Below are positions 1 to 64,000 of a stretch of 64,000 bases of DNA, piece after piece; position 1 is the first letter of the stretch; each line of letters opens with the position of its first letter. The notes below the pieces were generated by a model that made no database searches, had not been told where the DNA came from, and worked only from the letters and a program-made list of their open reading frames with translations. The translations under genes were made by a program, and so were the position numbers. This DNA is from Phormidium sp. VAR_61_metabat_6 (GTDB lineage Bacteria; Cyanobacteriota; Cyanobacteriia; Phormidesmidales; Phormidesmidaceae): the NCBI GenBank assembly GCA_031425055.1, contig JANPIO010000270.1, positions 493 to 64,492 on the forward strand. The letters are read 5' to 3'.

Positions 1-2853
1 CAAGAACGGATTATACCCCTGTTTCATTACAGTCTCAACTCCAATGGCTTTCTGCTACTAGGCAGTTCAGAAAGTATCAGAACATCCTCCGATATGTTTG
101 CATCAGTACATGACCCATCATCTAAAATCTACGCTAAAAAATTAACTTTGACTCGTGCCTTGCCTGTGTTTATAACAAATCCTTATCCCCTTACTAGAGA
201 TGAGCGACAGCAACGAATTTCTGAGAATATTGTCAACAACTTTGATTTAGGACGAGAAGTTGACCGCCTAATTTCAAACCGTTATGCGTCTGTTTGTGTC
301 GTAGTTAATGAACAGATGCAGATCTTACAGGTGCGAGGGGATACTGATCGCTATCTAAAGCTATCTCCTGGTACAACTGACTTAAACTTGCTATTAATGT
401 CCAGAGGAGGATTGGATAGTGTACTTCGCACTTCGATTTATCAAGCCCAAATCCAAAATACTCCAATTCAACAAAAACAGATTCAAATCGAATCCGGTGA
501 GAGACCAGTAATCCTCGATCTTGAAGTGATTCCCTTCCAACCCGTAATTGCGAAAGATCTCTACTTCTTAGTGATTTTTGAAGCGGTTTTACCCTCCCCT
601 ACTCCTCTCGGCCCTGCTACTACTACTGAGCAAAGTCAAAGTTCGGAAGCTCTAGAGCATGAGATTATGCAGCTACGTCAGGCATTGACCGCCTCTACCC
701 AAAGAGAAATTGCTGCTCAAGCACATCTACAGGCGGTAATTCAGGAACAAAACCATCTCAACCAAAGCCTTCGGGTGGCAAATGAGGAAATCTTGTCCAG
801 TAATGAGGAGTTGCAAAGCACCAATGAAGAACTCCAAACCGTCAAAGAAGAGATTCAAGCCACTAACGAAGAACTCTCGACCACCAACGACGAACTTCGC
901 AGCCGCAACCTGCAACAAACTCGAGACAACAGCGACCTCAACAATTTTGTTGACAGCATCAGTGTGCCGATCTTAATGCTCGACAACGAGCTGAGAATTC
1001 GCCGCCTTACCCCCACAGCGCAGCGCCTGTTTAACTATATTCCCAGCGATATTGGACGACCGTTTAGCGACCTCCGTACCGATTTTGATGTTTCTAGCCT
1101 AGAGTCTATGGCGCTAGAGGTGCTGGAGACGCTCAACACCAAAGAACAGGAGATTCAAACCCAGGCAGGCCATTGGTATTCCATACGAATTCGTCCCTAT
1201 CGCACGACGGAAAACCAGATTGACGGATTGACCATAGTCTTTCTCGATATTGACGCGCTCAAACGTCATGCTGTCATCTTAGAGGCGGCTCGTGACTATG
1301 CAGAAGCGATCATTGAGACGGTGCAAATCCCGTTAGTAGTGCTAGATGCCGCTCTGCGAGTGAACAAGGTTAATCACTCGTTCTGCGAAATGTTTCAGAT
1401 TTCAGCATCAGAGGCCGTGCAATCTCTCCTGTTTGAGCTAAGCCATGGGCGGTGGAATATTCCCCAACTGCGATCGCACTTAGAAGACGTGCTCAGCAAT
1501 GATAGCCAGCTGCAAAATTTTGAGATGGACTATTGGACTGAGCAAACTGGGCAAAAAACGCTGCTGATCAATGCTCGTAAGCTACAGCGTGACAATGACA
1601 CGGCCAGGGTTTTGCTGGCGATCGAAGACATCACCGAGCGCCAGCAGTTTGAAGCCGAGCGATCGCAGCTCCTCGCCCAAGAACAGGCCGCCCGTCAGCA
1701 GGCAGAAGCGGCCAACCTGGCCAAAGATGAGTTTCTCTCAAATCTCTCCCACGAGCTCCGCAACCCCCTCAACGCTATATTGGGCTGGGCGCAGCAGCTC
1801 CGCGCTCGCACCCTTAAGGAAACGACTGTCACCCGTGCTTTAGAGACTATTGAGCGCAATGCCAGGGTGCAATCTCAACTCATTGAAGATATTTTAGACA
1901 CCTCTCGGATTGTGAGCGGCAGGCTCAATCTGCGCTCTGCACCACTCAATCTGCGCTCAGTGGTGCAGGCGGCGATCGAGACCGTTCAACTCTCCGCCGA
2001 GGCCAAAAATATCGAAATCGTAGCTCAGCTCCAGGCTGAAAGGGTCGTCGGTGATGCCGATCGATTGCAGCAAGTCTTGTGGAATTTGCTGTCAAACGCC
2101 ATTAAGTTTACCCCGCCCAACGGACGCATTGACATCACCCTAGAGCGGGTGCAGGGGCAGGCTCAGATCAAAGTGACTGACACCGGGCAGGGCATTGCCG
2201 CCGACCTCTTGCCGCATATTTTTGAGCGCTTCCGTCAGGGCGACTCTAGCACCACCAAAGCAAAGCCCGGTCTGGGTTTGGGTTTGGCGATCGCCCAGCA
2301 CCTGGTAGAACTGCACGGGGGCACCTTGCAGGCCACCAGCCCCGGTGAAGGACAAGGCGCGACATTCATCGTTAGTTTGCCTCTGGACGAGTCATCTCCA
2401 GAGGCAACCGCCGGTAATTTAGAGCCGCCTGCCTTAGATCGTTCGAGCGACCCGGCAGCGGCGTTAGAGGGCCTGCAAATTTTGGCCGTCGATGACGAAG
2501 TTGATGCCCTTGATCTATTCAATTTTGTCTTGGAAGGTTACGGGGCTAACGTGCTCACCGTGACTTCTGCCAAAGCTGCTCTAGCTGCTCTAAACGACAA
2601 TCCCAATCGGTACAACCTGCTGATTTGCGATATTGGCATGCCCGAACAAGACGGCTATTGGTTGATTCGACAAGTGCGATCGCTGAGCGCAGAGGCCGGA
2701 GAGCAAGTTCCGGCGATCGCGCTGACGGCCTATGTGAGCGAGGCAGAGCAAGAACGGGCGATCGCCGCCGGTTTTCAGTGTCACCTGGCCAAACCCGTCG
2801 ACCCAGAGAATTTGGTTAAAGCGATCGTGTCAGTCTGTAGCGATATTGTGTGA
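1..2853 (+). CDS. CheR(-CheB)-type methyltransferase / PAS / histidine kinase / receiver hybrid protein, 5' truncated by the window edge
   Basis: Frame is open from base 1 (QERIIPLFHYSLNSNGFLLLGSSES, a CheR C-terminal motif). It continues with a coiled coil (NEELQSTNEEL), PAS domains, HisKA (FLSNLSHELRNPL), HATPase (GLGLGLAI) and a C-terminal REC domain (LAVDDE...DIGMP). The ATG at 94 is internal. Confidence 0.88.
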   Translation, partial: QERIIPLFHYSLNSNGFLLLGSSESIRTSSDMFASVHDPSSKIYAKKLTLTRALPVFITNPYPLTRDERQQRISENIVNNFDLGREVDRLISNRYASVCVVVNEQMQILQVRGDTDRYLKLSPGTTDLNLLLMSRGGLDSVLRTSIYQAQIQNTPIQQKQIQIESGERPVILDLEVIPFQPVIAKDLYFLVIFEAVLPSPTPLGPATTTEQSQSSEALEHEIMQLRQALTASTQREIAAQAHLQAVIQEQNHLNQSLRVANEEILSSNEELQSTNEELQTVKEEIQATNEELSTTNDELRSRNLQQTRDNSDLNNFVDSISVPILMLDNELRIRRLTPTAQRLFNYIPSDIGRPFSDLRTDFDVSSLESMALEVLETLNTKEQEIQTQAGHWYSIRIRPYRTTENQIDGLTIVFLDIDALKRHAVILEAARDYAEAIIETVQIPLVVLDAALRVNKVNHSFCEMFQISASEAVQSLLFELSHGRWNIPQLRSHLEDVLSNDSQLQNFEMDYWTEQTGQKTLLINARKLQRDNDTARVLLAIEDITERQQFEAERSQLLAQEQAARQQAEAANLAKDEFLSNLSHELRNPLNAILGWAQQLRARTLKETTVTRALETIERNARVQSQLIEDILDTSRIVSGRLNLRSAPLNLRSVVQAAIETVQLSAEAKNIEIVAQLQAERVVGDADRLQQVLWNLLSNAIKFTPPNGRIDITLERVQGQAQIKVTDTGQGIAADLLPHIFERFRQGDSSTTKAKPGLGLGLAIAQHLVELHGGTLQATSPGEGQGATFIVSLPLDESSPEATAGNLEPPALDRSSDPAAALEGLQILAVDDEVDALDLFNFVLEGYGANVLTVTSAKAALAALNDNPNRYNLLICDIGMPEQDGYWLIRQVRSLSAEAGEQVPAIALTAYVSEAEQERAIAAGFQCHLAKPVDPENLVKAIVSVCSDIV

Positions 2854-2974
2854 TCAACAGGCACTACCCCACCGTCCATCCCTTAGTTTTTTCTGCCCTC
2901 ACGCGATCGTGTTGGGATAGGACAACTAGGCCATTTAGTTCTTGCAGCAGCGTCTCAGCAGTACCCGTGTCTCC

Positions 2975-3024
2975 TTGACATCCTCCCCGACCTAAAGGGC
3001 GGGGCTTGAAACCCATCGCTTTTG
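2975..3024 (-). mobile_element. Minimal non-autonomous IS200/IS605-family element (fused left and right ends, PATE-like)
   Basis: Minus strand reads TGAC|CAAAAGCGATGGGTTTCAAGCCCCGCCCTTTAGGTCGGGGAGGATGTCAA. It has a subterminal hairpin, a TCAA right-end tetranucleotide and a TGAC-like target at the left. No ORF. Confidence 0.7.
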
Positions 3025-3025
3025 G

Positions 3026-4171
3026 TCATGATCTCAGCCTTCCCTGTCGCCACAGTCGTCGCCAGATGTACAGAGGACTAATTAGGCTGTAAAAATAGAG
3101 GGTAATCTCGCAGGCAGTCACAGTATCACTCATCACCTGGCCTCGATACTTGACCAAATGGCGCACAATTTTGCGCATATCGTTGGCCAGGTAAGCATGG
3201 GCCATCAGCGGACGCTGCCACAGAGGCACGCTCAGCATGCGGGTGCGATGGCGGCTGAGGCCAATGCCCCGAAACATGCGCAGCAGATAGTCGCGCTCAA
3301 ACCGACTAGCCGGAATCTCATGCTGCATTCGCATGGCCGGGTTATACCAAATCTCCCAGCCGTGGCGCTGCATGTGCAACACCACCTCCAAATCTTCCCC
3401 CGCCGCCCGAAAGCCAATGGCATCGGCCAGGGTTAGCCGCTCAGGCACGCTGCCCAGCCAGGCCTGCCGCCGCACCACCAGCCCCGCCGCTGGCGGCAAC
3501 ACCTTTTGCTCAGGCGCATAGAGCAGAGGCTCAGACCCGCGCTCGGTCAGGGCCAGCAACGACCCAATGCGCTCAAAATTCGGCGGTGGGGTCACTTCAA
3601 AATCTCCCCGAATGCGGCTGCCAAAGGCCCCTGCCTGGGGGTGAGTCTGGCCAAATCGGTGAGCCGCTACCACCCAGCCCAGGGCCGGGTGATTGTCGTC
3701 GTCTAAAAACCCCACCAGGGGGCTGCGGGCCAGGGTAATGGCAGACTGGCGGGCGTAGCCAGCCCCCTGACGGGCCTCAAAGGCATAGCGCAGGGGAACA
3801 TCTTGAGGCCACTGCTGCTGATAGGCTTTAAACACCTGGGCGGTGCCATCGGTGCTGTTGTTGTCAACCACGATCACCTCCCAGGCCAGGTGCTCGGTGC
3901 CCAGCTGGGCTAGCAGACAGTCGAGCACCTTGGGCAGGCGGTGCTCACCGTTGTAGGTGCAGATCACCACCGACAGGTCGAGGGTTTCTTTGCCGGGGGC
4001 AGCATTGGCCAGCTTCAGCCGCAAGCGCCGCAGCAGGCGTTGGGTGTAGCTGGGCAGCGGTCGGCTAGCCATCGCCCGCCGCTGAGGGCCTGGGGCGATC
4101 GGTCGTTTAGCAGGCGGAGAGCCTACCCCAGCAGAGAACGATTCAGCTACCGCTAAAAAAGACTCAGCCAT
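3026..4171 (-). CDS. hpsE: Glycosyltransferase family 2, HpsE-like (hormogonium polysaccharide biosynthesis)
   Basis: SVVICTYNG, VVDNNSTD, FLDDD and GEDLE GT-A motifs. Start uncertain (4171 or 4072); the ORF track extends to 4234. Confidence 0.75.
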   Translation of the reverse strand: MAESFLAVAESFSAGVGSPPAKRPIAPGPQRRAMASRPLPSYTQRLLRRLRLKLANAAPGKETLDLSVVICTYNGEHRLPKVLDCLLAQLGTEHLAWEVIVVDNNSTDGTAQVFKAYQQQWPQDVPLRYAFEARQGAGYARQSAITLARSPLVGFLDDDNHPALGWVVAAHRFGQTHPQAGAFGSRIRGDFEVTPPPNFERIGSLLALTERGSEPLLYAPEQKVLPPAAGLVVRRQAWLGSVPERLTLADAIGFRAAGEDLEVVLHMQRHGWEIWYNPAMRMQHEIPASRFERDYLLRMFRGIGLSRHRTRMLSVPLWQRPLMAHAYLANDMRKIVRHLVKYRGQVMSDTVTACEITLYFYSLISPLYIWRRLWRQGRLRS

Positions 4172-4273
4172 AGGTACCAAACCCTTTGCGCTACTGGGTG
4201 ACGCTCCCCAGTGTGCCCGGCAGGAATGGCCCAATATCTTGGCTGGCTGAGTCTGGCCAAAATGGCCACTGGC

Positions 4274-4552
4274 TTAGTGCAGCCCCGGCTCGATCTGGCT
4301 GATGGGGACAAAGCACTCAGTGGGCAGCAGCACCGGGCGATCGCCAAAGATCAGCTTACCGCGATGGGTCTTAGTGCTAATGGCAATGCCGATGGGGCGC
4401 TGCACATCCTCAGGGTGCACCTCGTAATAGGTGCGGTAAATTTGCCGGGCTGACTTGAGCAGAACCGGGTTAAGCGCCATGGGCAGGGCACCAACATCTG
4501 GCAGCTGACTGGGCAATGGGCTAGAAGAAGGGGGTTGCTGTAGACCGTACAC
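4274..4552 (-). CDS. Conserved cyanobacterial hypothetical protein
   Basis: ARQIYRTYYEVHP...RGKLIF...LLPTECFVP resembles a small conserved cyanobacterial family. Co-oriented downstream of leuB. Start may be later (MALNP). Confidence 0.65.
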   Translation of the reverse strand: MYGLQQPPSSSPLPSQLPDVGALPMALNPVLLKSARQIYRTYYEVHPEDVQRPIGIAISTKTHRGKLIFGDRPVLLPTECFVPISQIEPGLH

Positions 4553-4633
4553 GGCTCACCTGTGCGCTTATGAACAGACTCTAACTCGATCTTCCAGGGG
4601 CAGCACATTCTAGAAAGACTTCTAGAAAGAACT

Positions 4634-5716
4634 TTATGACAGGGCACTCAGCAGGGCTTCGCCCATAGCTTTGCAACCCACCTGGGTCATAGTCTCAGAC
4701 ATGATATCGCCAGTTCGATAACCCTGATCTAAAACTGTGATCACGGCCTGCTCAATGCGATCGGCGGCGGCAGGCTGGTCGAGGGCGTAGCGCAGCATCA
4801 TGGCGGCACTCAGCACTTGGGCCAGGGGGTTGGCTTTGTCTTGCCCAGCAATGTCGGGGGCCGACCCATGGACAGGCTCGTAGACCCCCGGCCCGCTGGC
4901 CCCGAGGCTGGCTGAGGGCAACATGCCAATGCTGCCGGTCAGCATCGCCGCCGCATCGGAAAGAATGTCGCCAAACAGGTTGCCGGTAACGATCGTATCA
5001 AACTGCTTGGGCCAGCGGATCAGCTGCATGGCGGCGTTATCGACATACATGTGGGTGAGGGCAACGTCGGGGTAGTCGGCAGCGAGGGCGGTGATGCGAT
5101 CGCGCCACAGCTGCGACACCTCTAGCACGTTGGCCTTATCGACCGAGCACAGCTGGCCTTTGCGTTTTTGGGCTGTCTCAAAGGCGACCTTGCCAATGCG
5201 ATCGATTTCGCGATCGGTGTAGGCCATGGTGTTGACCCCCCGCTTCTGCCCAGTTTCGCTCTCAAATATCCCCTTAGGAGAGCCAAAGTAAATGCCCCCC
5301 GTTAATTCCCGCACCACCATAATATCGACCCCTTCCACCACCTCCCGCTTCAGCGAAGAGGCATCGATCAGCTGAGGCAAAATGGTGGCCGGGCGCAGGT
5401 TGGCAAAGAGTTCTAACCCCGATCGCAGCCCCAGCAGCCCTGTCTCAGGCCGCTGGTGGCGGGGCAGCGTATCCCACTTATAGCCACCGATCGCCGCTAG
5501 CAGCACCGCATCGCTGCCCTTACAGGTCTTCAGCGTGTCCTCCGGCAGCGGCTCCCCGGTGGCATCGATCGCAGCCCCCCCGATCAGCGCCTCCTCAAAC
5601 TCAAAGGCCAGATCCATCTGACGGCCCACAGTGTTGAGCACATCCACCGCCACCGCCATAATCTCAGGGCCAATACCATCACCGGGCAGCAGCGTAATGC
5701 GATAAGTCGAAGTCAT
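4634..5716 (-). CDS. leuB: 3-isopropylmalate dehydrogenase
   Basis: [28 protein letters not shown] and [12 protein letters not shown]. Start at MTSTYR (5716). Confidence 0.97.
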
Positions 5717-5738
5717 AGCGTCCGTGGATTGCGTAAAC

Positions 5739-5755
5739 GTAGGGCACCGCCCACC
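5739..5755. repeat. Degenerate REP-like hairpin (GGTGGGCA..GCCCACC family)
   Basis: GTAGGGCACCGCCCACC, similar to the copies at 16432 and 31414. Confidence 0.4.
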
Positions 5756-5879
5756 AGCCTGGGAAGCACACCGATTCAATATCATACCCCTAGGGGCCAA
5801 CCCCTCCCCGCCAACTTCCCCAGCTCCCCTACCTTCCCTATCCCCTCCTAATCCATCACTACCATCACCCTTCACCCCC

Positions 5880-6578
5880 ATGCCCCAATACCTCTACCTC
5901 CACGGCTTCGCCTCTAGCCCTCGTTCAGCAAAAGCCCAAGCAATGAAAGCCCGCTTCGCCACCCTCGGCCTCGACCTCATCATCCCCGACCTCAACCAGG
6001 GCGACTTTGCCCACCTCACCCTCGGCCGCCAGATCCAGCAGGTCAGCGCCCTAATTTTGGCCCAGGATGAACCTACGGTGCTGATTGGCTCTAGCCTGGG
6101 TGGGCTAACCGCCGCCTGGGTCGCCCAGCAGGCGACTGTTAGCGATCGCATTGAGAAGCTGGTGCTACTGGCTCCCGCCTTCGACTTTCTCCAGCAGTGG
6201 CTGCCCCGCCTCGGCCCGGAGGCGATCGAAACCTGGCGCACCGAGGGCACCCTGCCCGTTTACCACTACACCGAGCAGCGGCAAATTCCTCTCCACTACG
6301 GTTTCATCACCGATGCTCAGAGCTACCGAGACGATGACCTGCGGGCCAACATTCCCACCCTGATTCTTCACGGCACCCGCGACGAGACTATAGCGATAGA
6401 AGCCAGCCGCGCCTACGCTGCCCCTCGCCCCTGGGTGCGCCTGGTGGAACTGCCCAGCGATCACGCCCTAACAGATGTAGAGCCAGAGATTTGGCAGCAC
6501 AGCCAGAGATTCTTAGCTCGACTTTATCCATTTGATCCGAAAAGGAAGGCAGCAAGCAGAATTCAGATGAGGGGCTGA
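5880..6578 (+). CDS. YqiA/YcfP-family alpha/beta hydrolase (esterase)
   Basis: [11 protein letters not shown], nucleophile GSSLGG, LHGTRDE and SDHAL. Start at MPQYLY (5880). Confidence 0.9.
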
Positions 6579-6712
6579 GGAGCTTACTGCGGTGGAATTC
6601 ATGGAAATGATGATAGCGTTTGCGCCGCTGTTTTCCCAGCGGGTGTGGCCCCAAGTGTTAACTCTAGTGATAGGAGCGCTACCGATTTCTTCAGCGATCG
6701 GGCGGTTAGGGC

Positions 6713-7162
6713 CTATTTTCTATGCTTGGTCAAAAAGCGATCGAGCTGGTTAGCAAAGGCTGCCGTATCTCGCTGACTAAATGGAGGAGGCCCACCGGTT
6801 TCTACCCCGCCGCTGCGAAGCTCAGTTAAGAAATTTCGCATGGATAGGCGCTCTCGAATATTGCCACGGTCATAAAATTCGCCCCGAGGGTTGAGGGCAT
6901 AGGCCCCTTTCTCGATGGCTTCAGCCGCTAGGGGAATGTCGGCTGTGATCACCAAATCGCCAGATTGTAAGTGTTGCACAATATAGCTATCGGCGACATC
7001 TAAACCCGATCGCACCAGTACGGCATCAATGTAGGAAGACCCTGGAATTTGTAGCTCTTGATTGGCGACTAGGGTGGTCTTAATCTCAACCCGTTTGGCA
7101 GCCCGAAACAGGATCTCTTTAATCACATTGGGGCAGGCGTCGGCATCAACCCATATCTGCAT
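6713..7162 (-). CDS. YaiI/YqxD (UPF0178) family protein
   Basis: [24 protein letters not shown] and NIRERLSMR. Confidence 0.92.
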
Positions 7163-7401
7163 AATCAGTTTTCACTCTCCCAGACAGCCACTTAATAACC
7201 TAACCACCCGATCATAAGACGAATGTTTAGTGTTAATCGCCTGCACCTCAATACCACTGCACTGAGGATCAGCGGTCTAGCGATCGCATCGATGCCGACT
7301 GGTTGCAGTATCCCGTAGAAAATTCTTGAGAACGCCGCATGCTACGTCCTCAAGAATTGGCAACAGGCGGACTGTCGCCGACTTGTCTCACTAGGTTTAG
7401 G

Positions 7402-8268
7402 CTATTGCGCCTCGGTTGTCAGCTCGCTCCAGGCCTGCACCACGGCTTGGAGCGCAGGTGGGGCATCGTCGATGGCCAGGTCAATGTAGATGGTCTCGTA
7501 GTGCATGGCCGACAGCTGCACTGTGGGGTAATCGGCAAAGGCCGCATCGGTGATATAGCGCAGGCGATTGAGGTTAGGGAAGCGCTGGTCTTTTAACACC
7601 TGTTCAAAGGCTGCTACTTGCTCTGCTGAGAGTTGCCGTTCTGAGACAACCTTGCCGTTCTCTTTCCGCAAAAGTCGGCCATCGGTGAGCAGCACAGTCT
7701 CAAATTGGGTGCCGATTAAGCTCCCCGATTCGACTGAGCGAAAGATGTGGGCTTCGGGTTCTGCTGCTGGCTCCGACATCACTGGGGGAATAAAGTCGGG
7801 AATGAGACCGTTGCGGCTAATGGCGGTGGGGTTTTGCACCATCTCCCGACCATCTTGACGAGCGTGATAGACCCAGCTTTGCTCGCCGTCGGTGATGACG
7901 AGACGCAGACCCGAGATAGCAATCATGGTGCAGAGCTGGTCGGGCTCATAGATACCCATGCAGCCGTCCCAGGTAGCGGTTTCGGCGGCAGCAATGCGCA
8001 GGTCAGCGACGGGGCGATCGACCTCGGTGGCGACGGTTCGCAAGATGCGACGGCTCACCGCTCGGGTCACCAGATCCTCAACCGTCGTCGCTGCCCAGTT
8101 GCCTGGACGAGGCTCGGGCTCTAGGGCGGGTCGGGGTTCACTCTGCTCTGGAAACCCGCCAGATCCTGAGCTAGGGTCAATACAGGCCGCTGCCATGCCT
8201 TGAATAGCGATCGTCCCCAGGGCCAGCAGCGCGATCAAAGTTTTAGTCCGAAGAGGTAAGGGAGCCAT
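7402..8268 (-). CDS. Secreted hypothetical protein
   Basis: Signal-like N-terminus (RTKTLIALLALGTIAIQGMAAAC) and a TWDGCMG...LCTM motif. Confidence 0.7.
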   Translation of the reverse strand: MAPLPLRTKTLIALLALGTIAIQGMAAACIDPSSGSGGFPEQSEPRPALEPEPRPGNWAATTVEDLVTRAVSRRILRTVATEVDRPVADLRIAAAETATWDGCMGIYEPDQLCTMIAISGLRLVITDGEQSWVYHARQDGREMVQNPTAISRNGLIPDFIPPVMSEPAAEPEAHIFRSVESGSLIGTQFETVLLTDGRLLRKENGKVVSERQLSAEQVAAFEQVLKDQRFPNLNRLRYITDAAFADYPTVQLSAMHYETIYIDLAIDDAPPALQAVVQAWSELTTEAQ

Positions 8269-8436
8269 AATCTCAACACTGTTTTGCTTTGCTCCATTAC
8301 CATAGCCAGCCACTCAGAGCTGCGAAGCGTGGTTACAAAATCGGTTACGGGATGGGCGCAGGGGGGCAAACGATTGGATGACTTTTACCGTCAGTGGTAC
8401 GATCGCCTAACGAACGCACCACTGACGACTATGACA

Positions 8437-9312
8437 CTAGGCGGCTTGCCAAATTTCGCGCACTTTACCTTCCGGTAGCCACTCGGCAACTGCCTCAATG
8501 CGCTCTTGGGACAACTCATCTTTAGTGGCTGAAAAAACGGCGGAGACAACGATTTCCGCATTCACCGTCTTTGGCACGCCCGCTTCATTATCCACTCGCG
8601 TCAAAAACAGCTTAGAGTCGATACCTAGAGGTGCTGGCCCTTTGAGGGGCGGACGAATGCGGCTCAAAAAACCGACAATGGGGTTTCTGTCTTTCCAAAG
8701 GTCAGACACTTCCATTTGCAAGGCTTTTTCGTCGGTCGGCAGCGCATCGTTGTGCAGCTCAGCCGCCACACGGTCAGCCTCAGCCGTGGTCATCACGTCG
8801 CGCATCACCCGAAAGACTGTTTCGGTAATATCACGAGCATCGTAGATATCAGGCAGACCGCCCTTAACTTTGACCTTTTCTAAAAATGGTGTGTGCTCGT
8901 TGAGCAACGGCACTGTTGGGCCTTGATCAAGGTCTTGAGGAGGGTTTTGTTCCATGTCTTTCAGCATACGCTGGCCCTTCTCTGTCAACGTAGCCCGCTT
9001 AAATTCAATTAGGTGAGGTAGAGGCCCGTCTGCAGCACCATAGGTGTTGGCCACGCGAAAGTCGACCTCGTCTGGGTCTACTATGCTAGGCACGTCTTCC
9101 TGGTTGCCATAGGCATTGCCGCTAAATTCGGCTTTGATATACTGCCTCTGATTTAGGTAGTCTAGGTGGCCTAGTAGATCAGACTCAGTTAACCCTAGAC
9201 CAGTGAAGTCAGTAGAAGAAAAATCAATGTCTCCCTGCTGGTTTTCTTGGTTACACGCGTTGATTTTGGCGAGGATGATAAACACCACATCGTCTCGAAT
9301 AGAAATTGGCAT
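8437..9312 (-). CDS. DUF2267 domain protein with N-terminal extension
   Basis: C-terminal half (FLEKVKVKGGLPDIYDARDITETVFRVMRD...AVFSATKDELSQERIEAVAEWLP) is DUF2267-like. Confidence 0.75.
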   Translation of the reverse strand: MPISIRDDVVFIILAKINACNQENQQGDIDFSSTDFTGLGLTESDLLGHLDYLNQRQYIKAEFSGNAYGNQEDVPSIVDPDEVDFRVANTYGAADGPLPHLIEFKRATLTEKGQRMLKDMEQNPPQDLDQGPTVPLLNEHTPFLEKVKVKGGLPDIYDARDITETVFRVMRDVMTTAEADRVAAELHNDALPTDEKALQMEVSDLWKDRNPIVGFLSRIRPPLKGPAPLGIDSKLFLTRVDNEAGVPKTVNAEIVVSAVFSATKDELSQERIEAVAEWLPEGKVREIWQAA

Positions 9313-9385
9313 GAGGCCTCCTTAGTATCTGTTTAACGAATGTAAGAATCCAATGGACAGCATGGCTGCCCACTCTGGCTGAGCG

Positions 9386-9676
9386 CTATTCTTCGACATA
9401 CATGGGAGGTTCAACGGCAAAGTTATCGATTCTGCCAGACTCGTCAATTACAAAGCCATGGGAGCTGGGCGTAGTTCCCTCTTCTTGGACCGCGTAATCG
9501 GCTATTTGCTGCCGATTTTTGTCGACATCAACGTTAGACGGAATTTTTTCGTCGGTGGGGTTAACGTTGGTTGCCTGAGCCGTTTGCACAGCCCACTGAT
9601 TGCCGGGAGCCCCACGACCTGGTTCGGCCTCTTGGGGGTTGCCAACGTTGTTAGGAGGATCGTTTTTGGCGGTCAT
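9386..9676 (-). CDS. Small acidic hypothetical protein
   Basis: MTAKNDPP...GFVIDESGRIDNFAVEPPMYVEE. Co-oriented with the DUF2267 gene. Confidence 0.6.
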   Translation of the reverse strand: MTAKNDPPNNVGNPQEAEPGRGAPGNQWAVQTAQATNVNPTDEKIPSNVDVDKNRQQIADYAVQEEGTTPSSHGFVIDESGRIDNFAVEPPMYVEE

Positions 9677-10323
9677 AGTAGTTGGGTGATGGTTACAGCT
9701 GTCGCAGGGCAAAGACCCGTCATGATTAGTTGCGATCGCCCAATCTGAACAACTGCGACATTCTGAAGATAGGTTAACGTGGCTGCCATCAAGCCCAGCA
9801 CTGTCGTAAGGAGCAGATCGCAATCTGGCGAACGTCATCCTTTAGCTAGGTTGTAATGTGCGATCGCCCTCAGATCTGCACCCCGCACTCTATAAAAAAC
9901 GTGGTGAACTGAGTAGGAAAAAGTACTATTTAGCTCATTAAAAAGCCAAAATAGTTGGCAATAGCCTTGCTTCTGAAAACCGATATTGACCTCCCACCTC
10001 TGAGTATGTTGAGAAGGTGGGCTACAAGCTTTGGAATGGGGGAACTGACCTTGACGAAGCGGCTCTTACCAGCGGTTGAGGCTGAGCAGAGCCATCACTT
10101 GCTTTGCCCTAGCGCTGCCATAGGCCCCAGGCATTTTATTCCTTTAGACATATTCCTGTTGTTCTAGAGAACACTATAAGATCCCTTCAGCAACTGGCAC
10201 CCCTTCGCCCTGCGTTTGAGGTTTACAGCTTTTTTGGGGCTGTGCTTGGCCTAGCGGCTAGCGGTTGTGGGCGATCGCCCCCTATAGCGAAGCCAACTCA
10301 AGGTTTGCACCATCAGTCTTGTT

Positions 10324-13300
10324 ATGACACCCCCAGAGCGGACAGTTTTATTGGTCAGTAGCTCGCCCGGGCAGGCCGATCGATTAAAGCGTATGGTGCA
10401 GCAGCACAAAGCGGCTATCTCCTACCAGCTGGTTGAAGCGCCTAATGATCGCCCGATCGACCCAGACCAGCTGCTCCAGAGCGATGGTATTCTGCTCGAC
10501 CTTGCCCCCTCAGACGGGGATGGTGTAAACCGACTCAAGCAGCTGCAACAGCTAGGAGGCCAAGCTCTACCCATTGTGGTCGTAGGCGAGAACGATCTTA
10601 AAACGGCAGTAGCGACCCTTAAAGCTGGAGTTGCCGACTATTTAGTGCGCGACCAGCTTACCCCACAGGCGCTGAGTTTGGCCTTGGGGGCGGCGATCGC
10701 CGAGGTGAACACGGCGCGCCTTGCCCCTGTCTTAGACCATCGCCCCATTCCCTCACCCCCCCAGCCACCCTACGCAGCCCTGCCGCAAATTGTGTGGACG
10801 TCCGATCGCACTGGAGCGATCAACTACTGGAATCAGCGCTGGTATGAGTACACCGGTCTCAGCGCCGCCGAGTCGCTGAGCTGGGCGGAGGCTAGCTGCC
10901 TGCACCCCCACGATCATGACTCTACCCTGGCCACCTGGAGCGAGGCGATCGCCGCCGGTAAGCCCTTTGCCATTGAGCACCGTCTGCGGCACCACAATGG
11001 CACTTACCGCTGGGTGATGAACCGGGGTGTGCCCACGCGCGACCCCGACGGACAGCTGACGGGCTGGGTGGGCACCATAATCGATATCGATGACCAGAAG
11101 CACCTGGAAGAACGCCTTCAGCTAGTTGTTCAGGCGGTGAATGGGCTGGTGTTTGACGTCAGCAAGGTGAGCCTGGACGGGAACGACTGCGTTTACCGCT
11201 CTGAGCAACTGTTCGATCTAGTTGGGGTGCCTGCCGACGAAGCCCCACCCACATCGCAGTGGTGGGTAGACCGCATTCATCCCGCCGATCGGGCGCGACT
11301 GCGCCACCACATGCAGGAACTCCTGGCCAGCTCTAGCCAGCTCTACGAGTCAACCTATCGGGTGCGCCACGAGGATGGTCGCTGGATCGATGTTTGGGAG
11401 CGGGGCTGCCTGGTGCGCGACGAACAGGGGCAGGTGACTCGGGTGGTGGGTTCCACGGTTGATATCAGCCAGCAGCAGGTGGCCCTGCGCGATCGCAACC
11501 AGGCCGAACTCCAGCTGCGAAAGGCCCTGATTCAGCTTGAAGCGGCCCTGTCTGCCGGGTCGATCTACACCTGGTGCTGGAATATTCGCGAGAATCGGGT
11601 GGTGGCTAATCGCAGTTTTGCCCAGCTGTTTGGGCTTGACCCCGAGCGGGTTGCCGCTGGGGTGCGCCTAGAGAAATTTATCGCCATCATTCACCCCGAC
11701 GACCGGGCGCGGGTGGCTGCTGCCATTGACCAAGCGATCGCCACCGGAGACAGCTGCACCGCCGAGTTTCGCATCTGCAATTCCCAGGGTGACGAACACT
11801 GGGTGATTGCGCGGGGGCAGGCCGAATACGATAGCGAGGACCATGCCGTTATCTTTCCTGGCGCGCTGGCTGACATCAGCGATCGCAAACAGGTCGAACT
11901 TGCCCTAGAGCAAAAAATTCAGGAGGCCGAAGCCAGTCAACGCACCCTCAATGCCCTGATGACCTATATTCCTGAAGGCATTGCCATCGCCGAAGCTCCC
12001 GACGTACGCATTCGCCAAGTCAGCCGGTACGGGCAGCAGATGACAGGGCGCACCTTCGCAGAACTTGTCGGCCTACCCTCAACCGCCCATCCAGAAACCT
12101 GGCAGTTTTTTGCCCTCGATGGCACCCTGGCAACCCCTGAGGCTTTGCCCCTCGCCCGCGCTGTTAAACACGGTGAGGTTATCACCAATGAAGAATGGCT
12201 GCTGCAAACCGCAGATGGCCAAAGGATTTTGACGCTGTGCAATGCCGGCCCCATCTACGATCAGGAGGGGGCCATTACTGGCGGCATTCTGGCCTGGCAA
12301 GACATTACCGAGCTTAAACAGACAGAAATTGCCCTACAGCGCCATCAGGAACACCTGAATCTGGCGATGGCAGCCGCCCGCATGGGCAGCTGGGACTGGG
12401 ATATTCAGCTTGATGTGATAAAGTTTTCTGACAATATAAAACGCCTATTTGGCCTTGACCCCGAGCATTTTGGTGACTGCTATGAAACCGTCATGGCCAT
12501 GGTTCACCCCGACGATCTGCCTCGGGTCGAGCGAGCGCTGCACGACGCTGTCTACAAGCAAGCCGAGTACAACATTGAGCTGCGGGTGATTAAGCCTGAT
12601 GGCACGGTGTGCTGGATTTTGAGCCTGGGTCGGGTTTTCTATAGCGCTACGGGCATCCCGCTTACTATGACGGGCATCGACATTGACATTACCGATAGCA
12701 AACAGGTTCAGCTGACCCTGCAACAGACGACTGAACGGCTCAATGTGGCCCTCAAAAGTGCGCCGATTAGCCTGTTTAACCAGGATCTCGACCTGCGCTA
12801 TACCTGGATTTACAACCCCACCCACGATCTATCTGTAGAGCAGGTAATCGGCCAGCGCGACGAAGATTTGACCTCGCCCGAGACTGCGGCCCGGCTCACC
12901 GACCTCAAGCGTCAGGTGATCGTCACCGGCGTTAGCCTGCGCGAGGAGGTCAAGGTAACTGCCAATGGGCAAACTACCCACTACGATCTGACCATTGACC
13001 CTATTCACGATGACAAAAATGCCATTGTCGGCATCACCTGTGCCGCCGTTGACATCAGTGAAAGAATCCAAATCGCCACCGAGCGCCAGCAGGCCGCAAT
13101 GGCCCTGCAAGAAAGCGACGACTGCCTGCGGATGGCGATCGAGTCGGCTAACATGGGCATCTGGGACTGGAACCTAATCACCAACCAGCTGACCTGGGAC
13201 GCGGGCTGCAAAGCCATTTTTGGCCTGCCCCCCGAAGCCGACAGCAGCCTTGAGCGGTTTTATGAAGGGCTGCACCCCGACGATCGCGATCGCATTCAAC

Positions 13301-14652
13301 AGGTCATAGCAAAGTCGCTCACCCAAAAGAGTGGCGGCAACTACGACGTGGAATACCGGGTGATTGGCCTGCAAGATCGGGTGGAGCGGTGGGTGCGGGC
13401 CAAGGGGCAAACCTATTTTGATGGCGATGGCAACCCCCTGCGCTTTACCGGCACCATCCTCGACATCACCCAGCAAAAGCAGGCCGAAGTCGCCCGTGAA
13501 CAGCTGCTGAGCCAAGAGCAGGCCGCCCGCGCAGCCGCCGAGCGCGCCAACCGTATTAAAGATGAGTTTTTGGCAATTTTGTCCCACGAGCTGAGGTCGC
13601 CCCTCAACCCCATTTTGGGCTGGGCCAAGCTGCTGCAAACCAAAAAACTCGACGCGGAAAAAACCGCCCGCGCCCTCGAAACCATTGAGCGCAACGCCAA
13701 GTTGCAGACTCAGCTAATCGATGACCTCTTAGATATTGCTAAGATTTTGCGCGGCAAGCTCAAGATCGAACCCGCCTCGGTTGACCCGGTGTTTGTGATT
13801 GAGGCGGCGATCGAGACCGTTCAGGCCGCCGCCGATGCCAAAGCCATTCGCATTGAGACCGATTTGCCTGAGATTGGGCCGATTCAGGGCGACGGAGCCC
13901 GCATTCAGCAGATTGTTTGGAATCTGCTCACTAACGCCATCAAATTTACCCCCGAACAGGGCCAGATCACGATTCAGCTCGCTCAGGTAGACCACTGGGC
14001 CCAGCTCAAGGTCACCGACACCGGCCAGGGCATTCGGCCAGAATTTCTGCCCCATATTTTTGAATCTTTTCGTCAGGCAGATGCTTCGATTACGCGGCAG
14101 TTTGGCGGTCTGGGTCTGGGGTTGGCGATCGTGCGCTACCTAGCAGAAGCCCACGGCGGCACCATCAGCGCCGACAGCCCCGGCGAGGGCAAAGGGGCCA
14201 CGTTTACCGTGAGTTTGCCGCTATTCAGCCAGCACCCTAACCAGCGGGTACCCTTCGTTTTGCCGGGGGAAGTCGATCTGACTGGCGTGCGCGTCATCGC
14301 TGTGGATGACAACCCTGATGGGTTGACCCTGCTGACCCTGCCGCTGGGTGAGTATGGGGCAGAAGTGCTTGGGCTTGAGTCTGCCGCCGAGGTGCTCAGC
14401 AATCTGGCCGGTTTTAAACCCCATGTGTTGGTCAGCGACATCGGCATGCCCGGCATGGATGGCTATGAGCTGCTCAGGCAAATTCGCGCCCTGCCGCCCG
14501 AGCAAGGGGGGCAGGTACCGGCGATCGCCCTCACCGCCTACGTGCGCGAAGAAGACGCCCAAAAAGCGTTAGACAGCGGCTTTCAACAGCACCTGTCTAA
14601 GCCTATTGAACCCGATGCGATCGCTCGGGCCGTCGCCCAGCTGGTGTCGTAG
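10324..14652 (+). CDS. Multi-PAS hybrid sensor histidine kinase (N-terminal REC-like, several PAS/PAC domains, HisKA, HATPase, C-terminal REC)
   Basis: Repeated HPDDR PAS motifs, FLAILSHELRSPL, NLLTNAIKFT, GGLGLGLAI and SDIGMPGMDG. Confidence 0.95.
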   Translation: MTPPERTVLLVSSSPGQADRLKRMVQQHKAAISYQLVEAPNDRPIDPDQLLQSDGILLDLAPSDGDGVNRLKQLQQLGGQALPIVVVGENDLKTAVATLKAGVADYLVRDQLTPQALSLALGAAIAEVNTARLAPVLDHRPIPSPPQPPYAALPQIVWTSDRTGAINYWNQRWYEYTGLSAAESLSWAEASCLHPHDHDSTLATWSEAIAAGKPFAIEHRLRHHNGTYRWVMNRGVPTRDPDGQLTGWVGTIIDIDDQKHLEERLQLVVQAVNGLVFDVSKVSLDGNDCVYRSEQLFDLVGVPADEAPPTSQWWVDRIHPADRARLRHHMQELLASSSQLYESTYRVRHEDGRWIDVWERGCLVRDEQGQVTRVVGSTVDISQQQVALRDRNQAELQLRKALIQLEAALSAGSIYTWCWNIRENRVVANRSFAQLFGLDPERVAAGVRLEKFIAIIHPDDRARVAAAIDQAIATGDSCTAEFRICNSQGDEHWVIARGQAEYDSEDHAVIFPGALADISDRKQVELALEQKIQEAEASQRTLNALMTYIPEGIAIAEAPDVRIRQVSRYGQQMTGRTFAELVGLPSTAHPETWQFFALDGTLATPEALPLARAVKHGEVITNEEWLLQTADGQRILTLCNAGPIYDQEGAITGGILAWQDITELKQTEIALQRHQEHLNLAMAAARMGSWDWDIQLDVIKFSDNIKRLFGLDPEHFGDCYETVMAMVHPDDLPRVERALHDAVYKQAEYNIELRVIKPDGTVCWILSLGRVFYSATGIPLTMTGIDIDITDSKQVQLTLQQTTERLNVALKSAPISLFNQDLDLRYTWIYNPTHDLSVEQVIGQRDEDLTSPETAARLTDLKRQVIVTGVSLREEVKVTANGQTTHYDLTIDPIHDDKNAIVGITCAAVDISERIQIATERQQAAMALQESDDCLRMAIESANMGIWDWNLITNQLTWDAGCKAIFGLPPEADSSLERFYEGLHPDDRDRIQQVIAKSLTQKSGGNYDVEYRVIGLQDRVERWVRAKGQTYFDGDGNPLRFTGTILDITQQKQAEVAREQLLSQEQAARAAAERANRIKDEFLAILSHELRSPLNPILGWAKLLQTKKLDAEKTARALETIERNAKLQTQLIDDLLDIAKILRGKLKIEPASVDPVFVIEAAIETVQAAADAKAIRIETDLPEIGPIQGDGARIQQIVWNLLTNAIKFTPEQGQITIQLAQVDHWAQLKVTDTGQGIRPEFLPHIFESFRQADASITRQFGGLGLGLAIVRYLAEAHGGTISADSPGEGKGATFTVSLPLFSQHPNQRVPFVLPGEVDLTGVRVIAVDDNPDGLTLLTLPLGEYGAEVLGLESAAEVLSNLAGFKPHVLVSDIGMPGMDGYELLRQIRALPPEQGGQVPAIALTAYVREEDAQKALDSGFQQHLSKPIEPDAIARAVAQLVS

Positions 14653-14657
14653 TTTCT

Positions 14658-16304
14658 TTAATCTGACGAATGCCCCACCTGAAACCAGCGGTAGCCGTAC
14701 CCAGATAGGTGAATATCGTAGGCAGGATCGGAGATCACATCCTCTGGCTGGTCTTCAAATAGATCGATCAGGCATTTGCCCACGTCATCTTTTAGCATGA
14801 GCGTTGCCTTGCAGTCAGACTGACTGAAATTGTGTACCGCGATCACAGCCTTGCCCTGCCACTCACAGCGGTGGGCCAAAACGCTGTCATGGCCAGTGTC
14901 TAACAGTTGCAATTGGCCCCAGCCAAACTCCGGGCATTCCTTGCGCAGGCGAATTGCCCGCTCCATCCAGTTCAGCAGCGAGTTTGGGTTGCACTGCTGG
15001 GTGTTGACGTTGAGCTGCTTGTAGCTGTAGTCACCTGTGGAAACCACTGGCAACACCACCTGGTCAGCAGTTGCGGTAGAAAACCCGCCATTCGGTGCCT
15101 TTGACCACTGCATGGGGGTGCGGGCGGGATTGCGTTCCTCTAGTGACAGGTCATCGCCCATGCCCAGCTCTTCGCCGTAGTTGACTACGGGCGTGCCGGG
15201 CAGGGTGAAGAGCAGACTGTAAGTCAGCTTGAGCCGTTGTAGATTGCCGTTGAGCAGCGGCGCAAACCGGCGACGAATGCCGCGATCAAAGATCCACATG
15301 GTGTCGCGATCGGGGGCAAAGGCCGCCGCAATTTCGTCTTGCTTGTCGGTGGAGAGTTTATCTAAACTTAGCTCATCGTGGTTGCGCACAAAGTTGGCCC
15401 ACTGCCCGGTGGGCGGTGACGAGGGTAACTCCTTCATCGCTTGGGCCAGGGGGGCCGCTGATTCGCGAGCCAGGGCTAATACGAGATGTTGGTTGCCCCA
15501 GAAGTTAAACAACATCTGCATGCGATCGCCGTCGCCGAAATATTTAGGCAATTTTTCCAAAGACTCATTGGCCTCAGCCAGCAAAATGGCATCTCCCCGC
15601 CGCCACGACAGGAACTCGCGCAATTCGTTGATATAAATAAAGGGATCTTCGACCTGTTCAAATACGTTGTCAGCCTGGGTGAGCTCGATTAGGAAAGGAG
15701 CGGCGTCAATGCGAAACCCAGACACCCCAAGTTCCAGCCAAAAGCCCATTATCTTTTTGATTTCTGTTCTGACCTCGGGGTTGGTGATGTTTAAGTCTGC
15801 CTGGTGACTGTAGAACCTATGGGCGTAGTAAGCGCCCACCTCAGATTGATAGGTCCAGGTCGCCTTTTGCAAACCTGGAAAAACAATACCTTCTTCAATA
15901 TCTTCAGGTTCTTGCTTTGACCAAAAATAGTAGTCAAAATACTTTGAGTTTTTGTCTTTAATCGCCGATTGAAACCAGGGGTGCTGATCAGAGGTATGGT
16001 TAACCACTAAATCAATCAGAATACGAATGCCCCGCTCGCGGGCGTGACGGGCAAACTCAACAAAATCGCCCAGTGAGCCCAACCGAGCATCGACGGTGTA
16101 GTAGTCCATCACGTCGTAGCCGTTGTCTTTGTTGGGTGATGGGTAAAAGGGCATCAGCCAAACGCAGGTAATTCCGAGGCCAGCTATATAGTCTAAACGC
16201 TGGGTTAGCCCAACAAAATCACCTACTCCGTCGCCATTGCCATCCATATAGGTTTCTACGTCAAGGCAGTATAGAACTGCATTTTTGTACCAAAGGTCTA
16301 ACAT
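14658..16304 (-). CDS. GH13 trehalose-synthase-like alpha-amylase family protein (TreS-like, no maltokinase domain)
   Basis: DGNGDGVGDF, DLVVNHTSDQHPWF, GFRIDA, LLAEAN, FVRNHDEL and YGEELGMGD. Confidence 0.88.
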   Translation of the reverse strand: MLDLWYKNAVLYCLDVETYMDGNGDGVGDFVGLTQRLDYIAGLGITCVWLMPFYPSPNKDNGYDVMDYYTVDARLGSLGDFVEFARHARERGIRILIDLVVNHTSDQHPWFQSAIKDKNSKYFDYYFWSKQEPEDIEEGIVFPGLQKATWTYQSEVGAYYAHRFYSHQADLNITNPEVRTEIKKIMGFWLELGVSGFRIDAAPFLIELTQADNVFEQVEDPFIYINELREFLSWRRGDAILLAEANESLEKLPKYFGDGDRMQMLFNFWGNQHLVLALARESAAPLAQAMKELPSSPPTGQWANFVRNHDELSLDKLSTDKQDEIAAAFAPDRDTMWIFDRGIRRRFAPLLNGNLQRLKLTYSLLFTLPGTPVVNYGEELGMGDDLSLEERNPARTPMQWSKAPNGGFSTATADQVVLPVVSTGDYSYKQLNVNTQQCNPNSLLNWMERAIRLRKECPEFGWGQLQLLDTGHDSVLAHRCEWQGKAVIAVHNFSQSDCKATLMLKDDVGKCLIDLFEDQPEDVISDPAYDIHLSGYGYRWFQVGHSSD

Positions 16305-16431
16305 AAAAAACCTAGATAAATCGGCGTACCGGGAAAGAGTGGAAATAGAAGAGAAAAATAAAAATGCCTGACAGGCTTAGATGGTTTCTGGCAAGGGAGA
16401 TGCCAGCTTGAATTTAGCAACTGTAATCCTT

Positions 16432-16452
16432 GTAGGGTGGGCAATGCCCACC
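16432..16452. repeat. REP-like hairpin GTAG-GGTGGGCAATGCCCACC
   Basis: GTAG followed by the inverted repeat GGTGGGCA/TGCCCACC, 7 bp past the LLM gene stop. Confidence 0.7.
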
Positions 16453-16459
16453 ATTTCAA

Positions 16460-17419
16460 CTATTTTAGAAACGGCAAAACCTTTTCGCCAAAGGCCTCAA
16501 TATATTGCTGCTGTTCTCGATTGACGTTGTGCAAAGAAATAGTCTCAAACCCCAGCTCTATATCCCTTTGCAACCACTCAATATGCTGCTGGGGGTCAGC
16601 CGAAACGCGCACATGCTCGTACATGTCTTCTGGCTTGACAAAGGTGGCAGCGGCATCGAACTGGCTAGGAACCCTAAAGTCGGAGAGCACTTGGCTTTCG
16701 AAAATGTTGGTGCGCCACTGGTCGTAAGCCCCCTGCAAGGCCGTTTCCTGATCTGGGGCGTAGGAGAGCTGCACTTTTAGATACATGGGTTTGTGCTCAC
16801 CGCCACCGCGCCGAAAGGCCTCGACCACCTCTCGCAATTTGTCGTGGGGGTGGGAAATGGTAATCAGGCCATCGGCCCAGCCCCCCACCCACTCGGCGGT
16901 TTTAGGGGTAATGGCCGCCCCCATGATGCGGGGTGGATTGGCGGGGCGGGTGTAGAGTTTGGCTGCTTCCACCTGCACTAGGCCGTGGTGGGTGACGGTT
17001 TCGCCAGCCCAGAGGGCGCGAATCACATCGACGCATTCTTTGAGGCGGGCATTGCGCTCGGCTTTGATCGGCCAGGGCTGGCCGGTAATGGCTTCATTCA
17101 TCGCCTGGCCGCTGCCCAGGGCCACCCAAAAGCGATCGCTGAACATCTCCCCCAGGGTCGCAGCCGCCTGGGCAATGATGGCGGGATGGTAGCGCTGACC
17201 GGGGGCGCAGACGACGCCAAAGGGCAGCGAGGTCGCCTGCATAGCGGCTCCTAGCCAAGACCAGGCAAAGCCGCTTGCTGCCTGACGCTCGCTCCAGGGA
17301 TGAAAGTGATCGGAGGAGGTGACAGCGGTAAAGCCCGCCTGTTCTGCCTGCTGAGCCCAGCCCAGCAGCGCGCTAGGGGCAAACTGCTCGTGGGAGGCAT
17401 GATAAGCAAATTTCACCAT
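16460..17419 (-). CDS. LLM-class flavin-dependent oxidoreductase (TIGR03885-like, non-F420)
   Basis: YHASHEQFAP, SSDHFHPWS, RYHPAIIAQAAAT and GSGQAMNE. Confidence 0.88.
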   Translation of the reverse strand: MVKFAYHASHEQFAPSALLGWAQQAEQAGFTAVTSSDHFHPWSERQAASGFAWSWLGAAMQATSLPFGVVCAPGQRYHPAIIAQAAATLGEMFSDRFWVALGSGQAMNEAITGQPWPIKAERNARLKECVDVIRALWAGETVTHHGLVQVEAAKLYTRPANPPRIMGAAITPKTAEWVGGWADGLITISHPHDKLREVVEAFRRGGGEHKPMYLKVQLSYAPDQETALQGAYDQWRTNIFESQVLSDFRVPSQFDAAATFVKPEDMYEHVRVSADPQQHIEWLQRDIELGFETISLHNVNREQQQYIEAFGEKVLPFLK

Positions 17420-17582
17420 GGATTTATCGCTCAGGGCTGGGTTCTGTTGGGCCGGTCTAACCTGGGTTCTATGCCCAACAGTTTTGCAAGAGCGCGATTA
17501 TTCAACATCTACCAAACGCGGTAGTTCAGGGTTTGGGGGCTGGCTGCAAACATGGGATGCTGTTGAGCGAGCATGAATTTGG

Positions 17583-17610
17583 GTAAGGGCAAAGGGCCAT
17601 TTGCCCCTAC
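17583..17610. repeat. REP-like hairpin GTAAGGGCAAA-N6-TTTGCCCCTAC
   Basis: 11-bp inverted repeat with one mismatch and a GTAG/CTAC foot. Confidence 0.6.
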
Positions 17611-17833
17611 GAGAGCTGTTGCAGTTTTGATTCATACCTGTACTCAGCGGCGGGAGTAGGGGCGATCGCACCTCCGCCGAAATGCCTACTACTGTGCAGC
17701 TACACTTTGCAACAGGTACCGCTCCACAGGCCAAAGCTCGGACGTACATAGCCCAGTACTCTGCAAAGCTGCGGCGCGGTTCCCTGACAGGGTAAAATCT
17801 GACGTTGGTTGAGCAACTTGAGAGGACAGACCC

Positions 17834-19195
17834 CTGAAAACCCGCGTAATTATCGTTCGTCACGGGCAGAGCACCTACAATCAGCAAAAGCGCATTCAAG
17901 GCCACTGCGACGAGTCAGAGCTGACCCCGGCGGGCGAGGCCCAGGCGCGGCAAGTAGGTCAGGCGCTGGTGGGCATTCCCTTTGATGCGGTGTGGGCCAG
18001 TCCCTTTAAGCGCGCCCGCAAAACGGCAGAAATTATCACGGCGGAACTGCAAAAGGCCGCTCCAAACCTGGCGGCACCGACGTTTTCGGACAACCTCAAA
18101 GAAATCAGCCTGCCGCTGTGGGAAGGGGTGCCCTTTACCGAGGCCGAGGCTCAGCATCCTGAAATTTTTGATCAGTGGCGCACTGACCCCGCCAATATGA
18201 TGATGGCTGTGCCCCAGCCCGATGGCTCGACCGCAGACTTTTACCCCATTCGCGAGCTGTATCAACAGGCGGCGCGGTTTTGGCCCGAGCTGTTGGCGGC
18301 TTACCAGGGCAAGACTATTCTCATCGTGGCCCACAGCGCCATTAACCGAGCGCTGATTAGCACCGCTATAGGCCTGGGGCCAGAGCGCTTCAACAACCTC
18401 AACCAGGCCAACTGCAACATCAGCGTGCTCAACTTTGAGGGCGGCTGGGGCAGCCCGGTGCAGGTCGAGGCCATGAACCTGACCAGCCACATGGGGGCAC
18501 CGCTGCCCGAGATGCGGCGCGGTCACAAAGGCCCTCGGCTGCTGCTGGTGCGCCACGGCGAAACCGAGTGGAACCGCCAGGGCCGCTTTCAGGGCCAGAT
18601 CGATGTGCCCCTCAACGACAACGGTCGCGCCCAGGGGACAAAGGCGGCAGAGTTTCTCAAACCCGTGGCGATCGATGCGGCCTACACCAGCTTTATGGCG
18701 CGGCCCAAAGAAACGGCGGAACTCATTCTTCAGCACCACCTAGGGCTGACGCTGCACTCGGTCAACGAGCTGCAAGAGATTAGCCACGGCGAGTGGGAAG
18801 GGCTCTACGAATCTGAGATTGAGGGCAACTATCCGGGGATGCTGGAGCAGTGGCAGAGCGCCCCTGAAACCGTGCAAATGCCGGGGGGGGAAAATCTGGA
18901 GCAGGTGTGGGTGCGATCGATCGCCGCCTGGAAGCAAATCGTCGCGGCCCACAGCGGCAGCGACACCGTGCAAACCATTCTCGTCGTCGCCCACGACGCG
19001 GTGAATAAGGCGCTGCTCTGCCACGTGCTGGGCCTAGGGCCAGAGTTTTTCTGGCGGTTTAAGCAGGGCAACGGCGCGGTGAGCGTGATCGACTACCCCG
19101 ACGGCATTGACAGTGCCCCAGTGCTGGTCACGGCTAACATTACCATTCACCTGTCGGGCAGCGTGCTCGATAAGACCGCAGCGGGGGCACTGTGA
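17834..19195 (+). CDS. Two-domain histidine phosphatase (phosphoglycerate mutase family, phosphoserine-phosphatase-like), probable CTG start
   Basis: The N-terminal catalytic motif (L)KTRVIIVRHGQSTYN lies 45 codons upstream of the called GTG. A second RHGETEWN motif is in domain 2. In-frame TGA at 17819-17821. Confidence 0.9.
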   Translation: MKTRVIIVRHGQSTYNQQKRIQGHCDESELTPAGEAQARQVGQALVGIPFDAVWASPFKRARKTAEIITAELQKAAPNLAAPTFSDNLKEISLPLWEGVPFTEAEAQHPEIFDQWRTDPANMMMAVPQPDGSTADFYPIRELYQQAARFWPELLAAYQGKTILIVAHSAINRALISTAIGLGPERFNNLNQANCNISVLNFEGGWGSPVQVEAMNLTSHMGAPLPEMRRGHKGPRLLLVRHGETEWNRQGRFQGQIDVPLNDNGRAQGTKAAEFLKPVAIDAAYTSFMARPKETAELILQHHLGLTLHSVNELQEISHGEWEGLYESEIEGNYPGMLEQWQSAPETVQMPGGENLEQVWVRSIAAWKQIVAAHSGSDTVQTILVVAHDAVNKALLCHVLGLGPEFFWRFKQGNGAVSVIDYPDGIDSAPVLVTANITIHLSGSVLDKTAAGAL

Positions 19196-20472
19196 CGGAG
19201 ATTCAGCTAATTCAGCAGGTGCGGGTACTAGATGCGGTGACTCAGACGGATCAGGTCGCCGATGTACTGGTGCAGGATGGTGTGGTGACAGAAGTCGCCT
19301 CATCCCTTAATGTCATCCCCGCCAGCGCTGAAATGATTCAGGGCCAGGGGAAGGTCTTGCTGCCGGGTCTAGTCGATCTCTACAGCCACTCGGGGGAGCC
19401 GGGCCACGAGCCGAGGGAAACCCTGGCATCGTTGCTGGCGGCTGGGCAGGCGGGCGGCTTTACTCGGCTGGGCATTTTGCCAAATACGGAGCCTGCGATC
19501 GACCATCCGGCGATGGTCGAGAAACTGCTGGCCCGTCGGGACTCCATTGCCCGCACCAATGCGAGTCTGCCGCACCTCTATCCCTGGGGTGCCCTGACCC
19601 AGGGTGCCCAGGGCCAGCAGATGGTGGAGCTAATGGAGTTGTCTGAGTCTGCGATCGCAGGTTTTGCCGACGGTCGGGCAATTCAAAATCCTTTGCTGGT
19701 GCAGCGGCTGTTGCAATACCTGCGGCCCCTGGGTAAGCCGGTGGCGCTGTGGAGCTGCGATCGCACCCTGCGAGACAGCGGCGTGGCCCGCGAAGGACCG
19801 TTTTCGCTGATCTACGGTCTGGTGGGCGACCCGGCCAGCTCTGAGACCGCTGCCCTGGCGGCACTATTGGAATGCGTCGCCGAGGTGGGCACCCCCGTTC
19901 ACCTGATGCGAATTTCCACGGCGCGGGGGGTAGAACTGGTGCAGCAGGCGAAGGAGCGGGGGTTGCCCGTGACCGCCAGCACCACCTGGATGCACCTGTT
20001 GTTTAGCGCTAAGGATCTGGGTAGCTATGACCCCAACCTGCGGCTGTCGCCGCCCCTGGGAAATCCTGAAGACCAGGCGGCACTGATTGAGGGGGTCAAG
20101 GCTGGGGTGGTGGACGCGATCGCGATCGACCATACCCCCCATACTTACGAAGACAAAACTGTGGGGTTTCCTTCGGCACCACCGGGAGCGATCGGCCTAG
20201 AGCTGGCGCTGGGGCTTTTGTGGCATACCTTGGTCACAACCGGCGACTGGTCGCCCCGGCAACTAGTGCAGGCGCTGAGCACAAATCCGGCGACGTGCTG
20301 GGGCCAAACGCCGCCGACTATTCAGCCTCAGCAGCCCGCTGAGATGGTGCTGTTTGACCCAGCAAAAGCATGGACAGTGACTTCAGCCAGCCTACACTCT
20401 CTCTCCTCCAACACCCCCTGGCTAGGAAAGCCTATTCATGGACGTATCCTCCACACATGGGTACCAATATGA
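19192..20472 (+). CDS. pyrC: Dihydroorotase-like protein, probably the catalytically inactive PyrC' type
   Basis: LLPGLVDLYSHSGEPG, AGGFT, PPLGNPEDQ and AIDHTPH. Overlaps the upstream stop (GTGA). Confidence 0.85.
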   Translation: MTEIQLIQQVRVLDAVTQTDQVADVLVQDGVVTEVASSLNVIPASAEMIQGQGKVLLPGLVDLYSHSGEPGHEPRETLASLLAAGQAGGFTRLGILPNTEPAIDHPAMVEKLLARRDSIARTNASLPHLYPWGALTQGAQGQQMVELMELSESAIAGFADGRAIQNPLLVQRLLQYLRPLGKPVALWSCDRTLRDSGVAREGPFSLIYGLVGDPASSETAALAALLECVAEVGTPVHLMRISTARGVELVQQAKERGLPVTASTTWMHLLFSAKDLGSYDPNLRLSPPLGNPEDQAALIEGVKAGVVDAIAIDHTPHTYEDKTVGFPSAPPGAIGLELALGLLWHTLVTTGDWSPRQLVQALSTNPATCWGQTPPTIQPQQPAEMVLFDPAKAWTVTSASLHSLSSNTPWLGKPIHGRILHTWVPI

Positions 20473-20536
20473 GGCATCAGTAGCCCTGAGTAACGCGGGT
20501 TTAATGCTGGTGAGCAGTGCCCATCCTACGGCTATC

Positions 20537-21979
20537 TCACCCATTTACCCAGGTGCCGTGAAAACTGTGGGGCACCACCTCCGGCAGCCCTAGCCGACAG
20601 ATCGGCCCCTTCTTAAGCTCATTCCCTTCATACACCCACAGTTCGCTGCGGTGCTGGGTGCCGTCATAGACCACAGTGAGCACCCAGGGCTGCTGGGGGT
20701 TCGCCGGGTTCGCAACGGCGATCGGTTCAGAAGGGTAGCGGCCCTCCCCAGCATCGGCCACGGTAAGGCCAGTTTTGGGGTCAAAGCGGGCGATCGCCCC
20801 AAACAGCTCATCTACCGGGGTGGACACTGTGCGGTGCACATTCAAATAGGTGGTCGCCGTCTCGTCGTGGCCAAACGCGATCGGAAACTCGCAGTGGCGA
20901 TCGATCAAACACTGCTGGTCGAGAATCTTGCCGGTTTTGGGGTCGATGCGGTACTGCCAGAGTTGGGCATCGGCGGGGGTAGAGGTCTGGCCCGAGGCCA
21001 CTTCTTTGAGGTACTGGTTGGTAGCAAAATCGTTGTAGCGCGCCACATCGAACACGATAGAGCCATCAAAATCGAGGTAGCTGTGGCCAAAGTGCCACTG
21101 ATACCAGGGGTCGGCTTCGCCAAGGGCGATCGCCTCCAGCGTATCGGCATCCACCACAATAATCTGGGTGCCCTGCTGGGGCTGCCACTGCAAGGCATCG
21201 CTAAAGCTAGACAGGCCAAACAGCGCGGGCAAGGGGCTCAGGCGCACGGGCGACACGCAAAACACCAGGTAGCGATCGGCCAACACAAAGTCGTGCAGCA
21301 GCGGAATCCCCGCCAGGGGAATCGTGCCGGTCTTTTCCACGGTTCCGGTGGCGCTACAGCGGTAGAGCTTGAGGGTGGCGTTGCCCCCAGGGATGGTGCC
21401 AAAGCTGAAAATCTCCCCCGTGCGGGGGTGGCGCTTGGGGTGAGCAGTAAAGGTGTCGCTGGCCTGGAGTTCTCCCAGGTTGTCTAAGCCAACGGTCTCT
21501 AGGGTCTCTAGATCGAGGCGGTGGGGCAGCCCCCCTTCCCAGAGGGCCAGCAGTCGATCGGGCAGGGCCAGCACCGAAGTATTGGCGGCATTTTTCACCT
21601 GGGTCTGCCAGTGCTGCCAAAATGGGCCAGGCGGCAGGGTGCCATAACCGCGATAGAGGCTCTTGTCGGCGGCTTCCTCATCCACAAACCCGGCGGAGCG
21701 CACATAGCGGTAGGTGCCTACAGCGCGATCGCCGTCAAAATTTACCCGCAGCACCGCCCCATCGCCGTCGAACCAATGGCTGACTCGGGTGCCGCCGCGC
21801 TCAAACCGGGCGGGGCCGTTGCGGTAGAGGGTGCCCCGCAAACCAGCGGGCACCTGTCCCTCCAGCACGGGGAGAGTCGTAGCGGCGAATTCGGTCGCGG
21901 GCTGGGCGATCGCCCCCGCCCACAGCGCCGCAGTAGGTTCTGCAACGGGTTGCGATCGCGACGGTGCCAAAGGAGCCAT
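20537..21979 (-). CDS. Carotenoid cleavage oxygenase (RPE65/NCED family)
   Basis: LYRNGP, HWFDGDG, FTAHPK, LLHDF, FHFGH-like QFGH region and PHSFHG. Start 21979 or 22024. Confidence 0.9.
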   Translation of the reverse strand: MAPLAPSRSQPVAEPTAALWAGAIAQPATEFAATTLPVLEGQVPAGLRGTLYRNGPARFERGGTRVSHWFDGDGAVLRVNFDGDRAVGTYRYVRSAGFVDEEAADKSLYRGYGTLPPGPFWQHWQTQVKNAANTSVLALPDRLLALWEGGLPHRLDLETLETVGLDNLGELQASDTFTAHPKRHPRTGEIFSFGTIPGGNATLKLYRCSATGTVEKTGTIPLAGIPLLHDFVLADRYLVFCVSPVRLSPLPALFGLSSFSDALQWQPQQGTQIIVVDADTLEAIALGEADPWYQWHFGHSYLDFDGSIVFDVARYNDFATNQYLKEVASGQTSTPADAQLWQYRIDPKTGKILDQQCLIDRHCEFPIAFGHDETATTYLNVHRTVSTPVDELFGAIARFDPKTGLTVADAGEGRYPSEPIAVANPANPQQPWVLTVVYDGTQHRSELWVYEGNELKKGPICRLGLPEVVPHSFHGTWVNG

Positions 21980-22062
21980 AGGTGCAGAGATAAACGTTGC
22001 TTGCTCTATTGTGACCCAGGACACCCAGAAGGGTAGGGCTCACCTCCCACGCCCCATCCCCC

Positions 22063-22854
22063 CTACGACTGACTCTGCATCACCAAATCCCCCGCCGGTA
22101 TTGGCGGAGCGGCAGCCCGCTCAGCCGTGATCAACATCTGCACCGGCGCAGTGCCACAGACCGCATCGGGCAGCACCCACTGATTGGTGTCTGCAGCCGT
22201 GGCCGGGTTAAATTCTCCACAAAATACCGGGTCGCTGTCGGCCAGTGCCCAGAGCCGATACACCTGTTTTTCGTCTAGGGGCGGCAGATCGGTAGTGACG
22301 ATCAGCGCGGTTTGGTCGGCGGGGTTGACCACCAGGCGGGCGTTGGCCTGGGGTTCGGCCTCGGTGCCCGCCAGGGTGTAGAGGCGGTTAGCGGGCTGGC
22401 TAAAGCTGGCCACCACGGCCTCGGTTTGGCGCAGGGCCAGGCGCAGGCGCTGGTTTTCTTGCAGGGTGAAGGCCAGGGCCAGACCCGTGGCGGCCCAGCC
22501 CAGGGCTAGCCCCAGTCGGCCCCAGGGGAAGCGGCGGCGGACGCCTGCGGCAGCGTTTGGTAACTGACTCGGGACGAGTATCTCTCCAGAGATCACATGT
22601 TCAGGTTCGGCGGTAGCGGCAGCGGCCCTAGCGGCAGCCAGGGTGCGATCGCGCAGATCCGGCGGTGGCGCTACGGTTGAAAGCCCCAGAGGCAGACAGT
22701 CCCAGGTGGCTTGTAGGGCCGCCAATTCAGTCGCCACTTCGGGATATTGCTCGAGCCACTGCTCGACCTGGGCAGCTTCTTCAGCGGTAAGGTCGTCGAG
22801 CACATACCCCGCCAGCAGCGATCGCCAATTGTCAGGAAGGGGAAGTGAGGTCAT
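22063..22854 (-). CDS. Anti-sigma factor, RskA-type (membrane-anchored)
   Basis: LLAGYVLDDL, PPPDLRDR, one TM segment (LGLALGWAATGLALAF) and C-terminal LPPL...YRLWA. Confidence 0.88.
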   Translation of the reverse strand: MTSLPLPDNWRSLLAGYVLDDLTAEEAAQVEQWLEQYPEVATELAALQATWDCLPLGLSTVAPPPDLRDRTLAAARAAAATAEPEHVISGEILVPSQLPNAAAGVRRRFPWGRLGLALGWAATGLALAFTLQENQRLRLALRQTEAVVASFSQPANRLYTLAGTEAEPQANARLVVNPADQTALIVTTDLPPLDEKQVYRLWALADSDPVFCGEFNPATAADTNQWVLPDAVCGTAPVQMLITAERAAAPPIPAGDLVMQSQS

Positions 22855-22910
22855 CGGTGGGCGGGAGAGGGTGAAGGGTGAGGGAGTGAGGGGTAGTAGG
22901 GAGTAGGGGG

Positions 22911-23498
22911 TTAGCTTTGGTGGGGCTGGAGCAGACCGCGCAGGCGGAGGAGACCTTGGCGACAGCGAGATTTGACGGTGCCTAGGGGAATGCCAAGCTG
23001 GGCGGAGATCTCGGCCTGGGTGAATCCTTGAAAGTAGGCGATTTCTAGCACTTCGCGTTCGGTGGCGGGGAGCTGGGCGAGGGCGGCGCGCAGGTGCTCA
23101 TGCTGTTCGTGCTGGGTGGCGTAGTCAACCGGGTTGGGCGATCGCGCCGAGGCTTGACTAATGCGCTGAAACCGCTGCAAAATTACCGCTCGCCCGCTGT
23201 TGATCCGCAGGCGATCGAGGGCGCGCGAGCGGGTGTTGGTAGCCAGGTAGCTGCCCACGCTGCCCCGCTCGGCGTCGTACTGCCGCCGCTGCCAAAAATT
23301 GACGAACACCTCTTGGGTGAGGTCTTCGGCCTCGGCGGAGTTAGACAGCATTTTGAGGGCCAGGGTATAGACCATCGGCGAATAGCGATCGTAGAGGGTG
23401 GCGAGGGCGGCAGTATCACCGGCCCACAGACGGGTAACCAGGTCGCGATCGCTCACTGGAGAAGACATCTGGGGGTCGGGGGGCGGCAATGGGGGCAT
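22911..23498 (-). CDS. ECF sigma-70 factor (SigK/SigI-like)
   Basis: LYDRY, AEDLTQEVF, RSRALDRLR and LGIPLGTVKSR. Directly upstream of the anti-sigma gene. Confidence 0.93.
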   Translation of the reverse strand: MPPLPPPDPQMSSPVSDRDLVTRLWAGDTAALATLYDRYSPMVYTLALKMLSNSAEAEDLTQEVFVNFWQRRQYDAERGSVGSYLATNTRSRALDRLRINSGRAVILQRFQRISQASARSPNPVDYATQHEQHEHLRAALAQLPATEREVLEIAYFQGFTQAEISAQLGIPLGTVKSRCRQGLLRLRGLLQPHQS

Positions 23499-23513
23499 TA
23501 ACTACACATCAGT

Positions 23514-23542
23514 AATACGACTCAGGCCACCGTTATGGATGG
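23514..23542 (-). promoter_or_regulatory. Putative ECF-dependent autoregulatory promoter of the sigma/anti-sigma operon
   Basis: Minus strand CCATCC-N16-TCGTATT, ending 15 bp before the sigma ATG. Near-identical to the opposite-strand motif at 23611. Confidence 0.7.
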
Positions 23543-23610
23543 CCGGGGGAGAAACAGATATGGAGACAGAGTGGATGGGCTGAACTCAAATGTCGAGTTA
23601 GAACCACTCG

Positions 23611-23638
23611 TCATCCACAGACCACAGCTAGTCGTATT
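23611..23638 (+). promoter_or_regulatory. Putative ECF-dependent promoter of the ferritin-like gene
   Basis: TCATCC-N15-TCGTATT. Shares CATCCA and AGTCGTATT with the divergent copy. Confidence 0.7.
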
Positions 23639-23695
23639 GTGGCGGGTCTGAGAGCAATTACGCTTGCCCACGACATTAGCGCAAAGGATACTGCA

Positions 23696-24397
23696 ATGAA
23701 TCACGATTTTATGTCTGATGATCTAGATTCCCCCAGAGCAGGGGTTTCTCGCCGTCGGGTGATGGTGGGCGGCACAATCGCGGGTTTAGTTGGCACCCTC
23801 GGCTTCTCTGCCTTAACCAAGAGCGCAGCCCAAGCCGAGAGCCGCAGTGCGCAGAACCGCAACAGAGGGGGAGCCCGCGGCAGAGCCGCCGCTAACGACG
23901 CTGCAATTCTCAATGGGGCGCTCTTCTACGAGCATCAGGCGATCTGGGCCTACGGGGCCGCTGCCCGAGGGCTCAGCGACACCGATGTAGGCAAAGCCGT
24001 GCTGGCGATCGCCCTGGCCAACCAGGCCGACCACATGGCCCACCGCGATCTACTCATTCAAGTTGTGAGCAACCTGGGCGGCACCCCCGTCATGGCCGAA
24101 GACAGCTACGACCTGTCGGCCTACCTAGAGCGGGGCGACGGCGGCCTCGACTCTGATGTCAACATCGCTAAGCTGGCCCTGGCCCTCGAAACCGATGCCG
24201 CGATCGCCTACGCGGACGAGGTCGCCCGCCTCAAAACCCCCGAGCTAATCACTGCCGGGGCCTCGATCGCCGCCGCTGAAGCAGCCCACGCCACCACCAT
24301 TCGCGCCGCCTTCATTTCCCTGGGGGTCGAGATTCCTTTTGTGCCCGCCCCCTTCGTCAGCGCCGACACCCGCGAACAGTGGGTGCTCAAGGTGTGA
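23696..24397 (+). CDS. Tat-exported ferritin-like domain protein
   Basis: Twin-arginine SRRRVMV plus a hydrophobic stretch. Four-helix motifs LFYEHQA, NQADH, ALETDAA and AAAEAAHA. AAGGA SD-like sequence before the ATG at 23696. Confidence 0.82.
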   Translation: MNHDFMSDDLDSPRAGVSRRRVMVGGTIAGLVGTLGFSALTKSAAQAESRSAQNRNRGGARGRAAANDAAILNGALFYEHQAIWAYGAAARGLSDTDVGKAVLAIALANQADHMAHRDLLIQVVSNLGGTPVMAEDSYDLSAYLERGDGGLDSDVNIAKLALALETDAAIAYADEVARLKTPELITAGASIAAAEAAHATTIRAAFISLGVEIPFVPAPFVSADTREQWVLKV

Positions 24398-24442
24398 GAC
24401 CAAATCCGAGTCAGATAACCCCGATTCACAAAAGGTCAAACC

Positions 24443-24467
24443 GTAGGGGGCGAATGGCATTCGCCCT
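24443..24467. repeat. REP-like hairpin GTAGGGGGCGAAT-GGC-ATTCGCCCT
   Basis: GTAG foot plus an 8-bp perfect inverted repeat. Confidence 0.6.
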
Positions 24468-24578
24468 GCTGAATCGGGGGTAGCCAAGTAGGATTTGGCA
24501 TGAGTCAGCTAATGGTGTGATCCCACAGGGTTTCCTGAAGTCGTCACTATCTAGATCGTCAAGTCACTCTTGACCATT

Positions 24579-24605
24579 GCCCGAGGCGAGGCCTCGGGCT
24601 TTTTT
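24579..24605 (+). terminator. Rho-independent terminator
   Basis: GCCCGAGGC-GAG-GCCTCGGGC followed by TTTTTT. Confidence 0.75.
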
Positions 24606-24623
24606 GGCAAGTTTTTTTAATGA

Positions 24624-27600
24624 TCAGGAGGCAGAAATCGCTGCTGCCTCAACCGACTGGGCGATCGCCAGCCAGTCGCCAGCCGCACCCAGGTAGCCCA
24701 CCTCAACCACATAGATGCGATCCCACTGGGGAATAGGCAGGTACCAGTCTTGAGCAAAGTCGTCGCGGCAGCGCTGCTCCACCACCGCTGGGGGCAGTGG
24801 CGCTTGGGTGGCCCGACCGGTGACATCGTAGAGGCGCAGGGTCATGGTTTCGCCGCCGTTGGCTTGGGCTTGGGTGCGATCGCCCTCATCGATCTGCCAC
24901 ACCGCATAGAACCGCTCCCCCTCGTGGTCAATAGAGAGCCGAATCCAGCTAGCGGTAGCGGTGTCGTCAACATCTTCTGACACCGGATCAGGGCTGGTGG
25001 GCACCACCCCAAAGCTATCGGGCGAGCCGGGCGGAATGCTGGCCAACGCCGCCATGATTTCGGGCGGCAGCCCCTCCAGCCCAGATAGACCTTCGCTGCC
25101 CAACACCTCCACCGGGGGCGGCACATAGTCACCCGGCTCTAGGGGCACGGGCGGCGGCACCGGCATGGGTGCGGGCCGCAGGGGCGGTATGGGTGCCGAG
25201 ACGGTGGTACTGTTGCTCTCCATTGGCAGCCCTCCGGGTTCGGCCTCAGGAATAGGCGGATCTCCTAAATGCACCTGGCTGAGCAGTTCTTCCTCTAGGG
25301 TGCTTGGCATTGGCTCCAACTCCATGACATCGGCGGGCATCGGCGCTGGAATATCGCCGCCCGAGACGACTTCAGAGGCAGTGAACCCCAAGTCTGGGGC
25401 GATTCCCGCAGGAATACTCGGTTCGAGTCGGTTCCCGAACGCTTTGCGAATCGCGCTGGCATCTTCGGCGCGATCCGGCAAATCAGCCGCCTCTGCTGCT
25501 AGATCTGGGGGGACATCGACGCTCAGGCTGGAAGTGCCAACCATTTCCACATCGGCGGAGGGTAGCCCCTGCACCATCTGCTGTAGCTCCATGGGCACAT
25601 CGGGGTCGTAGCCGTAGTCCACCGGGGGCGCATACTCAGGCACCACCGTGCCAGAGTATGCGCTGCCCATCCCTGAAGACCCTGGACCGATCGATACCCC
25701 GTCTTCAGGTGAAGCAACGTTCACCCCAGGTAGCTCCCAGGTGGAATCGTCGCGACTCAGGGCAGCGGCCCGATCCAGGCAGGCTTGCCCCTCGCTCTGG
25801 CGGCCCATCTCCATGAGCGCTTGCCCCTTGCCCAAGTGAGCTGCTGTCGACGTGGGGTCGAGTTCTAGGGCGGTGTCAAAACAGAAGACCGATTCTTCGT
25901 AGCGAGCCATGGTGTTGAGCAATCGGCCTTTGCCAATCCAGGCATCGATAACACTGGCGTCGAGCCGTAGCGAGGCGTTGAAGCTATCCATCGCGTCGTT
26001 GGCCTGCCCCAGCAGCGCTAGGGCATTCCCCCGTTCGGCCTGGGCCTGGGCGGCAATGGCGTTGATGCCTCCAGATGCTGTCTCGGTAGCGTTGGTTCTG
26101 CGGCGCTCCACTTCGGTCGCTTCCACAGCCTGGTTGAAATAGATCAGAGCGTTGTCGTAACGGCCCTCGCGCATCAGACGGCGGCCCTCCGCCAGATCCA
26201 TGCGCGCCTGTTCTAGCTTGCCGGGCGGCAGGACGTCTGGGTGTTCACCGCTGGGCACAAGTTCGGCCTCGGGGGGCAAAAGGCCCACCTCGGGCAGTGC
26301 TGGGGGAAGCACTGGCCTGTCTGCGGGGGGCTGGTCACTTACCTTAGAAAAATCGATATCTGAACCAGGGATAAGACCTACCGCCGTGCCGCGATCGCCA
26401 TCGGCCTCTAGCTCATCCTCATCCTCATCGTCGTGGTCTTTGTCAAATAGCGACCCCGCAATGCCAATCAGCAGCAGCAGGGCCGGAATCACAGCCAGCA
26501 TCCACCAGGCGCTGGGGGGCAAGTTTTGCAGGCGCTGCCAGAAATCACCCAGAGCGGTCGCGGGGTCGTTAGGGTCTGAGTTGCCATCGGTGTTCGACAC
26601 CAGCTCGCCCTGGTCATTGCGGAGCTCAACCTGGCGATCGCTCCCTCCCACCACCAGCAGTCCCTCGGGGGTATACCCCAGGGAAGCCGCCGGCTCATCG
26701 AGCTGCACTGGTTCCGCCAACTGCTCACTACCATCGGGCGACCACAGCTGAAGGGTGCTGTCGGCCCCGGCGGTAGCTAGCGTCCTGCCATCGGGGCTGT
26801 AGGCCACAGCGCTCACCCTAGCACCGTGGGCTTGAATAGTATTTCCTCTGGGCTGAAGCGTGGAGCGATCCCAGTTGCGCAGGCTGCCGTCGCCGCCCGT
26901 GGTGGTCAACACCTGGCCATCGGGGCTGCTGGTAATGGTGGTCACGCCCTCGGGGTGGGCGTTGGCGGTTTGGCCCGCAGCTGTGCCATCCGCATTCCAA
27001 ACGCCCAGGTTACCGTCGCGGCTGCCCGTAATCAGCGTTTGACCACCTACCGGGTAGTGGAGAGCCTGCACCGGCCCACCGGGGGCGGCAATGGGTTCAC
27101 CCACACGGGTGCCATCGGCCAGCGACCAGCGCTCTACGGTGCCGTCGGCGCTGCCACTGGCCAGGGTTTGACCGTCAGGGCTGACGGCCAGGGCCAAAAT
27201 CGGGCCGCCCTGCCCTTCGATCGGCTCGCCGATCGGGTTGCCGCTGCGATCCCATCGGCGCAGGGTGCCATCGGCTCCGCTAGAGACAACGGTTTGGCCA
27301 TCGGGGCTCACCACTACAGCCGATACGGCTCCTTGATGGGCGTCGGCTACTACTGTTTTTGTGAGATTGCCGTCAGCATCGAGCCATTGCAGCTGACCGT
27401 CTTCAGTGCCGCGCACCATAAACTGGCCATCGGGGGCTAGGGCCACGCCGCCGGGCAGTTTATTGGCCCCCACGGTGACATTGGCGCGGGCGGTTTGCTG
27501 CGCCTCGGCCACAGCGGCCTGGCCTGCGTCGCTGGTGGCAAAGCCCAAAAAAGCCTCGACGGGCACATTTGGCTCACCCCGATAGATGTAGTTGCGCGGT

Positions 27601-28367
27601 TGAGAATAGGGGTAGCGGGGGTCGTCGGGCAGGGTGCCATCCAGGCTCACCGGGCGCACGGCGTCTTGCCCTAGCACTTCAGAAGCGATCGCATAGCTAA
27701 TGCCGTCGTTGCCCAGCTCGCGCACCACCGCAGCGGTGTCGTCGTCCTCTATCTGCACGGCGTTGTCGCCGGTTTCAAAGGGCTGGGCTTGAAAGATTTC
27801 ATAGTCGGCTAGGGCCAACCGGGTAGAGCTTTCAGCGGGGCGATCGACAAACCGCAGCGGCACGTTGGGGCCACCCAGCTGCGACCAGTTGGTGATTTCG
27901 CCGCGAAAAATAGCGGCAAACTCATCAAAGGTCAAATCGCCGCGAAACGGGTTGTCGCGCCCCACAATGATGGCGATTTTTTCCCTCGCCACCGGAATTG
28001 ACGTCAGGTTAGGATCTTCCTCAGCGTCACTGAGCGATCGCCCCAGAGCCGCCAGATCGACGTCGCCGCTTCGCAGTGCCTGGAGTGCCTGATCGTCACC
28101 ACTGGTCGAAGCCACCACATCGGTATCGGGGTATCGGGCCTCAAAGCCTTCGCCCAGGCTCTCGTTGATCTCCACCATTGACGGTGACCCCTCAATCGAG
28201 AGCGTAGTGCCGGGGGGGACACTCTCTTGCAGGGTAAAGGTTGGTGTGGGTTTCTCAGTCACCTGAGCCAGCAGCCGAAGCTCAGGCCTGAGCGCATTGA
28301 TCGGCAGCGCAGCCAGGGCGCTGAGCAGCGCTAGCATAGCCAGAGACGGCTTAGGAAGCTGATTCAT
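24624..28367 (-). CDS. Large membrane protein: signal peptide, PstS-like substrate-binding domain, 7 WD40 repeats, TM helix, about 4 TPRs, Pro/acidic linker, DUF4912-like C-terminus
   Basis: IEGSPSM/VAREKIAIIVG/DRPAESSTR (PBP), repeated SPDGQ..ASGSADG..W (WD40), AWWMLAVIPALLLLIGIA (TM), AWIGKG.../HLGKG (TPR) and LRLYDVT...WYLPIP...EVGY (DUF4912). Confidence 0.85.
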   Translation of the reverse strand: MNQLPKPSLAMLALLSALAALPINALRPELRLLAQVTEKPTPTFTLQESVPPGTTLSIEGSPSMVEINESLGEGFEARYPDTDVVASTSGDDQALQALRSGDVDLAALGRSLSDAEEDPNLTSIPVAREKIAIIVGRDNPFRGDLTFDEFAAIFRGEITNWSQLGGPNVPLRFVDRPAESSTRLALADYEIFQAQPFETGDNAVQIEDDDTAAVVRELGNDGISYAIASEVLGQDAVRPVSLDGTLPDDPRYPYSQPRNYIYRGEPNVPVEAFLGFATSDAGQAAVAEAQQTARANVTVGANKLPGGVALAPDGQFMVRGTEDGQLQWLDADGNLTKTVVADAHQGAVSAVVVSPDGQTVVSSGADGTLRRWDRSGNPIGEPIEGQGGPILALAVSPDGQTLASGSADGTVERWSLADGTRVGEPIAAPGGPVQALHYPVGGQTLITGSRDGNLGVWNADGTAAGQTANAHPEGVTTITSSPDGQVLTTTGGDGSLRNWDRSTLQPRGNTIQAHGARVSAVAYSPDGRTLATAGADSTLQLWSPDGSEQLAEPVQLDEPAASLGYTPEGLLVVGGSDRQVELRNDQGELVSNTDGNSDPNDPATALGDFWQRLQNLPPSAWWMLAVIPALLLLIGIAGSLFDKDHDDEDEDELEADGDRGTAVGLIPGSDIDFSKVSDQPPADRPVLPPALPEVGLLPPEAELVPSGEHPDVLPPGKLEQARMDLAEGRRLMREGRYDNALIYFNQAVEATEVERRRTNATETASGGINAIAAQAQAERGNALALLGQANDAMDSFNASLRLDASVIDAWIGKGRLLNTMARYEESVFCFDTALELDPTSTAAHLGKGQALMEMGRQSEGQACLDRAAALSRDDSTWELPGVNVASPEDGVSIGPGSSGMGSAYSGTVVPEYAPPVDYGYDPDVPMELQQMVQGLPSADVEMVGTSSLSVDVPPDLAAEAADLPDRAEDASAIRKAFGNRLEPSIPAGIAPDLGFTASEVVSGGDIPAPMPADVMELEPMPSTLEEELLSQVHLGDPPIPEAEPGGLPMESNSTTVSAPIPPLRPAPMPVPPPVPLEPGDYVPPPVEVLGSEGLSGLEGLPPEIMAALASIPPGSPDSFGVVPTSPDPVSEDVDDTATASWIRLSIDHEGERFYAVWQIDEGDRTQAQANGGETMTLRLYDVTGRATQAPLPPAVVEQRCRDDFAQDWYLPIPQWDRIYVVEVGYLGAAGDWLAIAQSVEAAAISAS

Positions 28368-28504
28368 GGCGGTACCCAGAGGTCAGTAAACAATCTGCTA
28401 AAGGATACACGCTGGGGCGCGGGTTGGCAGGATTTTTTGCCGGGCGAGGGAGAGAGCTTACCCCCCGCAGCGGCTAGAGTAGAGGCATTCTGTTAGGCGC
28501 TGCC

Positions 28505-28822
28505 ATGGTCGTTGTTGTCTTTATTGGGGCGGGGTTGCTGGCCTTTGGTCTGTCGTTTTGGCTAACTCGACGGCTCCAGCGCCCTCGCCCAGCCGGGGAT
28601 CAAGAATCCCGAGCTGGTTTGCAGGGGCGATCGCCGCAAAACGGGTCTAGTTCTCCCGCCGCCCCAAACCTGCCCACTGGCTCCCTAGCCCCCGACCTCG
28701 ATCGCCAGGTGCACGATCTACTGGGCCAGGGCAGACTGATCGATGCTGTTAAACGCGTCAGAGAGGTCAACGGCTGTAGCTTGAGCGACGCCAAAGCCTA
28801 TGTCGCGGAACGGTTACCATAG
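28505..28822 (+). CDS. Small membrane-anchored protein with a ribosomal L7/L12 C-terminal-like domain
   Basis: N-terminal TM. C-terminal IDAVKRVREVNGCSLSDAKAYV matches the L12-CTD pattern. Confidence 0.65.
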   Translation: MVVVVFIGAGLLAFGLSFWLTRRLQRPRPAGDQESRAGLQGRSPQNGSSSPAAPNLPTGSLAPDLDRQVHDLLGQGRLIDAVKRVREVNGCSLSDAKAYVAERLP

Positions 28823-28933
28823 ACCAGGGGCGAACCCCATAGCCAGCGCTGGGACAAATTACCCGCACCCTCCTGCCATGGCAAATCGCGATAAGCTGAT
28901 AGAGGCTTGATTTTGCTTACCAGCAGGCGACCT

Positions 28934-29389
28934 ATGGCACTACGTGGGATCTTCACCGCTCTTTTAATTGCGGGCCTTTGGCTCATTAGCGGAGCCGGTC
29001 TAACAGCCCAAGCTTTAACCCCCATCGAGATCAGCGGCTTGAGCTACATTCCCTGCCCCCCCGACTACGCCGAGGGCATGGTGGCCGCAGGCTCAATTCA
29101 AGAGGCAAAGTGCTTTTTAATTACTGGTAAAGCGATCAACCGCACCGGCAAATCTGTCATTGACGCCGATATCTTTGGCCGCATTTTTGACGCCAACGAC
29201 AACCCGGTCATGCAAAACCGAGGGCGTTTGGGCGGTATTCCAGAAGTTCCCCCCGGTGAGAGCGACTTTGAGCTGCGGGTTTCTGTAGCCGCCAACCAGC
29301 CCGAGCCGCTCAAACTCAAGCAGTTTAAGGCATCAGGGTTTAGCGCCACCGTCCGTCAGTTTTCTGAAACCCCCTCGGCACAACAGTAG
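28934..29389 (+). CDS. Conserved secreted cyanobacterial hypothetical protein
   Basis: Signal peptide, then CPP...CFLITGKAINRTGK..DADIFGRIFDANDNPVMQNRGRLG. Confidence 0.75.
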   Translation: MALRGIFTALLIAGLWLISGAGLTAQALTPIEISGLSYIPCPPDYAEGMVAAGSIQEAKCFLITGKAINRTGKSVIDADIFGRIFDANDNPVMQNRGRLGGIPEVPPGESDFELRVSVAANQPEPLKLKQFKASGFSATVRQFSETPSAQQ

Positions 29390-29456
29390 CCGCCGCCCGA
29401 TATACCACATTGATTTGGGCTGATCCCGACTTTCAGTGGGAATGCGATCGCCCCCG

Positions 29457-31361
29457 CTAATCGGCCTTAAAGCACCAAAAGCGAATGGTTTCGTCGGCGC
29501 TGGTGCTGACCAGCATGCGGCTGTCGGGGGTAAATGCGATTGCCCGTACGCCCCAGTCATGGCGCAGCTGAGCGGTTTGGCTCAGCCCTTGCAAGTTGTT
29601 TAGGGTCAGGTAACCGTCGTCTGCCCCGATCGCTAGCCAATCCCCGTTAGGGCTAATCGCCACCGCCGTAATTGGGCTAGAAGCTTTGTGAATCACCAGT
29701 CCCTGGTCGGGATGCTCGGCGCTCCAGACCTGAACGTGGCCTGCGCGATCGCCGCTGACAATGCGGCCATCGTGGGGATGACAGGCGAGGGCTGCGATCG
29801 GGGCTTTGGGGGCCGTCAGGGTGCGCGTCAGCCGCCCCGAGGGGAGTGACCAAAGACGAATGGTGCGATCGCGCCCCCCACTCACCAGCAGATGCCCCAC
29901 AACATCTACCGCTAGCGCCGTCACCTGGTCTTGGTGGTGCACCAGGATCTTTGGCCCATTCCCCTCAGCCAAAGACCACAGCTGAATGCGCCCGTCGCCG
30001 CTGCCCACCGCCAGGGTGTCGCCCGGTGGGGCAATCAGCACCGAGGAAATCTGCCAGCCTGACACCGACAATTTCTGGCCGGTGTAATCATCCAGCCGCC
30101 ACCGAATTAGCTGACTGTCTTCACCGCCGCTGACGATCGCATCTCCAGCGGTAGTAAACGCCACCGCGTTGACTGCGCCGCGATGGCCCAAACCCAGCAG
30201 ACCCAGCGATCGCCGGAAGGTGTAAATCGGTTCGCCGTTGGTACAGTCCCACAGCCGCACAGAGCCGTCGGAACAGGCGGTGGCGATCGCCCTCCCGTTT
30301 GGACTCATCGCCAGCCCGTTGGCCACAACCCCCGGCAGGCTGAGGGCGAACCGCTGCTCCCAGGCCGGGATGGCACTCAGCGACTTGGTTGAGACCTGGG
30401 GCGATTTGGAGTCTTTGGAATCCAGGGCCAAATCGCTCCAGCGCAGGTCGGCCAGCACTTCCTGAGCGGTGCTGTAGCGCTCTTGCAGGCGGCGGGTGAC
30501 CATGCGATCTAACACGTGCCCCAGGGCAGAACTAACGGGTGCCGTCAGGTAGGCCTGCCATACCCAGGCATCGTCACCGACAGAATATAGGTCGAAGGGA
30601 TGCAGGCCAGTGAGCAGGTGCAGGCAGGTCACCCCTAAGCTAAAAATGTCGCTGGCATAGACTGCCTTGCCTAGGGCCTGCTCGGGGGCAGCATACCCCG
30701 CGCTGCCGATTACCGTAGCGGTGCGTTTGAGCTGTTCGGCATTGGCGATTCCGTGAGGGAACGCTGCGCGAAGCGCCTTAGCCGACCCAAAATCTACCAG
30801 TGCCAAAGGTTGCGGTGCCGGTGGCGCAATGATGTTGGCAGGCTTGATATCGCGATGAATGACGCTGTGGTTGTGAATGTAGGCCAGCACCGGCAACAGT
30901 TCATAAAGCACCCGCCGCACCAGGGCTTCTCCACCAACTTCGGGGGATTGCTGAATCAGCTGGTCGAGGTTAGGGCCGGGAATGTATTCCTGCACCAAAA
31001 ACTGCCCCTGGGCGTTGTCAATCACAGCCAGCAGGGCCGGAATTTGAGGATGCTGGCCCAGGGTCGCCAGGCGATCGGCTTCGCGGTGGAAGCACTGGGC
31101 GCTGCGTTCCGTCTCGGAATCACCTATCTCCGTCCACACCTTTCTCGTCGCAATCGTCATCTGCTTGACCACGCAGACAATGGGCAGATCGCTGCTCTCA
31201 TCCACCGCCAAATACGTGCGTCCAAACCCGCCCTGGCCCAGGAACTGCTGACAACGATAGCGATCGGCTATCCGCAGCGGCTGCCCGCAGGCTGCGCAGA
31301 CCGTGGCCCTTTTCTCGTTCTTAGGCTGTGGACAAGCAGGGTTGACGCAAAGAATGGTCAA
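29457..31361 (-). CDS. Ser/Thr protein kinase with C-terminal WD40 repeats
   Basis: N-terminal CVNPAC..C..CG, LGQGGFGRTY, IHRDIKPANII, DFG and GYAAPEQ, then WD40 repeats. TTG start. Confidence 0.93.
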   Translation of the reverse strand: MTILCVNPACPQPKNEKRATVCAACGQPLRIADRYRCQQFLGQGGFGRTYLAVDESSDLPIVCVVKQMTIATRKVWTEIGDSETERSAQCFHREADRLATLGQHPQIPALLAVIDNAQGQFLVQEYIPGPNLDQLIQQSPEVGGEALVRRVLYELLPVLAYIHNHSVIHRDIKPANIIAPPAPQPLALVDFGSAKALRAAFPHGIANAEQLKRTATVIGSAGYAAPEQALGKAVYASDIFSLGVTCLHLLTGLHPFDLYSVGDDAWVWQAYLTAPVSSALGHVLDRMVTRRLQERYSTAQEVLADLRWSDLALDSKDSKSPQVSTKSLSAIPAWEQRFALSLPGVVANGLAMSPNGRAIATACSDGSVRLWDCTNGEPIYTFRRSLGLLGLGHRGAVNAVAFTTAGDAIVSGGEDSQLIRWRLDDYTGQKLSVSGWQISSVLIAPPGDTLAVGSGDGRIQLWSLAEGNGPKILVHHQDQVTALAVDVVGHLLVSGGRDRTIRLWSLPSGRLTRTLTAPKAPIAALACHPHDGRIVSGDRAGHVQVWSAEHPDQGLVIHKASSPITAVAISPNGDWLAIGADDGYLTLNNLQGLSQTAQLRHDWGVRAIAFTPDSRMLVSTSADETIRFWCFKAD

Positions 31362-31413
31362 AGGATGGCTCTATTCACTATCCAGCAATCTGCAATGTTA
31401 GAGATCCTACACT

Positions 31414-31434
31414 GGTGGGCATTGCCTACCCTAC
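31414..31434. repeat. REP-like hairpin GGTGGGCATTGCCTACC-CTAC
   Basis: Reverse-complement copy of the 16432 element with one mismatch. Confidence 0.7.
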
Positions 31435-31512
31435 AGTAAGCAATGACACTAGGAGACGAACCCACCTACCCGTCCACCCTCCCACTCATCCACCCACCTA
31501 CCCATCCACTCC

Positions 31513-31761
31513 CTAGGTCGGCACCAGTTCGCCAGGACGAAGTTTAGACCACTTGCCCATTTCCTCGGCAAAGCTCTCGCAGCCAACCACGTCAAATTCC
31601 TTTTCAACCACATCGCCAACGACGCGAAGATTGGCGTTAACGGTAGGATTGATGGCCTCAAAGCTGGGTAAATCGGTTAAATGAGGCTGCTCGTGCAGCT
31701 CTTCCACCGCGTGGTAGGTGGTGCAGCGATCGACGTAGTGGCAGTTTACACAAATGCACAT
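31513..31761 (-). CDS. ycf34: Ycf34 family protein
   Basis: MCICVNCHYVDRCTTYHAVE...EFDVVGCESF...GKW. Confidence 0.92.
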   Translation of the reverse strand: MCICVNCHYVDRCTTYHAVEELHEQPHLTDLPSFEAINPTVNANLRVVGDVVEKEFDVVGCESFAEEMGKWSKLRPGELVPT

Positions 31762-32035
31762 AGCACGCCCCCGGCAGGAAGACAGTAGTGGTCAAGGCTG
31801 ACATCTCCAGTCTAGCCAGCCCTCGGTTAAATAGCCGTCATTCTTAAGGCAGTAAAGGGCTTTTGCCGTAAAGGGGATGCGTTTTCTGGTAGTCTAGCTC
31901 AAGTTTTTTCAATGTCCTGTATGGCCCAGCCCAGAGGTTGCAAACTGAAAACCCAGTTGGGTTTTCGGCTGTTCTCTGCGGGGCCAGGGTGTCAAGACTA
32001 AAAAACCCTGTTGTAATGAAAGAAATGAGGGTTCA

Positions 32036-33328
32036 TTGAATCCAACGCTATCACCCTTCTCCCTTGCAGTGGCTACTGAAAAATCGGCGCTTTCGCCAAA
32101 AACCTGGCCCTTCAGCGTATCGCTACTGCCACAGCAAGCCTACCTGGTGGGGGGAAGTGTCAGAGATGCCCTGCTGCATCGCCAGGCCGACTATTTAGAC
32201 CTCGACTTTGTGCTGCCTGAGCGGGCGATCGCCACGGCGCAATCCATCGCCCAGCACTACAGCGCTGGCTTTGTGGTGCTCGACACTGAGCACCAAATCG
32301 CGCGGGTGGTGTTTCCCCACGCCACCGTTGACTTTGCCCAACAGGTAGGGCCAACGATTTACTCTGACCTACAGCGGCGCGACTTTACGATCAATGCGAT
32401 CGCCTACAGCCCCCACAGCGAAACCCTGCTCGACCCCCTCGATGGCTGCGCCGACCTGGCCCGCAAAACCCTCTGCATGGTCGCCGCCGAAAACCTCAAA
32501 GACGACCCCCTGCGGCTGCTGCGGGCCTACCGCCAGGCCGCTCAGCTGGGCTTTAGCCTCGACCCTACGACTCAGCAAACTATTCGCGGCCTAGCTCCAG
32601 CCCTGGGGCGCATGGCCGCCGAACGGGTGCGCGGCGAGCTAGACTGCCTGCTCAGCCAGCCTGAGGGGTCTACCCTGCTGGGTCTGGCCTGGCAAGACGG
32701 CCTGCTGCAAACCTGGCTGCCCGAGGTCGAGCGCCCCCATCTAGACCGCCTAGCCACCATCGATCAGCTCGCAGCCCAATACCACGAGCGCTGGCCAGAG
32801 TTTTCCTACCTGCTGCACAGCTGGGTCAGAGAACAGACGACCCCTGGCCTGCACCGCAGCTGGCTCAAGGCGACCAAACTCAGCCAGCTGCTGCCCCCCG
32901 ACCTAGCCAGCGCCGAGACGACCCTGGCGAAACTCAAGTACAGCCGAGCCGAGCAGCAGGCGGTGCTGAGCATTCTCAAGGGCTGGCACTATCTGCATCA
33001 GCACCAGAGCGACACACTCCTCCCCCCTGGCCAACAGTATCAGTTGTTCAAAACTGCCGGGGCAGGCTTTGGGGGCATTGCCCTGCTGAGTCTGGCCTAC
33101 GGTATGCCCGAGGCCGTGATACTGCCGCTGGTGGAGCGATACCTCACCCCCAACGACCCCGTTGCCCATCCTCAGCCCTTAGTTACAGGCAAAGACCTGG
33201 TGCAAGGACTCGCCCTCAAACCAGGTCCTAAAATTGGTGAACTGCTAGAAGCGGTTCATCTAGCTCAGGCCGAGGGGCTAGTGAGCAGCCGCGAAGAAGC
33301 CCTGGAGTGGGTCAAGCGGCTGCTCTAG
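32036..33328 (+). CDS. Class II tRNA nucleotidyltransferase, probably CC-adding
   Basis: LVGGSVRD, DLDF, RRDFTINA, DDPLRLLRAYR and AAERVRGEL. Short segment before RRDF. Confidence 0.88.
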   Translation: MNPTLSPFSLAVATEKSALSPKTWPFSVSLLPQQAYLVGGSVRDALLHRQADYLDLDFVLPERAIATAQSIAQHYSAGFVVLDTEHQIARVVFPHATVDFAQQVGPTIYSDLQRRDFTINAIAYSPHSETLLDPLDGCADLARKTLCMVAAENLKDDPLRLLRAYRQAAQLGFSLDPTTQQTIRGLAPALGRMAAERVRGELDCLLSQPEGSTLLGLAWQDGLLQTWLPEVERPHLDRLATIDQLAAQYHERWPEFSYLLHSWVREQTTPGLHRSWLKATKLSQLLPPDLASAETTLAKLKYSRAEQQAVLSILKGWHYLHQHQSDTLLPPGQQYQLFKTAGAGFGGIALLSLAYGMPEAVILPLVERYLTPNDPVAHPQPLVTGKDLVQGLALKPGPKIGELLEAVHLAQAEGLVSSREEALEWVKRLL

Positions 33329-33629
33329 CCCCAAGGGGTTTAGCTACCCGAGGTAGGCTCAGCCGCTTCTTCGACGGTGGTCTCGGCTTCAGATGCGTCA
33401 ACTGCGTCGCGGGTCTCTTCGTCGAAACTTTTCCCGCAGCCGCGCTATCTAAAGGTGACCGCTCGCCGCCGCTTTGGTTAAGAAACATTGAAAAAGGCTA
33501 CATTACCGAAGGAGACAGTCTGGGCCGTAGCCACTTTTTGCTTTGGCAGTACATAAGCGCTGGCAAAACTGGTCTCAACTGTTCTGCGGTCGGCCCAGGC
33601 TGACCCTGTATACCCATTTCCCGCCGCCC

Positions 33630-34061
33630 ATGACTATTGCTTCAGCTTCGACTTCTCAGTACGGCGATCGCGCCATCCTTCAATCCAGCGTAGACCCACT
33701 GGAGAAATGGCCCAATCCTTCTAAGAATATCTATACCATTCACCTAGAACACCCAGAATTTACGGCGCTGTGCCCGCGATCGGGCTACCCAGACTTTGGC
33801 ACCATTGTGGTGGACTATTGCCCAGGGCCCTGGGTGGTAGAGCTAAAGGCGTTTAAGCTCTACATCAACAGCTTTCGCGATCAGCGCATCAGCCACGAGA
33901 CTGTGGCCAACCAGATCGCCGATCGCCTGTGGAATGAGCTACAGCCCCAAGGGCTGCGGGTAATTGGCGACTATACCCGCCGCGGCGGCGTCAAGACAGT
34001 AATTACGGTCAAAAAGGGCAGCTGTGAAGAATTTGGGCCTTATACCCCCAATGTGCTTTGA
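33630..34061 (+). CDS. queF: NADPH-dependent 7-cyano-7-deazaguanine (preQ0) reductase
   Basis: PEFTALCPRSGYPDFG, VELKAFKLY, ISHE and RGG. Confidence 0.95.
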   Translation: MTIASASTSQYGDRAILQSSVDPLEKWPNPSKNIYTIHLEHPEFTALCPRSGYPDFGTIVVDYCPGPWVVELKAFKLYINSFRDQRISHETVANQIADRLWNELQPQGLRVIGDYTRRGGVKTVITVKKGSCEEFGPYTPNVL

Positions 34062-34123
34062 AGCCCGATTGTCCAAGGCTAGGATTCTGAAGGGCGCAGC
34101 GTCATGGGGGTATAGGGCGACAA

Positions 34124-36220
34124 TTAGCTCAGACTGCTTAGGTCGTCGAGATCGTCGAGCAAGTCGTCAGAGGTGGGTTTTGGTGCAGGCGGATTGAGCA
34201 GGGCGTCGAGATCGAGATCGTTGGCGTTAAAGTCGTCGTCCAGGCTAAATTCATCGACTTGACCGCTGTCTGCTTCACCCTCTAATAGGGCAGCTAAGCC
34301 AAATTCCTCCTCATCTAACCCAGACGAGGCCGTCTCAGGGGCAAACTCATCTAAAGCAAACTCGGTGCTGGGTTCTGAGACAGGTTCATTGAGTAGGGCA
34401 TTGAGATCGAGACTGTTGGCGCTGAAGCTGTCGTCCAGGCTAAATTCATCGACTTGACCGCCAGCCGTCTCATTTTCGAGCAGACCAGCCAGGCCGAAGT
34501 TGCTTTCGTCTGGTGTCGGTGCTGCCCCGAAAGCCAGCTCGTCCACAGCAAATTCGGTGCTGGGTTCTGAGACAGGTTCGTTGAGCAGGGCATTGAGATC
34601 GAGACTTTCAGCGCTAAAGTCGGTGTCTAGACCTAGATCGTTGGCTTGACCACTATAGGCTTCATCTCCGAGCAGGCTAGCCAGGCCGAAATCGCTTTCA
34701 TCCGATGCCGGTGCCGCCTCAGTCGCAATCTCATCTACAGCAAATTCAGAACTGGGTTCTGAAGCAGGGTCGTTGAGTAGGGCATTGAGATGGAGACTGT
34801 CAGCGTCAACCTCAGGCTCTAGGCCAAAATCGTCGATTTGGCCGCTGTCTGCTTCGCTCTCTACGAGGCTAGCGAGGCCAAAGTCGCCCGCTGCTGACTC
34901 TGTCGAGGTCGGTTCTGAAGAAAATTCGTCAGCGTCATCAAAATTCAGCTCCGATAGATCAGAGATGGTGCCCGGCTCTGATGTAGTGAATGCATCCACG
35001 TTGAGACTGTCGCTGTCGCTGTCAGCTTCTAGGCCCCAATCGTCAACTTGACCACTAGCTGTCTCACTCTCTAGCATTGCAGCCAGGTCTGTGTCCTCCT
35101 CGTCTACTGCCGATGAGGGCACTGCTGACGAGAACTCGTTCATATCTAAGCTGATCTCGCTGTCAGCGATCAGAGCAGCTTCGTCGACGATCGCAGCTTC
35201 CGGCGGCATCGCTTCTTCGAGCATGGCCATGTCTAAATCAACCGCTGACTCATCCGCCACGGGGGCAGCTGGCTCTGGGAACGGTGCGACTTGTAGTTGC
35301 AGACGGGCTTCGTAGGCCTGCTCAAGCTCTTGGGTGCGCTGGGTCAGCTCATCCTGGTAGTGCTCGATCTTCTCAGCTAGCTTTTGCTCGTATTCGACTC
35401 TGAGACTTTCTTCTAGCTCTCGGCGCAGGTTGAGTTCTAGCTCTGCGGCCGAGGGGGCTGGGACTGCGGGGGCTAGATCGGCGGGCACCAAACTACTGGC
35501 TTGGGCCATCTGTATCCGGGCTTCGTAGTCTTGTTCCATTTGGGACAGGCGCTGGGCCATGTCATCTTCGTATTCGGCTAGGCGCTGGTCGTACTCAGCC
35601 TGAAGCCGGGCTTCTACCTCAGCGAGGTCACCGGTACCCACACTGGCTACGGCTGTCGGCTCTGGCACTAGGGCACCCAGGGAAAGCTCGCTAGGGGTTT
35701 GGGTCTGGCGAGTCTGCTCTTGGTCTTGGTAGTGGGCGATCGCCTCGGCCAGCCGCTGGTCGTAGTCTTGCTGAGCCTGCGATCGCGCCTCCACCAGCTT
35801 GTCTTGTAGGTGCTGCTCGTAGGCCTGCTGAATCTTGGTGGCTGCTTCTTTAAGGCGGGTCTCGTACTGTTTGCGAATGCGCTGTTCGGTGGTGCTGTCG
35901 GCATCAGCGAGGGCACCGCCCATGACGCTCTGGCGAGAACGGTACTCAGACTCTAGCTGTCCGCGCCGCTCCTCAAGCCGATCCTCATACTGCTCCATTT
36001 TCTCGGCGAGATGAGCTTCGTAATCTTTTTGCAGTTGCTGAGTGGCGGTGCGCAGCCGCTGCTCGTGCTCTTTTTCTAGCTCTTCTTGGCGCTTTTGGCT
36101 TTGCTGCAAGGCCTCGGTCAGCTCATTCACCCGGCCCTGACGCAGGTAATACCCCACGATAACCGCCAGCAGCAGGCCGATCAAAGCAGCAACGATCAAA
36201 CCTTGCGTAAGTTGAGGCAT
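34124..36220 (-). CDS. Membrane-anchored coiled-coil protein with an acidic tandem-repeat tail (FimV/HubP-like architecture)
   Basis: N-terminal TM, about 300 aa of heptad-rich helix, then 64-aa D/E-rich repeats. Confidence 0.8.
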   Translation of the reverse strand: MPQLTQGLIVAALIGLLLAVIVGYYLRQGRVNELTEALQQSQKRQEELEKEHEQRLRTATQQLQKDYEAHLAEKMEQYEDRLEERRGQLESEYRSRQSVMGGALADADSTTEQRIRKQYETRLKEAATKIQQAYEQHLQDKLVEARSQAQQDYDQRLAEAIAHYQDQEQTRQTQTPSELSLGALVPEPTAVASVGTGDLAEVEARLQAEYDQRLAEYEDDMAQRLSQMEQDYEARIQMAQASSLVPADLAPAVPAPSAAELELNLRRELEESLRVEYEQKLAEKIEHYQDELTQRTQELEQAYEARLQLQVAPFPEPAAPVADESAVDLDMAMLEEAMPPEAAIVDEAALIADSEISLDMNEFSSAVPSSAVDEEDTDLAAMLESETASGQVDDWGLEADSDSDSLNVDAFTTSEPGTISDLSELNFDDADEFSSEPTSTESAAGDFGLASLVESEADSGQIDDFGLEPEVDADSLHLNALLNDPASEPSSEFAVDEIATEAAPASDESDFGLASLLGDEAYSGQANDLGLDTDFSAESLDLNALLNEPVSEPSTEFAVDELAFGAAPTPDESNFGLAGLLENETAGGQVDEFSLDDSFSANSLDLNALLNEPVSEPSTEFALDEFAPETASSGLDEEEFGLAALLEGEADSGQVDEFSLDDDFNANDLDLDALLNPPAPKPTSDDLLDDLDDLSSLS
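34190..34885 (-). repeat. Intragenic tandem repeat, 192-bp unit (64 aa), about 3.6 clear copies plus one degenerate copy upstream
   Basis: Units start at 34885, 34693, 34501 and 34306 (spacings 192, 192, 195). Consensus xFGLAxLLExEAxSGQVDxFxLDxxFxAxSLDLNALLNEPxSEPSxEFAxDE. Confidence 0.9.
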
Positions 36221-36539
36221 GGTGTATCTTCCCCTGTAGAGTTCAAAGATGAGCCGTAGAGTATCTACGCCTGAGGGGCAGAAAACAGCTACTACCCCGC
36301 CTTTGCAGCCACTTTCCAGCCGCTAAATATTGACGATCAATGATATACGCTGCGTCCCGTTTGGGAACTCAGACTTTGCTCCACCTCGGGCAGAGCAGAG
36401 ACTTTCCATAACAGATTATGACTGTGGAGAGGGCCACTCTGCGGCCCCCCAGAGTCATCCTCTACAATAGAAGCTACGGTGTATCGGCGCAGTCAATCTG
36501 AACCACAGACACCGTAATTGTCCCATTACATCTTTGCGT

Positions 36540-36980
36540 ATGACCCAGTCTTCCCACCGCCCGCCTGCTGCTACCGATACCCCTGTGCCGAATCAAACTG
36601 AGGACGACGCCCTTGAGCTGGCCTACGCCATTGCGGCTGCCGCCGATGAGCGGAAAGCAGGCAACATTACAATTCTCCAGGTGGGAGATGTGTCGTACTT
36701 AGCTGATTATTTTGTGGTGGCTACCGGCTTTTCAGCCGTGCAGGTGCGTGCCATCACCCGCTCCATTGAAGCCAGTCTCGAAACCGACCACAACCGTCGC
36801 CCTTTGCGGGTCGAAGGCCAGGGCGAAGGCAGCTGGATCGTCATGGACTACGGCGAAGTCATTGCCCACATCTTTATGCCTGAGGCCCGAGACTACTACG
36901 ATTTAGAAGCGTTTTGGGGTCATGCTAACCAAATTTTGTACCAGCCCTCAGGCCAGCACTTTAGCCCAGCCCAGTTCTAA
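36540..36980 (+). CDS. rsfS: Ribosome silencing factor (Iojap)
   Basis: AADERKA, LADYFVVATG, WIVMDYGEVIAHIF and RDYYDLEAFW. Confidence 0.95.
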   Translation: MTQSSHRPPAATDTPVPNQTEDDALELAYAIAAAADERKAGNITILQVGDVSYLADYFVVATGFSAVQVRAITRSIEASLETDHNRRPLRVEGQGEGSWIVMDYGEVIAHIFMPEARDYYDLEAFWGHANQILYQPSGQHFSPAQF

Positions 36981-37108
36981 AGCTGAGCTAGGATTGGCCT
37001 GTTTGCCCTTGCGGTCACTGTCCGCTGGAACACAAATTCCTAGGCAGCAATTCCTATTGGTAGGCAATTCGTTTAGGCTATAGCTAGATTTGCGTATTGT
37101 CGGGGGCC

Positions 37109-37597
37109 ATGACTCAACGATGTCCAGTACCGGCTGAGCAACAGCCTATCAACGAATATCAGGACGTGCGCGAGTCCTGGTTTTACGGCTGGGGTAGCCG
37201 AGATTTGGCAGCCTATCTCAAACCCGTCGCTATTCTTTGGCTGGTCGGCTGGGTTGTGGCTGGGCCTATGGCTGCCGCCAGCTTTGACCCAGCCAAGCAT
37301 CCCCTTTCCTTTAGCCTCAGTGGGGCTCTGGGGGCTCTAGTACTGCCTGTGCTGGCCCTCCTTCAGCTCTACGTAGGGTGGGCTCATGTGGGCGGACGCC
37401 TGCGGCAAACTACCGTACCCTACGAAGAGTCGGGCTGGTACGACGGCCAACTCTGGGTGAAGCCCGAAGAGGTTTCAAACCGCGATCGCTTGATCGTCGA
37501 CTATGAGGTGCAGCCCGTGCTCCAGCGCATTCGCCGCACTCTGGGGGTGATGGCTCTGCTGCTTGCCCTGGGGCTGATCGTCTGGCCCCTGGTATAG
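37109..37597 (+). CDS. CGLD27 / DUF1230 (Ycf36) family membrane protein
   Basis: CPVPAEQQPINEY, YEESGWYDGQLWVKP and two TM segments. Confidence 0.9.
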   Translation: MTQRCPVPAEQQPINEYQDVRESWFYGWGSRDLAAYLKPVAILWLVGWVVAGPMAAASFDPAKHPLSFSLSGALGALVLPVLALLQLYVGWAHVGGRLRQTTVPYEESGWYDGQLWVKPEEVSNRDRLIVDYEVQPVLQRIRRTLGVMALLLALGLIVWPLV

Positions 37598-37646
37598 TGA
37601 TCATCGCTGCCCCATCACCCTTGTACACCACCGCAGAGCGTCCCCT

Positions 37647-38609
37647 ATGACCAGTAGTCGGGTTAACCGCCACCAAACCAAAGAGCTAGAAATTCAGCTG
37701 CTGCGAGAGGGCATTGTAGAGGCTACCCATCTGGCCCACGTGGCGGTATGCGATAACCGAGGGCGCACCCTATCGGTGGCGGGAAACGGTGAGCTGGGTA
37801 CCTTTATTCGCTCTGCCCTTAAACCTTTTCAAGCTCTGGCGGTGACCGCCGCCGGAGCGCTAGAGCGCTACAGTCTTGGCGATCGCGACTTAGCTATCAT
37901 GTGCGGCTCGCACCAGGGCACTATCGAGCAGGCGCGTCAGGCCTTTCACATTCTCTGGCAGGCCGATCTCGACCCTACGGCCCTGCGCTGTCCTACTCCG
38001 GCAGGCAAAAAAAGCCCCCTTGAGCACAACTGCTCGGGCAAGCACGCCGGTATGCTGGCCGTTTGTCAGCAGCGCAACTGGCCCCTAGCGACCTATCTCG
38101 ATCGCAGCCACCCCGTACAAAAGCTGATTTTGACCCGCATTTCAGAACTGCTGGGCATGCCCTCTGACGAGTTTATCTGCGCCCATGACGACTGCGGCGC
38201 TCCCACCTACTTCATGCAGCTGAGCCAGATGGCTTCTCTGTTTGCCATGCTCTCCTCGGGCAACAACCTCGATATGGAGCGCATCGTTCGGGCCATGATT
38301 AGCCATCCCGACATGGTGGGCGGCCCCGGCAGCTTCGACACCACGCTGATGAATCTTACCCACGGAGCCCTAGTCAGCAAATCGGGGGCCGAGGGCATTC
38401 AGTGCATTGGCCGGGTGGGCGAAGGTCTGGGCCTGTCGATTAAGGTGGTTGACGGGGCCAAGCGGGCCAAGTACGCCACCGCGATCTTTACCCTGCGGCA
38501 GCTTGGCTGGATCACTCCCACAGTGGCCGACACCCTGGCCGACACCTACATGAAAGTTGGCGATTTTACGCGGCTCGATGTTGTCGGCGATCTGCCCATG
38601 ATGTATTGA
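37647..38609 (+). CDS. L-asparaginase II (Rhizobium AnsA type)
   Basis: RSALKPFQA, CGSHQG, HNCSGKHAG and SKSGAEG. Confidence 0.9.
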   Translation: MTSSRVNRHQTKELEIQLLREGIVEATHLAHVAVCDNRGRTLSVAGNGELGTFIRSALKPFQALAVTAAGALERYSLGDRDLAIMCGSHQGTIEQARQAFHILWQADLDPTALRCPTPAGKKSPLEHNCSGKHAGMLAVCQQRNWPLATYLDRSHPVQKLILTRISELLGMPSDEFICAHDDCGAPTYFMQLSQMASLFAMLSSGNNLDMERIVRAMISHPDMVGGPGSFDTTLMNLTHGALVSKSGAEGIQCIGRVGEGLGLSIKVVDGAKRAKYATAIFTLRQLGWITPTVADTLADTYMKVGDFTRLDVVGDLPMMY

Positions 38610-38863
38610 CCGCACCGAGAACGTATTCGAAAACAGGCCTAGCCCTTCACCTGTCGTCCTGGGGGGCTAGTTTTTAAATGCGTGCCTAACCAGCACCCCC
38701 TTCGGCTTTGCTTAAAAGGCCGAGGCTTGATTCTACCCAGCCGCTCGGTCAGCTCAAAACCCTTTGAAATAAGGGATTCAGGCCAATTATCTGAAAAAAT
38801 TTTATGTAAAAGAAAAATTAGGTTGTTATCTGAGAACATTTAGCGCTATATTGAATAAGCCGC

Positions 38864-38940
<77 letters not shown>

Positions 38941-38943
38941 CCA

Positions 38944-38981
38944 CAAAAAAGGTTCCTAGCCATGGCTAGGAACCTTTTTTG
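38944..38981. terminator. Perfect 38-bp palindrome, bidirectional intrinsic terminator after the tRNA
   Basis: CAAAAAAGGTTCCTAGCCATGGCTAGGAACCTTTTTTG is self-complementary. Confidence 0.85.
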
Positions 38982-39054
38982 TTTGAGCTACCTTGGCCAA
39001 CGCGTCCTCAATGGGCGATAGTGATTTTTGTTCACCCCGTCGAGGCCAGCACCA

Positions 39055-40374
39055 ATGGCTCAGCCCAAGATTATTGTTTTAGATGACGACCCCACCGGTT
39101 CTCAAACAGTGCACAGCTGCCTGCTGCTGATGCGGTGGGACGTAGACACTCTGCGCCAGGGGCTGCGCGATGCCTCGCCGATTTTCTTTGTGCTGACCAA
39201 CACCCGCGCCCTCACCGCCGCCGCCGCTGAACAGGTGACCCGCGAGGTTTGCCAGCAGCTCAAACAGGCGATCGCCCTCGAAGGCATTCAGGATTTTCTT
39301 GTTGTCAGTCGCTCCGACTCGACCCTGCGGGGCCACTATCCGGTGGAAACCGATGCGATCGCCCAAGAACTCGGCCCCTTCGATGCCCACTTTTTGGTGC
39401 CCGCCTTTTTTGAAGGGGGTCGCATCACCCGTGACAGCGTTCACTACCTCATGGTGGATGGCGTACCTACTCCCGTTCACGAGACCGAGTTCGCCAAAGA
39501 TTCGGTGTTTGGCTACAGCACCAGCTATTTACCCGACTATGTAGCCGAAAAAACCGCTGGGCGCATCCCGGCTGAAGCAGTCGAACGCTTTGCCCTTGAA
39601 GATATTCATGCGGGGTCGCTAGAGCGGCTGATGGCCCTAGGGCACAACGTTTGCTGCGCCGTCGATGGCGAAACCCAGGCTGACCTAAACCAGTTTGCCC
39701 AGGACTTGCTCGCAGCAGCAGCCCAGGGCAAAAAATTTCTGTTTCGCAGCGCCGCCAGCATTCTTACGGCCCTAGCCGCCCTGCCCCCCCAGCCCATCGA
39801 TGCCAGTCACATGCGTACCTACGTGCGCGGTGGCCGCCCCGGAGCTATCATTGTCGGCTCCCATGTGAAGAAAACTACCCAGCAGCTAGAAACCTTGCTG
39901 AAAGAACCAGGCGTCACTGGCATTGAAGTCAATGTGGCTCAGCTCCGCGATGAGTCACCAGAAGCTCGCAAAGTGGTGTTAGTGGGTATTCTTCAGCGAG
40001 TCAACCAGGCCCACGACAACGGTCAGGTGCCCGTGGTCTACACCAGCCGCCAGGAACTCACCTTCGACACCGTTCAGGCCCGTCTCGACTTTGGTGTCGA
40101 AGTCTCTTCCCTGCTAATGGACGTAATTAGAGGATTGCCCGACGACATTGGATTTCTCATCAGCAAAGGCGGCATCACCTCGAACGACACTCTTAGCACT
40201 GGTCTAGCCCTGCGCACTGCCCGCCTGCTCGGCCAAATTCTACCCGGTGTCTCCGCCGTGCGCACCCCCGCCGATCATCCTCAATTCCCTGATTTGCCGG
40301 TAGTCTTGTTTCCCGGTAATGTGGGCGACGAGGGGGCGCTGACGCTGGCCTACCGGCGATTAATAGGTGAATAG
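39055..40374 (+). CDS. Four-carbon acid sugar kinase family protein (DUF1537)
   Basis: VLDDDPTGSQT, RSDSTLRGH, PAFFEGGRIT, ISKGGITS and FPGNVG. Confidence 0.9.
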   Translation: MAQPKIIVLDDDPTGSQTVHSCLLLMRWDVDTLRQGLRDASPIFFVLTNTRALTAAAAEQVTREVCQQLKQAIALEGIQDFLVVSRSDSTLRGHYPVETDAIAQELGPFDAHFLVPAFFEGGRITRDSVHYLMVDGVPTPVHETEFAKDSVFGYSTSYLPDYVAEKTAGRIPAEAVERFALEDIHAGSLERLMALGHNVCCAVDGETQADLNQFAQDLLAAAAQGKKFLFRSAASILTALAALPPQPIDASHMRTYVRGGRPGAIIVGSHVKKTTQQLETLLKEPGVTGIEVNVAQLRDESPEARKVVLVGILQRVNQAHDNGQVPVVYTSRQELTFDTVQARLDFGVEVSSLLMDVIRGLPDDIGFLISKGGITSNDTLSTGLALRTARLLGQILPGVSAVRTPADHPQFPDLPVVLFPGNVGDEGALTLAYRRLIGE

Positions 40375-40472
40375 GAAAGACGAGGAGATAACAAGAAGCT
40401 AAACCCTACAGGGATCAATTCGATAACAGAATTCATCCCCTATCTTCCTCATCTCATCATTTCCCCAAGCCC

Positions 40473-41384
40473 TCAACTCCGCGCCTCCTTGCGATCTTCC
40501 CGTAGATCCACGATTAGCTGCGCTAGCTGAACGCTGTTGGTACGGTAGACCTCATTGCAAAAATGACAGATCGCTTCGGCCCCGTCATCTGTTTCAATCA
40601 TGTCTTGCAGCTCATCTTCGCCCAGCATTTTGAGCGCACTCAGCATGCGATCGAAGGAACAGGGGCAAGAAAACTGCACCATTTGGGTTTCGGGCAAAAT
40701 TTCTAGGCCCAGATCACCCACCAGCTCCTCAAAGATCTGAGGCAACGTTTTGTTGGCCCGCAACAGAGGGGTGAAGCCAGTTAATCCGGCCAGGCGGCTT
40801 TCGATCAGATCCACTATTTCGGTATCTTCGGCGGCGCGGGGCAAAATTTGTAGCAGTAGGCCCCCAGATGCCTCCACCCCGTTGGCACCAACAAACACAC
40901 CCAGGATCAGGGCCGAGGGGGTTTGCTCAGAGCTAACTAGGTAGTGGGTGAGATCGTCGCCAATTTCCCCTGAGACTAGCTCAACGGTGCTGGAGTAGGG
41001 GTAGCCGTAGCCCATATCACGCACCACATAGACGTAGCCATTGCGGCCGACGGCTCCACCGACATCGAGTTTGCCCTGGGCATTGGGTAGTAACTCCACA
41101 GCAGGGTTATCCACATAGCCGCGGGCAGTGCCATCCATACCGGCATCTACCAGAATGCCGCCTAGGGGGCCGTCTCCCCGCACGCGAATGTTTACCCGAC
41201 CCTGGGGTTGTTTCATGCTGGAGGCTAACAGCAGACCCGCCGAAAGGGTACGCCCCAGAGCAGCAGTTGCTACGTAGGAGAGGTTGTGGCGCTGCCGGGC
41301 CACCTCAGTGAGTTTAGTGGTGATGACGCCTACCACCCGTATACCGCCATCGGCGGCGGTAGCCCGAATTAGTTGATCTACCAT
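40473..41384 (-). CDS. hslO: Hsp33 redox-regulated chaperone
   Basis: DQLIRATA, SGEIGDD and the zinc centre CPC...CHFC. Confidence 0.95.
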   Translation of the reverse strand: MVDQLIRATAADGGIRVVGVITTKLTEVARQRHNLSYVATAALGRTLSAGLLLASSMKQPQGRVNIRVRGDGPLGGILVDAGMDGTARGYVDNPAVELLPNAQGKLDVGGAVGRNGYVYVVRDMGYGYPYSSTVELVSGEIGDDLTHYLVSSEQTPSALILGVFVGANGVEASGGLLLQILPRAAEDTEIVDLIESRLAGLTGFTPLLRANKTLPQIFEELVGDLGLEILPETQMVQFSCPCSFDRMLSALKMLGEDELQDMIETDDGAEAICHFCNEVYRTNSVQLAQLIVDLREDRKEARS

Positions 41385-41559
41385 GCGCTGCCCTAGTGTT
41401 CACTTAATATTGCTTATTAATTATTGTAGAAGGTTTAGGGAGTGCGGGTTTGGGACGGTTTACCTATCCCCAGGAAAGAGCTTGTTTGCTGCCGCTGCGC
41501 CTGCATCCCATTGGTTTTCTTTTGGCATACTGGGAGGTGTTGTTTGCGGGCCACCACCT

Positions 41560-41946
41560 ATGCTAGGCACATTTCAGCACAGCCATCTCCGCATCGAAGT
41601 CAATGCCAACCAGGAGCATATTCAGGCCAGCTTGGTGCAGCCCAGTCAGTTTCGCCAGTGGCTTTGGCCTCAGCAGTTTAGCCAAGGGTTGCCTGGCAAG
41701 ATCCACAGTGGGCTGAGCTTTGACAGCTACCTTGGCCCGGTTGAAATTCACCACGAGGTTAAGCAAGTTAACGACCACAGCCTTTACATGGTGTTATCGG
41801 GAGGCATTGATGGCTTTCATGAATGGTATTGGGGCGATCAGTGGGTGCAGTCGCGGCTGGAGGGAGTGTCGGCCCTGCCCCTCAATCTGGGCCAAAGCCT
41901 GGTGATGGCTCGATTGCGGCAGTTTTTGCAGCAGCCTGCTCTTTGA
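41560..41946 (+). CDS. Conserved cyanobacterial hypothetical protein (SRPBCC-like fold suspected)
   Basis: MLGTFQHSHLRIEV...GGIDGFHEWYWG..WVQSRLEGVSALPLNLGQ. Confidence 0.75.
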   Translation: MLGTFQHSHLRIEVNANQEHIQASLVQPSQFRQWLWPQQFSQGLPGKIHSGLSFDSYLGPVEIHHEVKQVNDHSLYMVLSGGIDGFHEWYWGDQWVQSRLEGVSALPLNLGQSLVMARLRQFLQQPAL

Positions 41947-41972
41947 GGTTTGCCCAAAGCGTTTAACTGCAC

Positions 41973-42446
41973 TCACGATAAAGGCACCTGCCCCAGCACT
42001 CGGACTAGCTCGTCTAAGAACTGGCCCTGGGCTTTAATGATGCGTTTCTTCGCCTCTTCTAGCTCAAACCAGGCGGCTTGATCCACCTCGGGAAATTCTC
42101 GCAGCACGCCTGAGTTGGGCGGCCACTCTAAGACGAATGTATTGCTGTGCAGCTTTGCAGGGTTAAAGTTGCCCTCAAAGGCCCAGGCAAAGACTAGCTT
42201 GCCCCCTGCCTGGCGTACCGGCTGTAGGGGGCGAAAGCTGCCGGTCGGGACTTGCCCCGTTTCTTCTAAAAATTCGCGCTTGGCGGCTTCAAAGGTGTCT
42301 TCTCCCGGATCAATTTCGCCTTTGGGAATTGTCCAGGCTTGCCAGCGGCGATTGGCCCAGTAGGGGCCACCTGAATGCACCAACAGCACTTCAAGGTGGC
42401 GATCCTGAGTCCGATACATGAGTAGCCCTGCGCTTTTTTTAGCCAT
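41973..42446 (-). CDS. NUDIX hydrolase
   Basis: Nudix box GEIDPGEDTFEAAKREFLEETG and FPEVD. Confidence 0.92.
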   Translation of the reverse strand: MAKKSAGLLMYRTQDRHLEVLLVHSGGPYWANRRWQAWTIPKGEIDPGEDTFEAAKREFLEETGQVPTGSFRPLQPVRQAGGKLVFAWAFEGNFNPAKLHSNTFVLEWPPNSGVLREFPEVDQAAWFELEEAKKRIIKAQGQFLDELVRVLGQVPLS

Positions 42447-42769
42447 GGCAGCGATCGCGCCATACCCTAGCCCACTTAGCTAGACTTGGGTATGTCATCC
42501 TCAAGTAATTAGCAGTCACGACCTCAGACAAGGAACTCATTCGACTATCCGATTGTAGCTGGCGGGTCTAAAAACACTTAATTTGACCTGTCCTTAGCTT
42601 TCCCAAAGTGCCCCAAGGACATCCTCAAACCAGCCCTAAACTGAGTCGATTAACCAAAAATAGTTTGGAGAAACCGGCTAGAGGTCAGTAGCTTGCCCTA
42701 GCATACCTATAGCCTAGGTCTACGGATCAAAACAGCTTTAGGTTACTAATAGAAGCAGCAACGTTAACT

Positions 42770-43306
42770 ATGCCCTATCACTGCGATCTTAGCCCTGGCC
42801 AAAAGATATATCTTGACAACCCCGGGCCCAATACTGTTGTTACCCTGACCAGTGCTGGGGCTGGCCAACAGCAGCAGTCCAGCGCTCGGGTGCCTACTGG
42901 CCCATGGACAGAGGTACCTCAAATAGTCAGGGTTGGCGACGGGGTGCTCCTACGCTGTGTTACGGCCCAGGGCACATTTTTATGGCAAATTCAGGGTATG
43001 CAGATTGAAGTCGCGCGTGCCACGGCCTGGGCTGCTGACCAGGCTACTCCCATGCAGGCAACCGAGGTTGGCCCTCCGATCGCCTCGATACCACCCATGC
43101 CTTCTATCCAGCCCATGCCGCCCATGGCCCCCATGCAGATGGGCAATATGGAAATGTCGCTCAACCCCATGACCATGCGTATGGGTAAGATGACCCTCGG
43201 GCCGGATACGCCGACGGTTAATACCCAGAGGTTTTGTACCCAGTGCGGGGCTGCGATCGCTCAGGGCGATCGCTTCTGTGGTAGCTGTGGTCATCAGCTA
43301 CCTTAG
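42770..43306 (+). CDS. Zinc-ribbon domain protein with a Met/Pro-rich linker
   Basis: C-terminal FCTQCG...DRFCGSCG and GQQQQSS. Confidence 0.85.
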   Translation: MPYHCDLSPGQKIYLDNPGPNTVVTLTSAGAGQQQQSSARVPTGPWTEVPQIVRVGDGVLLRCVTAQGTFLWQIQGMQIEVARATAWAADQATPMQATEVGPPIASIPPMPSIQPMPPMAPMQMGNMEMSLNPMTMRMGKMTLGPDTPTVNTQRFCTQCGAAIAQGDRFCGSCGHQLP

Positions 43307-43317
43307 CCTTTGACTCC

Positions 43318-43344
43318 AAAAAAACGGGGGAAGTAATTCCCCCG
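43318..43344 (-). terminator. Intrinsic terminator downstream of aqpZ
   Basis: CGGGGGAA-GTAA-TTCCCCCG preceded by an A7 run, which is a U-tract on the minus strand. Confidence 0.7.
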
Positions 43345-43426
43345 ATCTCGGTCAGCAATTTCCAGGTTGAAACCCAGAGTCTAAGCCGCTAGGGCAAACT
43401 AGCAGTTGAGGGTCTGGGTTTTTGCC

Positions 43427-44194
43427 CTAGACAACTGGCCTGGCGCTCTCAACTTGAGCCGCTGGCTCTCTATCGGCGGCAAAGAATGTGACATAGAACC
43501 ACCCTGCTAGCAGCGCCCCTAAAATAGGTGCTACCCAGAATAGCCATAGCTGGGCAAACAGCGGGCCACCGACAAACAGAGCTGGGCCGGTGCTGCGAGC
43601 GGGGTTCACAGAGGTATTGGTCACTGGAATGCTGATCAGGTGAATTAGCGTCAGCGCTAGGCCAATCGCTACTGGGGCTAGGCCCACTGGGGCGCGAAAG
43701 TCAGTAGCTCCCAGGATGATCATCAAGAAAAAGAAGGTCATCACCACTTCACACACGAAGCAGGCTAACAGGCTAAACCCACCCGGTGAGTGATTTCCAA
43801 AACCATTAGTCGCCAAAGGATTGCCCACAGCGGGGTCAATGGCAAACCCTGGCTGGCCGGTGGCAATGATATAGATAATGCCAGCCCCGACAATGCCCCC
43901 CAACACCTGGGCCACAATGTAGGGTAGCAGTTCGCTGCTGGGGAACCGTCTTCCAGCCCACAGCCCGAAGGACACCGCCGGATTGAGATGACACCCTGAG
44001 ATATGACCAATGGCATAGGCCATAGTCAGCACCGTCAAACCAAAGGCCAGCGAAACCCCTAAGAAGCCGATGCCCAGGTTAAAGTCACCACTGCTGTCTA
44101 AAAACTTACCGGCCAGCACGGCGCTACCACAGCCGCCCAGTACCAGCCACAATGTCCCAAAAAACTCAGCCACACAACGCTTTGTGAGAGGCAT
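43427..44194 (-). CDS. aqpZ: Aquaporin Z
   Basis: [19 protein letters not shown] and TSVNPARS. Confidence 0.96.
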
Positions 44195-44483
44195 TGCTTA
44201 CCACTCCTACCAATGAAGTTTATAAAGCCGATTAGTATTGTTCGACACAAACTGCGATCGACAACCCAATCTCTCCCGGCCAGAGTACCGTAAGACTATA
44301 AAAGTTTGATAAGACCGAGGAATACCAACCCCTCTTGCCATTGCCACGCCTATTCCCGTAGCCTGTTAACCTGAGATAGACACGATGCCTTGGTGCCACA
44401 AAATATTGTTCATGGGTCCCCCAAGGAGCCATCAGCCTCAGCATCGTTAACCCTCAGGCTCTTTAATCAACACCGCACTCATC

Positions 44484-46637
44484 ATGGGAATGCAAGTTTG
44501 GCCAGGTCGTCCCCATCCTTTGGGTGCCACGTGGGATGGCACAGGCACCAACTTCGCCCTGTTTTCAGAAAATGCCACTGGGGTCGATCTCTGTCTTTTT
44601 GATGCGGCTGATCAGGAAACCCAAATTCCTTTGACTGAGGTTGATAACCACGTATGGCACGGCTATTTAGTTGGGGTCGGGCCTGGGCAGCGCTATGGTT
44701 TCCGGGTACAGGGTCCCCATCATCCCAAGGCTGGACAGCGATTTAACCCCCATAAGCTGCTCATTGACCCCTATGCTAAGGCCGTGGATGGTGATGTACA
44801 GTTTGACCCGGCTATTTTTGGCTATGACTTAGACGCAACGAACGATCTTGAAAACCTCGATTTGTCGTTTTCCGAGGTCGATAGCGCCCCGTTTATGCCC
44901 AAGGCTGTGGTAATTGACCCCAGCTTTGACTGGGAGGGCGATCGCCCCCTTGATATTCCCTGGCATCGCACTATTATTTACGAAACCCACGTTAAAGGGC
45001 TCACCCAGTGCCACCCCGACGTACCAGAACCGCTGCGGGGTACCTATGCCGGGCTGGCCCACCCAGCGGTGATTGGCCACCTCAGCCGCCTGGGCATTAC
45101 CGCCGTAGAACTGCTGCCTGTCCACCACTTTCATGCCTATCCGGGGCATCTAGCCAACACAGGACTGCGCAACTACTGGGGCTACGACTCGCTCAGCTAC
45201 CTGGCCCCCTACGGCGGCTATAGCAGTGCTGGGCAGACTGGTGGCCAGGTCGGCGAGTTTAAGCAGATGGTCAAAGCGCTACATCAGGCCGGCATTGAAG
45301 TCATCTTAGACGTGGTCTACAACCACACCGGAGAGGGCAGCCACTTAGGGCCGACCATCAGCCTACGGGGCATCGACAATGCAGCTTACTATCGCTTGGT
45401 AGAAGATGCTCCCCGCTACTACATGGACTTCACTGGCTGCGGCAACTCTCTCAACGTGCGCCATCCACAAGTGCTCAAGCTGATTATGGATAGCTTGCGC
45501 TATTGGGTGCTAGAAATGCACGTCGACGGCTTTCGCTTTGACCTAGCCTCGGCTTTGGCTCGAGAACTGTACGAAGTCGATAGTTTGGCGGCTTTTTTCG
45601 ACATCATCTACCAAGATCCGGTGCTGTCCACCATTAAGCTGATCGCCGAACCTTGGGACTTAGGGGAAGGGGGCTATCAAGTGGGTAACTTTCCGCTGCT
45701 GTGGTCAGAGTGGAACGGCAAATACCGCGATTCCATGCGTGATTTCTGGCGCGACCATGACTGTCGCCTCGGCGAGTTTGCCGTTCGAATTACCGGCAGT
45801 TCTGACCTGTATAAGGCCAATGGCAAACGTCCCCACGCCAGCGTTAACTTCATCACCTGCCACGACGGCTTTACCATGCGGGATTTGGTGAGCTACAACG
45901 AAAAGCACAACCTGGCCAACCACGAAAATAACCGCGACGGCGAGAGCTATAACCGGTCCTGGAACTGCGGGGCTGAGGGCGAAACTGACGACCCAACCAT
46001 TCTGGCCCTGCGCCACAAGCAGCAGCGCAACTTGCTGGCTACACTGCTCCTCTCCCAGGGGGTTCCTATGCTGCTCGGTGGGGATGAGATCGGCCGTACT
46101 CAGCAGGGCAACAACAACACCTACTGCCAAGACAGCGAGTTGTCTTGGTTCGATTGGGATCTGAGCCTCCTAGGATGTGAGCTGCTGTCGTTTACTAGCA
46201 AGTTGATTCAGCTCCGCCAAGCCCACCCCTCCTTTGCCCGTCGCCACTGGTTTCAGGGGCGCGCAATTCATGGATCTGGGGTTCATGACATCGGCTGGTA
46301 CAACCCCGACGGCAGCGAAATCACAGCCGATCAGTGGTATGGCGGCTCGGCCAAGGCGATCGCGGTATTCCTCAATGGCGAAGAACTGATGGGCTTTGAG
46401 GCTCAGGGGCAGCGGCTAGAGGACGACAACTTCTTGCTGTTTTTTAATGCCCAATCAGATTCGCAAGATTTTTATGTGCCACCCCTGCTTAAAAACCTGT
46501 CCTGGTCGATGGTGATTAACACTGAAAAACCTGCTGGCTTCGTAAATGAAAGGCAGGTTTACAAACCCGGAGAAGCGATCGCCGTGGCTGACTTTGCGCT
46601 AGTCGTACTCACCAGCCCCAAACCTACTGTGGGCTAA
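44484..46637 (+). CDS. glgX: Glycogen debranching enzyme / isoamylase
   Basis: PLGATWDG, NYWGYD, DVVYNHT, DGFRFDLA, AEPWD and NFITCHDGF. Confidence 0.96.
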   Translation: MGMQVWPGRPHPLGATWDGTGTNFALFSENATGVDLCLFDAADQETQIPLTEVDNHVWHGYLVGVGPGQRYGFRVQGPHHPKAGQRFNPHKLLIDPYAKAVDGDVQFDPAIFGYDLDATNDLENLDLSFSEVDSAPFMPKAVVIDPSFDWEGDRPLDIPWHRTIIYETHVKGLTQCHPDVPEPLRGTYAGLAHPAVIGHLSRLGITAVELLPVHHFHAYPGHLANTGLRNYWGYDSLSYLAPYGGYSSAGQTGGQVGEFKQMVKALHQAGIEVILDVVYNHTGEGSHLGPTISLRGIDNAAYYRLVEDAPRYYMDFTGCGNSLNVRHPQVLKLIMDSLRYWVLEMHVDGFRFDLASALARELYEVDSLAAFFDIIYQDPVLSTIKLIAEPWDLGEGGYQVGNFPLLWSEWNGKYRDSMRDFWRDHDCRLGEFAVRITGSSDLYKANGKRPHASVNFITCHDGFTMRDLVSYNEKHNLANHENNRDGESYNRSWNCGAEGETDDPTILALRHKQQRNLLATLLLSQGVPMLLGGDEIGRTQQGNNNTYCQDSELSWFDWDLSLLGCELLSFTSKLIQLRQAHPSFARRHWFQGRAIHGSGVHDIGWYNPDGSEITADQWYGGSAKAIAVFLNGEELMGFEAQGQRLEDDNFLLFFNAQSDSQDFYVPPLLKNLSWSMVINTEKPAGFVNERQVYKPGEAIAVADFALVVLTSPKPTVG

Positions 46638-46641
46638 GGCG

Positions 46642-47004
46642 ATGCTGACCTACGAATGCATCTACGCTGTAGTCCGCCAAATTCCTCGAGGTCAGGTCGC
46701 CACCTACGGCCAGGTGGCTGAGCTGGCCGGGCTGGTTGGCAAACCCCGCTTAGTTGGCTACGCCCTTTACCGGGTTGACATGGCTACCGACGACGTCCCC
46801 TGGCAGCGAGTGATCAATGCCAAAGGAGAAGTCTCCGAGTCACCCCGTCGCAACGGCAGCGACTATATTCAGCGGGCCATGCTAGAAGACGAAGGCATTG
46901 AGTTTGACCACGGAGGTCGTATTGACCTAAGCCAATATAGATGGTGCCCGCCCGATGACTCCATCGAGCGGGCACTGGCGGCATTTAGGGAACAATCAAA
47001 CTAG
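46642..47004 (+). CDS. Alkyltransferase-like protein (ATL; MGMT family, Cys replaced by Trp)
   Basis: IPRGQVATYGQVA and PWQRVIN in place of PCHRV. Confidence 0.9.
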   Translation: MLTYECIYAVVRQIPRGQVATYGQVAELAGLVGKPRLVGYALYRVDMATDDVPWQRVINAKGEVSESPRRNGSDYIQRAMLEDEGIEFDHGGRIDLSQYRWCPPDDSIERALAAFREQSN

Positions 47005-47014
47005 GGCGGTTAGC

Positions 47015-47998
47015 CTAGTCTACAGCCACGGCCACTTCTTCCTCTTCGTAGACTTCTTCAGGCTCAGGCTCGTCGATGATTTCACCGGCTTGCTCAGCGG
47101 CCTGACGACGCAGGGCTTCGCGGTACTTTGCAGCCATTTCCTCAGCCTTGTCGTAAACCAGATCAGGGTTCTTGACCATGTCACCTGGTTCGGGCTCTAG
47201 CTGCTTAGTCGAGAGAGAAATCCGGCCTCGCTCAGCATCGAGGTCGATGATCATGACCTTGATTTCGTCGTTGACGTTGAGCACACTGTGAGGCGTGTCG
47301 ATGTGGTCGTGAGAAATCTCAGAGATGTGCAGCAAACCGCTAACGCCGCCGATGTCGATAAAGGCACCGTAGGGTTTGAGGCCGCGCACCGCGCCCAGCA
47401 CTACTTCGCCCACTTGAAGACCATTCATCTTGCGCTCAACTAGAGCACGACGATGGCTGAGCACGAGACGGTTGCGCTCCTCATCGACTTCTAGGAACTT
47501 GAGGGGTAGGTCTTCACCCACCAGGTCTTCTTTTGGCTTGCGGGTGCTGATGTGAGATCCGGGGATAAAGCCACGCAGACCTTCAATGCGCACCAAGGCA
47601 CCGCCTCGGTTGGTGGCAAACACGCCAGAACGGACGGTGGCGTCTTCCTGCTGAAGCTGGCGTACCCGTTCCCAGGCGCGCATGTACTCAATGCGACGAA
47701 TGGAAAGCGTTAGCTGACCGTCTTCGTTTTCGTCGGTAAGAATAAAGAACTCGCGGGTTTCATTGGAGCGCAGCACCTCTTCAGGGTGATCAACCCGGTT
47801 GATGGACATTTCCTGAATAGGGAGATAAGCGGCGGTTTTAGCACCGATATCAATCAGGGCGCCCCTGGGCTCAAGGCTAAACACGGTGCCAGAAACCGTA
47901 TCGCCTGGGTTGAAGTGATAGTCGTACTTATCTAAAAGTGCGGCAAAGTCTTCGTGTGTAAACCCGATGTCAGCGTCCTTTACGTCCTGATTGAGCAT
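47015..47998 (-). CDS. rps1: 30S ribosomal protein S1 (cyanobacterial three-domain form)
   Basis: FAALLDKYDYHF, LIDIGAK, GFIPGSH and GLLHISEIS. Confidence 0.97.
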   Translation of the reverse strand: MLNQDVKDADIGFTHEDFAALLDKYDYHFNPGDTVSGTVFSLEPRGALIDIGAKTAAYLPIQEMSINRVDHPEEVLRSNETREFFILTDENEDGQLTLSIRRIEYMRAWERVRQLQQEDATVRSGVFATNRGGALVRIEGLRGFIPGSHISTRKPKEDLVGEDLPLKFLEVDEERNRLVLSHRRALVERKMNGLQVGEVVLGAVRGLKPYGAFIDIGGVSGLLHISEISHDHIDTPHSVLNVNDEIKVMIIDLDAERGRISLSTKQLEPEPGDMVKNPDLVYDKAEEMAAKYREALRRQAAEQAGEIIDEPEPEEVYEEEEVAVAVD

Positions 47999-48220
47999 GC
48001 TAGTGTTGTCCTATTATTTCTCCGTAATACTGCGGTTTCCGTGTAGACGTACAAAACAATCAACTCAGATATGTGACAGTCAGCCCCCACGCCATAGCGT
48101 GCCGACATAGACAGCCCGATAAACCCACAGGATTAAAATTATAGCTGAATAGGCGGTGTTGTTGATCTACGCCGTCAGGATTGGTTTCGGTTTGGCGTTC
48201 ACTTCACTGCAACTACTAGC

Positions 48221-48742
48221 TTACAGAGATTGGGCAGAAATCACGTAGGTTGAGGACTGCCCATTTCCCGTACCGCCCTCAGAGCGATCGCCCTGAAGCT
48301 GACTCAGGGTTTCGGCAAAATCGCGAATGCCTTGAAACTGACGATACACTGAGGCAAATCGCACAAAGGCCACCTCATTCATAGCTTGGAGCTTAGCCAG
48401 CACCATTTCACCAATTTCAGCGCTGGTCACCTCGCGGGTAGCCCGCTGCTGAAGTTCGGCCTCAATGTCATCGACGATCGCCTCCATTGCCAGAGACGAC
48501 ACCGGCGTTTTTTCGCAGGCTCGCACTATACCCCGCAGCACCTTGGAGCGTTCAAACAGCTCTCGATCGGTGCTGCGCTTGATCACTGTAACGGGCACAT
48601 ACTCAATGCGCTCGTAAGTCGTGAATCGTCGCTCGCATCGCAAGCATTCTCGTCGCCGGCGAATGCTGCGTCCCGCCTCCGCCGATCGCGACTCTAAGAC
48701 TCGGTTATTCAGATGCTGACAGAACGGGCAATGCATAGACAC
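48221..48742 (-). CDS. nrdR: Transcriptional repressor NrdR
   Basis: CPFC...[20 protein letters not shown]-cone and [10 protein letters not shown]. Confidence 0.97.
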
Positions 48743-48799
48743 ACTCCCAATGGGAGAAAAAAGACCAGGTCAGAATGCCTTAACGTCATTGCGACCTGG

Positions 48800-48842
48800 A
48801 AAAAATAAAGGCAAACCTTTCCATGGGCGGAAAGGCTTGCCT
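48800..48842 (-). terminator. Intrinsic terminator / stem-loop after psbB-psbT
   Basis: 14-bp stem with one mismatch (AGGCAAACCTTTCC/GGAAAGGCTTGCCT) followed on the minus strand by TTTATTTTTT. Confidence 0.7.
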
Positions 48843-48947
48843 CTATATTAATTAAATTGTGAGAAAACAATCGAAATGGCCGGAAAGTCCTGCCAAATTT
48901 GTGCAAATTTCAAACCAACCTGGGTCTAAGTGACTAGGTCGTGAGAA

Positions 48948-49046
48948 TTAGTCCTTAGAAATGCGGGGGGGTTCGCGAAAGGCGATCGCAAAGAACAGGG
49001 TGCCAATGATGCAGGCAAAAATGAAGATGTAAGCGACGGCTTCCAT
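48948..49046 (-). CDS. psbT: Photosystem II protein T
   Basis: [32 protein letters not shown] (32 aa), read by hand. Too short for the ORF track. Confidence 0.96.
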
Positions 49047-49161
49047 GGTGAAAAAGGCTCCTATCTCAACCGGGTTATCTTTAGTTTACAAGGATTAGAT
49101 GTAAAGTGCCCGACGGATGATCTTCTCGAATCAACCGCCGGGCACCTTAGCTCACGGGAAA

Positions 49162-50694
49162 CTAAACAGTCTCTTCTTTACGAGTGGAGGTATCTCCCAC
49201 CTTGGCGAAGAAACCCCATTCCACCTGTTCGGGAGACAGGTCAGGGTCTACACCGGCAAACACATCGCGGAACAGGGTACGAGACCCGTGCCAGATGTGG
49301 CCGAAGAAGAACAGCAAAGCAAATACCGCGTGACCATAGGTAAACCAACCGCGAGTGCTGGTGCGGAAGACCCCATCTGATCCGAGGGTTTCGCGATCGA
49401 ACTCGAAGGGTTCACCCAACTGTGCCTTACGGGCATAGCGCTTCACCAGAGCAGGCTCAGAGATTGTTTGACCCCCAAGCTCACCACCGTAGAAGGTTGC
49501 GGTTACACCAGTCTGCTCAAAGCTGTACTTAGATTCAGCCCGACGGAAGGGAATGTCAGCGCGAACGACACCGTCCTTGTCGACCAGCACCACGGGGAAG
49601 GTCTCAAAGAAGTTAGGCAGGCGGCGAACAAACAGCTCACGACCTTCCTTATCTTGGAAGACGGGGTGACCCAGCCAACCCTCAGCGATACCATCGCCTT
49701 GAACCATGGGGCCAACCCGGAACAAACCACCCTTAGCAGGGCTGTTGCCTACGTAGTCGTAGAAAGCCAGCTTTTCGGGAATACCAGCGTAAGCTTCGTC
49801 CAGGGAATACCCGGCGTTGACATCAGCCTGCACCCGGCGCTGGATCTCTTGCTTGAAGTAGTCGCCATCCCACTGGTAGCGGGTGGGACCAAATAGCTCG
49901 ATCGGGGTGGCAGCACTGCCATACCACATCGTGCCTGCCACCACAAAGGCCGCAAAAAACACCGCTGCAATACTGCTAGACAGCACCGTCTCGATGTTAC
50001 CCATACGCAGAGCCTTGTAGAGGCGCTGGGGCGGGCGCACCGTGAGGTGGAATAAGCCAGCGATAATGCCCACAATCCCTGCGGCAATATGGTGAGCCAC
50101 AATGCCGCCTGGGTTGAACGGGTTAAAGCCTGCGGAACCCCATTCGGGCGCAACCCCCTGCACATGGCCGGTGAGACCGTAGGGGTCAGATACCCACATG
50201 CCAGGTCCCCAAAGGCCGGTCAGGTGGAAAGCCCCAAAGCCGAAGCAGAGAAGACCCGACAGGAACAGGTGAATGCCAAACATTTTGGGCAAATCCAGCG
50301 CTGGCTCCCCGGTGCGAGGATCGCGGAATAGATCTAGATCCCAATAGACCCAGTGCCAGCAGGCGGCTAAAAATAGCAGGCCTGACAGCACGATGTGAGC
50401 CGCAGCCACACCCTCAAAAGACCAGAAGCCAGGGTTGACGGCGGATGCGCCGGTCACGCTCCAGCCGCCCCACGACTGGGTTACGCCCAGTCGTGCCATG
50501 AAGGGCAAAACAAACATGCCCTGCCGCCACATGGGGTCGAGCACAGGGTCACTGGGATCAAAGGTGGACAGTTCAAAGAGAGCCATCGAGCCGGCCCAGC
50601 CAGCTACCAGGGCCGTATGCATTAGGTGTACAGCAATCAGTCGCCCGGGATCGTTAACGACGACCGTGTGTACCCGGTACCAGGGTAGTCCCAT
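49162..50694 (-). CDS. psbB: Photosystem II CP47
   Basis: [26 protein letters not shown] and [21 protein letters not shown]. Confidence 0.99.
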
Positions 50695-50886
50695 TGACTA
50701 CGCGCCTCCTCTAGGTAAAACAATGTTGTTTTGGGAATTGTCTTAAGCATGCCAGTACTGATTAGCCTATCAGAATCAGGCTCTCAGTAATGCTCCAATT
50801 GCCCCGTCATCCCGCCATTGCCTGAGGGGGCGATGTCATTGTTGGATGCGGAACCATTTGGTACAGATGAGATGTAACAATGAAAT

Positions 50887-50904
50887 TACTTAACGAAGTG
50901 TAAC
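50887..50904 (-). promoter_or_regulatory. HLR1-like (RpaB) direct repeat upstream of psbB
   Basis: Minus strand GTTACACT-TC-GTTAAGTA has 3 mismatches to (G/T)TTACA(T/A)(T/A)-N2 repeated. Extra GTTACATC half-site at 50871-50878. Confidence 0.4.
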
Positions 50905-51046
50905 CAGTCCCAAATTCCCTCGCAACTAGCTTGAGCCTTGGTCGGGGGCGATCACCAGGGATTGTGACTCAAAAACACCTCGGCCCAGCGGCTAAAGGCT
51001 TGATTTACCGCCGCTAACGACGCAGAACGCTAAGGAGATTCCCGCA

Positions 51047-51385
51047 ATGGCTAATGTTAAGTTTGTTAACGAAGACACTGAGATCGTCGTTGCTGACGGG
51101 GCCAACCTGCGCTTTAAAGCCTTGGAAAACCGGATTGATATCTATACTTTTAGCGGAAAGCTAACGAACTGTGGCGGCTACGGCCAGTGCGGCACCTGCG
51201 TCGTTGACGTAGTGGCAGGTGGCGAGAACCTGTCGCCCCGTACCCAGGTAGAAGAGCGCAAGCTAAAGAAGTGGCCTGAGAGCTGCCGACTGTCTTGCCA
51301 GACTACGGTGCATGGGCCGGTTTCGGTGGTTACAAAGCCTAACCGCAAGGCGCTGGCACAGGCTAAGACTTCGAAGAGCGCCTAG
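51047..51385 (+). CDS. 2Fe-2S ferredoxin-like protein
   Basis: [11 protein letters not shown]...RLSCQ. Confidence 0.92.
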
Positions 51386-51600
51386 TCTTGCTAGGAGGCC
51401 TGATTGCCTGGCATCGGCTCAGGGGCTTTGGGCCATCGCTGCATTCTCATCGAGTAGAGTGATATTCTGAAGTTGTCGGGTTTTTGGCGCAGCGAGTCTT
51501 TGGTGAGTTGAGCTAAAGCGGGTTTGACAAGGATAAAGACGGCTAGTGTTGGAAGCTCGATGCGACGTTGTTGGGTTGAGAGTAGTAGAGGCAAGCACTG

Positions 51601-51711
51601 ATGGAAGTCAATAAGCTTGGTTTTGTAGCCAGCATTCTCTTTGTTCTGGTACCGACGGTTTTTCTGCTAATTCTGTACATCCAAACCTCTAGCAAGCAAA
51701 CCGGATCGTAA
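51601..51711 (+). CDS. psbM: Photosystem II protein M
   Basis: [36 protein letters not shown], read by hand. Confidence 0.96.
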
Positions 51712-51894
51712 GATCGCGGTCGATGGCTGTGGTGCCGGGTCGCTGCTGCGCCGGATTAAGAGCCGCAAGTCGGGCTATGGGAATTAGGTGTATTCTTAGG
51801 GCGCTGGTTAAACCGGCGCTTTTTTGCGGTTTATGGACTGCGGCGGCCTGACACCATCGGTGATGGGGCCGTCATGACGTACCGTTGGAAACCA

Positions 51895-52671
51895 ATGACC
51901 TACTGTTTGGGCATTTTGGTGAAGGAGGGGTTGGTGCTGGCCGCCGACTCGCGCACCAATGCTGGGGTTGACTACATTTCGTCGTACCGCAAGTTGTTTG
52001 ATTTTTCTAAGCCGGGCGATCGCGTCATTTTGCTGTGTACTTCGGGCAACCTGTCGATTACCCAGGCGGTAGTGCATCAGCTCGGTCAAGACATTAAGCA
52101 CGATCGCGAACCCAATCTGCACAGCCTGCCCAGCCTCTACGATGTAGCTCGCCACCTAGGAGAGCAAATTCGCACCTTACAAGAGACCGATCGCGCCTGG
52201 CTGGCCCAGGACAAAATTGACTTTAAGTGCAGTTTTTTGCTGGGCGGTCAGGTGCAGGGAGAGGTGCCAGAGCTATTTTTGATCTACAGCCAGGGCAACT
52301 GCATCAAGGCCACCCCCGAGACACCGTTTTTGCAGATTGGCGAGACCAAGTACGGCAAGCCTATTCTCGATCGCACCCTGGGGTTTGACGTGCCCCTCGA
52401 TGCGGTAGCCAAGTGCGCGCTGCTGTCGATTGATTCGACGATGCGATCGAATTTGTCGGTGGGGCCGCCAATTCATATGGCCATGTACCAGACCAACAGC
52501 TTTGAGATTCGCCACCGAGCAAAGTTTCAAGCGGGGGATCCTTACCTGATCAAAATGCGTAAGCACTGGGAAGTGGCCCTGCGGGAAGCCGCGCTCAGTA
52601 TGCCCGATATTTCTTGGAACCACGATGATGCCCTCTTGCCCCCAGGGATTCCCGACCCGGGCGACACTTAG
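51895..52671 (+). CDS. Proteasome-type protease (Anbu family)
   Basis: MTYCLGI (N-terminal Thr after Met removal), DSRTNAGVD, QIGETKYGKPILDR and STMRSNLSVG. Confidence 0.9.
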   Translation: MTYCLGILVKEGLVLAADSRTNAGVDYISSYRKLFDFSKPGDRVILLCTSGNLSITQAVVHQLGQDIKHDREPNLHSLPSLYDVARHLGEQIRTLQETDRAWLAQDKIDFKCSFLLGGQVQGEVPELFLIYSQGNCIKATPETPFLQIGETKYGKPILDRTLGFDVPLDAVAKCALLSIDSTMRSNLSVGPPIHMAMYQTNSFEIRHRAKFQAGDPYLIKMRKHWEVALREAALSMPDISWNHDDALLPPGIPDPGDT

Positions 52672-52703
52672 GCCGGCTGGGAATTGTCGATCTGAGGTTA
52701 GCT

Positions 52704-53480
52704 CTAGTTGGGCCAGTCCCCGGCTAGGAGGGCGGCAGGAGTCGTTGGCCAAAGGTGTAAATGCTCTGGCTCTAGGTGGGGAGCTTGAACGGCGATCGCA
52801 CCCATGTAGTCTGACTGATGCCACTGATAGAGCTGCCCTGGATGGTCTAACCCCGGTGCTGTCACCACTTTTACCGATGTCGGCCCTGAGGTCAGCGGAG
52901 TCTCTAAGCGCAACTCTAGAGCCTGCATAGAGCCGACTATGCCAATGCCCAGGGATTTTAGGCAGGCCTCTTTACCCGTCCAATAGCGCAGAAAGCGATG
53001 GTCAGCCTGGGGATGCGGCTGGGCCAGCACGGTTTTAGCCTCAGCGGTTGTGAGGTAGCGACGACACAGACCCGGCAGACATTTCACCCGGCGCAGGGCT
53101 TCAATATCTACACCGATTGCCCTGACATCAGCGGCGGTGCTGATGGCCACGAGCAGTCGCTGCTCACTGTGGGATAGGTTGAATTTTGGCACCACGCCGT
53201 CGCGACTGGCGTCGGGGCTGAGTTCTGGCTTGCCTTTGGGCCCGTAGACAAAGGTAAGTGCGGCGGGTGCTTGGCCAGTGTAGTGGCTCAGCAGGTAGCG
53301 TAGGCAGCCTCGACTGGCTAGGAACTGACCCTGAACCGCGGGTCGGTGAATGCGCTCTAGCTGAGCCTGTTCCGCAGGCGATAAACAGGCTTTGAGGGCC
53401 TTCTGAGTCGTTGTCTCAAAGGCGGTAGAGAGCAGCCAGAGGTCAATAGCAGATGAAGCACCCTGGCGAGACTCAGGCAT
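52704..53480 (-). CDS. 4'-phosphopantetheinyl transferase (Sfp/HetI-like)
   Basis: YGPKGKP, FNLSHS, IGVDIE and WTGKEACLKSLGIG. Start uncertain. Confidence 0.9.
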   Translation of the reverse strand: MPESRQGASSAIDLWLLSTAFETTTQKALKACLSPAEQAQLERIHRPAVQGQFLASRGCLRYLLSHYTGQAPAALTFVYGPKGKPELSPDASRDGVVPKFNLSHSEQRLLVAISTAADVRAIGVDIEALRRVKCLPGLCRRYLTTAEAKTVLAQPHPQADHRFLRYWTGKEACLKSLGIGIVGSMQALELRLETPLTSGPTSVKVVTAPGLDHPGQLYQWHQSDYMGAIAVQAPHLEPEHLHLWPTTPAALLAGDWPN

Positions 53481-53575
53481 AAAGTAGAGATCAGGGATTG
53501 AGAGTAGCAAGGACAGCCTAGCGCTATTGTGCAGCAAGCTGGGCACCCTTGGCACAGCCCCCTGGTTCCCTTGCT

Positions 53576-54838
53576 ATGCCGTCGAAGCCATTTACTGCTG
53601 CCTCAGATGACCCCGTTGCCTCTGGCCAAGCCGGGGCGGTAAAAATCTGTATTTTGGGGGGCGGATTTGGCGGGCTGTACTGCGCCCTGGCCCTACACCA
53701 GCGATCGCGGCGATCGCCCCACCCCATTCACATCACCCTAGTTGAGCCGCGCGATCGCTTCAACTTTACCCCCCTGCTCTACGAACTGCTCACCCAGGAA
53801 CTGGCCCCCTGGGCGATCGCCCCCGCCTACCGAGAGTTGCTCAAGCACACCGCCGTTGACCTGCGCCAGGACTGGGCCGAGCACATTGACTTGGCCCAGC
53901 AACGCGTCACCCTGCGCCATGGAGAATTCCTCACCTACGATTACTTAGTGGTGGCGCTGGGTAGCCAAATGCGGCCCCCCGCCACCCCCGGTAGCCAGAC
54001 CCATAGCCTGCCATTTAACACCCTGCAGGATGCTGAACAGCTAGAGCGGCGGTTAAATGACCTCGAACAATTGCCCCACGTCCGGGTGGTGGTGGCCGGG
54101 GCTGGCCCCAGCGGCGTCGAACTGGCATGTAAGCTAAGCGATCGCCTCGGTGGCCGAGGTCAGGTCACTTTAGTCGATCGGCGGGGCGAAATTTTGCGAT
54201 CGTATCCCGAGCGCATCCAGCGGGCGGCGGCTCGTGCCCTGGCGAAACGGGGGGTAGAGGTCTATCTAAATGCTGCGATCGAGGCGGTAGATGCCAGTGG
54301 ATTAACCTTTGGCTACGAGGGCCAAACCCGCCACTGCTCGGCCAATATTACCCTGTGGACGGTGGGTACAGTGCCCCATGCCTGGCTGGGGACTGATCTC
54401 AAGCCGACCGCGTTTGGCCAGTGCCAGGTGTTGCCTACCCTACAGCTACCCGACTACAAAAATGTTTTTGTGCTGGGGGATATGGCTGCCATGCCCGCCC
54501 CAGGACGTGGTTCCCAGGGCGGTCGGGAACCGATTGAGAACGAGTATCCCTTTCGCAATCGTGCCCCCACTACAGCCCAGGCCGCCTACCAGGCGGGCCC
54601 TGCGGTCGCCTCTAATGTGCTGGCCCTAATCGCCAATCGTTCGCTCAAATCCTTTCGTTACAACCATCTAGGCGACATGCTTACCCTGGGGCAGGGAGAG
54701 GCTGTGGTCTGCGGGTTTGGGCTGTGCATCACCGGACGCCTGGGAGGCTGGTCGCGTCGCTGGGCCTACTGGCTACGGCTGCCCACCCCCGCCCATCGCT
54801 GGCGGGTACTCAAGCACTGGCTGGTTTTCAAGGCTTAG
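53576..54838 (+). CDS. Type II NAD(P)H dehydrogenase-like flavoprotein (NdbB/NDC1-like)
   Basis: ILGGGFGGL, FTPLLYELL, VAGAGPSGVELA, FVLGD and TAQAAYQ. Confidence 0.85.
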   Translation: MPSKPFTAASDDPVASGQAGAVKICILGGGFGGLYCALALHQRSRRSPHPIHITLVEPRDRFNFTPLLYELLTQELAPWAIAPAYRELLKHTAVDLRQDWAEHIDLAQQRVTLRHGEFLTYDYLVVALGSQMRPPATPGSQTHSLPFNTLQDAEQLERRLNDLEQLPHVRVVVAGAGPSGVELACKLSDRLGGRGQVTLVDRRGEILRSYPERIQRAAARALAKRGVEVYLNAAIEAVDASGLTFGYEGQTRHCSANITLWTVGTVPHAWLGTDLKPTAFGQCQVLPTLQLPDYKNVFVLGDMAAMPAPGRGSQGGREPIENEYPFRNRAPTTAQAAYQAGPAVASNVLALIANRSLKSFRYNHLGDMLTLGQGEAVVCGFGLCITGRLGGWSRRWAYWLRLPTPAHRWRVLKHWLVFKA

Positions 54839-54974
54839 ACAATCCATAAATTCTCTCAGCTGTAGTTCATACGGCAAATCGGTTAGAGCAATTGAGCTAG
54901 AGTTAGCTCTCAGCAGGCATGTATCGATAGTCTGCGGGGTTGTCTGTAGCGCCCAATGGGCAAAGGTCAAGGCT

Positions 54975-56975
54975 GTGAAGAGTCTCCCGAAGTGGCTAAG
55001 GTATGTGTGGGTAAGTGCGATCGCCCTGGTTGTGATCACTACTCTTACCCTGCGTCCGGCCCCAGCTCAGCTGCCTCCCCATCCTCTCGATCCCTTGACC
55101 GCTGACGAAATTCAGACGGCAGTGGCGGTGATCAAAGCTACCCACTCCCTCTCAGAAGCAGCGCGGTTTCCCAATATCTCGCTGCAAGAGCCCGACAAAG
55201 ACCTGGTGTGGGCGTTCCAGCCGGGCGATGCCGTGCCCCGCGCCGCCTTTGTAGTGGTGCTAGAGCCGGTGAAAAATATCACCTACGAAGCCGTGGTCAA
55301 TCTGACTACCGCTGAACTCACCGCATGGAACGAGATTTCCGGTGTGCAGCCCGCCATTCTAGACGAAGATTTTGAGCTGCTGAGCGAGTTGGCCAAGGCC
55401 GACCCCCGCTGGCAGGCCGCTATGGAAAAGCGGGGCATTACCGACTTTGAAAGCGCTGTAGTCGATGGCTGGGCACCGGGTATGCTCAGCCCTGCTGAAC
55501 GCGCCAGCGGCAAGCGACTGATGCGTGGCTACACCTACTACCAGCCCAACTACGTCAACTATTACGGTGCCCCGATCGAGGGGCTAATGGTGGTGGTCAA
55601 TCTCACCGATCGCGAAGTGGTCGAGGTGGTCGATACGGGCGTAGAGCCCTTTTCCACAGCTAATTTTGACTACGACGAGGAGACTACTGCTCCGCTCCAG
55701 CCCTCTCCTAAGGCGCTGATTATTCAGCAGCCCCAGGGCAAAACGTTTGCCCTGGAGGGCAACGCCGTCACCTGGCAAAACTGGAAGTTTCGCTATATTT
55801 TGCACCCCCGCGAGGGGCTGACTCTGTACCAGGTGTCCTACGTCGAAGATGGAGTCGAGCGCCCGATTCTCTACCGAGCGGGACTGTCGGAGATGGTAGT
55901 GCCCTACGCCGAAACCGGCCCCACCTGGGCGGTAAAGAGCGCCTTTGACGTAGGCGAGTACCGCTTTGGCTGGCTCTCGACCCCTATGTACCTGGGCAAC
56001 GAGGTGCCTCAAAACGCCGTGCTGCTCGATGCAATCATGGCCGACGACCTGGGCGAACCTACCCTGATGGAGGACGTGATCGCCCTCTACGAGCGGGACG
56101 GCGGCATTCTCTGGCGGCACTACGACTTCAACAATGGAACCCACGAGGGCAGGCGCAGCCGCGAGCTGGTGATGACGACGGTGGCGGCGATCGGCAACTA
56201 CGACTACGCTATCAGCTGGATCTTTCACGAAGACGGTACCCTCGAAGAGCAGACCGATCTGACCGGCATCATGCTGGTCAAGGGCACGGAGGATGTAACC
56301 GAAACCCACGACCACTTAGGTCACCTGGTCGCGCCCCACGTCGTCGCGGTCAACCATCAGCACTTCCTAAACTTTCGCCTCGACTTTGATGTCGATGGCC
56401 CAGCCAATACCGTGGCCGAGATGAACGTAGCTACGGTGCCCCAGGGGAACGGCAACCCCTATGGCAACGCCTTCGCCGTGGAGACAACGCCGCTTACCTC
56501 CGAAACTAAAGCTGTGCGCGACATGAGCATGGCTAACAGCCGCACCTGGATGGTGATGGGGGCCAAGGAGAATGACCTGGGCATGCCCACCGGATACATG
56601 CTGATGCCCGGCAGCAATTCGGCCTTTTTCCCCGCCAAGGAGTCAAATGTGCGGCAGCGGGGCGAGTTTGCGGGACACCACCTGTGGGTGACCCAGTACA
56701 AGCCCAACGAGCTGTACGCGGCGGGTGATTACCCGAACCAGAGCATGCCTAATCAGGGGTTGCCTGAGTGGGTGGCCGACGATGAACCGCTAGCCGGTGA
56801 GGATGTGGTGGTCTGGTACACCCAGGGCGTTACCCACATTCCTCGCTCCGAAGAATGGCCGATTATGACCGTTCACAAAGCGGGATTCAAGATTATGTCC
56901 CACGGCTTCTTTCCTCAAAACCCAGTGCTGAATGTGGCGGCCCCAGACCCGGTACTGACGGCTGAAACTCCCTAG
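54975..56975 (+). CDS. Copper-containing primary amine oxidase (TPQ), secreted
   Basis: HPLDPL, TPQ consensus GNYDY, copper ligands HQH and THIPR, and an N-terminal signal peptide from GTG 54975. Confidence 0.93.
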   Translation: MKSLPKWLRYVWVSAIALVVITTLTLRPAPAQLPPHPLDPLTADEIQTAVAVIKATHSLSEAARFPNISLQEPDKDLVWAFQPGDAVPRAAFVVVLEPVKNITYEAVVNLTTAELTAWNEISGVQPAILDEDFELLSELAKADPRWQAAMEKRGITDFESAVVDGWAPGMLSPAERASGKRLMRGYTYYQPNYVNYYGAPIEGLMVVVNLTDREVVEVVDTGVEPFSTANFDYDEETTAPLQPSPKALIIQQPQGKTFALEGNAVTWQNWKFRYILHPREGLTLYQVSYVEDGVERPILYRAGLSEMVVPYAETGPTWAVKSAFDVGEYRFGWLSTPMYLGNEVPQNAVLLDAIMADDLGEPTLMEDVIALYERDGGILWRHYDFNNGTHEGRRSRELVMTTVAAIGNYDYAISWIFHEDGTLEEQTDLTGIMLVKGTEDVTETHDHLGHLVAPHVVAVNHQHFLNFRLDFDVDGPANTVAEMNVATVPQGNGNPYGNAFAVETTPLTSETKAVRDMSMANSRTWMVMGAKENDLGMPTGYMLMPGSNSAFFPAKESNVRQRGEFAGHHLWVTQYKPNELYAAGDYPNQSMPNQGLPEWVADDEPLAGEDVVVWYTQGVTHIPRSEEWPIMTVHKAGFKIMSHGFFPQNPVLNVAAPDPVLTAETP

Positions 56976-56997
56976 AAGGTGCATCCCGAGTGAGTGG

Positions 56998-57024
56998 GTA
57001 GGGCGCAGCGATCCTCTGCACTAC
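56998..57024. repeat. Imperfect REP-like hairpin after the amine oxidase gene
   Basis: GTAGGGCGCAG-N7-CTGCACTAC, with GTAG...CTAC feet. Confidence 0.4.
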
Positions 57025-57179
57025 CTCACATCTACAAACCCGAGCACAGGTCGCTGAGGACATTTGGACGCGTTTAATGAGGCGATGATCGGAGCCATAT
57101 CACCGCGATGAAGAGGTGGCCGAGAAAGCTGAATTTTTCCGTCGTGTAAACTAAGCCATTAAGCGTTTAGGCCCCTGGT

Positions 57180-58646
57180 ATGACTCGCTCCCCTGAGCCG
57201 CCTAACCCAGAACACTGTGAGAAAATGGCTCGTTTTCTGCACGCTACGCTCTTAAAAACGCAGCAGCAGCGAGCAGATCTGCTCACGGAGACCAGTAGAG
57301 CTTGGTTGCAGGCGACCTCTACAGCGGCGCAAATCACCAGGCTGACGATGCTGCTTGAACAACAGCCTGATCTTGCGGTGCCGACCGTCGAGCGAATTTT
57401 AGCAAAGCTGTTTATCCCGGCCTTTCAGGGGTTTAAGCCCTACGGCCAGATTTTGCAGCGGGTGCAGCAGTTAGCGATCGCCGCCGCCGCCTCCCCAATC
57501 TCCCCCGCTATCCCTGAACAGTCCCCAGTTCATCCAACTCAGGATGAACCCTCCACCCTTCCCTGGGTGGGGCTGTTGCTGGTGGATGCCGAAAACATGA
57601 ACCCGCCCGAGGCACTGGAGGCATTTCTGCAAACCGTGGGTCAATACCCCATTCGGCATCGACTGGCCTTTGGCAACTGGCGCAGGCTAGGTCGCCGCGA
57701 TCGCGATCTATACCGCCGGGGCTATCAGATGGTGCATGTGCCCTCGGGCAAAAACAGTGCCGATATCAAGATGGCCGTAGACACCTCCCTAATTACCTTC
57801 CAAAACCCATCAATCCGCGAGATATTCATCTGCTCTACGGATACCGATTTGCTTCACCTGGGCTATGCGCTGCTCAACCTAGGGGTCAGGGTTCACTGCG
57901 TCAGACACCGCGACGACGGCTGGTTTGAGGTGCTTAATCTGGCTCAGCAAACCACCCAGAAGGTCTACTTCGACTCGGGTGAGGGGGCTGATCTGGGTGC
58001 CGAGTCGGGCCAGCAGGTGATCAAGGTGCCCACCCTAGCCGAAACGGCGCGATCGCTCAAACAACTGCTAGCTCAAGCCCACCAGGATGATCCTGACCAG
58101 CCAATGACTATGGGCCGTCTGGGCAAGCTATTTCGCGATCGCCACCACCTTTCCGCTAGCGAGGCGCTCCAGGCCAACTCGGGCTACAAAACCCTGGGGC
58201 AGTTTCTCAAATCTCACACTGCCTTTGTCCTTTCCCCCTTGCCCGACAGCAAGCAGATTGCCGTCACCCTCAAGGCGATCGCTAACGACAACACTCCACC
58301 CTCGGCATCCGCAGTCGCGATCGCCGTTCCCCAGTTAGAGGAATCCCTGAGCTCCGAGGGGGCAGTAGAGGCAGTGGCTTTGCCGCCGCCCATCACCGAT
58401 ACCCATAGCCTAGAACAGGCGCTGATCACCCTTCTGTGGCGTTTATCCTCAGGTCAGACCGATGGCCAAATTCAGCTCTCAGTGCTGGCCGCCTACTTTG
58501 CCCACGTCTACCAAGAACCCATGAGCGCCGTGCTAAAACGCATCGGCGAACCCAAAGGTCTGCCAAAATTTTTGGGCAAATGCCGCTCTTTGAAAGTGCA
58601 ACAGCAGGGCCAAGATTGGCGCATAACCCTGGCCTGCGTCAGCTAG
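57180..58646 (+). CDS. NYN (LabA/DUF88) domain protein with two C-terminal OST-HTH/LOTUS-like domains
   Basis: LLVDAEN, AFGNW, GKNSADIKM and STDTDLLHL, then two short helical domains (MGRLGKLF..YKTLGQFLKS; LSVLAAYF..GLPKFLGK). Confidence 0.82.
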   Translation: MTRSPEPPNPEHCEKMARFLHATLLKTQQQRADLLTETSRAWLQATSTAAQITRLTMLLEQQPDLAVPTVERILAKLFIPAFQGFKPYGQILQRVQQLAIAAAASPISPAIPEQSPVHPTQDEPSTLPWVGLLLVDAENMNPPEALEAFLQTVGQYPIRHRLAFGNWRRLGRRDRDLYRRGYQMVHVPSGKNSADIKMAVDTSLITFQNPSIREIFICSTDTDLLHLGYALLNLGVRVHCVRHRDDGWFEVLNLAQQTTQKVYFDSGEGADLGAESGQQVIKVPTLAETARSLKQLLAQAHQDDPDQPMTMGRLGKLFRDRHHLSASEALQANSGYKTLGQFLKSHTAFVLSPLPDSKQIAVTLKAIANDNTPPSASAVAIAVPQLEESLSSEGAVEAVALPPPITDTHSLEQALITLLWRLSSGQTDGQIQLSVLAAYFAHVYQEPMSAVLKRIGEPKGLPKFLGKCRSLKVQQQGQDWRITLACVS

Positions 58647-58653
58647 AACACCA

Positions 58654-60195
58654 TTAGGTCGCCACCGGTTCTTTGGCTTCAAACTTGAGCTTGGCCCGCT
58701 TAAAGGGTTCAGGAATTTCCACCGGATATTTGCCCGTAAAGCAGGCAGAGCAGAAGCTGCCTGGCTCCTGGTGCGTCGCGGCCAGCATGCCCTCCCAGCT
58801 CAGATAAGCTAGGGAATCTACATGAATTTGAGCAGCAATCTCGTCTAGGGACTTGGTGGCCGCAATCAGCTGATCTTGGTTGTCGGTATCAATGCCATAA
58901 AAACAGGGGTGGGTGACCGGCGGTGACGAAATCCGCATATGTACCTCGATCGCACCCGCATCCCGCAGAGCTTGCACAATCTTGCGGCTGGTGGTACCTC
59001 GCACAATTGAGTCATCCACGATCAAAATTCGCTTGCCCTCTAGCACATCCTTGAGGGGGTTCAGCTTCATGCGAATGCCCACTTCCCGCATCGACTGGGT
59101 GGGCTGAATAAAGGTGCGCCCCACGTAGCGATTCTTAATCAGCCCCTCCGCGTAGGGAATCTGAGACTGCTGCGAAAAGCCGATCGCCGCTGGCACCCCA
59201 GAGTCAGGTACCGCCATAATCAAATCCACATCGGCAGGGGCTTCTCTCGCCAGCTGATGGCCCAGGCGGCGGCGGTAGCTGTAAAGGCTCTCCCCGTTGA
59301 CAATGCTATCGGGCCGCGAGAAGTAGATCATCTCGAACACGCAGAGCTTGCGCTGGGTCGCCTCTGCCCACTGGCGAGAAATGATTCCCTCGGGGGTAAT
59401 CCACACCAGCTCACCCGGCTCAATATCGCGAACGTAGGTCGCCCCAATGATGTCGAGGGCACAGGTCTCCGAGGCCAGCACATAGTGAGCGGGCTGACCC
59501 ACCTCAGGAATGTCATGGCCCAGCACGCCCAACACCAAGGGGCGAATGCCCTGCTGGTCACGGGCACCCAAAATGCCGTTGGGCGTGCCAATCACCAGGC
59601 TAAAAGCCCCGTAGCAGCGGTTAAAGGCTTGCTCGGCAGCGCTGACCCAGTCGGCCCCATCGTTGACGGCCTCGGCCAGGGCGAAGGCGATCATCTCAGA
59701 GTCAGTGGTGGTGACTAAGTCATGGTTTCGCTCTATGAGTTCCTCGCGCAGGTCGGCGGCGTTGACCAAATTGCCGTTGTGGGCCAGGGCCAGGTCACCC
59801 AATCGGGTGGGCACCATGGCGGGTTGGGCATTGCACACGTGACTGGAGCCAGTGGTGGAGTAGCGCGTGTGGCCCACGGCAATATGCCCTGACAGGTCTT
59901 GCAGAATCTGGTCATCAAATACTTGCGATACCAAACCCATGTGCTTGTAACAGTGACTGCCAGAGGCGTTAAACGTGGCGATGCCCGCCGACTCTTGGCC
60001 CCGGTGTTGTAGGGCAAATAGACCAAAATAGGCCAGCCGAGCCACTTCTTCGTCGGGGGCGTAAAGCCCGAAGATGCCACAGGCTTCTTCGGGCTTATCG
60101 GGGCGATCGAGCAGCGACTCGGAGCGAGTATCCGCAACATGATCCTGAGGGGAATCGTAGGACTCGTCTAAGAAAGATTTAGAAGGGAACGTCAT
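58654..60195 (-). CDS. purF: Amidophosphoribosyltransferase
   Basis: EEACGIFG, QHRGQESAG, GHTRYST, PDSG and VDDSIVRGTT. Confidence 0.97.
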   Translation of the reverse strand: MTFPSKSFLDESYDSPQDHVADTRSESLLDRPDKPEEACGIFGLYAPDEEVARLAYFGLFALQHRGQESAGIATFNASGSHCYKHMGLVSQVFDDQILQDLSGHIAVGHTRYSTTGSSHVCNAQPAMVPTRLGDLALAHNGNLVNAADLREELIERNHDLVTTTDSEMIAFALAEAVNDGADWVSAAEQAFNRCYGAFSLVIGTPNGILGARDQQGIRPLVLGVLGHDIPEVGQPAHYVLASETCALDIIGATYVRDIEPGELVWITPEGIISRQWAEATQRKLCVFEMIYFSRPDSIVNGESLYSYRRRLGHQLAREAPADVDLIMAVPDSGVPAAIGFSQQSQIPYAEGLIKNRYVGRTFIQPTQSMREVGIRMKLNPLKDVLEGKRILIVDDSIVRGTTSRKIVQALRDAGAIEVHMRISSPPVTHPCFYGIDTDNQDQLIAATKSLDEIAAQIHVDSLAYLSWEGMLAATHQEPGSFCSACFTGKYPVEIPEPFKRAKLKFEAKEPVAT

Positions 60196-60474
60196 TGGTG
60201 GTGCAGGGTGGCTTAGGAACGCAATCGGCAAAGGAGCAATTCTCAATACACTTGGCTGCCGCATTTTGCCCTCAATGCGAGCCCAGCTTCATCATAGGGT
60301 CAGAAATTTCGAAGCGGTATTAGAAACTACCGAACTCCCTTGACCTATTTAATAATTCCTTAACATATGCCCGATCATAACACCTGCCGCATTCTCCTCA
60401 GGCGGCTCCTCAGGCCCGACATAGAAAGGCTTATTGGGCTGTTGTGAGATATCAAGGAAAGTGCCAAGCCTGTC

Positions 60475-62859
60475 CTAGCTCTCCCCAGCGAGCCGCTGCT
60501 CGATCGCAGTATTCCAGGTAGAGGCCAGGGATTTAACCGCATCAGCAATCAGGCGTTGACCATCCCCAGTGGCCAGAGTCAAGGTGTCGCCCTCTACGGT
60601 GCCCAGCCATTGCCAGTTGCCCGCTAGGTGATGAGTTAGATAAGTCTCCCAATCGGCCTGATGCTCGCGGCTCACCGAGACGACAATTCTGGCACCCCCT
60701 TCCCCAAACAGCAGCCGATCCCATCGCTGGCCTGGTTGACCGGCTTCCAGCGATAGCTGCACCATGGCCCCGATCTGCCCGCTAATGCATGATTCTGCCA
60801 ACGCGACGGCCAGTCCGCCCTCGGCGCTGTCGTGGGCCGATCGCACCCAACCCTGGCCGATGCCGTGGCGGCAGGCGGCCTGCACTCGCTTCTCGAGCGC
60901 CATATCGATCGCCGGGGGCTGTCCAGTCGCCTGACTGTGGATTGCTGCCAGATACTCCGAGCCGCCCAGGGTGACTAGAGGATTACCGTCGGTTGTCGCT
61001 GCCCCCGTCTGCTCCACCGGTACGCCCAATAGGTAGATCACATCGCCCTCTTGCTGCCAGCCCTGACCGCAGGTGCAGCTCAAATCGTCAATCAGCCCCA
61101 CCATGCCAACCACCGGGGTGGGGTAGATGGGCTGGGGGTTGCCCTGGCTGTCTACGGTTTCGTTGTAGAGCGAGACATTGCCCCCGGTCACAGGAGTTTC
61201 AAACTCGCGACAGGCATCGGCTAAGCCCCGGCAGGCGTTGGCCAGCTGCCAGTAGCCAATGGGCTTTTCGGGGCTGCCAAAGTTGAGGTTGTCGGTCACC
61301 GCCAGGGGTAGAGCCCCTACGCAGCTGAGGTTGCGGGCGGCTTCGGCCACGGCGGCTTTAGCGCCTTCGTAGGGGTTGAGGTAGACGTAGCGGGCGTTGC
61401 AGTCTACGGTGGCGGCCAAACCCCGCGTTACCGCTCCTGGCTGATACCCCGGTACCGCTTCCTGGGGACGTAGGCGAATGACGGCGGCGTCCCCCTGGCC
61501 GGGGTAACGGACGGTGTTGTTTTGCACCTGGTGGTCGTACTGGCGGTAGACCCAGGCTTTTGACGCGATCGTGGGCTGGCCCAGCAGCTGATGGAGAACT
61601 CCTGTCCAGGTCGTTTCGCCCAAACTAGGGAGCACTATCCCCGCAGCAGAGCAGGGCGGCAAGCTGTCTTCACTCCAAGCCCAGGCTTTTTGAGCATAGT
61701 CGGGCGGTTCGCTCAGCAAGTCGTGATGGTAGATGGGGGTATTTTCTGACAGGGCTAGAGCAGGGATTTCGGCCGCGACATCACCCTGGAATAGAATCCG
61801 CACAAGGGGATCTGCGATGACTGTTCCAGCTACAACCGCATGGAGACCCCAGCGCTCGAAGATTTCGATCACCTCGGCTTCGCGGCCCTTGGCGACCACA
61901 AATAGCATGCGCTCTTGGGATTCTGACAGCAGATACTCGTAGGGCACCATGCCGGTCTCCCGCACGGGAATGAGGTCGAGATCTAGCTCAATGCCGACGC
62001 CTCCCTTGGCCGCCATCTCGGCGGTGGAACAGGTGAGGCCCGCCGCCCCCATGTCTTGGGCAGCGACGATCGCCCCTGTCTTAAATGCCTCTAAACAGGC
62101 CTCCACCAAAGATTTTTCGAGAAAAGGGTCGCCCACCTGCACGGCAGGGCGATTTTGCTCAGACTCATCCGTCAGCTCGGCACTGGCGAAGCTGGCCCCG
62201 CCCATACCGTCACGCCCGGTGGTCGAGCCCACGTACACCACCGGGTTACCCAGGCCCGCCGCCCCAGACTTAACAATGTCGTCGGTCTCCATAATGCCGA
62301 TCGCCATCGCATTCACCAGCGGGTTGCCGTTGTAGGCGGTGTCAAAATACACCTCGCCACCCACGGTGGGTACCCCAAAACAGTTGCCATAGTGGGCAAT
62401 GCCCGACACCACCCCCTGGCACAGGCGGCGAGTGCGGCTGTCGGCCAGATCGCCAAACCGCAGGGAGTTGAGCACGGCGATCGGTCGCGCCCCCATGGTG
62501 AAGATATCGCGCAGAATGCCGCCGACGCCGGTGGCGGCCCCCTGGAACGGCTCTACGGCAGAAGGATGGTTGTGGGACTCGATTTTGAAGGCCACCCGCA
62601 GCCCGTCTCCGGCGTCGATCACGCCCGCGTTTTCCCCTGGTCCCACCAGCACCCGTGGCCCTTCGGTGGGAAACTGCTTGAGCAGGGGGCGCGAATTTTT
62701 GTAGCAGCAGTGCTCTGACCACATCACCCCAAACATGCCCAGCTCGGCGCGGTTGGGGTGGCGACCCAGCCGTTGCACAATGTCGTCGTACTCCTTGGGC
62801 TTGATGCCTTCAGAGGCGATTTCGGCAGGGCTAAAAGGGGCGGTAGAAAAGGCTGTCAT
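60475..62859 (-). CDS. purL: Phosphoribosylformylglycinamidine synthase subunit PurL
   Basis: [32 protein letters not shown] and NLNFGSPE. Confidence 0.98.
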
Positions 62860-62955
62860 GCTGGCAGGGGGAAATTGCCTCCCGATCTTAGCCCTAAGTT
62901 GTCTCTTGAAGGGCGAAAGGGTTCACAATCCGGGGCAAACGCATACTCGCCGACC

Positions 62956-63510
62956 CTACTCCACCTTCTCTTCTACGCCAAACCCGACCAGCGCTAGGGT
63001 ATCCATGGCCTCTCCCTCAGCGGGGCGATGGTAGTTGAGAATGCGGCGAATGCGCATGTTGGGGTTGACGAGCAGAATGGAATCGACGGAGACCACGCGG
63101 GTATAGGGGGTGGTCATGAGTAACTCGCGGTTGCTCTGGTCGTAGGTAAAAGTGGAGATGAGCGGACGATCTTCTTCGTAGGCGCGATCGCGCAAATAGT
63201 CTCCCGCCAGCACAGTCCCCGTTTGCTGCTTGGGCACAAACAGGGCGCGCAGCTCTTGGGAGACCTCTTCGCCTTTGTCAGACACGGTGTGAAAGGCCAG
63301 CTGAAAGCCGGGCAGCTGGTCGATATCGTCTACTGGGGCGTAGCCGTTGTCGGCCAGCACCTTGCGCCGCAGCTCAGGGGTGATGGCGTCGACGCGAAAA
63401 TCGGTGTGCGATCGCTCCACCTCGCGCTGGGCAATGTAGTGGTAGGTGCGTTCGATCGACCATTGGCCGATGCAGCAGTCGAAAAAGTAGGCAATGTCGG
63501 CTAAATCCAT
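62956..63510 (-). CDS. CpcS/CpeS-family phycobiliprotein lyase
   Basis: FFDCCIGQWSIERTYHY, YLRDRAYEE and RIRRI. Beta-barrel lyase pattern. Confidence 0.8.
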   Translation of the reverse strand: MDLADIAYFFDCCIGQWSIERTYHYIAQREVERSHTDFRVDAITPELRRKVLADNGYAPVDDIDQLPGFQLAFHTVSDKGEEVSQELRALFVPKQQTGTVLAGDYLRDRAYEEDRPLISTFTYDQSNRELLMTTPYTRVVSVDSILLVNPNMRIRRILNYHRPAEGEAMDTLALVGFGVEEKVE

Positions 63511-63612
63511 TGCGTTAGCCCCCAAGGAGTTGCGTTACCTCCTACGGTAACAGGGTTTGTGAAGCTCTCATCAGTCGCCCCTAGCCCTACTCTTGGGATG
63601 TCTTGGCGTTAA

Positions 63613-63653
63613 GTATTAATGCTTACAGAATCTCTCGCAAGACTGCGTAGGAT
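63613..63653 (+). promoter_or_regulatory. Putative NtcA-activated (class II) promoter
   Basis: GTA-TTAATGCT-TAC at 63613-63626 and TAGGAT (TAN3T) 21 bp downstream. Confidence 0.55.
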
Positions 63654-63801
63654 GGGCGACAGGTTTGGCAAATCACCCACTTGGGTCATTGTCGGACACC
63701 TGACCGCCCATTATGATAAGAACTAAAGTTAAGAAGTCTAACAATCCTGCTTTTATGGATTGACTTTCGCTGCTCCATGTCCCCTCTTTGGATGGCTGAC
63801 T

Positions 63802-64000
63802 ATGCCCCTCTCCACTGATGTTGCCCGTCTTTTAGCCGAACCTTTAGTGCAGGCTTTCTTTCAAGAAACTGCTGGAGATTGGCGATCGGAGCGTCGCTAT
63901 TACACCCTCAAAAGCGGTGAAACCCAGGAAGTGATCAGCCAGATCACCATCGAGTTTCTAGAAGCCGGTGCAGACCAGCTTTTGAAACTCGCTGATTTGC
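63802..64000 (+). CDS. Second CpcS/CpeS-family phycobiliprotein lyase (runs off the window)
   Basis: MPLSTD...FFQETAGDWRSERRYYTLKSGETQE, read by hand. Confidence 0.8.
   Translation, partial: MPLSTDVARLLAEPLVQAFFQETAGDWRSERRYYTLKSGETQEVISQITIEFLEAGADQLLKLADL

Follow-up and report, generated by a model that had tools for sequence, protein, structure and literature searches.

Positions 22,063 to 24,397 of the 64,000-nucleotide stretch of cyanobacterial (Nodosilinea) DNA analysed (the window) probably encode an ECF sigma/anti-sigma signalling module that regulates itself and has a closed regulon of two promoters. The circuit is real, widely conserved and uncharacterised, and its architecture is ordinary, like that of known ECF sigma systems. 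Computation delineated it through the motifs themselves, their conservation, the closed regulon, the co-inheritance of sigma and target genes and the protein families of the products. The module and its flanks comprise:

20537..22024, minus strand: carotenoid-cleavage-type oxygenase, RPE65 family (PF03055, E 8e-117)
22063..22854, minus strand: single-pass anti-sigma factor, 263 aa (PF10099, NF052375)
22911..23498, minus strand: ECF sigma factor, 195 aa (Pfam and NCBIfam models, match to structure 4NQW, start-codon conservation)
23514..23541, minus strand: ECF-type promoter predicted for the sigma/anti-sigma operon (motif, conservation, 35.8 bits)
23541-23536, minus strand: sigma-side -35 element, CATCCA
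23522-23514, minus strand: sigma-side extended -10 element, AGTCGTATT
23612..23638, plus strand: ECF-type promoter predicted for the ferritin-like gene (motif, conservation, 34.9 bits)
23612-23617, plus strand: target-side -35 element, CATCCA
23630-23638, plus strand: target-side extended -10 element, AGTCGTATT
23683-23688, plus strand: Shine-Dalgarno sequence of the ferritin-like gene, AAAGGA
23696..24397, plus strand: ferritin-like (PF13668 Ferritin_2 / DUF4439) di-metal protein, 233 aa (Pfam, ligands, fold)
24579..24609, plus strand: intrinsic terminator-like hairpin (9 bp, 8 G-C) with a T-run

The predicted divergent promoter pair

A gap of 197 bp separates the ATG of the sigma gene (23498) from that of the ferritin-like gene (23696). 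As stated in the initial annotation, both strands of this gap carry the same bipartite motif, and the sequence reads exactly so: CATCCATAACGGTGGCCTGAGTCGTATT on the minus strand (23541-23514) and CATCCACAGACCACAGCTAGTCGTATT on the plus strand (23612-23638) share 15 identical positions (CATCCA plus AGTCGTATT). The spacing of 15-16 bp given there does not stand, as the blocks as they were written are 12-13 nt apart. Measured from CATCC to CGTA, the spacing is 17 nt on the sigma side (minus strand) and 16 nt on the target side (plus strand), and 16-17 nt is the usual ECF geometry. CATCCA-N12/13-AGTCGTATT occurs once per strand of the gap; these two copies are the only matches in the window and in the 4.87-Mb assembly, and 100 dinucleotide-preserving shuffles contain none. 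Transcription of the sigma operon is predicted to start near 23505-23509 (minus strand) and that of the ferritin-like gene near 23643-23647 (plus strand). The sigma ATG at 23498 is conserved and, given the predicted start site, the sigma leader would therefore be only about 8-12 nt. A search of the gap for a sigma-70-type promoter found none, and there is no other recognisable promoter there. An Rfam search of the region returned no family, and an interpretation as a riboswitch or small RNA was dropped on that ground.

Conservation of the motif upstream of orthologues, as expected of promoters, is evident at 22-23 Nodosilinea loci and at 42 of 56 loci outside the genus. The target-side boxes are present at all 23 Nodosilinea loci (23/23) and the sigma-side boxes at all of those that have the sigma flank (22/22). 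An alignment of 15 Nodosilinea intergenic regions shows conservation confined to the four boxes, the Shine-Dalgarno region and the start codons; the boxes are invariant, and the spacers and flanks diverge, with bases gained or lost. Outside the genus, a sense-strand search of the 350 bp that precede the ferritin-like gene found ATCC-N15-17-CGTA[TA] at 42 of the 56 ferritin-like orthologues, a rate of 2.28 per kb versus 0.018 per kb in controls (~125 times background). The strict motif is absent from 14 of the 56 loci, including four from Nostoc (L095, L100, L102 and L106). Positions left free by the search pattern are also biased, with A at +4 in 39 and A at +5 in 31 of 43 upstream sites, and a T follows CGTA in 36 of the 43. 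The motif is kept upstream of the ferritin-like gene even when the sigma gene is elsewhere in the genome. The same motif precedes orthologous sigma genes, eight of nine that adjoin the target and seven of 11 that do not, and in genomes with sigma and target unlinked, one copy remains at each of the two genes and points toward that gene. Because boxes are kept as spacers and flanks diverge, and because orthologues carry the motif, these comparative data identify the two motifs as a promoter pair.

Two other explanations of the repeated motif were considered. The copies form an inverted repeat (AATACGACT / AGTCGTATT, 107 nt apart), and the inverted 15-nt matches might thus be operator half-sites for a DNA-binding regulator rather than promoters. 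This is very improbable: the unlinked sigma and target genes each hold one correctly oriented copy, on which basis the operator, or palindrome, reading is rejected, and in addition a dimer operator would not span the ~100 bp between the copies, the element has two parts at a fixed spacing with a free spacer sequence, it matches the ECF promoter consensus, and the gap has nothing else that could be recognised as a promoter. That the similarity arose by chance, or is a functionless remnant of a local duplication, is scarcely credible given the empty shuffles and the conservation of the boxes across genus and class amid diverging sequence; the comparative data have effectively refuted it already.

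Proteins of the module and its flanks

The genes were correctly assigned in the initial annotation as encoding an ECF sigma factor, an RskA_C anti-sigma factor, an RPE65 oxygenase and a Tat ferritin-like protein. The sigma factor consists of sigma-2 and sigma-4 domains only, without region 3 or region 1, the composition of ECF (group 4) sigma factors; PF04542 matches residues 35-98 and PF04545/PF08281 residues 136-187, and PF07638 also matches. It passes the NCBIfam PRK12519 model (NF009172) with 230.3 bits, against a cut-off of 222 (229.6 bits in the genome-level search). Its earlier description as a SigK/SigI-type factor is correct in so far as it is SigK-like, the best solved structure being that of M. 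tuberculosis SigK (4NQW, E 3.8e-23), but it fails the NCBIfam SigK model (NF007228 / ECF19; 136.2 bits, cut-off 226) and lacks both redox cysteines of SigK, C133 and C183, which are replaced by V (TEREVLEIAYF) and L (LRGLL), respectively. The single cysteine that it does contain aligns to a SigK methionine. The names of the sigma homologues are all generic, and the name SigG is accordingly given to neither paralogue here.

The anti-sigma gene is on the same strand as the sigma gene and begins 56 nt past its stop codon. Its product has the RskA-type order, with an N-terminal sigma-binding domain, a single membrane helix (~113-133) and a periplasmic RskA_C domain (PF10099, residues 119-246, 45.5 bits, cut-off 29.4), and it matches NF052375 (108 bits, cut-off 100). 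In the alignment, an N-terminal motif, W..L.AGY.L.DL..EE, is conserved, as is a cysteine pair in RskA_C, both cysteines being lost together at loci L119 and L120. A PDB sequence search with the anti-sigma factor gave no match. No terminator was found between the anti-sigma and oxygenase genes, and the oxygenase is possibly a read-through passenger of the sigma operon. Only the closest relatives (L031-L035 and L045) have it next to the operon, and an FTR1 permease occupies its place in other Nodosilinea. As its adjacency is confined to this closest subclade, the oxygenase was rejected as a core member of the module, with which the initial annotation had tentatively associated it.

The target protein matches PF13668 (73.3 bits, cut-off 24.7) and PF14530 (41.3 bits, cut-off 28.8), and its E/H/D ligand residues E79, H113, H116, E165, D167, E195 and H198 are invariant. 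An AlphaFold2 model is a four-helix bundle with core pLDDT >85, for which Foldseek ranks Rv2844 (2IB0) and RvFeMP-1 from a tardigrade (8W9K, 8KCE) highest. Identity to these solved proteins is only 21-26%; a PDB sequence search gave no match, and the fold search alone was informative. No match to a FAS1 domain was found with Pfam. The N-terminus has a twin-arginine signal, SRRRVMVGGTIAGLVGTLGFSALT...AQA (SRRRVMVGG...AQA), with a hydrophobic region and an AxA site, and all 11 of the aligned orthologues that include the N-terminus have SRR (TRR in one sequence), from which the target is predicted to be Tat-exported. A GTG at 23639 was discarded as the start codon, as it abuts the -10 box and the ATG at 23696, with its AAAGGA, is conserved instead. 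The hairpin at 24579..24609 is predicted to close a monocistronic ferritin-like transcript.

Extent of the regulon and the sister sigma factor

When the genome was scanned with a weight matrix, the two module sites scored 35.8 and 34.9 bits and the third-best site 20.9 bits, below the best site in a reversed-genome control (21.7 bits); runner-up matches lie inside ORFs, for example recA. In 10 genomes of the genus, the strict pattern has 21 matches, 18 of which are module promoters, with seven matches for a reversed-pattern control. Neither scan revealed a further regulon member above control and, with no further convincing genomic sites, the regulon is therefore closed, consisting of the sigma/anti-sigma pair and one PF13668/DUF4439 di-metal protein with a Tat signal. 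As the matrix was trained on pattern-selected sites, weak members of the regulon could have been missed. Gain and loss of the sigma and target genes coincide in the genus: of 37 genomes, 21 have both, 14 have neither and two are discordant (Fisher p = 3.5e-8), both of these at contig ends or in incomplete assemblies. The phylogenetic footprint, orthologue conservation, closed regulon and co-inheritance all support the original proposal of a self-contained ECF module for which the two motifs serve as divergent promoters.

A paralogous PRK12519-type sigma operon is present in the same genome (sigma at contig C100:9516-10100), making two paralogous sigma/anti-sigma pairs with sigma factors that are 42% identical; only the module pair is linked to a ferritin-like gene. 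The paralogue operon is preceded by a promoter-like TGCATCCA-N15-CGTAC, with the same -35/-10 cores and spacing as in the module, and the module sites could be ECF promoters read mainly by the paralogous sigma, or by both sigmas, in which case the specific regulator would not be the adjacent sigma. The motif is indeed family-wide, in that it matches the ECF18 consensus, and in G070 and G072 it is kept upstream of the ferritin-like gene, with the sole sigma shown grouping with the paralogue in the tree, so that recognition by the paralogue, or cross-talk, is possible. We nevertheless consider this reading unlikely. It is the adjacent sigma that is co-gained and co-lost with the target, and the CGTAT-type motif precedes orthologues of the adjacent sigma, whereas only three of 12 loci in the paralogue group have any such motif within 1.2 kb. 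The extended -10 elements also differ, GTCGTATT in the module versus GCGTACC or CCGTACT for the paralogue, and the paralogue promoter falls below the weight-matrix threshold. We infer that the adjacent sigma is cognate with the promoter pair.

With the adjacent sigma as the reader of both promoters, the circuit would operate as follows. At rest, the RskA-type anti-sigma would keep the sigma at the membrane via its cytoplasmic N-terminal domain. A periplasmic cue would then act on the RskA_C domain, with its conserved cysteine pair, and inactivate the anti-sigma, probably through regulated proteolysis of the kind that other single-pass anti-sigmas undergo. The freed sigma would guide RNA polymerase to both divergent promoters, which read (C/A)ATCCA-N-(G)TCGTAT(T) and have 16-17 nt from ATCC to CGTA. 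Transcription from the sigma-side promoter would produce more sigma and anti-sigma as feedback, and in the closest subclade perhaps read through into the oxygenase gene, and the target-side promoter would yield a single product, the Tat-exported PF13668/DUF4439 di-metal protein, presumably working in the periplasm.

Relation to known systems

ECF18 sigma factors have been described mainly from Proteobacteria. The group, to which Cupriavidus metallidurans RpoP/RspA belongs, has the same -35/-10 cores as the module and likewise an RskA-like anti-sigma; the module differs in its extended -10 element, (A)GTCGTATT. The ECF Hub gives the ECF18 consensus as GCATCC (-35) and CGTAT (-10), and RskA-like anti-sigmas are common to ECF18, ECF19 and ECF214. 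Both strands of the gap have CATCC-N16/17-CGTAT, in agreement with that consensus. The motif is not evidence of a new specificity, as it equals the ECF18 consensus and the paralogue operon has a similar element. The M. tuberculosis SigK/RskA system resembles the module in pairing an ECF sigma with an RskA_C-type single-pass anti-sigma, in its very small regulon (the sigma's own locus and an adjoining secreted-protein gene) and in a sigma-binding site, predicted in the module, that is conserved across taxa. The target in the mpt83-sigK-rskA cassette is, however, a FAS1-domain protein (Mpt70/83), whereas the module target is a ferritin-like PF13668 protein with a predicted Tat signal, and the module host is a cyanobacterium. 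SigG/SapG of Nostoc punctiforme and Synechococcus PCC 7002 is, like the module, a cyanobacterial ECF sigma with a membrane anti-sigma; the two are co-transcribed, and have been implicated in envelope stress.

In plants, tardigrades and Deinococcus, the PF13668/DUF4439 family has a link with tolerance of desiccation. We know of no activity for the cyanobacterial clade to which the target belongs, nor of a dedicated sigma factor for any characterised PF13668/DUF4439 member, and no relevant paper emerged from a literature search for a cyanobacterial ECF sigma tied to a ferritin-like or PF13668 protein. Tentatively, and with rather less than even confidence, the module might represent a cyanobacteria-wide, single-output ECF circuit that is a dedicated PF13668 regulator, with the anti-sigma sensing the state of the periplasm by way of a conserved RskA_C disulfide and with an extended -10 element insulating the circuit from the duplicated sister sigma, whose promoter core is nearly identical. 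If so, no regulatory pathway would have been known before for PF13668 ('desiccation-related', ferritin-like phosphatase) proteins, and in terrestrial cyanobacteria these would be connected with a signal from the envelope, desiccation or oxidation. For an uncharacterised sigma/anti-sigma pair, the analysis provides a testable promoter consensus, (A/C)ATCCA-N-CGTAT, with a one-gene output, and seeking what turns the sigma on offers a handle on PF13668/DUF4439 function. The closed two-promoter circuit might serve as an orthogonal switch in cyanobacterial synthetic biology, and the paralogous pair in one genome lends itself to the study of how close ECF sigmas avoid cross-talk. Culturable strains with the module include Nodosilinea nodulosa PCC 7104 and Leptolyngbya sp. 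PCC 6406.

The target matches both the family of the PF13668 phosphatases (tardigrade RvFeMP-1, D. radiodurans DRB0118, plant PCC13-62) and that of the mycobacterial DUF4439 proteins Rv2843/Rv2844. It folds like Rv2844 and RvFeMP-1, with the di-metal ligands conserved, and PCC13-62, the tardigrade proteins and Rv2843 are secreted or Tat-exported, as predicted for the target. Metabolite phosphatase activity has been documented for RvFeMP-1 and DRB0118 (PMC11616004), and homology to these proteins, the only basis for the suggestion, raises the possibility of a similar activity in the target. Scanning of the genome collection turned up 235 places with a homologue of the target gene.

The divergent ECF module and its predicted promoters

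The ECF sigma factor and anti-sigma genes are transcribed divergently from a ferritin-like target gene, and the features of this region are as follows.

Features of the ECF module and its flanks
20537-22024, minus strand: RPE65-type carotenoid oxygenase (PF03055)
22063-22854, minus strand: single-pass anti-sigma factor with an RskA_C domain; passes equivalog NF052375 (108 versus 100 bits)
22911-23498, minus strand: ECF sigma factor whose only domains are sigma-2 and sigma-4; scores above the NCBIfam PRK12519 cut-off (230 versus 222 bits)
23541-23514, minus strand: sigma-side motif, CATCCATAACGGTGGCCTGAGTCGTATT
23612-23638, plus strand: target-side motif, CATCCACAGACCACAGCTAGTCGTATT
23696-24397, plus strand: PF13668/DUF4439 ferritin-like protein with a twin-arginine signal
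24579-24599: good terminator after the target gene

The start codons of the sigma (23498) and ferritin-like (23696) genes are separated by a 197-bp gap in which, as first noted in the initial annotation, the same bipartite motif is read on both strands, each copy directed toward one gene. From CATCC to CGTA, the target-side spacer measures 16 nt and the sigma-side spacer 17 nt, which is ordinary ECF geometry, and the -10 blocks of the two motifs are perfect inverted copies of each other over 9 nt. Within the window CATCCA-N12/13-AGTCGTATT matches twice, against no match in 100 shuffles, and the two gap matches are the only ones in the whole assembly (4.87 Mb, 439 contigs). No sigma-70-type promoter was found in the gap, nor did an Rfam search of it match any family. 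Between the two predicted promoters is a third box resembling CCATCC (23570-23578; the minus strand reads CCCATCCAC); it is retained in the closest relatives only and lacks a CGTA box at the distance expected of a promoter.

The divergent arrangement recurs across the GTDB genus Nodosilinea and, with up to one mismatch tolerated in each box, the motif is present at 23 of 23 genus loci on the target side and 22 of 22 on the sigma side, with both spacer lengths retained in nearly the whole genus. In 15 aligned intergenic regions, the conserved sequences are the four boxes, the start codons and TTAGCGC-AAAGGA immediately 5′ of the ferritin-like ATG; the remainder is variable, with indels. TTAGCGC-AAAGGA (23676-23688), located in the ferritin-like 5′ leader, is almost invariant genus-wide, more conserved than a Shine-Dalgarno sequence needs to be, and may be a translational control element.

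This and related genomes were scanned for the motif, as had been proposed. A weight matrix from genus sites, the training sites being pattern-selected, scored the two window sites at 35.8 and 34.9 bits; no other site in the genome exceeded 20.9 bits, less than the best reversed-genome control (21.7 bits), and the runners-up lie within ORFs. In ten other genus genomes (5.3-6.9 Mb each), 18 of the 21 strict-pattern matches are the module's own promoters, and the reversed pattern gave 7 matches. By these scans the regulon is closed, consisting of the module's own promoters. Counting as orthologous those sigmas with at least 69% identity, 21 of 37 genus genomes have both the sigma and the ferritin-like gene and 14 have neither (Fisher p = 3.5e-8); the two discordant cases are explained by a gene at a contig end and an assembly that is 86% complete, respectively. 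Conserved divergent motifs, a closed regulon and sigma/target co-inheritance uphold the earlier description of a self-contained module which, on this entirely computational evidence, is best read as a real, conserved and probably autoregulated ECF system with a single exported target and an ordinary architecture.

Properties of the encoded proteins

The sigma factor had been described as SigK/SigI-type. Its nearest solved structure is indeed M. tuberculosis SigK (4NQW, E 3.8e-23), but it fails the SigK model (136 versus 226 bits) and both SigK redox cysteines are substituted; the database names of its homologues are generic. The RskA-type assignment of the anti-sigma is borne out by its domain and equivalog matches. 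We infer two details of the mechanism. The anti-sigma periplasmic domain has two cysteines that are retained throughout the sigma's group, except in two sequences from which both are missing; this suggests a disulfide, for which a redox-sensing role is speculation. The sigma ATG is conserved and is positioned 15 nt after the -10 box (23496-23514), and the sigma mRNA is thus predicted to be near-leaderless, its leader of about 8-12 nt lacking a Shine-Dalgarno sequence.

The target is, as annotated, a Tat-exported ferritin-like protein. Its E/H/D metal ligands are invariant, and AlphaFold2 confidently models it as a four-helix bundle; the closest folds are those of RvFeMP-1, a tardigrade ferritin-like metabolite phosphatase, and of the DUF4439 protein Rv2844 of M. 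tuberculosis. PF13668 proteins have been linked to desiccation tolerance and two are phosphatases (PMC11616004); for mycobacterial DUF4439 proteins exported by Tat, activation of a DD-carboxypeptidase has been proposed in a preprint.

The motif outside the genus and sigma specificity

Conservation upstream of orthologues, on which the initial annotation had staked its reading, extends beyond the genus. We examined the best 80 of 235 places encoding ferritin-like relatives, in many cyanobacterial families. ATCC-N15-17-CGTA[TA] is present on the sense strand within 350 bp upstream at 42 of the 56 non-genus loci with enough flank, at an upstream density of 2.28 per kb versus 0.018 per kb in the rest of those loci, and almost always with a 16-nt spacer. 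Positions free in the search pattern are biased, with A at +4 and +5 in 39 and 31 of 43 sites, respectively, and T after CGTA in 36, so that the class-wide consensus is about (A/C)AATCCAA-N14-CGTAT. The motif is also present at targets with no nearby sigma gene. A palindromic operator was considered and rejected: each unlinked sigma or target gene has a single, self-directed copy, which argues for a promoter.

The strict motif is missing from 14 of the 56 distant loci, including four in Nostoc MAGs (L095, L100, L102, L106) that have ferritin-like orthologues without ATCC-N16-CGTAT. Two of these genomes, those of L095 and L100, were searched at E <= 1e-30 for a PRK12519-type sigma and none was found; regulation of the target may differ in Nostocales. 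In Elainella saxicola (L142 and L143, from genomes G084 and G083), a sigma from a distant third ECF group, 36-41% identical and scoring under the PRK12519 cut-off, is encoded immediately 3′ of the ferritin-like gene in the same orientation, behind a predicted ATCC-N16-CGTA promoter. Across cyanobacteria, two different sigma lineages are therefore found linked to the target gene. A contig labelled as an Actinomycetota MAG (L108, JBLNEP010000256.1) encodes a ferritin-like protein 64% identical to the cyanobacterial one and is probably a mis-binned cyanobacterial contig.

The source genome has a second PRK12519-type sigma (C100:9516-10100), 42% identical to the window sigma, at a locus outside the window (L150; G000 contig C100:8744-10917) that also encodes an RskA-like anti-sigma scoring 63 bits against NF052375, too low to pass. 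The gene upstream encodes a 219-aa exported protein, CHRD-like as judged by eye alone, and is preceded by a promoter-like site, TGCATCCA-N15-CGTAC. A tree of 41 sigmas places this paralogue in a group of 12 with good support (100/98), and no member of that group adjoins a ferritin-like gene; 10 of the 12 ferritin-adjacent sigmas, including the window sigma, are in the tree's other PRK12519-type part. There, ATCC-CGTAT is upstream of 8 of 9 adjacent and 7 of 11 non-adjacent sigma genes, versus only 3 of 12 in the paralogue group. In genomes G070 and G072 the motif is kept at the target and the only sigma found belongs to the paralogue group; the PRK12519-type family therefore probably shares a core promoter specificity, and cross-talk between the two sigmas is possible. 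The extended -10 in Nodosilinea differs, being GTCGTATT in the module and GCGTACC or CCGTACT at the paralogue.

Known systems and the downstream gene

The module had been put forward as a candidate undescribed system. Literature searches found no cyanobacterial sigma/anti-sigma pair with a PF13668 target, but the motif is that of the ECF18 consensus, -35 GCATCC and -10 CGTAT (ECF Hub, quoted in PMC13492112). ECF18, ECF19 and ECF214 form one clade with common RskA-like anti-sigmas (PMC7826278), and the design of the module, in which a sigma and its RskA anti-sigma neighbour a single secreted target that has a conserved binding site, parallels the mpt83-sigK-rskA cassette (PMC7509140). The recognition motif and architecture are therefore of already known kinds.

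The oxygenase had also been suggested initially as a possible member of the sigma operon. No terminator was found between the anti-sigma gene and the oxygenase, and read-through is possible, but their adjacency is limited to the closest relatives (L031-L035, L045) and the oxygenase is outside the conserved module. At other Nodosilinea loci (L037, L046, L049, L053), the position downstream of the anti-sigma is occupied by an FTR1-type iron permease with a REGVE motif. The FTR1 permease of the source genome is on another contig (C358:176-1093), with the oxygenase in its place, which points to a local rearrangement in the closest subclade.
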